Positions 1-60,624 are shown, counted from the whole stretch's first letter. The stretch is DNA of 60,624 nucleotides, filler included, from Sphacelaria rigidula (GCA_964200075.2; 9 parts of 9 records of this genome joined end to end with filler, not necessarily neighbours in it), one strand, 5' to 3'. Translations and numbers: made by a program. Notes: a model not told the origin generated them from the letters alone.

Positions 1-261
1 GTGTACCTGGGTTGCAACGCTGAAATGAAGCCTAGGGGTCGATTCGTCACGAGTCGACTCATCACATTAAAACCAAGTAATTTTCAGACGAATAATTATT
101 TGTCCGACCGTTGAAATGGTGCACTGAAAAACTCATCTTCAAGGTCTCGAATTCCAGGCGCACTTCCGCGGTAATCCCGGTCAAATTGTCGCGGCCCCAG
201 TTCTCGCCGAAAAGAGAAGAGTCAAACATATTCGGACTGTAAATTTGGTGGAGGCAGAGCA

Positions 262-506
262 ATGCTACGGTAGGGGTGCACTTTGTGCGCGAAATGTTGT
301 CTGGTTCAGGGGCTCCTAACGATTCTAGATGCACAAGAATGGGTCAGGACATCCCCGTTTGGAACTTCAGTCGGGATATCCCCAGCACATTGGAACAGTA
401 ATCCTGGCGTACTCTCACATACTTTCATAAGCTGTGTTTTGGATGAAATCAAGGGCGCCTCACAATTCTAACCTGAGAATATAATTGTGCACCCCTACCG
501 TAGCAT
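262..506. mobile_element. MITE with 20-bp TIR (ATGCTACGGTAGGGGTGCAC), copy 1
   Basis: Perfect inverted termini at 262-281 and 487-506; the internal sequence aligns with a second copy at ~2243-2504. Confidence 0.8.
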
Positions 507-1694
507 CACTCGACACCGAATCCTAGATATCTTTTGCGGCACTACTGTACATTAACCTTCTCTTCACTACAACATGATCAATTATCGATGACTATTTTAC
601 ATTCGAGACTATCGATGCGGGATCTTCAAGATGGGCTATCATAAGAGATCGCCCGAAAGTCGCATCTACGCTGTCGAGCCAGTAAGGGTAAGAAAACCTC
701 GATGCCGAATGGGGTCAAGTCCAGGCTCGCAAACGCCAGGTGAACGTGCAGCACCTGTACCGACGGACCCTGCCCTTTTCTCTTGGATTGAGACCAGCTT
801 GCGGGCTGACGCTGCTCCTCTTTTGTCACAGCTGTTTATAGTACATTCAAGACCTCATCAAGAGTTGAAAATTTAGCCCATGGTATGTACGACTGCATAG
901 CAAAACATGTCCAATGTATTGGTGATGTCTCATGTGGATATTTGAGCCCATGGTTTCTCCGTGTGTTGCCAGCATATAGCTCCACACTGTCTGCAGTGTT
1001 GTTGTGGAACAAACACTAGGCGGAGACAGCAGTAGCATGCCGTAGACTCTGTTCAGTGGAGAGTGATAGAACGCTGACTGCTTCTTGCCGTACTATCCAG
1101 CGAAGACACACAGCACACATACCACTCTGCACGCAATTGACTGCAGGGTCAAAACCGGTCAGGGGTTCTCCGGGACTCTAGATGCCTGACATCCACATGT
1201 TCATAAAAATTGGCGTTTTGTGTAGCGAAAGAACAGCTATTATGAACCCCAAATAGGGCATAGTCGCTTCTGAATCCAGCCGAGGGAAGTTCGCAGTCTA
1301 AGGGTCAGCGAGCCAGGCCAGGCTAAATAACACTCCAGCCACTTTATGAAAAAATATGTGTTTTGGTCCTCTTCTGTGTAGCCCAAATGCCTTCGGTATA
1401 CGTGATCCTTCCAACTTGAAAAATACAGTTTTTCCCGTACACAGCGGTATACGATGTGACCTTGCACATCTGTGACTGGCTAGGGTGGGGCGGGGGGGGG
1501 GGTATTCCTGGTCCAGCGAGAGCTTTATTGCCCATAAGCCTATATTTATGGTTTTTACGGGTTTTGGCTGCGCGGGGGGATATTTTTTGCAACCAGCGGT
1601 TTTGGCTGTGGAAAACAGAATGATCACTTGTTAAACTTGCAGGTATGGGGTGTCGTCTACAGTGGGGATCACGGTTGAATAGAGATCTGTTTAA

Positions 1695-1817
1695 CCCTTT
1701 TGGAACCCATCGACAATTTTTGTTTTAGGGCATCATTTTCAGTCATTTTGAAGTCAAAATGATGCCGATTCACAGGAACAAAAATAGCCAATAGGTTCCC
1801 CATGGGTTCCCAAAGGG
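1695..1817. mobile_element. piggyBac-like MITE
   Basis: TTAA|CCCTTTTGGAACCCAT...ATGGGTTCCCAAAGGG|TTAA. TTAA on both sides with CCC/GGG termini is the piggyBac signature. Confidence 0.8.
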
Positions 1818-2242
1818 TTAAAAGAGTCGTCAGTTTAAGAGAGGTCAGAATTGTTTTGGCACACCACTCTCTAAAATTGAACCCCGTTTCTCTTGAACCG
1901 CACATACCCTTCATTCCCCCGCTCTTTCTGCCCGCTGTTGACAACCATTGCAACAGTCTGCCGTCGTACTGTACAGCAGAACAGTAGTTGATAAATAGCT
2001 CGCAGCTTCACTGGCTGTAGCACGATACTTTGCGCAGCCGAACGGTGCATGCAGTATGGCCGAGGCGTCACACTATGTTCGTAAGGCCGAGCTGGCCTGA
2101 ATGGGCGAGTTTGGGTCACGGAAAACGACAAACTTGCATGGCAGACTTCGTGTATCAAAGTTGCAGGAGCTGCCGACAAGTGCAGTCTTGACCTCTGTCG
2201 CTGGGTACCGTAGGCGGCATGTACTTTCTTGATAAGTCGCTG

Positions 2243-2504
2243 GGTACGGTAGTGAGGTTGATTCGCACGTTTTCGGCCAAATCTTGTCTGGTTCAGGGGC
2301 TCCCACCGATTCTAGGTGCACAAGGATATGGGTCAGGGCATCCCCATTTGCAAACCCATTCGGGATACTCCTCGCCCGTTGAAGTAGCGATCCTTCCTGG
2401 TGTACTCTCACATATTTCAGTAGTCGTCGTGTTTTGGATAAGATAAAGGGCTCGTGACAATCATATATACCTCAGAAAATATATGTGCACCCCTACCGTA
2501 GCAT
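2243..2504. mobile_element. MITE, copy 2 of the 262-506 family (left TIR degenerate)
   Basis: Shares TCTGGTTCAGGGGCTCC...GATTCTAG.TGCACAAG, TGG.GTACTCTCACAT and the right TIR GTGCACCCCTACCGTAGCAT with copy 1. Confidence 0.75.
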
Positions 2505-2678
2505 CCCTCAGCACTCGTACTGTATGTGGTTTTCTGTTTTTCTGTTTTTCCGGGCCGTTTCTGTTTTTGTTTCTTTGGTTCCGAGATGCGATGTGTGTGT
2601 GTGATGCCGATAAAAGTACAGTATAGTACTACTGTACAGCAGTAGCACAGCAGTGAGCTGTACAGCAGTAGTTCTGTG

Positions 2679-2707
<29 letters not shown>
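2679..2707. repeat. (CT)n microsatellite
   Basis: Direct inspection. Confidence 0.9.
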
Positions 2708-2710
<3 letters not shown>

Positions 2711-3338
2711 TTCTCTTGGCCGCTATGCTCAGATGTTGAAGTAGTAGCATTTAGATCACGGAATACAGCAGTAATGTTCTTCCACATCGCAACAAGGAGG
2801 AATTTTCCTGGGTGTGGGTCCTGTATCGCACCATAAATAATGGAACATGTTGGGTCAAAAGTTATTCGAGGAGCTATGACACAAGCTTACCTTCCAGATC
2901 TCTTGATTTCACCCACAATCTAAAACTCATACGTATACATATGTATCGTTTTAGGAGAGGTTTTCTGGTAAAGCGAGTGCTCGCTTTACCAGAAAACCTC
3001 TCTTGAAACAACAAAATAGAAAGCTATCATTCAAGAGAGGTCAAAGTAACTTGGCGCACCTCTCTCTCAAACAACAGTCCTCATTGTATCCGGATTTCAC
3101 AGGGTGTCCGTCTGATTTCGCTTCGTAGACTTTCCAACTCGCACACACACTCACAGACACGGAAAATGCTTACGTGAAAACGAACCTAAATGTTTGATAA
3201 AAACAAATCTCAGGATTTCATGTTGAAAATAGTTTCGACTCCCTGTCTGTTTCTCTTTTGTCTCACATTCGTCTTCATTGGGGTCCGTCCCCACTCGCTC
3301 GCCACGGTGAAAAAAAACAAAATCAAATAAAAAACAAG

Positions 3339-3488
3339 GCGTGGCGGCGTATTGATACACAATGGATCGGAGGCTACGCTCTCGGATTGCACGGTGTCAG
3401 GCAGCCGTCTCGCTGGAGTGGATGTGCGCACGGGCGCAGAGGCGTCAGTGGAGGCCTGTTCGGTCAAGGACGGCAAGGCTAGCGGCAT
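3339..3488 (+). CDS. Internal exon of a right-handed parallel beta-helix (PbH1/pectin-lyase-like) protein
   Basis: AG acceptor at 3337-3338 and GTGAGT donor at 3489. Translates RGGVLIHNGSEATLSDCTVSGSRLAGVDVRTGAEASVEACSVKDGKASG(I), with ~23-aa beta-helix periodicity. Its phase (ends in AT) joins in frame to the exon at 4619. Confidence 0.75.
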
Positions 3489-4531
3489 GTGAGTCTCTGC
3501 GATGCAGCCGGTACACAGACGGGTATGCACTGTACGTAACGGTGGATACTAATTCATCACCCTGGGGTGATGCTCAGAGGGGTGGGGTGATGAACAACGT
3601 ACCCCTCTGCGGACCCGTGAATACCCATATGATGCCGGAAATAACCGAAACTAATTAACCGGGTATTACTCAGGGCGCGCGCGCGCGGGGAGGGGGGGAT
3701 ATACTATATATACGCGTGATACCCACCGTATTCCATGTCAAGGTATGAGGCACCCTGGTGCAAGCGGGAACGGTGCGCCACTCGTACCTTGGCAGTGGGC
3801 CGAAAACAAATACCTACAGGCAAAAGTCTTACTAGAGCGACTTTTGCCGAGCACTACCGCGATATTTGCCTAGTATATCGTCGCGCCGAACATCTAGACG
3901 TTGCTGCGACTGGGCTATCGGAAATCAATGGCGCTGCGCTTCCGACTCTGTATGGCCTGGGAATGGGAGGTAAAATGACACTCCACCATCCACGATAAAC
4001 TTGACAATCACTAGATATTTCCCACCATATTTCCCCGAATGTTTGCGCCGCGACGAATCAGTACCGGCAGTGCTGCAAAGTGTCCTGGCGGCTTGGACTT
4101 TTTTACCCTTTCCTTCACCGCCATACAGTGCCTACATACTATCTGCTGTGGTACGGGTGTGACAACTTGGGTGTTGTATCTAGCCTCTTTTTTAGTAGGG
4201 ATCTTTGGTGCAGCATATCGAGGACGACGGCGTGTGTTGTGCCGGTGCTTGCTCGTGCACGTTACAGCGTACCCGTTCGGTGTTTTATGCAAGATCAACT
4301 GTTTGTTTCTGTATCTCTCATCTCTTGTTACGCGAGGGGGGGGCGGGGGGGGGTGATCGTACCAAGTGATAACTTCTCTCTGCTTGTCTTTGCGTGTGCT
4401 GTCTTTATCGTGTCTCTCCTATCGTCTATTTCATGGACCACGCGGGCCGTTCGGCATGTCTCGGTCGGCGTGTTCCGTCAAAACTACGCCCTCTACCACA
4501 ACAAAAATTATTCGTGTATCTTCACGGCACA

Positions 4532-4542
4532 CCATCATCATT

Positions 4543-4581
<39 letters not shown>
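4532..4581. repeat. (CAT)n microsatellite in an intron
   Basis: Direct inspection; lies just upstream of the CAG acceptor at 4616-4618. Confidence 0.9.
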
Positions 4582-4582
<1 letters not shown>

Positions 4583-4618
4583 ACCAACCACAACATCAAC
4601 AACTATCATTGTCATCAG

Positions 4619-4967
4619 CTACACATCCGCCGGCGGCAGCGTAGCCGTGTCGTTTACACGTCTCAGCGGCAACCGCTTGGCTGCTGTTGAAACAAAGCCA
4701 ACATCACCAGAAGAAGCAGCATCGCCACTACCATCATCAACAGAATACACCCTACATGGTCATGTCGCAGATGATGACGAAAACGATGACTGCTGCAACG
4801 TAGGGGGACCGGAGGGGATGGGGGGTAGCGATACAGTAGATGATTGCCGCAACAGCAAGGGTGTCGGGGTCACTCCTTTTCCGCATTCGAGTGTGATCAT
4901 GGGAGCAGGCAATGTTGTGAAGGGAAACGGTGTCGACGGCGTCATGGAGCAAGCGAGACACTACTAA
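4619..4967 (+). CDS. Terminal exon of the beta-helix protein
   Basis: CAG acceptor; AT|C TAC gives ...SGIYTSAGGSVAVSFTRLSGNRLAAVE..., continuing the beta-helix pattern, then a low-complexity acidic tail and TAA at 4965-4967. Confidence 0.7.
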
Positions 4968-6087
4968 ATGCACGACGAGCTACGATACGAGGAGGGGGTT
5001 CTGAAAAGGGGGAACGAACTCTTCGAATGGGAATGAACGGAGGTCGAAGTTGTAAATGATACTGGGAAATAGTACCCGTCAGAGGTACCTTTGACGAGAT
5101 CTGATCCCCCCTGAAGGTGGAAGAGCTGACGTCAGAGGCAGGCTCTCCTCACGTCCACATCTTCCACGTCCGATCATTTGTTTGTTACGTTGTTGCGAGG
5201 TGGACCAAACACGATCCGACATCACGGGATCGGGACGGGCACAACGCTGAGTTTTTGAACGACCAAGATAGACCAAACCGCGCCCCGTGACAGGTGTACA
5301 GGACGACAAAACATTCGTTGTCTAGGATGGATCGTTGACGAACACGAGAACAAAGTAGCAGCAACAGCAGCTCGCTATTTACCTCGCGGGTCGATTGATG
5401 GATTCCCGATCGGACGATTGAACGACAAGTGATCACGACTTGTTTGTTTAAACACTGTAGCAGCAGTCATTGTACGGCGTGCATAGCTCAAGCGGCGCGT
5501 GCACGCAGCGTAAAACATCCACTTATTCAGTACAAGAAGAATATAAATGAACCCTTTCACGTGCGGGTGGGCGATCTGGGTGTCGGATACATTCCCAAGT
5601 GAAGAAGGTACCCATTCAACAGAGATATGCTGTCTCTGTACAGATGTTGGGTAGTAGTCTGTACAGCAGAGAACAGACGACATCAGTAATACTGGAGTAG
5701 TATCTGCCACTCCTACTGTACAGTGCTCGTGCTGCGTTGATCACGATTTTTTTGTTGCGTTGAAATGTAAAGACAAGCACCCGACTGCCCACACTTCACC
5801 AGCAATATAGGGCAATTTACGCAGCACATACACCACATGCACGCGGCGTAAAGCAGCCAGTAGTACGGTATAAGAAGACGAGGAACAATCCTTTGACATG
5901 TGGTTCGGATATCTGTGTATCGAATACATTTTTAACTTGAAAAAGATGGCAAGATATGAGAGAAGGTGCTTCATACATCCTTTTGGCAGGGGGTAAGTAT
6001 GGGAGGGTTTGCCCGCATGAAAGGCACCTCCATTTCGTATCTCCAGTTTACGTACCGTGACCCGCCAGGACGATTTCTACATTGGTT

Positions 6088-6185
6088 TAACCCTTGGACC
6101 GCGACGGTAATTCATCTGGGCCATGCATACTTTTTTCAAGAGACATCGATGTCGATTCAACAGCTGACCTACTCTCGCCTTCTAA
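6088..6185 (+). mobile_element. Left end of a piggyBac-like element (homologous to 40876-40975)
   Basis: TTAACCCTTGGACCGCG...GATG.CGATTCA.CAG.TGACCTACTCTCGC is shared with 40876-40975. Confidence 0.55.
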
Positions 6186-6240
6186 GATGAAATATTAGAA
6201 CAACTCATACTATAGCTGTATCACGAAATTTACTGGTGTT

Positions 6241-6494
6241 CAGTCATCCTATGATAAGGGGGGGGGGGGGTATTTCGGGTCACTCGTTGCACGAAATTCC
6301 AAGTCCAATCGCCGTTGAAAGCAGCAACGCTTATTCGAATGAGCCGTCGTAGATATATAACGCTGGTTCATACTGCTTGACACCGTGTTTGACCAAGTAC
6401 AAGCGCACCGCGAATGTCACAGGTCGTCTGACACACCTGTGAGCCTTTTCTTCGTGCAATCGCATACCCCAACCCCCCTATCGTAGGATGACTC
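6241..6494. mobile_element. ~255-bp MITE (TIR GAGTCATCCTACGATAGGGGG), copy 1
   Basis: Inverted termini; TGTT on both flanks; homologous to 30052-30306 and ~33753-34009. Confidence 0.8.
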
Positions 6495-6648
6495 TGTTTT
6501 GACTATGCTTTCCGTTTCTATTTCTTGCAACGTGTCGATGGATAGAACGTCGAATTTTTTCACAAAACCCATTTAACAGCCGATTTTATATTTTGGGGTT
6601 CAAACAAAATATGGGGCTGAAGTGGCATATCTGTCTTGCACGAAAGAC

Positions 6649-6748
6649 NNNNNNNNNNNNNNNNNNNNNNNNNNNNNNNNNNNNNNNNNNNNTTAATTAA
6701 TTAANNNNNNNNNNNNNNNNNNNNNNNNNNNNNNNNNNNNNNNNNNNN
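6649..6748. other. Artificial contig spacer N44-TTAATTAATTAA-N44 (also at 13396, 20143, 26890, 33637, 40384, 47131 and 53878)
   Basis: Identical 100-bp linkers with stops in all six frames, spaced exactly 6747 bp apart. Confidence 0.98.
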
Positions 6749-7299
6749 CGCCCTGATTGAACAGGTCGCTCCCAGACTTGTTAATTATTATTTTACTAAA
6801 ACGTCGTGAACGTGGTGTTAGTGAGCTTGAGTCCCAAAAGGGTTAAGATGGGCCCTAAATACCAGCAACCAAGAAGAAAAAATCAGAAGCTTGCAACAAC
6901 AAGACTGTCCAGACTAATGGATGGGGGGGGGGAAAGAAGTCCAATACTCGTCAAACATGGAAGGAAGGCAAAGCGGCACTATCATCTCCTCATACTCCGA
7001 AGGACAGCTGTGTTTATACTGTTATTCGCAGCTTTGCAGCGATCGTGATCTCAGATCTGCTCCGCCACGCCACCCGTTTGTCGCCGTTGTCAAACACCCC
7101 CGCTGAATCAAATCACCAAATCCACACAGCGGTTACTCTGTCGCCTCCTATCCTACAAATAGATTCTGCATCCGTTTGCTCTACAGCAATAATACTCGCA
7201 AGTGCAACTCGTAAGCACTGCGGAAACGCCGAACACACAGAAGCAAGTTGGGTACTGCGGTGACTGCTCACGTGGAGGAGCGCAACCCTTTCTTGGACC

Positions 7300-7420
7300 T
7301 CAAGTTAGAATCGCCAATGTCCCACGCGACTCCGTGGCACCCGTGAAAAAGCACCAGGTGGTTGACCGATTCGGCGCCCAACCTGTTGCGATTCTTCGTG
7401 ACGATGTTGCAGGCAACCTT
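7300..7420 (-). pseudogene. hAT transposase C-terminal dimerisation-domain remnant
   Basis: Translation ACNIVTKNRNRLGAESVNHLVLFH resembles the hATC end motif (GNIVT..RNRL....V..LVFLH). Adjacent to a hAT-like terminus. Confidence 0.5.
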
Positions 7421-7539
7421 GTGGAGTCGCGGGGGGCGGGACTGAAACAACTGGAGGCCTGCCGTTTGGAAAATACCATCCTCCCCTGCAGTAGTTCCTT
7501 TGACCACAGGTTCGAGAGATTGAGCTAATGTGACGAAAA

Positions 7540-7698
7540 TGGGGCTAAAATATCGAGCGTATCGATATTCGATATCGACAATCGATATTGATAAATATCG
7601 ACATATATTGGTTTTCTACACTCCGATATCGATACTGCATATCGCCGATATTTATCGAAATCGTATCGATTATCGATATATCCGATGTGCAACCCTGC
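7540..7698. mobile_element. hAT-like terminal/subterminal segment with ATCGAT repeats
   Basis: Reverse complement of the right end reads CAGGGTTGCAC (hAT-type TIR); dense (T)ATCGAT(A) subrepeats; a similar TAGGGCTGGAAATATCGA end with TTCGAT repeats occurs at ~11878-11985. Confidence 0.55.
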
Positions 7699-10600
7699 AC
7701 GGGAGTCATGTGCCCCTTCGTTCATTTCCGCCGCTCGTTTTGCTCGCAAAAGCTAAGCTGCTCTGTTTTTGACCCTGCCCGTCGGGCGCGAATAATCATA
7801 AAGTGGACTTGAAGCCATCTGGGAACATGAACGTCGTGGGCGTATCTGATACGGCCTCGTAACGACCAATTCGATTCGACGGCATGTTTTCGAGTCGATT
7901 TATTTTTGTAGGACACGGCGTCAGGCAAACGCAGCAGCTTCTCGTCGACCCGCGCGATTCGAATATCACGTATACCAGCAGCTGCCTCTTTCCGGTGGAT
8001 TCCGAATCTTGTATGCAAGAAACAGTTTCCCGCACCCGTAAGATCCGGACTAGGAGTACAAGACACAATATTCAGTATTCCCCACCTGCCCACCTGTATG
8101 GCCCGGGTACATTGAGCATGTCCACAAGTCCGTAGATTGACTGTAGCAGCCCAGGCACATGAATCGTCACGAACGTATATTTATTCCCAGGACTGATTGG
8201 CGAAGTGTACGAGTACAACTGTGGAACGTTGATCTGCTCGTGTGCTCAACACATTGTAGACGTGTGGAAGAAACGGGATATGTGGTGCGCCGAAGGAGCG
8301 AAGTCATCCCGCACAACACGCATCGCTTTGCTGATGGCAACACCCACTTAGTTCACACTCAAATAGCAACTACAGCAGCGGCCCCTGAGCATTAGCATTG
8401 ACTTCACTTGGTCGCGTTTTTTTAGTGTGCTCTGAGCACTAAGCGTCGTGGCGGAAGGTAATGTGGACTTCTTCACTCCGGTAGCAGTAGCAGTCGCGGT
8501 GAGGAATAATGGTTGTGATTTGCGTAGATGAGACGTCTGTTCAGTTGTGCCAGCGGCAGTAAGGACGACTGTTTCCGTATTTTCTCGTTCAGGGTGCGCA
8601 CTCATGCACCGCGGGAAAAGGAAGAAACAAGATATAGCTATATGCTCAATTGACTCATCATGACGCTGTTGGGGCCGCGTCTGACGGAAAATTCGGGGAA
8701 AAATCGTCGACGTGTACATTGCCGGCGTTGATGAAGCACGGGTGGCCCCCGCAAGCGTGCCCGATGATCAGCCGCATGACCTTCGCGATCTACGATTGAT
8801 CTGCATCGGTATGACACGTTTAACCTATACACATTTCTCGGCTGGTGACCTGAAGAACCCGGTTGCTCTGTACAGATGACCAGATAAACTATGCGTATGG
8901 CCCCTTGGTTCGTACAAGTCCGCCTGATGGTGATCTGTATGACCCGAGTATTCGGACGAGGGTTTGATTTCTATCCTCTGTTTATCCGGACATCACCTCC
9001 TTGGGCACACCTGTGTAATCCGAATCAGGTGTACTCGAAACGCCAACAACAACCTGTGGTACCCTCGTGACTCGTACATGAGACCTGCCTTGTGATCGAT
9101 GATACCCGGAACACGTGCACCATTCCATAAGTAGTGGCACTGTGTCATTCGAATTTCGTACACAAATCTGCTCACACTTTACCTGTATCACCCGGGTGAC
9201 ACATATAATGATCTTTCCGACGTGTGGAAGTATCGGTGTAAATACGACGGCATTGAAAAAAAAAGATAGCTGTCAAGATTACCCTGACCTATCACGCTAT
9301 CATCGTGTATAAATCCTATTTACTATAGCTTCAGCGTCCTTCTCCCTCTTTCGTGTACGGTGCATTTTCAGCAGATGATCAAGCAGCGGGCAGTTTTACA
9401 TTCCACGGGTTGTACAAATCTTTTACGGTAGGGTGGCGGCACCCTTCTCTTTGTAGCACGTACAAATTCCATGTTCTGCACCTGCGAAGTGGTGAAGGAG
9501 TGAAGGAGAAGCAGCAGGATTTACTATGGGCATGAGTCATTGACGATATATTGCAAGTTCGCAGTCATGGTTTCAGTAGCAAGAAGCGTCGAAGTCGAAC
9601 AATGGTGCCGGGCCTAGCACCAGCTCAATGTACAAGCTCTGAGCTATCAACCCTTCAAACTCTCGACAGTGGACACAATGAAGTACATTGCTTCAGTAAT
9701 AGACGCGGGGGAAAACAAATCGATATATACCATCGAACACGATGGATGGTGAAACACATCTAGTGATATGTATTGCAAGGGACAATAGACGTCGCAGTAG
9801 CCGATCAATCCTCTATGGTAATCGCAATATATTAAGATCACTGGCCATCGATGAGCATCGTATACCGCAATAGATTCCGGGATGTATATATCGATAGCCT
9901 TTGCCGTAGTCAACATATTTGGTGAGCCATCTATCGGTAGCCTTTGCCGTCATCCATAGGTTTGGGAAACAATCTATCGATGGCCTCTGCCGCCAACAAT
10001 GCATTTTAGGGTATCTATCACTATGGTCATTGTCGTCAAGAATCGATTGCTCTAGGGAGCATCTGTCGATAGCCAGTAACGCCAACGATAGGTTTTGATG
10101 AATATATTGCTCGCTGCAGTGGTCATATGGCATCGACGGCAATATTTCTCACACGGGTATACGCAACTACCTGAGGCGACAGCTGGCCATAGCATCTGTC
10201 GAATAAGGTAAAAACATACATGGAAAAATGTGCATACATAGATAGCGCTGGTGATCGACGCCATTCAGCTCCTTTTGTGGCGATCAATAGATATTGGTGG
10301 CCGCGGTTCAGATGATGGTGACCAGTAATATACATTGGTGGGCGCAAGTTAGATCCCACTGTCACCAACAATATGTAATGGTGGTCGCGTGGCAAATCCT
10401 GTTGTGACTAGCAGTTTATGTTGGTGGCCGCAATTCAGAGCCTATTGTAACATAATAAACGTATCGATAGACAACTTGGCCCTTCCATTGTCACGGCACA
10501 CGTCATGGTTGTTGATGCATCAGCCACGACCAGCACCACTTGCCGTATCAGTAAAATCATCGCGCCACTGGTATGGTCCACACGAACAGCTGTTGTCGCT

Positions 10601-10765
10601 GGACAGCTGCAAGGCGTCATGTATTTCTTTCGCTGGGGAGTGGACGCGGGTGGTGTTGACGCCACTCGTAGGGATGTGCTTGGGGTGTTGCTTTGATTTC
10701 GCGCCCGAGGTTTTCGGAAAGTTCCTCTCATCCCCGATGGACAACTGAGGAAGGTCACAAGTTGA

Positions 10766-10787
10766 CACACCCACCCACCCACCCACC

Positions 10788-10842
<55 letters not shown>
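10766..10842. repeat. (CCCA)n(CA)n microsatellite
   Basis: Direct inspection. Confidence 0.9.
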
Positions 10843-10844
<2 letters not shown>

Positions 10845-13326
10845 GCAGCGCGCATGGAACCGGAGCGGTGAGCTTGTTGCCTGCACCAACCCCGGTACTA
10901 GGTACCAAAGGTGTGACGGGTGCATCTATCACCCAAAATTCGCGGAGCCCGATAATACTCACAGCTGAATGATGACACCCGGGAGGTGTAGGGAGTGGTC
11001 ACCCGCCTTGCTCACCCACAGGCCAGTACTGCGGCATGCCCTGTTGGCCAAAGCCTCTTGTTTTGCATCGTTTCTGCCCAAAACGACCATGTCGTTCTAG
11101 CGCCCATCTACACGTGAAACATTAACATGCCCTCGAATCTCGCGGGACAATCAGTGGGCAAAATCTCGCTACCGAATTCCAGGGCGTTCATACGGTCAAC
11201 CCAGAAAGGAGATAGAAATCGAAATCGAGGTCGAGGTCCAATCAAATGTTTTGGTGTTGAATATTGCACCTGGGTCCGGCACCGGCAGCAACAATGCCTC
11301 GGAATTGCGTTGAGATTTTGGGCTTATAGCCATCGGAAACTGTAACGGCGGTGGACCAAAGCATGGCCGATCGAAAGGGTTCCAACGCTGATGAAGAGAG
11401 TTGCGATGCACTCTCAGCAGTGCACGATATTTTGCCCTCGCAATAGCTGTTGCTCAAGCACGCACGGTGTGCTTGTTTAGGTTTTCGGTTCTCCAGCAAA
11501 TGAGGCTGCAGTGACTGTATTCGCGAAAACGTACTGTACACCAGAAATGGCGCCAGAGTTGCACGGTGTGGGGCGCGAATATGACGCGATCGTTTTTACT
11601 CATCATTGATGCCCGCTCAATCCGCACCCGAACGTCCTTGACCATGGCACATTGTGTCCTCTTTGATCCAGGCTATCTGTGGATTCGTGTGCGTTGTACT
11701 CTGGTGTCCGCCGCGCGCCCTGGAATTATAGGCACACCGCATACATGTATCTTCATGTGTATGTCTTGATCGGTCGGTCGGTATTTTGTCTGTGTATTCC
11801 TCTTCACTTCTTTTTAATACCGCGTTTCGACAAAAGTAGTTCAACGCTTCGATTTTAGGCATGTGTTAGGGTGTTGCTAGGGCTGGAAATATCGAAACAA
11901 ACGGATCAGGGCACCGGGTCGATGACGGCCCCGTATTTAGTTTCGATTTTCGATTTTCGATCTTCGATCTTCGATCTTCGATTGAATTTGTGCCACAAAG
12001 ACACGCCCTCAGGATGTGTTGTCTGAAAACATATGGACAGCGAAAAAGTGCGGCACCACTGTCTTTCTGCATTTCGTTTATTCTGTCCTGGTTGGGTTCA
12101 GAGTAGATTCCGAAAAGATGAACGGGAAAATGCGGGGGGAACTCTGAGCAGACTCATGCTAAGTTACCTCAAATTTCCAAACCCGAAGCTGTAAGATGAT
12201 TCGAAAGCCCGCGGCTACCAGCGCAAGTGGTGGAAAGAAACCATGACAATTATACGCCCTCACCAAGTGATGAAGCGATCGGCTGAGAAGAGCGCCAGCA
12301 CACAGATGATGGAGCTGCGGAGATATCATTGCTGGTTACTGTCCGCAATGGTGTACTGGTTGGTGAGAGCGGTGCAGGCGTTCGTGACGTGCTCCCCATC
12401 AGCATCAACCGGGCCACTGCCGCGGCGAGAGATATCGGGGGGCTCCACCAAGGCTGGCGCGAGTTCATACGGCCGATTGTGAAGTGCGGCACATTTCGCA
12501 TGCGATACCTCATGAGGTACAGTGAGGTCAGGCAACTTTACGGCATGTTGCGTATGCGTCCGGAGGGCAATGAGCTGCGCTGGAAGCATAAGAATGGTAC
12601 TGACGCGGGAGAGTGGGCATTTGGCTAGCATTCTGTAATGACTAGTTGGTGGCACCGTATAAAAGGTCGCGGACGGACGGCATACCCATGCATCAAGCTG
12701 ACGCTGACCTTAGCAACAGCCGAAGTCCGTGTAAAGTTTTCGACCAGTTAATAGGAGTTGCAAATGCACCGCGGTAGAATACGGAAGGCGAAGCACAGGG
12801 TGAAACGATGAAATACTGAGTGACGGCCGCCGACGAGTTGCTGGTTTGGCGGCGCAAACGGACCGTGAGAAAGCGTCCAGGTATGGATTGCCGCTACCCG
12901 AGGCACAAAGAAGCGGTAGACATGGACTTTAGGGTGAACATGAAGTGGTGTGTCCAATGTGTCCAAAGATGCTAGTGTCACTGACTGACACGCGGCATAT
13001 CGACACGCAAACGTTCATGTGCTTAGCACTCTGCAGTATTCGTGCCGTGTCGGGTGAGAGCGGCAGTTCAGATTGCATCGTGAACAGCACCTCGAACCAA
13101 GGCGGTCGCACAGTTGCGTCGGCTGCCACCACCGTCCGTTGTACCTCCAACTCCCAAATATCGCGGCAGGCCCGCGCCATCCGCAGTATCATGCACCGGT
13201 CATGTCTGGCCGAAACCCAGGCTACCCCCAAACACATACGCCGCGCGGGTCTACATAAAGAAATGGGCGGGGCTGATCTACAACGCCGGCGGAACAGGGG
13301 CGGTCTACGATGCTGACGGGATGGGC

Positions 13327-13395
13327 GGGGGTGTACTCATAATCATGCGTGCCATAGTCATATGACCATTGACCTCGCATCCCTACAAAGCCAGG
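13327..13395 (-). mobile_element. 3' end of C-run-associated LINE (subfamily B), cut by contig end
   Basis: GGGGGTGTACTCAT.ATCATGC.TGCCATAGTCAT..GACCATTGACCTCGCATCCCTACAAAGCC, near-identical to 33564-33636, 40309-40383 and 53804-53877. Confidence 0.75.
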
Positions 13396-13495
13396 NNNNN
13401 NNNNNNNNNNNNNNNNNNNNNNNNNNNNNNNNNNNNNNNTTAATTAATTAANNNNNNNNNNNNNNNNNNNNNNNNNNNNNNNNNNNNNNNNNNNN

Positions 13496-13680
13496 CTCAC
13501 TTTCTTCTTTATTATTTATTCCTGTTCAGCTTGTATCGCGTTTTGTGAGTTTTAATCTGGGTCTATTTTGTTTTTCTTGGTTTATCGCTAGCCTGTGACC
13601 ACGGAAGGCGTCGGCATCAGATACCCAGTACGAATGTACCGCGCAGATATCGGGACGGTTTTTTAATGCGAAGACAACAA
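13496..13680 (+). mobile_element. RTE-type LINE 3' UTR/tail fragment
   Basis: AGCCTGTGACCACG.AAGGCGTC.GCATCAGAT...AAGACAACAA is shared with 21565-21781 and with the tail of the LINE at ~28745-28830. Confidence 0.7.
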
Positions 13681-14214
13681 CGATGGGGAAACTGCCAGCA
13701 TTTTGATCATCTAATGATTTGTCACTGATAATATCAGCTTGGCCCAAAATAAAAGTGCGGGCAGCAGCGGGTGACGCGAAGTCACCCTGGAACGGTCTCA
13801 ACGAGTAGAGCAAGTCATTTAAAGGCGTCAACATCCGCCTAGCCCTTTTTTCGGGCGTGAAACGACGGGGAAGGGCCCACAAGGCAGATTTTCACAGGCT
13901 GTAAAGCTGTCTGTACTCTGCATACAGGAGGATGTGAAGGACTCAGATAGTGTCCATGATGGTGTTCGATCTTTGCACCAGCGTGTATATGAAGCTTGTA
14001 TGTCACGTTGTGTCACGTTGCCCGCTTCTTATCCAAATCGCGCCTGCATCCTGTACGCAACATACTTCGCACAGGCAGGATCTGTCTAGATATTTTTTGC
14101 ACTGCAGTCTGGATTGAACGCAAGTTGAGAAGTACAGACTCGCCAAATTTCTCGACTCGAACCAGCACTAGTTCGTGTGGCGAATTCGATCCAGGTCGTT
14201 TTGCTGTGTGATGA

Positions 14215-14370
14215 GGCCGGATGTTATGGCACACAGAGTTTTGGCCCACGGAATGTTCACCTTTGGGACGTTTGTTGACGGTTCCCCTGTTTGGGGGTCG
14301 AAAAGTGGGTCAAACGTCCCAAAAGTGAACAATCCGTGGGCCAAAAATCTGTGTGCCATAACATCCGGCC
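14215..14370. mobile_element. PIF/Harbinger-like MITE with ~60-bp TIR
   Basis: GGCCGGATGTTATGGCACACAGA...TCTGTGTGCCATAACATCCGGCC; 3-bp flanks TGA/CGA (one mismatch). Confidence 0.7.
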
Positions 14371-14749
14371 CGAGTCCGAGCGAATTCGCTCGGGCTCGGG
14401 TCGAAAAAGCTGAACGAAATTCGTGGAGCCACCCTTGTTCACATGTTTCATGTTTCACTACAGACAGTACACGATGGAAGTCATACATCCTTTCATTATT
14501 CTCTGCCGTGTGTTCGTGGACTTGGGGGTTTTTCAACCTACCCGTCGCACGCAAATAATTATAAAATTGATTTGAAACCATCTGAGGAACAAATATGCTA
14601 TGGATGTGTCACATACGAGGTGATCACAAATTCTGACCACTGCGATTCCATCGCACGTTTTCGAGTCGGACAATTTGTTGAAATCCGACCTCGACACACC
14701 ACACGAAGGAAGTAGAAGGGCGGACAGGCTCGCAGTACTATGCCCACAA

Positions 14750-15140
14750 TATCGTCAGCGTCAGCGGACGGTACAGAAAATCCCGAAGTCAAGCGGGGCG
14801 GGCATGGTCGCAATACCACTTATATGCCTCCCCTATTTGATCATGTCAGCGTCAGCGGACAGAAAGTCAGTCTAGGAAACACGTGTCAGCGTCAGCGGAC
14901 AGAATATCAATGTAGGAAACACCAAGGAAAACGTTTGTTGGGTTTCGATGTTATATCATTCAGCGAGCCAACGTCTGGAGCGCGCACAGTATAACATAGT
15001 CTAGAGACAGGCTCATGTCAGCGTCAGCGGACAAGAATTCACACATGCAGGTTTTGATGTCAGCATCGGCGGACAAAAAACGAAAGATGTGAGCATGAAA
15101 TTTAAACATGCCGGTTTCGATGTCAGCGTCAGCGGACAGG
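14750..15140 (+). repeat. Six dispersed GTCAGCGTCAGCGGAC motifs
   Basis: Motif at ~14754, 14846, 14886, 15017, 15059 (variant) and 15122; resembles transposon subterminal binding repeats. Confidence 0.7.
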
Positions 15141-18100
15141 CAGAGGGTGAAAAACCCTTCGACCAAATTCAAATCGGTCGCGAGAGACGAAGTGGAGGGG
15201 ATGGGAGAACAAGAAGTAGTTTGATTCTCCCGCTCCTGCTCCTTCTCGACACTGTCGGGAACGATCGACAGTGGAGATATGTGATGGAAGCTACTCGCGT
15301 GCATCGAGTTTCCTTCGGGTGGAGCACTGAAACCACAAGACAAAAAACATGAGAAAAAACGTATCTTCAATTCCTCTTTTCGTTCAAAAAGTCGTGTATC
15401 ACCCATCCTTTCCATCATCTCACAAGGAGAATGACGGGATGAAAGCCGCCGTCTAGTTCCTCATCTCGCTGCCCCACTCCCCATTACATCCCAGATTTTG
15501 GAACCAAAAATAAACTCAAGAAAGGAAAAAACACTGGAAGAACACTCGGTTGCCGCCGGTGACATATATCTACACCCTACACATCAACATACAGAGAAGC
15601 ACGGCGACAAGAAACGCAGCGAAAACCGAGCTGTCAATGACCGACTCCACTATAAGAGGCGATACATAGACTTTGCACCGGTTGCTCGAGAAATAAAAAA
15701 AACACACTCGTATACTTCATCCTACTGTGCCGCCTTGCCCCCTTCCCTCCCTCCAGACAGTCCATCGATGTGAGACAAATGTTTAGACAAAACACAAACG
15801 CAGGTGTGTACTCAGACTGATTTGGGTATCGGAGGGTAAACGTGCCAGCGCTTCGCTTGTAGATTACCGCGATCCTACAAATGTGTATGCCGACAGAACG
15901 CGAACGCACACGTTCATGTAGAGTACTGCAGTCTGTCGCTTCTCACACACCACTCAAAACCACGCCACCCACCGACAATGAACCCCCTCTGCCCAACAAA
16001 CTCCTGACAATTCTGTCGGAATGACAAAAGATTACGCCGAAGCCTTCATACCGCAGCGTGCTTGCTGAAACAAGCACATCGACCACCCTTGGAAAATATT
16101 CACAAGCCAAGGCAACAAAAAAAAGCACCTCGAGAGTACAACATCGCGAAAGAATACTACCGAGACAAAACAAAAACTGTTGTGCGACTTGGATGACCAT
16201 GAAACAAAACGCGGATTTTTTACTCTTTCGGCAATTCGTCGTTTGCCCTTCGGGTTCACCTTTTCGACTCCACGACCGTTGTACGTAGGTGGAACTTTCC
16301 CCTCTCCACACAGAAAAATATCCCACAACCGAGACACCAGTAAGCAGCCAAGACACAAGTATGCGCCAACCCAGACGAGGGGGCGACGGGAAAATCTCCA
16401 CAGAGACGCTTCGACGCGGGTCTGGAACATTCCACTCGCGTTTCACACCGTGTCTTGTCGGATCGAGCAGGGAGAAAATTAAAATTTCCTTGCTCACGAA
16501 CTGAAAAAAAAATACCCACGCTACTGACGTGTAGGACGTCTCGATTCGATTTCAAATTTCTGATTTTTTTCGATGAGGACAAAAATACACCACAACCAGT
16601 CCCCTGACCTTCGGGCCCCAACCCCCCGTCAACCATTTCGATCATTTTCCCCTCTTCCTCCACATTCGCTTCTTCCCTCCCTCCCTCTCCGAAAAGAAAG
16701 GGAGGGATACAAAAATGGTGCGAAACTTGAAAAAAAATCAAAACATGTTGACGACAGGAGGGGGGTGTCGGCAAAGTGAACCAAATATGCCGATTTCTTG
16801 TTTTTGCTTTTTCCCGGATTCTTCCCTCGTTGGCGCTATCCTGCCCCAAGGGGCGGAATCACGACCAAATTTTCAAAAATAAATCGGGAATATGTAAGGC
16901 CTGCACGCCCTATCGGTATAAACCACCGCGCCGGGCTGTCGGTGAACCAAGGTGCACGACAACAGCACGGTGAGGGGGATGAGCTACGAGGAGGATTCAA
17001 TGGTGGTGACAGGACGGGGCGTTGAGCGGGCGAGATAAGTGGAGGGGAAGAGAACTTTGGGGATTTTCCCAACCTCCCAATTGCCTGCCCCTGATGAAAA
17101 AAATAGCAACAACCCTCAACCCCCCAGTTTCAAATTTCCTCGACAATGTGACATGCGTTCAACTATACCGAAAGTACAGCGGACATGCAACGGACAACAA
17201 ATATGTCTCTCTCCACAAAACTCGATACAACAACCAAAGAACTGACTGTATTTCGCCGGATCTTGGATACACAGCTATACTACATTACACCTAGTCAGCT
17301 AATCCGAGTGGTTGGGTCGAGACGTAATTACGACGCCGAATCGAATCCGCTGTGCGAGATGTAGAGGGAATACAAATATCGCTCCAGATTATGTGGAACT
17401 GTTTTGCCTAAAGTTCGCACATCTGTACACTATTAATAGCTCTTCATGGTAAGCCGACCCGTTCGTTCAGTCTGGCCGAGATTTTGACCCGTCCACGCGA
17501 ACAGTGTTTCATCTGTAGAATCGGCAATATTTTTCGACTGAAAAATGAGTACCAAGACTCCAGTGTCAACATTAGCGAGCGTCAACAGGGCAAGACTCAG
17601 GGTTGCGTGCATGTTGCGCATGGTCTGATTGCGTTTTCCCGCAAGTCTCCAAGGAGATCTTCGAATCAAAACGTACATCAGACAGGCAGCGGCGCAGTCT
17701 TCGGTTTGCAAAGAGCGTTAATGATGTACACGATGAAAAAGTCAAAGACAGAACAATTATTGAGCCCACAAACTCCCTTGTCATCAAATATCTGACGCAA
17801 AATATAAACTCAACTTCCAACAAAAACGCGGGACTAAAGCTCACCAAATGCTCAAGAAGCGCAAATGAAGAAGCGCCCCGCAATCCATACCGACGAGCTG
17901 TCAACTGCTACATCAGTTTAGCGTACCATCGATTATCCCGTTGATGTACATGGACAAGCACGCGCTATCAATCTCGAGAGATGCGAAGGCGTGAAAGGAG
18001 TCTGCGCCTCTTGCATCACTATTTTAGAATAAAAAAATCACAAGAGGGCGACACATACATGGAAAAAGCCCAACTGACACCTCAACAAAAAGAAAACACC

Positions 18101-18384
18101 CACACCTTGCCCCTCCCCCGTCAGCTCAACGCGGTTCGACAACACGATTGCCGCTGAGCCAACAGGATAGCCCAGAGGAGCCATGGTCGCCGCGCCGCCC
18201 ACCTCTAGCGGTCCTCGTCATCACGGAGCTCGACAGACGCTCAACGGCCCATGTTAGTGGCATTGGGTGACGCCATCTTCGCTCTCACCACACCTGATCC
18301 GCTTGCACCGATCAGAGAAAAGAATAAAAAACGAGAAACTTTCACGTCTTCACCCCACTGCACCTTCTCCCATCTCCGCCAAAA

Positions 18385-18846
18385 TCAAGCCAAGAAGACA
18401 GCGGCGACGGTCATCGCAGCAAGAGCCACCGCCGAAGGCACAACCTTCCAAACCCCAGAGGTCACGGGCGCGTCCGTGAACAGCAGTCCGTCAACCGCAG
18501 CTGTCGGAGCCATCGACACTCCGATATCCCGACTGGCAGCGGTGGGTGATGCTGTCGAGAAATCACTCGTCGAGGACCCGCCCGACCCGTCCGAAACAGT
18601 CACAGAGGGGGCCGGAGTGGCCAGGCCCCTGGATAGATCGTCGGTAGGAGTGGCGGTAGGGGCCATGGTGTACCCCTCGACCTGCAGCTGTCGCTCGATG
18701 AAGTCCTCGTCAAGCTCGGCATCTAGAAGGTCGAGCAGGTCGGCGCTCTCGAACCGGGAAAGCTTTTGAGAAACTGGCGACGCGATGACCGAGGACATCA
18801 TGACAGTCACGGTCAACGCGTAGATCATAGAGCGTGCGGACACCAT
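18385..18846 (-). CDS. Secreted Ser/Thr/Pro/Ala-rich protein, probably GPI-anchored (AGP/mucin-like), 153 aa
   Basis: ATG-to-stop single ORF: N-terminal signal peptide (IYALTVTVMMSSVIA|SP), acidic prodomain ending RQLQ, APT/TPT/SPT-rich stalk, then TSG + spacer + hydrophobic C-terminus with no cytoplasmic tail. Confidence 0.8.
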   Translation of the reverse strand: MVSARSMIYALTVTVMMSSVIASPVSQKLSRFESADLLDLLDAELDEDFIERQLQVEGYTMAPTATPTDDLSRGLATPAPSVTVSDGSGGSSTSDFSTASPTAASRDIGVSMAPTAAVDGLLFTDAPVTSGVWKVVPSAVALAAMTVAAVFLA

Positions 18847-21564
18847 ATTGCTAAGTAGTATGCTCGGCTTGAGTCGTAGTCGGAGTTGCAGCAGCAGACG
18901 TACGGTAGTACGAGAGCTGAGAGTTGACCCTGGGAGAGGTATGCAGAGAGTGTGTGGAGTCGTGTGGTGTGTAGACTGGATGGTTCGTGAGAATGAGGAG
19001 GGTGGGGGGGTGGGGGCTTTTGGCTTTTGGCTTTTGAGCCACCCTCCATTCTATTGTACCGGTAGATATGATAAATTGTCTGCCGAATTTTCCAGGAGAT
19101 TCCCCTAACAAAATCCCATATGTTTCATGTGGGAGGAAAATTCTGATGACCCTCCAAGAACCGTTCGCAAAGAACCGGAGGAATATACGCTCATACTACA
19201 GTACTCACTCCCGGTACCCTACACCCTCGGTCCGCCGCCATCCAGAACAAAAATTCGAGAAACAGTCCGATCGGATTTTCCTCAGGTCCTATCCGTTCAG
19301 CAGTGCGTTGTAGGAGGTACAGCACTTACTGGGCTGTCTGTATGGTGGTACGTGCAGTTGTACCGTACATGCTGTATACTTCTTCCCTTCTTCTCACGCC
19401 ACAGTAGTGCCACAAAGACTGGATTAACGTTGTTTTCACACCATGATACAGGAAGAGCACCCCTTTGCATCTTCAACGGCTTTGTGAGACTAATCGTTCC
19501 AGAACGCCAGCCAACCCTGACGACGGTGCGACTATCGCATTCATGAGTGAAGGGATATGAACGGCAAAGAAGGCTGATCATTGAAAAAATGTGAGGAAAC
19601 GCCTGCTGCTCTGCTTGGGTCAGTGATTTGTGAGCAAGGGGTTACGGGGTATTCGGGATATACTGTACTGCGGCACTGTGGCGATATTTGATGAGCGCTG
19701 CTAGCAAAAGTTCACTACTTTCGGATGAAACTCAGGGTTTACGTGCATTGGGCCCTAAGTAGCAGAGGAGTAGCAGCGCGGTGCATGTACGCCGCCGTCA
19801 AGTGCGGACCCGCCTGAAAAAAACTGTCAAGCCTTTAACGCACATATATGTATGTATGTATGTATGCGTGTATGTATGCTGGGTGTGGTTCTCGCAAAGA
19901 GAAAGAAGAGCTCGTCGGCTGTGGCGTAACGGTTACTAATAACATTTAATAGAAAAAAAATATTAATACTTTTAATTTATTAATTAAATTAAAGATCGTT
20001 TGAGGATGGATGGTTGGATGGTTGATTTCTTTTTTTGAGCAAGGGAAAGACAATTATCAGCCGGCATATTAGATGAAAATAGCTTTCTGAGCTGAACCCC
20101 TAACATGGTGGCCATACTACTCTCCTTGTGGCACCTGTCTTTNNNNNNNNNNNNNNNNNNNNNNNNNNNNNNNNNNNNNNNNNNNNTTAATTAATTAANN
20201 NNNNNNNNNNNNNNNNNNNNNNNNNNNNNNNNNNNNNNNNNNTATACCGAAAGGTGTAGACTGGTGCCCAGAATAAATGGGACGACAACACAACACAACA
20301 ACACACTCTGAAGTTTCAACCCGTCCACTCTGCACTCTGACTCTATGATCAGAAACAAAATCTTCCGAAACTCTCTAATGACACAAGCACACGCGTCATT
20401 GCTCGTTGTGTTTTAAAAAAACATCCACGAGTGCACTCGTTTCGACGAATAATGACTCGTCCGACGTGTGCAAAATTTCACCTCAAACTTCGAAAGATTG
20501 CGCCGCGCATGGCCTGTGCACGGAGGCGACGGAGCCAGCCGGCCCAGCTCGTTTCTCATGCTGAACAATTTGTACGGTGCCGCAGTTCTTTCGGGACTGT
20601 CACGAGGGACACTCACACGTAGTGCTCAACGTGATAAAATTCCGAAGGTGGTCAATTTGCGTTGATCATGTCGTGATGATATGGCGACGATGAGGCGGAG
20701 GCAGCTTTACACCCGTTTTTTGCTCGTCAAATCATGGGAGTTGGGAGGTGCAAAGGTGTAAAAACCCTACCGGGCGTTTTGTGATTTCAGATGTGACTCA
20801 TCCTCAACCATGAGTCATCTGTTCAGCTCCACTCAAAACAACGTTATATTGACAGTGTGTGAAAAACGAGGAATGTGCACATGACGTTTTCGACTTCCCA
20901 CCACGGAACTGTTTCTGCGAACAGCCCTTCTATCCGCCCTGCCCCAATCCAGTCATATAGGCATGGCAGGATTATGGTCCCCTTTTCAGCGCTTTTCACC
21001 GGTACACTGTTTTGATGCGGCAACGGGGGATAAGGACGGTGCAGGCGTTGCTTTGTTGACTTGTGTGGAGGTAGCCCATCCGCGTCAAGAAGTGAATATA
21101 CAGGTGAATGCACAGCTAGCTCGTCTCAGGTTAGTCCTGCGCCATCTATTCCGACCGGTTGAACAGAAATCGCACGAGCAGTACTTGTGCAACGTATTTT
21201 CTGGTCGATGTAAAATAATCACTTGGCTTCACACTAGAAGTAGTTATTAGCCCAGCCTGTGGCGAGCTACACGCGCACACAAGGCTGCTTTCGGCGGAAT
21301 CTGTCACCTACTTCGCGATACAGCACATGGGGATCCGCGTTGGAACCAAGCGCGTGATATGTATAAAACAGTTGTATAACACAAACGGTACATCAGACGG
21401 TACACCAATCAATCCATCGGCTGCCAAGACCAACTGTAGCGTACCAAACGTACTGGTATTACCTTCCTTTAATGTTTTTCGCGTCGAGTTGGAAGAACCG
21501 AGAGCCACCTCCTGAAGTCCGAATGGCCACCTGCGTCACCGGATCTTCTGAGGTTAGTCATACG

Positions 21565-21781
21565 TACTCCCTTTCTTCTTTATTATTTATTCCTGTTTTG
21601 CTTGTATCGCGTTTTGTCAGTATTAATCTGGGTCGATTTCGGGTTTTTGGGGTTTTTTGCCAGCCTGTGACCACGAAAGGCGTCCGCATCAGATGCCCAG
21701 TACGAATGTACCGCGCAGAGATCGGAACGGTTTTGAATGTAAAGACAACAACAACAACAACAACAACGACGACAACAACAC
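21565..21781 (+). mobile_element. RTE-type LINE 3' end with (CAA)n tail
   Basis: Homologous to 13496-13680; ends GTAAAGACAACAACAACAACAACAACAAC. Confidence 0.75.
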
Positions 21782-22160
21782 AGCCTCCTGGTCCATGTTA
21801 TGCACAAGCCGTTACTAGTCGATCCATGTGGAGTTGACCAGAATTGGGCTACAAGGTACCCCATACATGGTTCATATGACGTGATATGGATGTGAACAAC
21901 AATCGGATCTTCAGTGGGGCTTCACAGTCCCGTGTGCTTCTAGCGTGCGCCAAACGCGTTTTCGTCCAAGTCAGCGCCACCCAAATCGACACCACACGCG
22001 CTGATTTGAGGTCCACAAATGTGACACTTTTGCCTCGTAAGGAACCCTTTGCCCTCCCTTGCCCGAAGGCTCTCGGGACCTCTTGGGTTGGGGTTACGGT
22101 CACGGTTAGCGATAGTTCGATGATGTGTCAACCATGGTGGTATATCCTCGACACACAGGA

Positions 22161-22584
22161 TCTTACAAATTGGAGATGGATCTTTTATTGGGGATGAGGA
22201 ACCCGGAGAATTGAAATCTTCGTACCCACACCAAATTTTCGAAATATGGTTCCATTTCTTCACTTACTGATAGCTTTTGACAACTGCTACACGCCACAGA
22301 AATTTGGATTTCGATCACCGAAATGTTGGGGTCCTGAATGAAAAACAATTTCGGAACCATGTTGGCGTCCGTTCGGACACCCGGAATTCCCCAAAATTGG
22401 TTTTTTCACCCAGGACCCCAACATTTCGGTGCTCGAAATTCAAATTGTGTGGCGTGTAGCAGTTGTCAAAAGCTATCAGTAGGTGAAGAAATGTAACCAT
22501 ATTTCGAAGATTTAGTGTGGATATGAAGATTTTGATTCTCCGGGTTCTCATCCCCAATAAAAGATCCATCCCCAATTTGTATGA
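22161..22584. mobile_element. Foldback MITE (~190-bp inverted arms), copy 1
   Basis: The left arm ACAAATTGGAGATGGATCTTTTATTGGGGATGAG... is the reverse complement of the right arm ...CTCATCCCCAATAAAAGATCCATCCCCAATTTGT; a diverged copy lies at ~43730-44110. Confidence 0.85.
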
Positions 22585-23119
22585 TGCCGTGTTACTAGCT
22601 TTTTCCATGTTTCTTGTACTAGCCCGAGGTGGTGCCGTCGAGAAATTCAGGATGTGACACATGGTACAGCTGCCATACCTGGTATATGTTGCACGCCGCA
22701 GATACGAGGTGTTGAACCGATTGTGCTGGTGGCTGTGGTCATTCGAGGCGCTGGTTGGGTTGACACGATTAGTATGATCATCCCGACCACGTGTGCTTTT
22801 GGTTTCATCGTCGTATGACAATTATCAAGGGTACAAGAGGATACTGGTATGGATGTTGTCTGTTGTACAGTAGCCATCCGCAACGTTAGCCGCTCGGGGG
22901 TGAATAATCAAAACAAGGCAGTTAGCAAGCATGTTCCAGGAATCGCCGTATCACTGAGGTTGCTTGATTCCGCGCCATCCCGATCGAAAGACGGCAGCGT
23001 AGCTCTTTGGGTACACTACAACATAACGCCCACTGCCTTCATTGAGGATTCGCCCCAAACCGTGATCAACGTGTTTGGTAAACCTTCCAAAAGATTACCG
23101 AGTACCCTACTTTGTCACA

Positions 23120-23600
23120 CCCAGCACAAGTTAGACCCACTTTTATGGCAACGATCTCGATTTGTACAAATATGAGGGTTTCAGCACGTCTACAGGCGAT
23201 TTTCTCCCGTGGATTAATTTTTCTGACCCCAGTCCGTTGAGCAATGTTTTTCGGCTAGCTGTGAGCAAACCAGATCGATTCTCCGATTTTCTGGGTGTTG
23301 ACTTTCGATTCATCACCTTTCTACTGAAATCGGGACACTTCCGCATCTTTCTCCCCCGATATATTTTTTTAATTGGGGGAGATACCGTAGTGTCCCGATT
23401 TGGGCAGAAAGGTGGTAAAATAAAAAGACAACGTCCAGAGAATCGGAGAGTTGATCTGGTTTGCTCACAGCTAGGCGAACAGCATTGCCCAACGGACGGG
23501 GGTCCGAAAAATCGAAAAATCAATCCACGGGAGAAAACCCCCTGTAAACGGGCTGAAATCCTACAAATCGAGATTTGTTGCCATGAAAAAATTAGCTCAC
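23120..23600. mobile_element. MITE with GACCCACTTTTATGGCAACGATCTCGATTTGTA-type TIR
   Basis: The left TIR matches the reverse complement of TACAAATCGAGATTTGTTGCCATGAAA at ~23562-23588; a related TIR pair occurs at 38308 and 39470. Confidence 0.6.
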
Positions 23601-24309
23601 AGCAACTCATTGGAGCAAGCGAGTGATGCCGCAACAGCCCCCCCCCCCCTCCCTCTTGTTGAGTACGCCCCCCCTCCCTCCAAACCGAACCAAACCAGCC
23701 CCAAGACTGTTACAAAGAAGACGACCACACAGCGAATCTGATTTCAGACTTCATGAAGCCCCTCATATGGGCGACAGCAGTGGCAAATGATTCAAAGCAC
23801 GGGACTCCCCAGCTGCTCGATGTGTTCGACTTTTGTCGTTTTCGTTTACCTGTAGACTTTGCTTCCTCAAACCAGCATTTTTTTTCGGGAGGGTCTATCG
23901 CGGCATCTCTAAACCCGTAATCGTATTTCACAAAAATTACGACCACCGCCTCCTTGGCTGTGCGGCCGGCCTATGCGGCTTGAATTCTGAGCCTGCCCAC
24001 TCGTCTCTCGTTGTGGCTATCGTCCCGCCCTCCCGTCCTCCTTTCCCTCCCCGGCTCCCCCTCCCCTTCGTCATTATTTTCCTCTTCCTCACCCTGCCCC
24101 AGCCACGCTAATATCAAGTGACTTGGTTCCCCCAGCTGGCCAAGCATCAAGTTACGTGGTCACCTACACTCGGTTCGAGTAACTTGCCTTCCCCACTCTA
24201 ACATGAAGTCACTCTTTTCGTGAAGACGTTCATGTGGAACTAGCTCCTGTGTAGTATAGGATCTAGGAAACCCCTTGGAGCGCCGCCTTCCAGCCTAGTC
24301 GAGCAAAAA

Positions 24310-24730
24310 CCCGGCGTGCGCCACCCCGGCTTTGTAGGGACGGACCTCCTACGGGGTCGGCGTCGGTTGGCAATGGCGCTGCAAAAGGCGCAACTCACTG
24401 CGTAAGCTAGGCAACCAGGTTATCGCTTTTTTTAGCGCCCTTGCGTTTTTTCGTGGTAACCATGATGGTCGAGCTAGATCACACTGTGCGGGGTAGGAGA
24501 CCCTCAATTCCGTGCAAAGGGAATGATCATACTCCATAGTGTTTGAATGGTGCGATATGAGACACCCATGAGGCAGTGTGTGCGTCGTGGCTGTCTCTGG
24601 AAATGGCGATACCAGAAAAGGAAGCAACTCAGCAGAGGATAGTCCTCCAAATGCAAGATAATCAGTATGCTTCGGGCCAAACAATCTTAGCAGGATGCAG
24701 CTGACCCTTCATAGGACTCGCCGAACACAT
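24310..24730 (+). mobile_element. Interspersed repeat (probable retroposon 3' region), homologous to 26990-27420 on the - strand
   Basis: Colinear ~400-bp similarity, e.g. CACTGCGTAAGCTAGGCAACCAGG and CTTCGGGCC.AACAATCTTAGCAGGATG.AGCT.ACCCTTCAT. Confidence 0.7.
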
Positions 24731-25061
24731 CACGGCGTTTCGCGCTTGGCGATTGATTACCAGCCTGGTTCGGGTTCTATTGGAGGAAGGGCTGCCGCGT
24801 GTGTGTCAATTTCAACCGACGCAGTAGCCGCTGTTGCTGACCCTTGTTTATGTCACAAGTTTGCACGTGCTACCTGCACTGTCTACGATCCCCTCCACGA
24901 CAAGAATGACCATGTCGTTGTCGAATCTAACCTGCGCCCTTTCATCATCTCAGAGACGGTATGGAGGCTTTCCACCCGTGTGTTGTACGTTGACTCGTAA
25001 TGAGTAATGGGGGTCGGTGGACACGACTGGTGAAGTCGATCCAAGCACACGTCGATCAGGT

Positions 25062-25786
25062 TGTTGTAGGAGAGTAGCACTACATAACCAGACAAAGTAA
25101 AGAGAACAAAGTGATGCTGGTGGGGGGCAACACCATGACAGCGCAGAGCCGTTCACCTAGACAGTACGCACGTGAGCCCTGTGTACACGCCAACTATGGT
25201 GGCGAATCCCACCGCATGAAACGGTCGAAACGTGAAACATGAAAAGACAAGCGCCTCTGTACTCTGCTATCAGTTTTGTGCCTTAGACTCTGCTGATTAG
25301 CCTATTCACTCGAGTGAGTGCGTTGTGCGGGTATGCGCAACCGTTTCAAGATCAACAATCCCATGGCCAGATTGAGTATCTAGCATGTGATTGAGAGTGA
25401 GAACCGGAATAATTGAAAGCCTTGATCCATGTATCGAAAGGTGCTTCCTGGGGGAGTACTTCACCGGGACAGTCGAGCAGCGGCTTGAATGAAAGCTTTA
25501 CGCCGTGGGATGTATAAGGCGCGAGAGGACCGTATTCCTTGGCTCAGGCACAGGGTAATGGTTTCAGATCTTTTATTGAAGAGCACCCAAGTTCTACTTT
25601 AACTTGTGAGAGTGCTGATGAGATGGAGGTAGATGAATGAGAATGGTTAAAGGCGGCGGGCTGTTCTACTGTTCTCAGCCGTACTGTACCACGTTTGCAC
25701 ACACTTGACTGTCGGTACTCGTACATCACCCCGACCCCCGGTTCTACGTAGATCCAGCAATACTGGGTATCTGAATCACTCGAACA
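25062..25786 (-). mobile_element. Putative 3' LTR of the Ty1/copia element
   Basis: On the - strand a polypurine tract AGGGGGAG (25787-25794) is followed immediately by TGTTCG. The candidate end ...CTACAACA at 25062 is inferred; the second LTR is not in the contig. Confidence 0.55.
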
Positions 25787-26094
25787 CTCCCCCTAATCGG
25801 ATACCTCAGCACTCAAAGCTAAAAAAATAAGAAGAAGGAAACTCGGCCTTCTCGGCCTTCCGAGCAAAAACCCCGTATCACACAAACCCTACCGCTTGTG
25901 CTCAAAACAAACAGCCCTTTTTCGCCCAAGTCAGGGCACCTGCACTTAACAACGAGAAACGCCCTACAAACCCATGTCCCTCAAAGTAGCGTGAGCGGCT
26001 TCACCCGATGTAAGCGCAGATGCATTACGGAAACCATGACCTGAAACATCTAGAGCTGAAAAATCGAAAGACACTCACAAAACAAAATATGTGT

Positions 26095-26889
26095 CTACTC
26101 GCTGTCCCCAGTGTTCATCAAGGCGCGGCGGTGCCTGTTGAACAGCGTGAATGGGAGCGACTTTGTAAGGATATCAGCGTGTTGCCACTCCGAATCCACA
26201 TGAACAATCCTTGCTGCTCCCGTCCTGACCAAGTCCCTAATAAAATGCCACCTCACGTCGATGTGCTTACTTCGACCTGAGCTGAGAGGGTTGTCGGCTA
26301 AAGCCTTAGCCCCCTCATTGTCTTCATAGAGAACAATATCGTATTCTACTTGTCGTCCCAACACGACCTTCGGTCGTAGGAAAGACAGTACCGACGTGAC
26401 AAACATGCATTCCTTCGCCCCTTCCGCCATAGCTACGTACTCGGCCTCGGTGGTTGACAGGGTAACGCAGTGTTGCGTTCGACTGGTACTTGATACTGCT
26501 ATTCCCCCGTACATGACCGCTGCACCGGAAACTGACCGCCGGTCTGTATCTTTCTTGGCGTAATCAGCATCACAATAAACTGTGAGCCTACTGTCCCCTG
26601 AACTAAAAATCAGACCGTAGTTTCTGGTTGTGTTGAGGTACGCCAGAACTTTCAACACCCCTCGCCAGTGTCTTTCACGTGAGTCGTGTGATTGTCGGGC
26701 CAGGTCTCGAGCTGCATTTGCTATGTCAGGCCTGGTTACCCCAGCTAACCACATCAAACCTCCCACGGCACTCCGATATGGCCTATCTAAAACCTTATCT
26801 CCTTGCTTCACCGGTCCCAAATCTGCAGACACTGATGTGGGAATATCAGAAAATTCCGTAACCTCGAAACGCTTCAGCATGGTGTCGAC
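26095..26889 (-). mobile_element. Ty1/copia pol C-terminus (RT thumb + RNase H), open to contig end
   Basis: YRSAVGGLMWL..TRPDIA, YCDADYA...RRSVSG, LSTTEAEY, EDNEGA, KHIDVRWH and ADILTK motifs; frame uninterrupted. Confidence 0.95.
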
Positions 26890-26989
26890 NNNNNNNNNNN
26901 NNNNNNNNNNNNNNNNNNNNNNNNNNNNNNNNNTTAATTAATTAANNNNNNNNNNNNNNNNNNNNNNNNNNNNNNNNNNNNNNNNNNNN

Positions 26990-27420
26990 TGTGTTCGGTG
27001 AGTCGCATGAAGGGTGAGCTTCATCCTGCTAAGATTGTTCGGCCCGAAGCCTACTGATCGTCTTGCATTTGGATGATAGTCTTCAACGAGTTGCTTTATT
27101 TTCTGGTATCGCCACCTCCAGAGGCAGCCATGGCTTATACACTGACTCATGGGTGTGTCACCATTTAAACACCACATTGTACGATCATCCCCATTGTGCG
27201 GAGTTGAGGTTCTTCCACGCCACACAACATGATCTAGCCCGTCTACCACCATGGTTACCGCAAAACAAACGCAAGCGCACAAAAAAACGGTCACCTGGTT
27301 GCCTAGCTTACGCAGTAAGTGGCGTGTTTTATAGCGTCATCGCCAACCGACGCCAAGCCCATCGGGGGTCCGCCCCTACAAAGCCGAGATGGAGCACGGC
27401 GGGTTCTCGCCGGACGAGGC
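26990..27420 (-). mobile_element. Interspersed repeat, second copy of 24310-24730
   Basis: Reverse-complement alignment to 24310-24730. Confidence 0.7.
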
Positions 27421-28585
27421 CATTTTGGGGGACAGGGATAAGTCATCGTTCAGCGCGAGACGGTGTAGCTCTGTTCTTTGGAGTTCAGAAGCTTCACCTC
27501 CCCTCTCGCCGTCTTGCTCGGGGATTCCCGTTTTCAGCAATTGCGAATATGGTGATGTTGCTGGTGTAGATGATTGTGGTGCCGGCGTCGCAGGCGAAAG
27601 TGCGGGAGATGCCGGTGAAGTTGCAGATGGTGACGGTGCAGGTGATGTAGACGGCGTGGCCGGCGCCGCAGGCGGCGACGCTTATGACGCCGATGTGGTC
27701 AACGCCTTTCCCCGATCGCTGATAGGACCTTGAACGGGAGCATTTAGAATCACCCCGCCCTCTTTCGCCCCCGCAAGGACGAGGTGCAGTCATTCGACCC
27801 CCCGCATCTTGACTTGACATGCATGATCATGAGTACACCCCCCCCCCTCCCCCGCCCGCTATCACAGCCCCCTGAGGTTGGACTTCCGTGCCTTCGGCTG
27901 TAGCTTATTGGTCCCGGTTTCAAGGATGAGATAAGACTACTGTCCGGTGGCGATCCGGGCCACATTTTACATGGTGACTAGTTTCCAGCGTTGGACGAAG
28001 TGGGGGTACAGCTCAAAGCATGGCACGCCCAGCGTGCTTGCTCAGTCCACAGATTGTCACCAGCGGTTTTCGGATACATTTCGGATGACTGAATTTTGGT
28101 CTCAAGGCCGGCTGTCTCGATGATACCTATTGCACGCTGATCAACACTGTCAAACTGCGGGAAAACCTGCGGTTGGCTTCTCCTGCTTGATTTTCTTCGT
28201 CACGCAGAGTAATAAACGCGTCCTCCTAAAATCCATGCCCATTATCACTACGGACCACCTCTACGTTGCGCGGAGTAATAACTGTGAGATACGTAGTGAA
28301 GCAGTGTTCAGCTTCATCCTTCGAACGGAGAAAATACGCCTCAGTGTGCCGAGTGGTCATCACGGACAATTATCATGAATCACCTTCCCCACACCGATCT
28401 AATGGCTTTTGGTCCCGTGAGATCCACAAGCACTCTATGCGTTCGCTTGGCTTTTTGTGTGTGTGGCGATCTTGGAATGGGCCATCAGAATCCTTTGGCC
28501 TCCGAGCTTTCACATTCAGGTATCAGCTCGCTTCGCAGCCCCGTCCCAATTATCTTGGCGATCTTGCGCAGGAGTTTCTCGTGTT

Positions 28586-28597
28586 GTGGTGGTAGTG

Positions 28598-28634
<37 letters not shown>

Positions 28635-28692
28635 AAGTTGTTGTTCTTGTTCTTGTTCTTGTTCTTGTTCTCGTTCTTGTTCTTGTTGTTCT

Positions 28693-28744
<52 letters not shown>

Positions 28745-28745
28745 A
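28586..28745. repeat. Compound microsatellite (GTA)n-(TTGTTC)n-(GCT)n contiguous with a LINE tail
   Basis: Direct inspection; starts immediately after ...GAAGACAACAATAAC on the - strand. Confidence 0.9.
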
Positions 28746-31700
28746 TTGTTGTCTTCACATGAAAAAAGCATGCGATATTTGCAGTACTCCATACTCGGCA
28801 TCTGATGCGGACGCCTTCCGTGGTCACAGGCTAACTACCCACATGAAGGTACAAGAAAGCTAGCCAAAAAATAAACAGGGCCCAGAAAAATTCGCACAGG
28901 CGCGAAACAAAATATAGAAGTTCTACTTACCTAATAAGTTCTGGGGGCCTAGGCGACCATTCAGACTACTCGAGGCGAAGCCCTACGTTCCCACTCGACA
29001 CGCGAGGCCAAACAAAAATGGAGCCAAAGTCAGGAACCAAAAATCACCAACCATAGCAATAAGAATCGCACGGTCCTGTCTTTGTACCTCCAGAGGGACA
29101 GCCACAGGTACGAGTGTACAAGAAAAGCACCACGTACTAACACACAACCTCGGGGAAGGGGTACATTGGAAAATAGAAACTAGTAGGAGATTAAAAGACA
29201 TTTGGGGATGGTGGGGATTCCTGCCACCTCCGTCACGTTTAATCCGGTACCCGCCATTGCCCATCTCCCCCTGTTCTCAATTTGAACCTTCCTTCGCTTG
29301 TTACTTTTTTCGCCCTTCCTTCCTCTGAGCCATAGTCACTGGTGTATTGGTTTTGTTTATGTCCCGTTTAAGGGTATGGGTTCTGCTGACCCCCTGAGTG
29401 ATGGTACGGTAGGGGTTGTACTTTTTTAGCCGAAAGGGTTCCCGGGGCTGCTCGGGTCGTTGGACGGACCATTTCTTGAATCGGCATCACTTTCACCTGA
29501 TAGAGAGTGAAAACGATAGTGATTAACGGAAAGCCCCCGGCGTGCAAACACCATCTTTCTGGGAATCCGGTCCTGAAAGGGTTAGGTTTGAACAGTAAGG
29601 AAGTCCCATATGTTTGTGCTCCTACAAGGAGAGCCCCCAGACCAAAAAGTGCAACGCCTACCGTAGCATTGCTCTTCTCTTTATTCTTGCTCCATGAGGT
29701 CATAAACATTTCCCCTCTCTACAACACCCCGCGTGTCACAGGATCTCTCCTCCTTCTTCGCTGCTGAGGGCCAGAAGACGCTGTCAGTTTTAAACATCCG
29801 TCGGACGTCGTCCGTAGAGCTGTCTGTGGCTCCGAAAAGTTAAAGATCGTCCCTCAGAACCTTCAGCTCGTTTTGCTCCGCGCACCCTGGTCCTGGATCC
29901 TCCCCCCCCCATGAGTGTTCTCAATGCCAGTTGCTCCTTAGTTGCCCGTTCGGTTGTCTAGCCAGGGCTCCCGCGAACAGCGGTTGCCGTTGCCAAGCAA
30001 AGGCTTCAGAACTTTGGCACCCGGTCTTTTTGAGAGCTTGGGCATACCAAAGAGTCATCCTACGATAGGGGGGGGGCGTATTTGATTGCACGAAAAAAGA
30101 GGCTCAAACGTGTGTCAGATGACCTGCCACACTCGCGGTGCGCTTGTATTTGGTTCAAAACGGTGTCAATCGGTATGAACGAGCGTTATATATCCATAAC
30201 AAGCTCGTTCGAGCAACCGTTGCTCATTCCAAGGACGATTTGACTTGGAATTGCGTGCAAGAAGTGGCCCAAAATGCCCCCCCCCCCCCCTATCGTAGGA
30301 TGACTCAAAAGCTGTCAGTATGTGCTACGCACGCGGTCGTATCCGATACCTCCGAGGAGGAGCCGGCAGTGTACCGTCCTCAGCAACTTGTAATGCTCGT
30401 GGCGCGAGTCCCACGTCATGTATCCGTACAGGAGAGCCTCCATCGCCTCCGCCTCCAGCAGTCGGATCTTGAGTCTCTATAGTGTTTTTGGTCGGTCAAA
30501 GAGCTTCCGGTAAAACTTCCTGATGCGCGCCCACGCTGCTCTGCTCCGGTTTTTGATCTCTCGTGTGGGTCCGCCATCTTCGTTGACGAGCACCCCCGAG
30601 TATCGGAACTTAGTGGTCTGTGCACACTTCTGGCCCACGGATTCGACGATCAGTGGCTGGGGAGGTGGTGTTGGCGGCTCCCCCTCCTTTGCTGGTTCCC
30701 GGTACTCGCATCAGAAGAGTTTCCGTCTTCTTCTCCGACGCCGTCAATCCAAAGACCTCAAACACGTGCACGATCTCAGCCATCCTCCACACCGCTCTCC
30801 GTACGCGTTCCAGATGTGTCTTAATCCGCCCCCCCCGCCCCTCCCGTCCCCTAGTCGAGATATACTATGTCCTTGAGGATGATGTCGTCCTCGTTGAATC
30901 GCACGAGAACCATCTCGAGCGCTGCAGCAAGGAAAATATTGAACAGCAGCGGAAACATCGCACATCGTTGTCACGGCCCCTTTGTGACCTCAGACCACTC
31001 CGAGAGCTCCCCGTCGTCCATGCGTACTTGGGCCTGCATACCATCGTGGAAGAAGTGAGTAAATACGATCATCTCACCCAGAATACTAGCGAGCTAGCAC
31101 CTGCCACAAAACCTTTTGGTCGACCGAATCATAGGTCTTCTGGGCGTCGACGAAGCACATGTACAGCGGTGTGTTCTGCCGTCGTTCCAGTTCCTACAGT
31201 TGGCGCACTGCAAACTTTATGTCGACGGTGGATTGATCAGGTCGGAAGCCACACCGTTTCTCCGGTAGTATCTCGTGGCCTTCGCAGTAGTCGCTGAGGT
31301 GGTTGGCCACTCCCTTCCGGGACACCTTTCCTCGTGCGAAATCAGTGAGATTATCCTGTAGTTGTTGCAGTTGGACCGGCCGACTTCTTGTACTAGAGCA
31401 CTCTGATGGTTGCGTCTTTCTGCTCCTGCGGGACCTCATCTCCGTTCCACACCTCGACGAGAATGACATGGAAGCGTTTAAGAACAATGGGTTCGGCACG
31501 ACCGTTGATCTTGAGTAGCTCTACAGGGAGGGAGTCATGTCCTGGCGCTTTCCAATTGTGCATCCCCCGGACTGTTAGTCTGGCCTCTGGCGTTAGTGCT
31601 GGCCCAAGCGGTACCGAATCTCCGGGGAGTAATGCTGCCGGTGGCTGCTTCACCACCTTGATGATGACTGGGTTAGGCGTGGGCGATTTGGTGTTGGGCG

Positions 31701-33470
31701 GGGTTCGAAAGTATCTCGCCCACCGGCTTGGATCTCGATTTTGTTCCTCAATAGAACCTTGGTCTCGTCCTTGATGAACTGCTACCCACGTGATTGCCCT
31801 CCCGCCAAGACCCGCCGATCTTTTGCAGTGTTTGTACAGGTCTCTGATGTCGCGGTCCTCGTAGATTGCTTCTAGCCTCGCCACATACCTTTCCACGTGT
31901 GCATGGAGGCCATCGTCTATTATTGCTGTACCTACTCCCTAACACGCGGCTCTGAGTACTTTCCCCGTTGCTGGAATCCGGTTGTCCTCAATCCGTCGGC
32001 GTGCCGCCCGTCGTTTGGCAAGTGCCGCCTCTACTGTCGCTCTCGTGTCGATGCTGTAACACGCTTCCGGCATGCGTGGTATCTGTGTCTCTTCCGGGAG
32101 TACTGTCTACGTTACTTTAAGGGTAGCTTCGGTAAACTCCTTCGCGGTCACCAGCGCGGTGGTGAGTGGCCCGATTGCTCGCTTGCCGAGGTTGTGTAGG
32201 AAACTCTCCATCACGTCCTGTCGTGCTAATTCGATCTGCAGCAGCTGCTGCTTGCTGAATTGCCGCTGCTTCGACTTGGTTCGTATGGTATCATTATCGG
32301 CGAGGTGGCCACCGAGGTCGGCAGTGGCTTCCATGAAGTCGGAGTCAGCTTTGCCAAGAGGTGCGGGTTGGGGGTGTGCGACCACGTCGCGCACTCTGTC
32401 TCGGTGTGCCTGCCGGGCGAGTATGTAGTTTATGTGCTTGAAGCCACTCACGCGGTTCCCTGCGACACCGTCGTATGTGTGACATTCCGCCTCTGCGCGT
32501 GCTGAAGAAAGTGTTCGTGATGACTAGTTTGATGTTGCTTGCGAAACGTAACGTTAGGTGGCCATTATCATCCAGCTCATTACGTTCATTGGCGCCTAGG
32601 TAGGGCCAATTTGTCCTGTACAACCGCTCCTTGTATATTTCCCCGTTCGTGCGTTGGCGTCCACCAACGCATACACACGCTCCTTTGACGGGATCCGCTG
32701 AACGAGATCGTCAAGCTCATCCCAGAGCGCTTCCTTCGTGACTTCGGCTGGTATCTACGCAGCTATGAAATTGATCAGTCCACTTTGTCCCAATATCTCA
32801 AACCGCATTGCCATGAAGCGCTCGTCAACGTACTCAGTGGAATAGGGGGCGAATTGCAAATGACTCTTTAACGGCTATTCCCACACCGATGTGCCCACTT
32901 GATTTGCTCCCACCGAAAATTCCGAACAATGCTGATGTGCAGTCTGTTCGTCCTGCCCTCCGTGTCTGCTGCAGTTCTACCACCGAAATATTTAGTCTCT
33001 CAACCTCACACGAAACGCTATAGTCTCGCCCTCACCCATCCGTCCCTTTTACGGTGAGAGTTCTGACGTCGTAAGTGGTTACTCTTGCCGCTTTTCTAGC
33101 GAGCCTACCTCCAGCCCGGCCCCTCCCCTTCCCCCTGGTCTCTTCTTTTTCGTGATCACGCTGTGGACTTTTAGGCTTCGTGTGTTAGCCCGGCCCTTGT
33201 GTTTTGTCACAGACAGGGGCAACTTTCATGTTCTATCCGACTCTGCACCTTTTTCTCGCATCGATCTGGTGCGCGTACCCACGCGGTGTGCAGCCCCTCC
33301 ATTTCTGTCTATACACTGTCCCCACTGCGGTCTCCGCTACTCCGTAGCCCCGGGGTCCGAGCCGAGGCTTCAAGATTTAACCTCGTGCTGCTGCCAAAGT
33401 TGTTCCGAAACAAAGCATACACAACCTCACGATCGCGGTGCCCCTTCACTCCCAACTCAGGCTCCCCGCT
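28745..33470 (-). mobile_element. Near full-length degenerate RTE-type LINE (APE endonuclease + RT)
   Basis: Frame-shifted motifs in order on the - strand: RVTTYDVRTL, ELQQTRR, VDANART, ITNTFF, KAPGHDSLPVELLK, ILPEKRCGFRPDQSTVD, FGLTASEKKTE, C-terminal FMTSW, then the 3' UTR and CAA tail. The 5' boundary is approximate. Confidence 0.88.
30052..30306. mobile_element. ~255-bp MITE copy 2, nested in the LINE
   Basis: Perfect TIR GAGTCATCCTACGATAGGGGGGG ... CCCCCCCTATCGTAGGATGACTC. Confidence 0.85.
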
Positions 33471-33563
33471 GATGTAAGGCTCGACCTCGTGTCTCCACTG
33501 TCATGGGTGCTTTGCGCGGTTGAAAAGCACAGGCGGACTCCTAACACTCCACTATGAGCAGTT

Positions 33564-33636
33564 GGGGGGGTGTACTCATGACCATGCATGCCATAGTCAG
33601 AAGATCATTGACCTCGCATCCCTACAAAGCCGGGAC
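33564..33636 (-). mobile_element. 3' end of C-run-associated LINE (subfamily B), cut by contig end
   Basis: Near-identical to 13327-13395; abuts G7. Confidence 0.75.
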
Positions 33637-33752
33637 NNNNNNNNNNNNNNNNNNNNNNNNNNNNNNNNNNNNNNNNNNNNTTAATTAATTAANNNNNNNN
33701 NNNNNNNNNNNNNNNNNNNNNNNNNNNNNNNNNNNNACATCGGAGTTTTAGG

Positions 33753-34009
33753 GGTTCATTCACCGATAAGGGGGCGGGTATTTGGTTACACGAAAAACGA
33801 GGCTCATAAGTGTGTCAGACATCCTTCCACACTTGCGTTGCGCTTGTATTTGCTTCCAAACGGTGTCAGGCAGTATGGATGGGCGTTTTTGATCCACAAC
33901 AAAAGCTTGTTCGAACAACCGTTCGTTGCTGCTTTCAACGACGACCTGACTCGAAATCTCGAGCAACAAATGGCCCAAAATACCCCCCCCCCCCTATCGC
34001 AGGATGACT
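33753..34009. mobile_element. ~255-bp MITE copy 3 (left TIR degenerate)
   Basis: Internal identity to 30052-30306; right TIR CCCCTATCGCAGGATGACT. Confidence 0.75.
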
Positions 34010-35207
34010 TGTTGATTCTGGTAGGAGAATACTACAGCAACCGTCTCTGTCCTTATCAGACTATCATAGTACCCGGCCAGTTGAGTCTGGCCCTGTCTGG
34101 AAGGAGACATTGCCTCCTGCCCCAACAGGTTCAAAGTGGCCGTTTATTCAGAAGATACCCTTCTCTTCGGCTAGGCTGTAGGGCCGAATCTTACACGACA
34201 CGGCGTCGAAAACCCGAGTAAACTGGACCTAACATATGAAGAACCCCGATTGGTGGTTAACTCCGGTGTTAATACCAGCGTCGATCGATAGGCGCGCTGA
34301 CCTAAACGTCAACGCTGGCTACATCTATCGCTGCCTTTGCGCAGATTTCACACCAGTTCCCTCTAGAATTGTCATTGGAAAATGGAAAAATATTCCGAAA
34401 CACGTCGGCGCCGTGCGTAGTCCTTTCAAGGCATGCAGTGCACAAAAGGCCTTGGATCGACAAAACTACTGCATCAACACCTACGTGCGGCTTCAAGTCG
34501 AACTCCTGTGAAGTTTCAGCATCACTAGACGCCAGGTGTGCTGTCTTTTGGCGTCTATTCTCTCATAATACCGCCTCCATAGTACTGAAAAAGAGTAATA
34601 ATACCACAGATATAGACCCTAAATTTCAACGTTAAGTTCGAGTACTTTACTGTGCCCACGGCTAGATGGCGATATTCCATCCAAGATACTCAAAGAGCTT
34701 TGTCGTCATGTGTGAGATATGGGTGCGACATTTTCGACAAGGGGGTGGATATCGATAATGTCATATTTATCAACGGGACCGAGAGTTTCCATGCTAGGCA
34801 AATATGATTTTGAGCCCGTTGAGTCATTTTCCAGACAGCACGTCAGACGTGCCGACCACTACAACCAAGCTAGAACAGGCGTAGACTACACAGCATCAAG
34901 CGCTGTACTAAGGATAACGGGAACCTCGCTTGATCTTACGCCGAACTTTGTTTCTCTGTGTATCGTGTGTTGTTGGTTGGAAGCTTGTACCGTAAAAAAA
35001 ACGGTTTTGCAACGTGGACGTCAACACTAGTCCAGTATATTGCGTGTGTGTTGTCTTCCGTGAGGGGCTGTTGTCTGCGACCGCGAACGTCCTTGGTCGT
35101 GAGGGCGAGACAGCAATCGTTGATGCTCTGGCCCTGTCGGTCTTCCCTCGACCAAACTACGAGAGACGCGGATCAACCAGCGTGGAGGACGAGAGAGCTG
35201 TCGAGAC

Positions 35208-36629
35208 ATGGGTGAAAAGCGAGAACACCAAGACGGCTCTGAAGATGCGGGAAAATCTGCTGACTGTGGCAAGTGTGGTGATGTAATGCCGCGAAATCCG
35301 CTCAGATATCACGTGGATGTGCTCTTACATCTGATGCCTTTCATCGCTGGAGAGGGATACTTGTTCGTGGCTGGGGTGTCCAAGCACTGGAGAACTAGCT
35401 GGGGTGATCGGGTAAAAGAAACTCACTTGAGCGTGGCTGTACAGTCGGAATCGTGCCTGGCGTGGTCTAGGGCTAGCGGGTGTCTTTGGAATGAGAAGAC
35501 ATGCCGTCAAGCGGCCATGGTGGGCAGCTTGGAGGCTCTTCAGTATGCTCGGGTCGAGGGTTGTCCTTGTGACGCGTCAACATGTTCGGCGGCTGCTGGC
35601 AACGGGTATCTCGACATCGTCAAGTGGTGCAAGACGAACGGTTGTCCTTGGGATGCTCACACTTGTTCGGAGGCTGCGGCAGAGGGAGAGCTCGAGGTAC
35701 TGCAATGGTCTAAAGCGAACGGGTGTGAATGGGATGGATGGACGTGCCATCGGGCTGCTCAAAATGGCCATCTCGAAGTATTGAAGTGGAGCAGGGCCAA
35801 CGGCTGTCCTTGGGACGAATTCACGAGTGCATGCGCTACTGAAAAGGCCGGTGGCCTTGACGTACTGGAGTGGTGTATCCGCAATGGCTGTCCGTGGGAT
35901 AATCGGGTATGCTCATGGGCGGCGGAGAGGGGAGATGTGCAAATGCTGTTGTGGTGCGACCGTAACGGCATACGCTGGGACTGGCGCACAAGTGGGGGAG
36001 CTGCTAAGGGCGGGCATCTTCTGGTACTGAAGTTGCTCAGAGCTTTGGGCTGTCCGTGGGATAAAAGAACATTCGAGTACGCTGCTATCGGGGCTAATAT
36101 TGAGGTAATGGGATGGTGTAGGGCCAACGGTTGTCCATGGGATGAAGGAACATGTAAAGGAGCTGCCCGGAGCGGGGACATAGAGGCGCTGCAGTGGTGC
36201 AGGGCCAACGGCTGTCCCTGGAATGAAGAAACGCCTACTTACGCCGCTGAGGGAGGATATTTGGAAATACTGCAATGGTGCGTAGCCAATGGCTGCCCCT
36301 GGGATGAAAGCACGTGTAGCGCAGCTGCTTTCGGCGGCCGTCTTGAGGTCCTGCAATGGTGCAGGGCTAATGGATGCCCTTGGGATAAAGAGACGTGCAA
36401 GTATGCTGCCTATACTGGGCGGCTTGGGGTCCTGCAGTGGTGCAGAGCTAATGGTTGTCCATGGGATCACTGCACGTGCAGGGCTGCCGCTAAGATGGGG
36501 CACCTTGGAGTGCTCCAGTGGTGCAGAGCGAATGGCTGTCCTTGGGACGAAATGGCGTGCGAGCTAGCTGAAGCACGTGGACATGCAGAGGTAGTGGAGT
36601 GGTGCAAAACCAATGGCTGTCCGTCGTAG
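35208..36629 (+). CDS. GCPW-type ankyrin-like repeat protein with F-box-like N-terminus (473 aa, intronless)
   Basis: 14 tandem ~27-aa repeats GCPWDxxTCxxAAxxGxLEVLQWCRAN; N-terminal VLLHLMPF...FVAGVSKHWR resembles an F-box; uninterrupted ORF ending in TAG. Confidence 0.9.
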   Translation: MGEKREHQDGSEDAGKSADCGKCGDVMPRNPLRYHVDVLLHLMPFIAGEGYLFVAGVSKHWRTSWGDRVKETHLSVAVQSESCLAWSRASGCLWNEKTCRQAAMVGSLEALQYARVEGCPCDASTCSAAAGNGYLDIVKWCKTNGCPWDAHTCSEAAAEGELEVLQWSKANGCEWDGWTCHRAAQNGHLEVLKWSRANGCPWDEFTSACATEKAGGLDVLEWCIRNGCPWDNRVCSWAAERGDVQMLLWCDRNGIRWDWRTSGGAAKGGHLLVLKLLRALGCPWDKRTFEYAAIGANIEVMGWCRANGCPWDEGTCKGAARSGDIEALQWCRANGCPWNEETPTYAAEGGYLEILQWCVANGCPWDESTCSAAAFGGRLEVLQWCRANGCPWDKETCKYAAYTGRLGVLQWCRANGCPWDHCTCRAAAKMGHLGVLQWCRANGCPWDEMACELAEARGHAEVVEWCKTNGCPS

Positions 36630-37187
36630 CAGAACCGAATCGTGAAGTGGGTATAACAGGTACGTGATTCGCGTCAAAGTAGTGCTTTCAGCGCGTTGCA
36701 GGTGGATTTGCTTTTGCACACACGGTGATCTAACTCCCGCTTGATGAAGAGGAAGGAACGAAGGAACACGATAGTCCGTGGTTGCTAGCCGCAGCACTAC
36801 GGCAAGTAAGGTGGTGTTCCTTTCTTCATGCCTTGTGTTTGCGTTCATATCGACTGTGGAACCATACCCTCCGCCGAACATTGTGCCACCAAACACTCAC
36901 ACCGTACGCATGTGCAAGTGCCTCGTACTTGGGTGTACATCCCCAGCAATTTCTACGCATCCAGATACTTCGCGGCAAATTTTTTCGCTTGCGTTGAACT
37001 TTGCACCCTGTCTCTAGTCCGTTGCCAGTACCAGCCACCCAATATCAGCATGTTGCACGCATACTCGGAAAATATTAGGCTGGACAAGATCTGAATTGTG
37101 CCGTGAATTTATAGCATCGATGTGTACCTTGTCAGGTGTCGGGGGTATGAAGAATCCATTGAGCGGCAGCGTTCGATATTAGTGCGG

Positions 37188-37406
37188 CACACGCGGCCAT
37201 TTGGCTACACCCCAAAATGCCTCCGGAGGGATGCGCGGCGCTCCAGGGGGAAAAAAAGCCTCCGGAGGCCTTCAGTCCCTCTGGAGGAAACCAAACTCCA
37301 CCGCCCCGGAGTGCCGCGCACCCCTCCGGAGTCGTTTAATTTCTCTGGAGGGTCTAAAAGTTCACCCACCTGGAGGAATATGGAGGTAGCCAAATGGCCG
37401 CGTGTG
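37188..37406. mobile_element. CACTA/CMC-like MITE (TIR CACACGCGGCCATTTGGC), copy 1
   Basis: Inverted termini; internal CCTCCGGAGG/CCTCTGGAGG palindromic subrepeats. Confidence 0.8.
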
Positions 37407-38654
37407 AGCTGTCCCCTGCGGAGATAGCGACAACACCATCGCGCGGTACCTATCGGAGCGAATGCAGCTGCTTGTTCTGCAGGGGTTCAGTTGGTGTCAT
37501 ATGCTACGCAATGCGTTGGTTGAGTCTCGTTGTGGGCCTTCCTGGTACTCCCCTCCAAGCTTACGATTTCTTCTTCGCACACCGAGCTACTGCGCACCTT
37601 GAAATACCGGTAGTATCACACGGGCGGAATCACCCTGTTGGCTTCGAATATACGAATCATGTCACCGTGGCTGTAACATCGTACCTCGAGACCAATGAAC
37701 CTATCAGGGAAAACTGTAAGAGAACCTCACTCCACTAAAACATTTGTGCAACAGAAAAGTTACAGTGGCCAAACGTTTGACAAACGATGCCCCTGGGTAG
37801 TAACAGCCTGCTCGTGTTCACGCTGATTCCTACTTTGTCATATCAGCTTTTCTGGTGCACGGGAGGCTTTCCTTTTTTGCTCCATTCGTGGAATTCCATT
37901 TGCAGCTGGTTAACAATAGCGAAAACTGAGTGTGCCTGGGCATTCCATTCACTTGGATCAAAGTTCGAACACCAAGCGGCCATAAAGAGCTCGAGAGTGA
38001 GCAGCGCCGTGGTGTACAGTGTGGGCAGGTGTAACGATCGAGGACGAAGAAACAGCAGCGAGGCCTTGTGTTCATCCTTTCCTGCGTTTCATCTCCGCAG
38101 ACCCACCAAGCAAGATAGCAGCACGTGGTACTCCGCCGGAATACTCACTCCAAGGCTCTGCCACTAGTACCTATAGCTGCACAGCAGTGCGGGAGTCAGT
38201 ACAGCGCTGTGTTTTTGCACAGCACGACCCGTTGTTGAAAAATAAGCACCAAGATACGCAACATATCCAGATCCATGATCGATGGTTGTGAGGTAGACGG
38301 TTCACAACCCAGCCTTGGACCCACTTTTGTGGCAGGCACGAATCTCGATTTTTTCAAAACCGGGGGGGAAAAATGGGGGAACGCATTTTATGGACACGGG
38401 TTTGGACCAAATCGGGGGCGAAAAAATCGGGTGGTCACGACCTCGGAACGTTTTCCACCGATTTTTTTCGAAAAAATGGGGGGAAATCGTTTCGCGATCG
38501 TGACTCCCCCCGATTTTTTTGAGATGACGTACGTGCATTGACGTACAAAGCTAGAGTACGAGGCATTTTATGTTTTTGCGACGGCAGCAGAAGACAGTCT
38601 CGTGACAGCACAGGGCATGCCTACAGCCCGCCGCAGCTGCTGAAGCAACTTCGC

Positions 38655-38968
38655 ACGGGGTTTGACAAGCGGATAATAAGTGCTGACGCCATTAGGGTGG
38701 AGAGAACGAGGATTCGATTCCCGATGCGTTGGTTTTTTTCTTCCCAACGTATGATTTCCACCGTGGAAAGCGTGAGTACGTGAGTAAACAAAGTAGTCGA
38801 CTGGATTCGTGTGACGTGAGTCGACGCGGTGCGGGAGTGCTGACCCAATTCGCGAGAGCAAAATGAAAGGCGCGTACCGGGGGAGAGATGAGTTGATCCC
38901 TTGTGACCACAGATTCATCCTGAGGAAGGGGAGGGGTTCAAAGTGCGAGGAAAAGAAGAAAGAAAAAG
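38655..38968 (+). mobile_element. tRNA-derived SINE family A
   Basis: B-box-like GGATTCGATTCCC at ~38710; body colinear with 55640-55960 and 59560-59870; ends GGGGTTCAAAGTGCGA plus an A-rich tail. Confidence 0.8.
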
Positions 38969-40308
38969 CCGTACCCTGCGGCGATAGTAATATTTTATGT
39001 TGCGCTGCGCTGCCATATGTATCACTGTAAGGAACGCTTCTGTACTCTCCTATCTGTTGGCGCTGTACTTGAGGGGTGATGTACGACACTGCACTACTGA
39101 ACTCTGCTCGCGAACTGTTCTCTGTTCTCGCAATACCAGCTGTGCCATCATGCACAACCACACGGCATTATCATGTACCGTACTGATGTAGTGTCCTGCA
39201 CTGTATTACGCTAGGGTACCAAGGTACGACACTGTACTCGAAGGATTGTTTACTGCCTGCCTGCTCTTCGGCTTCATGCACGAGTACGCAGTACCACACC
39301 CATGCAGAAAATAACCGCCTGTGTTCAGACCGTTTCACAAATCTGTGATACCGTACTGTCTGTGCCATAAAACGCCCCCTGATTCTGATTCCACGAATTT
39401 GAGTCCCCACAATTTTTTCAGAATCGGGGTCCCAAAAAAATCGAGGTTCGCTGCCATAAAAGTGGGTCTTACTCCCCTATTCCGCGAGACTGCGACGATT
39501 TTCTTGTCGTCTATTTGGTGTCTATCGACCACGACGGCTTTGTACACACAGTAGCCGCATGCAACGTTCTCCGGTTGCTTTGGGGACTGCTCCATTGTGG
39601 TCAGGGTGGCATCAGAACTCAAACAAACTGGGCGGAAATTGATCGTGCGGCGCCGCTGCCGCGGAACAAATATTTCTATCCAATTAAGGATTCAAGCCGT
39701 GGACGTGGAACTGTACGTAGTCTCACCGCATTTTCAGCTTTAAATATTACCAGAATAAACAACGATTTCAGCTATACCTGGACATGTGGGGGGCCAAAAC
39801 AGGCAGAGGATGTACCACTATAAAAACACGTTATCTCCCGGACATGTGATGGGCCAGAAACAGCGTACCCAGCACTGTAGTGGCGACTCACGTCGCTGGC
39901 ACAGGTGCGGTCTTCTTTGCCGTGGTTATACCGTTATACCTGAGGTCTGGCTGCTAACCAAACCTGGCGGGGAATGTCCCTATTTTTGGCGGTCCCCAAA
40001 ACAGCGGTGGTCGCAAAACGCCGACTTCTTCCCACAATGTGCACATGGATGGTTCCATACCCCCGAGCGCGGTCTTTGCGTCCATGTGTCTCAATCTCTG
40101 GACACCGGGCGGTTCTTTATGCACATGTTTCTCCGGCGTGCCGAGTGTGCACGTGGTGTACACTTCGCGCGGCGAGTTTTTGCCTGCATGGCCTCGTAAG
40201 ATGCTAATATTTGACCGACTTCAACAGACTCGAAAACATCTCGACTGCTACGGTCCATCACTGCTTTTGACTGTGTCGCAAGGGACGGAGCTCTAGTATT
40301 TTCGCTTT

Positions 40309-40383
40309 GGGTGTACTCATGATCATGCATGCCATAGTCATAAGACCATTGACCTCGCATCCCTACAATGCCGGGACGGAGCA
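40309..40383 (-). mobile_element. 3' end of C-run-associated LINE (subfamily B), cut by contig end
   Basis: Near-identical to 13327-13395. Confidence 0.75.
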
Positions 40384-40483
40384 NNNNNNNNNNNNNNNNN
40401 NNNNNNNNNNNNNNNNNNNNNNNNNNNTTAATTAATTAANNNNNNNNNNNNNNNNNNNNNNNNNNNNNNNNNNNNNNNNNNNN

Positions 40484-41932
40484 AGCACCATCCTTGCTGG
40501 CATATGTGTGTGACAGAGAACAGTAGTAGCGGTGACGGGAACATTGCCCTATTTTTTCAACATGGTTTTCAGCGCACAGAGGCACGTCCTGTCCAAAAGG
40601 AGAGGCAGAGAGAAATCGATGTTCGCGATGGCAACAGGCGAGAAGAGACACGGAATTTCTCCGCACGTCGATGCTCTGGCATATGAAAAAATTGGCACAT
40701 GCTGGTAAGATCAAGGATGCCAGTCTCTCGAGAGTTTGGTAATCACCGAGCGGGGACACACAAAGGGCACGGGCGAGGAGCTTCCTCTCTGTCGTTGCTT
40801 CTTCTCTCTCTGGTGATATCGTCATCGACACGCGTGTACACCGCATTTCGTTGGGTGCACCTAGCCAGAGTTGCTTAACCCTTGGACCGCGGTGCCCGTA
40901 GTCCATCTGGACCACGCGTGTACTTTTTCCAAGTGAATATTGATGCCGATTCAGCAGGTGACCTACTCTCGCGGTCTGACGGTCAAGTCCTCCTGCGGAG
41001 TTTGGGGGGGGAAGATACTTTCGCTCTGTGTTACTCTTTCGTATCTTCCCTGCAATAGAAAAATGCGACTTCAGCCCCATTTTAGTGTTGAACCCCAAAA
41101 TTTCAAATCGGCTGTTAATAAGTGGTTGATCTAGAGCACTCTTGTTCCTCGTGGGGTCATACTTCGCCCCGGCTTGTAATGCATGATCTCCTCACAATTA
41201 ATTCTGGGAAGCTACTGTACCGAGGTGTTCACGCAGCCAGTGTGTGTGCTCCAGATTTCAGCATTGACGCACCCCCCTGCACCACGCTAGCAGCAGTTGG
41301 GTCACCACCGTAGGTATCTTTTTTCTCTCCGCATGTCAAGAAGATCTACACAGGTGCTTGATCTCTCACACACACATACCCCAACAGGCCTGTGGCACGC
41401 TCTTGTGGTCGGGAACCTAGATGGTCACACGTCGGGTAAAATCAATGATGAATAACACCCCCCCAAGTTCAAATTGGATCTTGTGTTGTTATTGCCGCAG
41501 CACCGCCCTTGCTGGCATGTGTGTAACAGAGAGCAGTAGCGGTGACGGGAACATTGCCCTGCTTTTCAACGACATGTTTTGCAGCGCTCAGAGCGCGTCC
41601 TGTCCGAAAAGAGAGGCAGAGATAAATCGATCTTCGCATTGGTGAGCTCAACAGACAAGAAGACACTGGATCGCTCCGCAGCTCGATGTTCTTTGAGAGG
41701 CTGTGCGCAGCAATATAATAACATCCCTACCGGCACATGAGAAATTGGATACATGCTGGTAAAATGTATGATGCGAGTCTCTCGAGCGATTGGTAATCGC
41801 CGAGCGAGGACACACTAAAGACATGAGCGAGGAGCTTTCTCCCTGTCGTTGCTTCCCCCCCCTGTCGTTGCTTCCCTCCCTGGTGATTGTCATCGACACG
41901 CGTGTACACCGCATTCGTTCGGTGCACCTAGC
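40484..41932 (+). repeat. Diverged direct repeat: 40484-40865 vs ~41497-41932
   Basis: Shared blocks CAGTAGCGGTGACGGGAACATTGCCCT and GTCATCGACACGCGTGTACACCGCATT. Confidence 0.75.
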
Positions 41933-42089
41933 CACAACTGATTCACTGCTGCAGAGTTTTGGGGGGAAAGAGTTTCGCTCTATGCACTGTAACTGTTTCG
42001 CGTCATCCCTGCCAAAAATATATGCCACTTGTACCTCATTTTTTCAACCCCAGCAGGATCCACTGTTGTGTGCTTTTCTTTGCCTACTG

Positions 42090-42480
42090 TAAAACTGGCG
42101 TGTGCTTAGGGTACGTGGATGTCCTACTCAGGGCTATCAAGGGCTTCAGTGGCGAGCTACTATAGAAAGGGTATATCGGGCCTCGTGGAGGAGCATTTCG
42201 TAATTGAAACGATTCATCCCATAATTAACCGCTTCCCACTCGTAGTCTTATCCTCTACTCTCAATCTCACGAAAACGATTGAGAGGACAGGATTCGATTG
42301 AGAGTGAAAAACAGTCGCGCATCATAAATTAAATAGTTTCAGCTCTGAAATGCCCCTCCGGGCCTTATGTACATTTCCTGTAGTATAACTTGTCACTGAA
42401 GCCCTTAACACCCCTGAGTAGGATGTCAACGTGTAGCTGTGTGCATACGACCGTGTTCCGCGAAAGGAAAGCACGCCCAA
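42090..42480. mobile_element. Degenerate foldback element; one arm recurs at ~44853-45045
   Basis: CCTACTCAGGG...AAGGGCTTCAGTG in the left arm and its reverse complement in the right arm; a third arm copy at 44853. Confidence 0.6.
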
Positions 42481-42639
42481 AATAAGTATGTAGAGGGGAT
42501 AAGACAACACCGTTATAATAGTTCTTGTCGTGGTTCCCTCTTAATCATAATACCGAGAGACGCTAAAAAAAAACCTGGAACAATCGTGCGTGACACCCGC
42601 CCAAGGAAGCCGGCGAAAGCTCCTCCCCTCACCTGGTGA

Positions 42640-42760
42640 GATTGATTTATTGATTTATTGATTGATTGATTGTCGCACCTTTACTGACCCCCCAGGGGTC
42701 CAGCCGTGGTCTCATGATAGACGCACTCAAGAAAAACGGAATTCAAGCACGCTCTAAGGA
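42640..42760 (-). mobile_element. Retroposon 3' end with ...AAGGTGCGAC(AATC)n tail
   Basis: Similar ends at ~52820-52878 (+), 56355-56440 (-), 57620-57680 (-) and 59080-59150 (+). Confidence 0.65.
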
Positions 42761-43729
42761 AAAAAAAGAAGAACTGAGAGCCGCGTTGAATGTACGAAAG
42801 GAGATATAGATGACTTTAGAGACCGGAGCCCCCCCCATGCTCATCACTTACCTGATTGATTACATATTTTTTGGGATCATATTCCGTGTCGTGTGCCTCG
42901 AGTACCTATTAATACTAGTGGGGAATGTTTGACTACATTTGAGTTGAACCTCATTTTTGTTGTTCAACCCCATTTTTGAAAGCCCGCTGTTATCATAGAC
43001 TTGGGCGTGAGTAAGGAGCCATAACATTTATCCGCGTGATAACGAATTTCGAGGACCACGCTCCGGTCAGGGGGGCTCTTCGAATGTGCCCGGACTACAT
43101 CCTTGTGCATGTGTACTAGCGTTGGATCCTGTGCAAGTACGGTCAGATTGAGTGCGAAACGGGCCAGCGGGGCCATTGGAGATTGGGTCAATCACGTAGT
43201 CAAGACCGTATCATGAGATTTACCGCGTATGGCACCAGACGCCCACACCGCCTTAATTGCTTGTCGGTTATACTTTTGTAGATATACAACATATCCACTG
43301 AGCTAAACAGTCAGAGCTGACTGTTTAGCTCAGTGGATATTATGTTGGTATATCGAACAACTTGCTCACTTGCTTTTGGTATGTTGGAGCTCGGAAGGAG
43401 CCGGGGTGCATGGTGTATGAGTAAGCGGTGAGTCAATATCGAACGAATGAATAATACAAGAAGATAATATACTACAGAAAAATGTCCAGGAAACGAACAG
43501 TTCACCCATTGAACCAGTGAGCGCTCCTTGGTTCAATGCGTGAACTCTTCGCTTCCTGAACACAGTCAACGTCTCTCTCTCTCTCTCTTGGTTTGGCGCC
43601 ACCGCAAATCCCAATCGCCGTTGGAAGAAAACCATCTCTCCCTCGCCTGTCTGCAAGCTGTCAATGAAAACAAACGACGTCTTCAACGGAAGTCTCGGCC
43701 GACTCAAAGTTATCTGCCTGAAATTGATT

Positions 43730-44110
43730 GGCGACCATGAAAAATTCCGATTTCAAACCCATTGCTCATTTTAGTATTCATTCCTCATATCACGAACATA
43801 CTGTTGTTCCATGCGCCATACGAATTTGGATTCCGGTCACCGAAATTTCGGGTCCCTCGTCAAAAACACAATTCTGGGGAGTCTAGGTGATTCGTTTTGA
43901 TGGCCGAAATCCCCCCAGAATTGTTTTTTCGACTAGGACCCCAAAATTTCGGTTATCGGAATGCAGAATTTCACGGCGCGTAGTATTTGGCAATGACTAC
44001 AAGTAGGTGAAGGAAGGCAACCATATTTGGAGAAGAATTAGTGTGGATACGGAGATTTTAAATTTCTGGGTTATCATCCCCGCCAACGACAAGCTCCGTC
44101 CTCATTTCTG
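43730..44110. mobile_element. Foldback MITE, diverged copy of 22161-22584
   Basis: Shares ATTTGGATT.CG.TCACCGAAAT, AGGACCCC.A.ATTTCGG and AGTAGGTGAAG...ACCATATTT. Confidence 0.7.
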
Positions 44111-47100
44111 ATGATCAGCTGTTTAAACACCGGGCACAATGCCATGTATTACGAAACTGGTATTTCGATTAATACTTTGAATGCGACTGTAGCCTATTGA
44201 CCCGTCACAATTCCAAAGAATCGTATATCGATGTTTGTTTGCTTGTGAAATATACATCTAACGACTTACCCGTCGGGATGTTGAGCCTTTGACTACCAGG
44301 GTTAACAATCAGGGTCACGCCGTAATTTTCCAAGTGAAAATGATGCCGATCCCACAAACGGCTGAAACACCCACTCTCAATCACATGCTATACGCTCCAT
44401 CTCACGGAAACCTTGTTGAGTGTACGTTTTGATTGAGAGTGAGATTGTTTTGGTCTGTTCTTTTTGTGGAGTCAGCAGTATTTTCACTTGAAAAGTTACT
44501 GCGTGACACTTATTACTAACGCTAGCGGTCACAGGGCTAGTATCCCGAAGAGTTAGCCGCTGGACACACAACCCGAAAGCAAACAAAACCCCGATATACG
44601 TTTCTTCGAAATCACGACGGGTTACTACCCTACACTCGCATCGGATGTAAAATGGAATAATAGCAGTATTATGTGCGACGTGTAATTATAACCTACTCAA
44701 CATAAAGCGACGCATTGATGAGATGAATGTTTCGATGGTTCATATCCTCTTTCGACAGTGATTTCATGAGTTCGAGAGTAGAAGGTTGATTGAGAGTCGC
44801 TTTTATCCGTTGCTTGAGATTGACGAATTTTTCATTGCGTTTTTCTTTGTATGTAAAACTGGCGTGTGCTTACAGCTACAAGCCGGTACCCTACTCAGGG
44901 ATATCAAGTAGGGCTTCAGTGGCAAGCTACTACAGTGAGCGTAACGGTCCTTGTGGAGGGTTATCTCGGAACTGAAACTGTTGACTCATGAAATGATTGC
45001 TCCTCACCCTCAATCGTATCCTCTACTCTCAATCTCACGAAAATATTGTTAGATTCCTCTTCTCTTTTCGTTATTTCAACAAAATGGATCATTTCCTAAT
45101 ATTATTCAGAGATCAAACGAATAACGCGTGTTGCGCAGCGTCATTTGAATAAATTCCTTGAACGCCAGGGTGGGTGAGCAGTTATTAATCAGCATCACTA
45201 CACTCGACATTCAGAAATGTCAGTGTTAACGGATTATTGAAAACACATAGCAGCAACCCGTTTCTAGTCAAAGCGTGACTCTCGATCAGAAACCGCACTC
45301 TTAATCCGACGGAAATGTTGTTGGGGGTGGAATTCCGACGAATGCATGTCCCCACTCGTTTCCAGGATACACGGACTACTGAATACGTGGTGGATATGCA
45401 CATGTAGTGTTATGAGGTCATCAGTTATCATAGAGTCCATGCATTTTCAGATTTAGCTTGGCAACGACTACCGACGGCCATCACGCAAACGCTCGACCTC
45501 GACTGAACCCCACGTCCTGGGGTGGCGTCGGTGTCGACTTCTCACACTTGAGTGAACAAGCCAAACGCAATGACCTAGAACAAAACCAACTGTATGGTGA
45601 AAAAGGGATAAGATACGCTGTATTCAGCTGTATGCTCGTAAGTTATGCATGTGCTTCTTCAAATTTGCCATTTAGTTTTATCGATATTAAACACGAGCTG
45701 TACCGCGCGTTTGGAGTTTCTTGAAGATGATCATGTGCATCGTTGTCATTTTTCTCTATGTAGGTGTATGCTCGAAAAGTATATGCCTGTTTAGATGTGT
45801 CTGTATGCAAGTATGCGGTATGGTGCATCAATCCATTATGTGCTACGTCGTACCTCATCCAGCTAATTTGTACGAGTCTCTCGATCGGCCGCCCGATTTC
45901 GTCAAGGCCACGAAACCCGTGGTCATGCTTGATGATGACAAACATTAGAACACCAATAGAAAACAGTACACTGGAGGATAGCATGCCACTACCGTCCACT
46001 GGCATTACATTACAGTTTTATATCTGCACATGGTGCCCGTCAAGGTTTGGAACCTTCGACGGGAACCATGCGCCACCATCACATACAATCGACCTCACTT
46101 CGTTATCGATGATAAATCTTGTTCTTATCTTCCAGGATCCCCTATAACGTGTAGAATGGGAAACGTATCCCAACCCTGTGCCGAAATTGGATGCCTGTCG
46201 ACACTGGATGGTCATATTTGCATTCGAATCTAACCATATTTTCTGTACCTGACTTAGTCTGTTCTACTGTAGCTCAATTGGGGGCTTCAACAAGTCCTCA
46301 GTGATCTGTGAATCACGCGAGTGAACTGCCGCGGCATTCATTGCTTTACTACGACATGATTGATGCTGATACAAAAGCGCATGTAAAAATTGTCCGAAAT
46401 TCGGAGGGAGGGGGTTGGGAGGCTGAGCTGTTTCCCCCATGATGTCCGCCTGGGCCTTGGGTTGAAAGCAAACAGGATAGTCGTCACCAATCATATTGTA
46501 AAGGGGTACGTGTTGACTCCCCATTGTTTCGTACACCTATGCCGCTGCGTCGCACGCGCCCGCCTCTCGCGGACGTTCCATCATCTACGAGAATGTGTCG
46601 TGGGCAAGATTCTCTGCCAGGTCTAAATTGCATTCGTATTCTCGTGTCGTCGCGGTCAGCGTCGCGCAGCTTACAGACACACGAACGGACGACAAAGCAC
46701 TTATACTCGTACACAAACGGTGGGATTCAGCGGGTACAGGTGGCGCTACAAAAGGTCTGAGGGGTACTATAGTACTGTAGTTCATGCGGTATTTACGTGC
46801 ACCACGAACCGACCGCACTTTTTACTCTTATGTTTTTTTAACTGCATGAATGCATATGCGATGGACAACACATCAACTGAGTGAGCACGAAGTTCCCGTT
46901 GACCAGCGGTCCTCGTCGGATACCCTGGATATCTGACGTCTCGAGGAACTCCCCTGGCGAACCACGACGAAAATGTATGTGGGTATGTCCACATCCACGG
47001 ATCACATAAAGCGGAGGCGGGGAGGGGGGGGGGGGGCGTACTCATTTAGGCGGGGAGGGGGGGGGGGGGGGGGGGGGGGGGGAAAAGAACAAAAAAAAAC

Positions 47101-47239
47101 AACCGTAGAAAGGACGGGGGGGGGGGGGGGNNNNNNNNNNNNNNNNNNNNNNNNNNNNNNNNNNNNNNNNNNNNTTAATTAATTAANNNNNNNNNNNNNN
47201 NNNNNNNNNNNNNNNNNNNNNNNNNNNNNNCCGGGCCCC

Positions 47240-47935
47240 CTCTCGAAAGGTATGCGTGGCCCATGATCAAACCGCTGAGGCAAGCAAAAAATGAGTACCC
47301 CCCCCCCCCCTCCCCCCCTCCCGATCGTAGCATGACTCCTTAGGGGAAAGGAAGAAACGAAGACATAAAGACATAAGGAAGAGAACAAGGGCCAATCTAA
47401 ACCTGCCAAGTAGGGTTATTGGTGTGTTCAACTATTGTCCGGCTGATGGGCACCATCGTGAGTCCCAGCTCGGTGTATCGGTAGATTCATCCACCCGATG
47501 GGGCAGCCTCGAAACGGTGAATGGAGGCACAGAAAGCACATATGTCAGCAAATCATGGTCTACTTTAGTGGTGTGGGTCAACGTGTGCGGTGGTAATACG
47601 TACCTTACTACGTCAATGTAGAGACCACGAGCCCGAGCTTAAAAGTTCGGACAACTGTCTTGTCTTTCTTCGTCGTACTTTTTCAACCCCCCCCCCCCTA
47701 CCCCCGCCCCCCTCCCCCCCCCGGTGCTCCGTCTCGAAAGGGATGCGTGGCCATGGTCAAACGATTAAGGCAAGCAATAACTGAGTACGCCCCCTCCCCC
47801 CCGCCCCTCCCACACCTTACCTTTCTCGAGCCTGGTTCGGCGACAACTCTGCGCGCTCCGTCCCGGCTCTGTGGGGATGCGAAGTCAATGCTCTAATGGC
47901 TACAGCGTGCAAGATCATGAATACATCCCCCCGCT
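47240..47935 (+). mobile_element. Cluster of three 5'-truncated C-run-associated LINE 3' ends
   Basis: ~47240-47298, ~47722-47789 and ~47855-47927, each ending TGA(G/A)TAC followed by C-runs. Confidence 0.7.
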
Positions 47936-48484
47936 CCTCCTCCCTCGGGGGAAGCCCATAGTTTAAGGGGAATCACACATCTCTCTCCCCCCCCCGGTGT
48001 CTGTCTTTGCGATCTATTATCAAGAATTGGATCATGACTAGGGCGTAGGTACTCGCGCTTTCCACGACGGAAAGCACCCGCTGTCGGGAGTCAAAATCTG
48101 CTGCTCCGCCCAAAGAGAAACGACAGATGATGAGGTGTCAGTCCTTACCGACCAAGCACTGAGACGCGGTGGGTCTTTTGAAACTGTAAAACCGCGGGAT
48201 ATTGTCGCGGATGATCGACCATTTTTTTCCGCATCAAAACTCTTGATAATAGTAGTGGTTGACAAACAAAACCAAAATCTCCGTGACGAAAAAAAACAAA
48301 TAGGGGACACCGTCATCTGTCAAATTCTGGCCTATGAACAAATAAATCAGGTGAGGGTTGCCTGTGCGTTCCTGTCCACCCGCAGTAGTGGTGTTCTCTT
48401 CGACCGCGGTGATGACCAGGCACGCGAAAATATCGTCGCGGCGGGAAGGGATCGGGTCTGTTTGTGACTTCTCGCACGTCCTAC

Positions 48485-48573
48485 CTGTCTGCTATCGCCT
48501 TGTCGATCTGCTGCCTCGTAGCCTCGTTTTCGCGCTGAAGTTGGTACTCCAGCTGTTCCATCTCTTGCACGTC
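48485..48573 (-). CDS. IFT81: Exon of intraflagellar transport protein 81-like gene
   Basis: CAG acceptor and GTAG donor; DVQEMEQLEYQLQRENEATRQQIDKAIAD(R), in phase 0 with the exon at 49621-49734. Identity is from remembered IFT81 coiled-coil sequence, not from a search. Confidence 0.6.
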
Positions 48574-48748
48574 CTGATTTCGCCACCCCCCCCCCCCCCA
48601 CCCCCCCAAGCCCGACCATTTACCGATGGAAAAAAACAAAAACAAAAAAATCGAAAGAGAAAATGAACAAGTAGCACAGCGGAGCACGATCACAAAATTT
48701 ACATTTTTTGTCTCATTTTTACTATCGTTTACTATCACTAAATCTATA

Positions 48749-49356
48749 CTTCCTCTGTCCCATAAGTAAAGTCCGTTATGATCACACGGACCCTTAACCG
48801 TGTGCAATGAATGCCCTGGGCGATTTTTTTTTCTTGTAATCTTCACGATTTTTTTTAAGAAATCACGTTTTTTTTTGCTGTTTGCGCAGCAGCCAGCGTG
48901 CGCGAACGACCGATAAACGATCAGTCGGCCCCAAAACAGCCATATTTCGCCCCTTTCCAAAAACACAGAGAAGAACCTTGAGGACCTGAAAAACGGCAAA
49001 AATCGCGAAAAAAAGCATATCGGGCTCTTTTTCTCCGGTTCATCGCTGGCATACAATAGCTTCGCCTGGTCCGAAACCATTGGTTTACGTTGCAGCCTTC
49101 AATTACTTCAAAGCAAGCCATATTTGTCGAAATTCGGCCGAAAATGTACAGATTGGACGGGATTTGGTCGAAATTTGGCCATGTTTGACCCAACGATTCT
49201 AAGGTTGCAGGTCGATTATTTTGTTTTTGTTTTTTTCCAGTGGCCATCTCCACAACTATAGAGTTTCAACGAACCTAACCATAACATCGTGAGCACCTCC
49301 GTTGGTGAGGTACGGTCTATCCTCCATAACGGACTTTTCTTATGGGACAGAGGAAG
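48749..49356. mobile_element. Stowaway/Tc1-mariner-like MITE in an intron
   Basis: TA|CTTCCTCTGTCCCATAAG...AAAGTCCGTTATG ... CATAACGGACTTTTCTTATGGGACAGAGGAAG|TA. Confidence 0.85.
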
Positions 49357-49620
49357 TAGTATTTGAAAAACAACAGTTCAAGCGTCCCTCGGAAAGTGCC
49401 CCATTGTGTTACTCCTCCTCGAGCCTCGAGGGCATCCTTAACCCGAGCGCATCCTTGACTTTAAAGTGAAAACACAAAAAACGTCAGGGGACGCCGATCT
49501 TGCCCGGGAAACGCCGGTGAGATTATTGCTCCGATCTCCCGTCGGCATGTATCAGTCTTTCTTCTGCGCGGTGAAAAATCCCACGCAGACTGCCGTACGT
49601 GAAAGCGGAACACACCACAC

Positions 49621-49734
49621 CTCTCTCGAGCGCTGCGGCTCGGCGGCTTCCCTTTCTAATTGCCCTAGCCTCCTTGCACGTTGTGCGATTTCCGTCGGCA
49701 ATACTTGGGACAGCGTCCGATCGAGCGTCTCGAC
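49621..49734 (-). CDS. IFT81: Exon of intraflagellar transport protein 81-like gene
   Basis: CAG/GT boundaries, 114 nt; VETLDRTLSQVLPTEIAQRARRLGQLEREAAEPQRSRE resembles the IFT81 LPxE...L....AEP...D..E.E segment. Confidence 0.6.
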
Positions 49735-50189
49735 CTGCCATCGTCACAAGATAACAAACACGAGGAGGTAAAGAGCAAAAGAACAGTCGATCGTCTATTT
49801 GATGTAGGAGCAAAATAATATAGACAGTGTACAACTATAGCGAGGAATGAGAGTTTGTATCTCACGTCTTTCCTTCTGCGGCTAGTAAAAGCGGTGTGAC
49901 GAGAGAGGTATATGCTACGTACTCCCCGCCCACTCGCGGGGTCATTGCGCCCTCTATACCCTCGGGGGGTGGACTGAAGGGGTCAAATTTTTCACCTCGC
50001 GTGTCTTCACTCGTAATTTGTTTTGTTTTTTTCGCATGTGTAACGCGATGGTGCACGCACACAAGAGATGAGATATTTTGACGGTGGATCGCTACTATTT
50101 CTGTCGTTTTGCTTTTCAGATGTACAGCACCAACTGTCTCCATTTTCGCGTCGCATAAATGCAATATATCTTTATACCTGTGTGTGTGT

Positions 50190-50534
50190 TGTAATCTCAT
50201 CTATTCTGGACGCCGGTCTACACCTTCCGATATATGTGGGCGCACCAGCCGGGGTCATACACGAGGAAGGTCAACACAGGAGTTTTTCCTTTGTTGATTG
50301 TTTTGGTTCTCCACCTTCCTTCTGCGGTGCTTGCCTTTCTTTTTTATCGCGAAAGGGGTTCAGCAGTCCCTTTCCCTCGTCGACCATCAAGTCGATTTTT
50401 GTGTACCTACGACATAGTCGCTCTCCACCGTTGGGTATTGGGTAAGAAAAAATTCCAGATCGCTCCGAGATTTGAATCCATGATCCAACCGTCAGAGGGT
50501 TTCGAGGTTACTAACTGAGCCACCGGGGCGACCG
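50190..50534 (-). mobile_element. tRNA-derived SINE family B
   Basis: The - strand head GCCCCGGTGGCTCAGTTAGT (A box) ... GGATTCAAATCTC (B box-like) is followed by a T-run and a ~270-bp body ending at a (CA)n-like tail. Confidence 0.7.
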
Positions 50535-50750
50535 TTATATAGACGAAGTGTATGTATATACGTGTGTGTTAAATTGAACACGCACACACAAAACGCTGAC
50601 GCCTGGTTCGTGCAATAGTGGAAAGCTAACTTTGGACTGTTGTCATTGTCCTGTCGACTGCCTGTATACGTCTTGAATGTGCACCTGTGTGATCCTTTCA
50701 CCCAGTAAGCTTGCGGTGGGGAAGATTCGTGTGCAGCAGTAGTACTCCTA

Positions 50751-51083
50751 CACACGCGGCCATTTGGCTATCTCCGAAATTCCTCGAGGTCGGTCAACTT
50801 TTCGAGCCTTCGGAGGAATTAAACACCTCCGGAGAGGTGCGCGGTCCTCCAGAGGATATTTTTTGGTTTCCTCCAGAGGGATTAAACGCCTCTGGAGGCT
50901 TATTTTTGCCTCTGGAGGGCCGCGCAAACCCCCAAATTCCTCCGGAGTGGTGCGCGGCCCTCCGGATCGGTAGAGTTTGGTTTGCTCCAGAGGGATTGAA
51001 GGCGTCCGGAGGCTTGTTTTCCCCCTGGAGGGCCGCGCATCCCTCCGGAGGCATTTTGGGATGTAACCGAATGGCCGCGTGTG
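50751..51083. mobile_element. CACTA/CMC-like MITE copy 2 (TSD TA)
   Basis: TA|CACACGCGGCCATT...AATGGCCGCGTGTG|TA. Confidence 0.85.
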
Positions 51084-51149
51084 TACGTAGACTACCGTTT
51101 CGATATCATTAGCATCTGTGTAAACAGGTACACATCTTTTATTCCCATT

Positions 51150-51510
51150 TGTACTTTATTGGTCACGCACTTTGAACCCCTCCCCGTCCGGGGGACGAGT
51201 CCGTGGTCTGTCTCAAGGGGGTCGATTCGTCTCTCCCCCGGTACACGCCTTGCACTTTTAGTCTCGCGGACTGGATCATGATCGTCAGTACGCCCGTACC
51301 GCGTGGATTCACGCTTTCATCGACATAAATGAGATACTAAAACGCGGGAGGATAAGTTAGTGTGCAGCAATCAATAAACCAATAACAAATCAGACCAACC
51401 ACACGCTTCGGGCGCGAATCGAACCCACACTGTTTTAACCTGATCATGGCGTCAGCTGTACGTAACATTAGACCACTAAATTTACCATCAGACTCTACCG
51501 GGGCGCGGCT
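51150..51510 (-). mobile_element. tRNA-derived SINE, family A variant
   Basis: Head GCCGCGCCCCGGTAGAG...GGGTTCGATTCG; the 3' part (CGCACTTTGAACCCCTCCCC..., CCCCCGGTACACGCCTT on the + strand) is shared with family A. Confidence 0.65.
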
Positions 51511-51845
51511 GCAATCATTTAATAACATTGGTATACAGTAGTTACATACATGCGTATACCGCCTTCTGTAGTCACGCGGAGACAACGAACACCCGTGCAT
51601 AAATATCGGATGGAATAAAAGTTGTCCCTCTACGTACACCTGCCCCCGAACAACAGTTGAAAAACGCAAAAGATACGAGCGGGTGACTCCCAAGAATTGT
51701 GCTGTTTACCGTAGGCAAACCTCCTGAGTGAAGTGCTTCCAAGAATACCTACAGGCCCACACATAGTTTTGCACAGATCTCCCGCAGTACATTTCGTTTC
51801 AAGTATTCGCTCTTCTGCTTCACGCTATCCCCCCCCCCCCCGCAA

Positions 51846-52095
51846 TGAATGGTCAAACGACTAAGGCAAGCAACAAATGAGTACGCCCCCCCACACACAC
51901 GCAAAAAGGGTAGGTACTATGAGGTACACGTTGGTCACAGACGGTGAAACAGGAATGGGAAAAGATAGGTGAACCGTTTCTTGTGTCGAAAAGTATGCAA
52001 GAAACGTAATGAGCGCCCAAATGTAGGAGGCGGCTCTATTAGGAGTAGGCACAGTGCTCCGTCTCAAACGACTAAGGCCACCAACCGATGAATAC
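51846..52095 (+). mobile_element. Two truncated C-run-associated LINE 3' ends (subfamily A)
   Basis: TGGTCAAACGACTAAGGCAAGCAACAAATGAGTACG-CCCCCC, preceded by a long C-run; a second diverged copy at ~51985-52095. Confidence 0.7.
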
Positions 52096-52230
52096 GCCGC
52101 GCAAATAACCGTCGCCTCCACGCCCCCCACGCCGTAACGGCGTCTTTCCTAAAGTAGCGTTAGCCTGCCGAGATAATTCTCAAGAGCCATCCCACCATAG
52201 GGGTAGGGTGTAGCTCGTTGCCCGAAGCGC

Positions 52231-52605
52231 GGGGGGGGGGGGGGGGGGGGGAGCGTACTCATTCGCTGCTTACTTTAGTCGTTTGACCATTGACCACGCA
52301 TCCCTTTCGAGACGGAGCACCGTTCCTACTCCTAATACAGACACCTCCAACACTCCGGCGCCCATGACGTTTCTTCCATACATTGCACAAATACCTTTTA
52401 TATATCTTATATCCTCGTCCTGTTTCGCCGTCTCTGGCCACCATCCATCTCCTAGTATAGCCATCGTTTTCTCCCTACTGTCTAATGCATCAAACGATTC
52501 CATGCCACCTTCGTTCACGTCCCGCATTTCCCCCTCTAGCACGTCCCGTGACTCGAATAAAAAAGAAAGTAAATCTGTTGCAACTCCAATTATGTGTGTA
52601 TGTGG
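52231..52605 (-). mobile_element. Longest copy of the C-run-associated LINE: ORF2 C-terminus remnant
   Basis: THIIG...RDVLEGEM...AILGDGWWP / YLCNVWKKR...GAPSRKGCVVNGQTTKVSSE*. The stop codon lies ~5 nt before a ~20-nt C-run; no poly(A). Confidence 0.7.
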
Positions 52606-53803
52606 ACTGACGATGACGGACCGACGACGACTTTTCCATCCAAAGAGATACGGTTGGTGCGACACCAGTTTTTTCCTCATATTATCATACACTTGTTTAC
52701 TTTTTCATGTTGTCTTTTTGTTTCTTCGTTGTGTACCCTGTTCTTTTCTACATTCCCTGGTTTATTTTTCCTCTTCAGCGAGTGTTTCAGCTTTGTTTCT
52801 TGTCTCGGGTTCGTCTATCATGCTACAACGGCTGGATCCCTGGGGGGTCATTCAAAGTGCGACACACGATCAATCAAACACATTCATCGCCAAAATGAGG
52901 GTGTGGTGTCAGACCCGGGCAGCTGTGGAAGCTTTGGGGAATCGTACACGTGGCTGATCACGTGACTTCGTCTCTCTGGTACATGCACACAAGTACGAGG
53001 CATCTCTAGGACCGAAGCCCTCAAGAGCATGGCGGTGGGTGCTCTGCGCCAAGTTGAGAGAGGTTTTAGTCGGTTCAACCCCTACACTGCCTTGAGCAAA
53101 GCATGCGAACGATCGTGACGCCTACTGTAACTCACATGACTGCCGTGAGGCAGTCAGGCAGAGTCTCCGGGTAATTGGCACACAAACCCGCTTGCGGGGT
53201 GATCATTGGGTAAGGTTTCCTCCTCCCTTCAAGGAATTAATATTATTATCATTATTTCCGCACATTACTTCGATCTCGCGAACCCGTGGTCATAGACGTA
53301 GGCTCGTCTTTCCGATACCATTTTCCGCTATTCCTTACAAAGATACACTACCAAAAATAAAAACAAGAAGAGAGACGCCACGAAAAGAAAAAGAAAAAGA
53401 AAAAGTGCGAGGCGTCGGTACATACAGCTGGCTGCGGCTGCTGCATAATTCAAAATGGTCAGTAGTACACCGTAACTCCGGCGTGTCCGTCAAGCTTACA
53501 GCACCCCGTGCCGCGTGGGACACATCGTGCAGTAGCAGTAATCACCGCAACATGCAGCATATGAGGGGTTCTAATAACAGGTTTTTTTTGTTTTCTCGAA
53601 CTCTTCGATTTGGGGGGGGGGTAGGGGTCGCCGGAAAATATTCGAAAATCTAGCAATATTCGAATGTGCGAGCAGATTTCTTAACCAGCCCAGGCGATAT
53701 GTCATATCAAGAGCAGCTAAGGAAATATTCGAAAACCTAGCAACGTATATTTTTTTGGCACTCTTTTTCGGCATTTTTTGGGCGATTTCTTTTCGGAGAA
53801 GTC

Positions 53804-53877
53804 GGGGTGTACTCATGATCATGCCTGCCATAGTCATCAGACCATTGACCTCGCATCCCTACAAAGCCGGGACGGAG
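53804..53877 (-). mobile_element. 3' end of C-run-associated LINE (subfamily B), cut by contig end
   Basis: Near-identical to 13327-13395. Confidence 0.75.
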
Positions 53878-55639
53878 NNNNNNNNNNNNNNNNNNNNNNN
53901 NNNNNNNNNNNNNNNNNNNNNTTAATTAATTAANNNNNNNNNNNNNNNNNNNNNNNNNNNNNNNNNNNNNNNNNNNNCTATTTTTTTGTCTGTTCTCTCA
54001 ATGAAAAAACTCGTCAACCCCCGCCAAAAGCACCGCCACAACCCCCCCCCCGCCCCCCCCCCCTCCCCCCCCTCATATATACCGCCACTTTTTTGTCCTC
54101 GTCATAGTCATATACTGAGAAAAACTTGAAATAACAGAAACCGACGACAAAGATCGGCCTGGATATCAGCCTCTCTTTTTTTTGACAGGCAAACAGGGAT
54201 TTTAAAATTGAGCAGCATGCTTTGATCGGAAGAGGCGAAGTCGACCCACATGGATCTAACCGTACGACTGGATGAGTCGCTTGGCGACGACTTCGCGGTT
54301 CACTCTTGTCAAGGTGGATTCATTCGCGTATGTCGAAAATAATCCACCAAAGACGGTAAGCTACGTCCAGTAGGACGAAAGAAAAATGATACGTCTGGAC
54401 TACACTATCGTTTCCTCCCTCGTGAAGAATGACATGGAATAATCCATGCAGTCTGCGAGTCCGTGATGAGCTGCTGCGGGGCAGGCATGGTGCTGAGGGG
54501 CGACTCGAAGAATCAGATGCGTGGGGTCCTGCAAAGAGACAAAAAAAGGCAAGAATCGGATGACTTCATTGTAAATGGGTGGTTTTAGAGTGGGGGGCCC
54601 GGTACGTCTCTTGAGTTCGGGAGGCGTGCTGTGTAACGCTTCGACCTCGCGTACAAACGTGAGCAGTACATACAGAGAACGAGTGACGTTATTTTTCGCG
54701 TTCTAATGGTGGACACAAAATTTGCTTTTGTGGTACTTGCAAAAATTTGGAGTTCTGTGCATAAACGCACATCAAATGTAAGGCGAGGACGCACATGATG
54801 TTGTATGTCTGTGCGTATGCCTTGTATCGGCAGACGAAATCACTGGGCTTGAGAGGTACCCTACGACTCAACAGCAGAAGAAACAATGGAATCATTCAAC
54901 ACCGACAACACACGAGGACGGTTCACGTTAACCCAGCAGAAGTCCGCTTCCTGTCACATGAATGCCAAAAAATGTTCAACGGGGTTATCGCGACGAGTGT
55001 TTCCCCTGCCCCGTGACTTGTTTGGAGTGAGAGCATCCATGGCTTTACCGGGAGTTCAACAGGCTATGTTCAGCGGCCGTCCATTTCACTTGGCACTTGC
55101 CTTCTTCAGCAGCAAATCTTCTATCGTTCAAAAATATCGAGAAAGCGAGCGATTATTTCTTCCCTGTCAATTGGCGCGATCGGCCCTCGGGAAAGTTGGT
55201 TTCTACAACTTGCCGAGGACTCCTTCCATCAGCATCGGCCTCACCTTTGAAATTTTGTTTTGTTTACCTCACCGAGCGCTTCTTGCTGTAGTCTGATTGA
55301 GTGGAGGAAGACTCTACGTTCGCAAAATCTGCGACGGTTGTGAGTTGTGTTTGGATCATGGAGCTATTTCACGCCGACTGCTCTTTCGCCAAATGCGTGT
55401 TTGACGCCTGGTCCAGGGGGAGGAAGGGGTTGTCGATTCTCGTTGTAAACCCTGCAATCTGTTCACGATATGATAGTCATTTGCGATGGTGCCTTATTTA
55501 TGCACCCCGTTACTGCAGTTGAATCCACGATTCGGTCCGCGATCTAAATACGCGAACTCGAGTACGATTGCCTGCCGTGTCGTTATCTGCTTGGACGCAG
55601 AGTACGGGCTTGCCACGGTGAACGCTTGGGTATCAATTC

Positions 55640-55960
55640 TTCTTGTTATTATTATTTGTCGCACTTTGAACCCTTCCCCTTCCTCAGGATGAGTCCGTGG
55701 TAACAAGGGATCAACCCATCTCTCCCCCGGTACACGCCTTACATTTTTGTCTCGCGGATTGGGTCAGCACTCCCGCACCGTGTCAACTCACGTCAAACAA
55801 ACTCAGTCGACCACTTTGTTTACTCACGTTCTCACGCTTCCCACGGTGAAAATCAGACATTATGAAGAAAAAACCCAGCGCATCGGGAATCGAACCCTCG
55901 TTCTCTCCACCCGAATGGCGACAGTCGGGTCATTACATTACATCACCGAGGCGCGGCGGC
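55640..55960 (-). mobile_element. tRNA-derived SINE family A
   Basis: Head GCCTCGGTGATGTAATG..., B box GGTTCGATTCCC, tail AAGTGCGACAAATAATAATAAC. Confidence 0.8.
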
Positions 55961-56689
55961 TGTCATGGAAGGATATCAATCCCTCGAGAAATCGGCGCGC
56001 CTCGCCGTGCTCCGCCGTCAAGGTAGTTTTTGTACTGCGTGTCTAGAATGTGAGCTACACAAGAAGTGCTGGGCTGCCGGCTGCCGTGACGAAAGGAAAA
56101 CGGCCGAACGTGCTGATATTCTCCTGCACGATTGTTCACTCGTGATACTAAAGTACTTTCGATGCTATGCTAATTCATCGCAGGCGTCCCATTGCCGCTT
56201 TTCCATCGTTCATCTACCTTCGCAACCCTACAGCATCATTCAGGTACAGCCCGTCTGATGCCGCTGTAACGGAATCTTCCGCATAGTTTCCTACGCTTAT
56301 TCTTATTCTTAGTTATCCCGTTATACAACGAATATATCACATTTTATGGATGCCGATTTGATTGATCGCTCTGATTGCTCGTCGCACATTTCCCCGAGGG
56401 ATCTAGCCATAGTCATAATCCAGTCGATCCAGCCACGGCCATACTCCACCGGATAGGCGTAGGTAAGGTAAACAAGCGGAAAGACTCGCTAGAAGTGACC
56501 TCGACAAAAAGGGGAGAGTGAAGAGCGAGAGAGATAAGAAAACATACTGAGTAAACGGCACAGAAACGAGGAAAAAACAAAACAAAACAAAACAAAAACA
56601 AAAAAGATGGAAAGGAAAAGAAAAGAAAGGAAAAGGGTATATATATGTACGGCTGGCGTATCCAAGCACATGGTGATATGTTCGTGTTG

Positions 56690-57150
56690 TAAGTTATCAA
56701 CACGCAATGAAGATATCATCTTCCAAAATGAGGCTGAACATGAAGATGAGTTTAACTCCAAAAAAACAGTGATTTCCCTGACCTGAACTCGTGGGAAATG
56801 ACTCATCATATTGACGTCCTCATGCCCCTCGACCCCCCTGAAACTAGGTTTTAGGGTCCCCCCCCCCCTTCCGTTCCCCCAAGGGTATGTGCGCAAGCAC
56901 CTTTTCGCCTCGACTTTGCGGTGAAAAAAAAGCACGCGTTTAGCCCGAACATGACGCTTCCGCACATACCCGTTTGAGTAACGGAAGACGGGAGAGCCGC
57001 CAAAATAGTTTCAGGAAGGTTGAGGGGGCATGAGGTCTTCCATATGAGAGTTATTTGTCATGATATTAGGTCAGGGAAAGCACTGTGTTGGAGTTGAAAC
57101 TTCGTACGATGTTCAACCTTGTTTTCGAGGATAATCTGTACATTTTGGTT
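56690..57150. mobile_element. Degenerate foldback element
   Basis: AACTCCAA..ACAGTGATTTCCCTGACCT...CCTCATGCCCCTC.ACC..CCTGAAACTA is mirrored at ~57003-57100. Confidence 0.65.
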
Positions 57151-58235
57151 TCAAAGCATATCAGACGTCAATTAATTGCATGTTTGGTGTCAAGTATACA
57201 GCTAAACGTGATTCGTATCGGCGGATACCACCGAAAATAGCCGCTTGGGTACAGGGAATCAACCATTGGATGTTGACTGAGTCATATTCTCTGTCATGTT
57301 GGATGTATCACCAACGCTGACAGTGTACAGTACCTGATATTTACCACTACTTCACGGTCTTACTTCCCAAAATAGTACACGTCTTTTTTCGTCAACCTCT
57401 GACAACTACTGTATGTAGAGCACACCTGCGGGGAGGAGGGGGATGGAGAATGATCAAGTGTAAGTGAGCACACACGAACAAGACACTGATCTACAGCAGA
57501 CACGTTTGACCCAAACTCACGCGATACACAATCATTCTGGTGCTTCAATGAGATTGTCGCCTTTCCTGAATTCGAGCACCTCGATGGGGTTGTTGCCTTT
57601 CCTGCATTCGAGCTTCTGTTGAATGATTGTCGCACACTATCGGATCCCCTAGGTCATTATCCAGCCGCGGTTATCATCCAAAAAATAGACGGCCCAGGGT
57701 ATGAACAAAGTGGAAAGACTCGCTGGAGAAAAGAGCAAAATGGGAAACACTAGAAGAACAGAAAGCGAGAGAAACAGAGTCAACCGAACAAAACTGTAAA
57801 ACAACTGATACCGACCAATGCCACTCACTTCGGCTCATCCTCTTGGGGTCCCCCGGCAACGGTGGAAGCAGTATCCAGCCCCACCTCGTCAGGATCTGTG
57901 ATTTGCGCACGTGTTCACCAGAAGGAATTCCGGAGATTTCATCAACTGAACTATACCGTAGTGGTCACGTCATGAAAGTGCTCGACTCTATTGGATCGTA
58001 CCGGGCGGTTAGAATGGTGTATGGCGTCAGAGTGGTTAGATTATGTTATGCGGTACGGGACACACAGCCGTGAAGAAACGGCATTAAAGACGATATACTT
58101 TCGTGTTCCACCGCACTGCAGCCGGAACTTCGGGTAGTTGACCCGAGGAGAAGACATCAAGCTTTTTGTGATATATATGCGGTTTTATGTGTGTATTCTC
58201 GGAACAAAGCATCGGGGTCAGTACTAGCATCCAAG

Positions 58236-58620
58236 CACACGCGGCCATTCGGCAAACCCCCACCAAAACCCTCTATCGCGATTTTCATCCTCTCGAGGGT
58301 AACATACCCTCTAGAGGGTATTCCATCCCCGGGTGCGTTCATAAACGAATCCTCTGGAGGGCATCTGATGCTCCAGCGACTTCCGAGGTCTGAATCCCTC
58401 GAAAATAAAAAAAACGACTGTGCTCTGGAGGACCGCGTATCCTCCAGATTTCTCCGGAGGGATGCGCGACCCTCCAGAGGCAAAAAAACAAGCCTCTGGG
58501 GGCGTTTAATCCCACCCCATTGGAGGGCCGCGCATCCTCTGGCGGCGTTCAATTCCTCTGGAGGCTCGAAAAGTTGACCGGCATAGAGTATTTTGGGGGG
58601 CAGCCGAATGGCCGCGTGTG
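58236..58620. mobile_element. CACTA/CMC-like MITE copy 3 (TSD AG)
   Basis: AG|CACACGCGGCCATTCGGC...GCCGAATGGCCGCGTGTG|AG. Confidence 0.85.
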
Positions 58621-58880
58621 AGCTTGTGGGGGCAACTACTCGGCTCTCCCTTTCGCCATCGTTCTCTCCATGTATATATTTTTTCCTGCCGGTGTATGCC
58701 AGAGCAGTTCAGCGCCTCACTTCTGTGGGGTCCATGGATAATAAGTGTCATACCCAAAGTAGGTATGCCGTCGTGAATGGGCGTAATCTTTTTCCACGGA
58801 TTTTTTTTACGTTCGAGTATGCGTGTGGCTCTGCGGAAGAATTTTCCCACCAAAGCCATGTGACAGAGGCCGACCATTTC

Positions 58881-58892
58881 TATATATATATA

Positions 58893-58946
<54 letters not shown>
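58881..58946. repeat. (TA)n(TGTATA)n microsatellite
   Basis: Direct inspection. Confidence 0.9.
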
Positions 58947-58947
<1 letters not shown>

Positions 58948-59559
58948 GTTGTCTTCTTTTTTGGCTTTTTTTTTTATCTACTCTGTTGGTCTGTTCCACA
59001 TTATTTTCTGTTTTTTCTTCATTTTTCTTGGGCGAATGTTTCAGTGTTGTTGATGTCTCGGTTGTTACGTCGAGCATGTGGATCATGACCACGACTGGAT
59101 CATGGCTACCTGGGGGATTACTTAAGGTGCGAAAATCAAGATACCAATCAAAGTCACATCAGATCTTTGCGTTTTACGTCAGTATGCATTTTATACAGGG
59201 GGTCTAAGTTGCGTGTGTGGCATGTATCGGAACGCACGCTCTGCCCTTGATAAACTTGCCCACGGAAGGGAGAGCCTCGAGATACATTGCGGTCATCACA
59301 ACACAACCTGGACAATGAACTCCATTGTAATAAGAATATACTGCGTACAGTATGGAATCTATTGGCTGTTGCAACAGGCACAATAGTCGATACTGTACGC
59401 AGTACACTTTTTGACTGTGTACACTATCGTCCAGGGAGCGCATCACAAGACACGTTGTACTTTTGGAGCAAGCCCTCTACGCGTGGCTTGCGTAGCCGTT
59501 TTGGTGCTTATGTCTCCCGACGTGTTCAGAATTCATCCCTTGCGACAAAAAATATGTGT

Positions 59560-59870
59560 CTGTTTGTTTTTTTCTTCTCACTTTGAACCCCTCCCCTTCC
59601 TCGCAATGACTCCGTGGTAACAAGGGATCAACCCATCTCTCCCCCGGTACGCGCCTTACATTTTGGTCCCGCGGATTGGGCCAGCACTCCGGCACCGCGT
59701 CAACTCACGTCACACAAACTCAGGCGACTACTTTGTTTACTCACGTTCTCACGCTTTCCACGGTGGAAATCATACATCACGAAAAAAAACCAGCGCATCG
59801 GAAATCGAACCCTCGTTCTCTCCACCCTAATGGCGACCGTCGGACCATTACATCACCGGGGCGCGGCGGC
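59560..59870 (-). mobile_element. tRNA-derived SINE family A
   Basis: Head GCCCCGGTGATGTAATGG (A box), GGTTCGATTTCC (B box); colinear with 55640-55960. Confidence 0.8.
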
Positions 59871-60624
59871 CCTAGAAATAAATGGGCGCTTGAATCAAGG
59901 TACTCGCCTATCAGTACTGTGCCCAGCTTGTCGCCGTCTTCTACCATCGACTCGTCCAGATGAGGAAGATCATTCCGCGACAGCAGTTTCTTCTCATGCG
60001 GCTTCATGCCGGCCTTCGCACTTCCCTTGGGCTTCTTCGATGCCCTCTTCTCTTCTCTCTTCTTGCGAGCCGCCTGCTTGGGTTCACATTTCCGTGGTCG
60101 TATTGTTCCCCGATGAGAGGAGAGAGAGAAGAGAGAGGAGAGGGCGAAGAGGCGCGGCGCAAGGGGCGGGAAACAACTCCGTGACGCTACTGTGTGGCAT
60201 CAGCTGCGCTAGAACGCTGTCAACCACATTGCGGTCTGGACGAGGTTTTCGACTTTCTGGGGTCTGCAGTGTTGATAATATTTCCTAGGTTTTCGGTTTT
60301 CCTACTTGATTGTACTCACTCCTTGAGTTTGCCTCACGTCCCTTCTTGTCTGTACCTTTATAATAAATATTTCAAACGCGCACGCCCCCCCCCCCCCCCC
60401 TACGGAAAAAGGGAAGGGACCAGAGTAGTGGGAATGATCAGGGTCATGGTCAAATTCACCGCCTCGTAGAGGGAGGGGATCGATGAAGCAGTCAGATCCA
60501 TGGCGTGTACGGTAAAAGGATAAAGTCCGTGGTTCGTATGATCCAAACAGGGGTTGAGAATAACAACCGACTTGAAACAATATAATGTAGTCAATATTAT
60601 ACGGTACTCAACCTTGACCTCCCC

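What the first reader, a model, noticed from the sequence alone, without database searches (positions are those of the whole stretch)
52231..52605. Candidate poly(C)/poly(G)-homopolymer-targeting non-LTR retrotransposon with no poly(A) tail
Seen: at least 12 copies on seven unrelated contigs (13327, 23656, 27818, 33564, 40309, 47037, 47240, 47722, 47855, 51846, 52231, 53804) share a 3' end ...TGAGTAC(G/A) followed by a C-run, and they have variable 5' truncation. In the longest copy the TGA is the stop codon of a LINE-like ORF2 C-terminus (...WKKR...TTKVSSE*), so the 3' UTR is only ~5 nt. Several copies also have a C-run on their 5' side (47686-47722, 51828-51841). Two alignable subfamilies exist (GGTCAAACGACTAAGGCAAGCAACAAATGAGTACG and GGTCTTATGACTATGGCATGCATGATCATGAGTACA). 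Known: some non-LTR families target microsatellites (e.g. Waldo, Dong, Kibi/Koshi), and 5' truncation is the hallmark of target-primed reverse transcription. Inference: this family primes in or targets C/G homopolymers and may itself amplify the many G/C runs in this genome. I do not know of a described C-homopolymer-specific family, but cannot search.
Basis: partly seen in the sequence, partly recalled or inferred. Interest (0 to 1): 0.8.

Follow-up and report, generated by a model that had tools for sequence, protein, structure and literature searches.

The report
Brown-alga LINE that lands in C-runs
A very abundant jumping gene of brown algae (a LINE retrotransposon with no poly(A) tail) stops being a gene five bases before its end and sits in runs of C, which it appears to use as its landing site, a target I found described nowhere for this class of element.

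Summary
The motif TGAGTACR plus C-run occurs 12 times against 0.39 expected. Eleven hits are copies of one repeat with two subfamilies. A 12th listed copy (47855) and one unlisted copy (51915-52096) were also found.

The repeat is the 3' end of an autonomous LINE. Full-length relatives (P0157, 1360 aa; intact open frames in L003 and L007) carry an AP-type endonuclease, a reverse transcriptase and a CCHC knuckle. They end at the TGA of TGAGTACG. One relative is an Ectocarpus protein.

Five independent outside loci also show TGA(G/C)TACG followed by 8-13 C. None has a poly(A) tail.

Two tiny inserts are flanked by exact 22-nt and 13-nt target duplications that begin with the C-run. Five of 8 complete copies have a C-run next to their 5' end, against 0.7% background. 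Two copies abut the C-run of a MITE-like repeat whose uninterrupted copies carry C6-C14 there.

Targeting of pre-existing C/G tracts is therefore the best reading. No orthologous empty site was seen, and an element-borne C tail is not excluded.

Corrections: six contigs, not seven. The copy ends at 52549, not 52605.

The parts
52254..52549 (-). 296-nt 5'-truncated copy of the LINE (subfamily 1): the last ~98 codons of the single ORF plus a 5-nt 3' UTR. A 2-nt insertion at 52416-52417 shifts the frame.
   Evidence: 88.5% identity to L003:4704-4997; alignment A2; tblastn to P0157 residues 1310-1359 at 68% and 1252-1324 at 47% in two frames; loose end at 52549
52259..52261 (-). TGA stop codon of the LINE ORF, the first three bases of TGAGTACG
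   Evidence: The frame ends ...GQTTKVSSE*, matching the ends of P0157, P0163, P0155 and P0156; same position in L003, where the open frame ends at the TGA, and in L007/L006, an uninterrupted 1360-aa match that reaches the TGA
52231..52253 (-). 3' flanking tract CT+C21 (G21 on the + strand)
51915..52096 (+). Older, degenerate copy (77-85% to L003:4796-4997, internal deletion), tail-to-tail with the 52254 copy. Its run has decayed to CCGCGC.
51848..51885 (+). 38-nt copy (100% to L003:4960-4997), flanked by C13 (51829-51841) on the 5' side and C7 (51886-51892) on the 3' side
47722..47789 (+). 69-nt copy (91% to L003:4929-4997) between two C-rich tracts (47687-47721 and 47790-47812)
47855..47926 (+). 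Diverged ~72-nt copy with a subfamily-2-type tail, followed by C6 (47927-47932)
47231..47298 (+). Copy cut by the contig start. It is followed by C12-T-C7 (47299-47318), then a 15-nt match to the terminus of MITE-like family Y.
47037..47047 (-). 11-nt insert AAATGAGTACG between exact 22-nt direct repeats (47015-47036 and 47048-47069), each C13+TCCCCGCCT. The 5' side carries 26 C in all.
23656..23667 (+). 12-nt insert ending TGAGTACG between exact 13-nt direct repeats (23643-23655 and 23668-23680), each C7+TCCCTC. The 5' side carries 12 C.
27806..27837 (+). ~32-nt subfamily-2 copy (5' limit approximate), with C6 just upstream (27798-27803) and C10 downstream (27838-27847)
13332..13395 (-). Subfamily-2 copy cut by the contig end; 3' run C5 (13327-13331)
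33571..33636 (-). Subfamily-2 copy cut by the contig end; 3' run C7 (33564-33570)
40312..40383 (-). Subfamily-2 copy cut by the contig end; 3' run of only C3 (40309-40311)
53808..53877 (-). Subfamily-2 copy cut by the contig end; 3' run C4 (53804-53807)

Best explanation
The repeat is the 3' end of an autonomous, single-ORF, AP-endonuclease-type LINE (non-LTR retrotransposon) of brown algae.

Shown:
- The ORF order is an N-terminal ~165-aa region, an AP-type endonuclease, a reverse transcriptase and a CCHC knuckle.
- The ORF stops at the TGA of TGAGTACG. The element ends 5 nt later and has no poly(A).
- Copies are 5'-truncated to very different degrees, from 11 nt to at least 5.15 kb.
- A run of C follows the last base in nearly every copy.

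Inferred mechanism:
- The element integrates by target-primed reverse transcription into pre-existing (dC)n.(dG)n tracts.
- The G-strand is nicked inside the tract, and the exposed oligo(dG) 3' end primes cDNA synthesis at the very end of the RNA.
- That RNA end may carry a few read-through C's that pair with the primer.
- The second nick falls 0-9 nt beyond the tract. The duplicated target is therefore part of the C-run plus a few unique bases.
- The 5' side keeps the whole run and the 3' side keeps only part of it.
- Each insertion thus turns one tract into two, which favours clustered and tandem copies.
- The conserved last ~68 nt probably serves as the RNA handle for the reverse transcriptase.
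For: LINE identity.
- The window ORF fragment finds 562 protein fragments at E<=0.001. One is an Ectocarpus sp. protein.
- The search for longer proteins gives P0157 (1360 aa) and P0163 (1328 aa), each with RVT_1 plus Exo_endo_phos; P0157 also passes Exo_endo_phos_2 (30.6 against a cut-off of 27.4 bits), P0163 is below it (21.9).
- P0157's RT matches L1 ORF2p (6.6e-21) and R2 (8.8e-20) in the PDB.
- L003 has an intact open frame of 1426 codons. L007 has an uninterrupted match to all 1360 residues of P0157.
- dN/dS is 0.147 over 1358 codons between L003 and L007.
- No sense-strand ORF of 60 aa or more lies in the 1067 nt upstream in L007.

3' end.
- All four long ORFs end ...TKASNK, and the DNA reads TGA(G/C)TACG.
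- C11, C8, C10, CC-T-C7 and C13 follow in 5 of 5 outside loci.
- At least 3 C follow directly in 17 of 18 junctions, window plus loci.
- 19 of 25 read-through protein fragments run into two or more prolines, meaning CCN codons (my count).
- In three DNA runs, 530-792 contigs per run leave the 3' end into sequence whose consensus is 16 or more C.

The run lies in the target.
- Exact 22-nt and 13-nt duplications that start with the run and include 9 and 6 unique bases flank the 11- and 12-nt inserts.
- The 5' run is longer than the 3' run in the four cases seen: 26 vs 13, 12 vs 7, 13 vs 7 and C9 vs C5.
- 5 of 8 complete copies have C>=6 within 15 nt of the 5' end, against 0.7% of window positions (binomial 1e-9).
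- In X4, 199 contigs with a 5' end at 52319 continue into a long G-run, which is a C-run 5' of the element.
- L003 and window 47298-47338 have the run followed by the 15-nt terminus of MITE-like family Y. Its five uninterrupted copies hold C6-C14 at that place.

Tandem copies separated by a C-run are seen in P0063 and P0072 and in 90 contigs of X1.
Against: - No orthologous empty site was seen. The one read-laying run did not list a joint that removes a copy.
- Three of 8 complete copies (47855, 52254-52549 and, depending on where its 5' end is put, 51915) show no C-run or clear duplication at the 5' end.
- The two exact duplications flank extreme 11-12-nt inserts, which may not be typical events.
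- The 5' junction of a full-length copy was never reached: L003 and L007 both start inside the element.
- The narrow 8-13 C range at the five outside loci would also fit an element-borne tail.
- The sample is small and biased towards low-complexity contigs.
- The MITE argument rests on two 13-15-nt matches (blastn E 0.001 for L003).
- The terminal fold has no compensatory changes: 0 of 14 pairs.
- Endonuclease specificity and the RNA 3' end are untested.
Confidence: 0.7

Rival explanations
1. It is the same LINE, but the C-run is an element-borne tail. The tail would be templated by oligo(C) at the RNA 3' end, made by reverse-transcriptase slippage, or added without a template. Integration would not be tract-specific, and C-runs on the 5' side would be the tails of earlier neighbouring copies.
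For: A run follows nearly every copy, with a narrow 8-13 C range at five outside loci. Tandem copies exist, so an upstream run can be an older copy's tail. Simple-repeat tails are known in other LINEs (recalled, not tested here).
Against: The 26-C and 12-C runs upstream of the 47037 and 23656 inserts are not preceded by any element end, yet they are followed by the same unique 9 and 6 bases as the 3' run. Even under this model the target therefore held a C-run at the nick. The uninterrupted family-Y copies already carry the run. The 3' run varies from 3 to 21 nt in the window.
Confidence: 0.2
2. The many short copies are not random 5' truncations. They would be a discrete ~68-72-nt tail-only non-autonomous element (or a composite carrying it), mobilised in trans by the LINE. 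This is compatible with either target model.
For: The same 5' end recurs. It is seen in window copies 47722 (69 nt) and 47855 (~72 nt). Joints 52317-52320 to 53804 occur in 90 contigs of X1 and 68 of X3, and a loose end at 52319 occurs in 199 contigs of X4. The predicted fold closes by pairing GUGCUC with the terminal GAGUAC.
Against: Other lengths occur: 11, 12, ~32, 38, ~200 and 296 nt. No promoter or head is present in 68 nt. Fold z-scores are only -1.3 to -2.0, with no covariation. Summed depth is as high 70-300 nt from the end as in the last 70 nt (coarse bins).
Confidence: 0.3
3. It is not a LINE tail at all. Alternatives considered were an LTR end next to a polypurine tract, a DNA-transposon terminus, a Penelope-like element, or a poly-G sequencing or assembly artefact.
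For: Read on the other strand, the motif is a G-run followed by TG..., which resembles a polypurine tract plus the start of an LTR. Poly-G artefacts do exist on two-colour sequencers (recalled).
Against: The sequence upstream of the end is the C-terminus of an endonuclease-plus-RT ORF. Flanks beyond the run are unique in every copy. The same junction occurs in assemblies from five other records. Pfam found an AP-type nuclease family and reported no other nuclease family. Rfam finds no ribozyme or other RNA family in the window.
Confidence: 0.03

Closest known systems
Microsatellite-specific AP-endonuclease LINEs: Waldo (ACAY), Mino (AC), Kibi (TC), Koshi (TTC), and Dong (TAA), as listed in the review PMC3812793 (passages read)
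   Same: These are LINEs whose copies sit in one kind of simple repeat, with the repeat on both sides of the insert and directly after the 3' end. They have no need for poly(A).
   Different: The target here is a mononucleotide C/G tract, which that list does not contain. The host is a brown alga rather than an insect or fish. There is a single ORF with a 5-nt 3' UTR. Membership of the R1, Tx1 or R4 clades was not tested because no reference set was on hand.
L1-type target-primed reverse transcription (human L1 ORF2p, PDB 8uw3, 8c8j)
   Same: Same order of AP-type endonuclease then RT. RT similarity is E 6.6e-21. Copies are 5'-truncated. The target duplication begins with the homopolymer that pairs with the RNA 3' end (for L1 this is A/T; recalled).
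   Different: The homopolymer is C/G rather than A/T. No poly(A) tail or signal is present. There is no separate ORF1. The endonuclease part has no significant sequence match to any solved structure (best E 0.03-0.06).
LINEs annotated in brown-alga genomes. [quoted passage not shown]
   Same: Same host group. The family probably already sits in such repeat libraries. The Pfam match to Exo_endo_phos_2 would fit a Jockey-type label, but that is my guess.
   Different: The passages I read in that paper (a word search, not the whole text) give no 3'-end or target-site description. Which label covers this family could not be checked; Repbase and Dfam are not on hand and supplements were not read.
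Stringent-type LINEs, in which the RT recognises a conserved 3' stem-loop of its own RNA (recalled from work on eel and zebrafish L2-type elements; not tested here)
   Same: The last ~68 nt are conserved between the two subfamilies, while the loops differ, and they are predicted to fold.
   Different: There is no covariation support (0 of 14 pairs) and no SINE partner sharing this tail was found in the window.

Membership tests
Non-LTR retrotransposon (LINE), AP-endonuclease type | Reverse transcriptase domain in the element's ORF | tested here: met
   RVT_1 E 9.8e-31 in P0157 and 1.7e-32 in P0163. The window copy holds only the last ~98 codons, which align to P0157 residues 1252-1359.
Non-LTR retrotransposon (LINE), AP-endonuclease type | AP-type (Exo_endo_phos) endonuclease N-terminal to the RT | tested here: met
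   Exo_endo_phos E 3.4e-12 (residues 170-392). Exo_endo_phos_2 scores 30.6 bits against a cut-off of 27.4 in P0157; in P0163 the second family is below its cut-off.
Non-LTR retrotransposon (LINE), AP-endonuclease type | Variable 5' truncation with a common 3' end | tested here: met
   Copies of 11, 12, ~32, 38, 69, ~72, ~200 and 296 nt, and at least 5.15 kb, all end at TGAGTAC(G/A).
Non-LTR retrotransposon (LINE), AP-endonuclease type | Target-site duplications of variable length | tested here: met
   Exact 22-nt and 13-nt duplications, all-C duplications at 51848 and 27806, and none recognisable at 3 of 8 complete copies.
Non-LTR retrotransposon (LINE), AP-endonuclease type | No long terminal repeats | tested here: inconclusive
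   The 5' end was never reached. The first ~200 nt of reverse-complemented L007 look by eye like ~65-nt tandem units, not a copy of the 3' end; this was not measured.
Simple-repeat-specific LINEs (Waldo, Mino, Kibi, Koshi, Dong type) | The same simple repeat on both sides of the insert, and present in the empty target | tested here: inconclusive
   Both sides are C-runs in 5 of 8 complete copies. Duplications include the run in 2. Paralogous uninterrupted sites in family Y carry the run. No orthologous empty site was seen.
Simple-repeat-specific LINEs (Waldo, Mino, Kibi, Koshi, Dong type) | Placement of the RT within the R1, Tx1 or R4 clades | not testable with these tools
   No named reference RT set is available. 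Neighbours carry no clade names; some distant ones carry zf-RVT, PHD or RNase H.
Penelope-like elements | GIY-YIG endonuclease and hammerhead ribozyme in terminal repeats | tested here: not met
   The nuclease is of the Exo_endo_phos type. There is no Rfam match in the window at gathering scores.
LTR retrotransposon (G-run read as a polypurine tract) | Conserved internal sequence beyond the tract; integrase and gag-pol | tested here: not met
   Sequence beyond the run differs in every copy. The ORF is endonuclease plus RT with no other Pfam family.

The most novel reading that the evidence does not exclude
The family depends on its tracts and also multiplies them. Its endonuclease and priming step would be specific for the G-strand of (dC)n.(dG)n, and every insertion duplicates part of the tract. 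With copy numbers in the thousands to tens of thousands, it would then be a main cause of the excess of long G/C homopolymers in brown-alga genomes and of its own tandem clustering. That would make it the first homopolymer-C/G-specific LINE, with a 5-nt 3' UTR and priming by oligo(dG) instead of oligo(dT).
Probability: 0.35. Interest if true: 0.8.

Novelty: new variant of a known kind. Interest (0 to 1): 0.6.

Why it matters
Target choice is the least understood step of LINE integration. The known repeat-specific families have been useful natural experiments and starting points for site-directed insertion tools.

A family that uses C/G homopolymers would add a target class of a different kind: one strand pure G, prone to unusual DNA structures. 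It offers a simple testable priming rule, oligo(dG) on an RNA that ends in ...GUACG(C)n.

It would also explain a genome-wide feature. This window holds 69 G/C runs of 6 nt or more and 20 of 10 nt or more in 60 kb.

Finally, it explains why short-read assemblies of these algae shatter at this repeat: 5 of 18 contig ends here stop inside it.

Tried and rejected
- No whole genome is held for the window, so genome-wide end logos were impossible.
- Earlier notes of this scan held nothing relevant.
- Rfam at gathering scores and ARAGORN found nothing in the window.
- Pfam on 11 long window ORFs gave only ankyrin repeats.
- RNA evidence: no RNA holder is listed for contig 8. X6 is only guessed to be RNA and covers repeats but almost no unique sequence, so nothing is concluded about expression.
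- Joints that change strand or skip kilobases between C/G runs were not used, because k-mer graphs can mis-join at homopolymers.
- Summed contig depth is about 2 million on the element against about 25 on unique sequence in X1. It shows very high copy number but over-counts, so I give no figure beyond 'thousands to tens of thousands'.
- The contig ends 64-72 nt inside the element fit an assembler word length near 77, not biology (inference).
- Terminal RNA fold: z-scores are -1.3 to -2.0 and 0 of 14 pairs are compensatory, so it stays an inference.
- Clade placement failed. The PDB search with the endonuclease part gave nothing significant. The protein atlas and the homologue list carry no clade names.
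- A relaxed Pfam scan of the N- and C-terminal parts of P0157 was not run, so those parts remain unannotated.
- The viral-contig scan found 0 matches. L005 from genome contigs is a chance match in a bacterium. G001 holds no further copy. L002, L001 and L004 start inside the element, so they gave no 5' junction.
- tblastn suggested the 52254 copy might reach 52602, but DNA alignment and the loose end put its 5' end at 52549.
- Literature: searches found no paper on a C/G-homopolymer LINE or on brown-alga LINE target sites. Supplements (for example of the Ectocarpus and Saccharina genome papers) and Repbase were not seen and may name this family.

Full report
What the window is. The 60,624 bases are nine whole contigs of 6647-6648 nt joined by N/TTAATTAATTAA spacers. 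No whole genome is held. Everything beyond the window therefore came from protein collections, four metagenome contigs, one contaminant contig in a bacterial MAG, and one laying of public-run contigs.

The observation. TGAGTACRCCCC with up to one mismatch occurs 12 times against 0.39 expected; 0 of 100 shuffles reach 12. Eleven hits share upstream sequence. The hit at 15803 does not and is taken as chance.
- A further old copy lies at 51915-52096.
- The copies lie on six contigs, not seven.
- Two tail types exist: subfamily 1 ends ...GGCAAGCAACAAATGAGTACG and subfamily 2 ends ...GGCATGCATGATCATGAGTACA.
- Copies with both ends inside a contig measure 11, 12, ~32, 38, 69, ~72, ~200 and 296 nt.
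- Five of 18 contig ends stop 64-72 nt inside the element. I attribute this to the assembler's word length, not to biology.

What it is. The frame through 52548-52273(-) found 562 protein fragments at E<=0.001. One of ten that I looked up is an Ectocarpus sp. CCAP 1310/34 protein.
- A search for longer proteins returned 16 hits, among them P0157 (1360 aa) and P0163 (1328 aa).
- My own Pfam scan gives RVT_1 (9.8e-31), Exo_endo_phos (3.4e-12) and Exo_endo_phos_2.
- The RT matches human L1 ORF2p (6.6e-21) and R2 proteins (8.8e-20) among solved structures.
- A CPCG...H....C knuckle lies about 100 residues before the end.
- All four long ORFs end ...NGAPSRKGCVVNG(Q/L)MTKASNK. The window reads ...NGAPSRKGCVVNGQTTKVSSE followed by TGA.
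The frame I first followed (RDVLEGEM...) is the true frame only upstream of a 2-nt insertion at 52416-52417.
- L003 (metagenome) has an open frame of 1426 codons ending at that TGA.
- L007 (a 5259-nt contig in a MAG, clearly algal contamination) has an uninterrupted match to all 1360 residues at 88% identity.
- Between L003 and L007, dS is 1.04, dN is 0.154 and dN/dS is 0.147, so the ORF is under selection.
- No sense ORF of 60 aa or more lies in the 1067 nt upstream in L007. Its first ~200 nt look by eye like ~65-nt tandem units, which I did not measure.
- The element is therefore a single-ORF LINE of at least 5.15 kb whose 5' end I did not reach.

The 3' end. In 5 of 5 outside loci the DNA reads TGA(G/C)TACG followed by C11, C8, C10, CC-T-C7 or C13, and then unrelated sequence.
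- Across the 18 junctions (13 in the window, 5 outside), at least 3 C follow directly in 17. The exception is the old copy at 52096, which has CCGCGC. None has an A-run.
- Among the 150 listed fragments, 25 read through the end in a second frame that stays open. Nineteen of those 25 run straight into two or more prolines (my count).
- Laying Logan contigs of four runs on contig 8 shows unique sequence at a depth of ~25 (X1) and the element at a summed depth of ~2 million. In X1, X3 and X4, 792, 780 and 530 contigs leave position 51892 into sequence whose consensus is 16 or more C.
- Summed depth over-counts, so I say only that copies number in the thousands to tens of thousands.

Target or tail? 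Four lines of evidence say the run is in the target.
- First, the 11-nt insert at 47037-47047 lies between exact 22-nt repeats (C13 plus TCCCCGCCT). The 12-nt insert at 23656-23667 lies between exact 13-nt repeats (C7 plus TCCCTC). The unique 9 and 6 bases make chance unlikely. The upstream runs (26 and 12 C) are not preceded by an element end.
- Second, the 5' run is longer than the 3' run in the four readable cases: 26/13, 12/7, 13/7 and C9/C5. That is what a nick inside the G-tract predicts: the 5' side keeps the whole tract and the 3' side keeps the primer part.
- Third, 5 of 8 complete copies have C>=6 within 15 nt upstream of their 5' end, against 0.7% of oriented window positions (binomial about 1e-9). 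These cases share low-complexity surroundings and are not fully independent. In X4, 199 contigs with a 5' end at 52319 continue into a long C-run.
- Fourth, the run after the LINE in L003 and at window 47299-47318 is followed by the 15-nt terminus of a ~250-bp MITE-like repeat, here called family Y. Five uninterrupted copies of it in the window hold C6-C14 at exactly that place.

Points against targeting:
- No orthologous empty site was seen.
- Three of 8 complete copies show no 5' run or duplication.
- The clear duplications flank extreme truncations.
- An element-borne tail would also give a run at every copy.
I put targeting at about 0.7 and a pure tail at about 0.2.

Mechanism proposed (inferred unless stated). 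The single protein binds the conserved last ~68 nt of its RNA.
- Two hairpins whose stems are kept and whose loops differ between subfamilies are predicted, but without covariation.
- The endonuclease nicks the G-strand within a (dC)n.(dG)n tract. Oligo(dG) primes at ...GUACG, perhaps helped by read-through C's.
- The second nick falls 0-9 nt past the tract, and 5' truncation is frequent.
- Each event leaves two tracts where there was one. This fits the tandem and nested copies in contig 8 (seven copies in 6.6 kb, counting the unlisted 51915-52096 copy), in P0063 and P0072, and in 90 contigs of X1 in which a subfamily-2 end, four C's and a 68-nt subfamily-1 copy follow one another.
- A recurrent 5' end near -68 remains unexplained. 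It may be a truncation hot spot or a tail-only non-autonomous element.

Comparison with what is known. The nearest described systems are the microsatellite-specific LINEs listed in PMC3812793 (passages read): ACAY, AC, TC, TTC and TAA. No mononucleotide C/G target is listed there.
- My six literature searches found no paper on such a target or on brown-alga LINE insertion sites.
[quoted passage not shown] This family is probably already in such libraries under one of those labels.
- I could not place the RT in a clade because I had no named reference set. I could not see Repbase or any supplements.

Verdict. It is a new variant of a known kind, a repeat-specific LINE with a new target class. 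Interest is moderate to high.

Noticed in passing
window 50117-50560 (- strand); same tail at contig start 20243-20320: A second very high-copy repeat, with summed depth ~0.9 million against ~25 unique in X1. Its head near 50535 looks tRNA-like by eye but is not called by ARAGORN or by Rfam at E<=1. Its tail ends in (CA)n, so it does not share the LINE's 3' end.
   Followed up: partly
window 6243-6494, 30053-30305, 33953-34010: MITE-like 'family Y', ~250 bp, with long inverted ends that each contain a G/C run (C6-C14) 15 nt from the terminus TATCGTAGGATGACT. It is a source of C/G runs independent of the LINE and is apparently used as a landing site.
   Followed up: partly
window 30929-31331 (- strand): Fragment of a different LINE reverse transcriptase (29-42% identity to P0157/P0163). 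Its ends were not traced.
   Followed up: no
window 52317-52320 and 47722, 47855: A recurrent 5' end about 68-72 nt from the LINE's 3' end: two window copies and hundreds of public-run contigs. It may be a truncation hot spot or a tail-only element.
   Followed up: partly
3' end of subfamily 1, e.g. window 51848-51892; proteins P0001, P0042, P0101: A second reading frame stays open through the end of the element into the C-run (...RLRQATNEY-A-PPP). Gene callers therefore emit many spurious proteins with poly-proline tails.
   Followed up: yes
window 50826-51039: A 113-bp tandem repeat, 1.9 copies, in a stretch with summed depth ~55,000.
   Followed up: no
window 35124-36629 (+ strand): An open frame of 501 codons with ankyrin repeats (Ank_4 1.7e-23) and an internal 81-bp tandem repeat. 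It is the only recognisable cellular gene fragment among the 11 long frames scanned.
   Followed up: no
L007 450-1730 (+ strand, antisense to the LINE ORF): A 426-codon open frame antisense to the LINE ORF. It is probably a by-product of codon bias; this was not examined.
   Followed up: no
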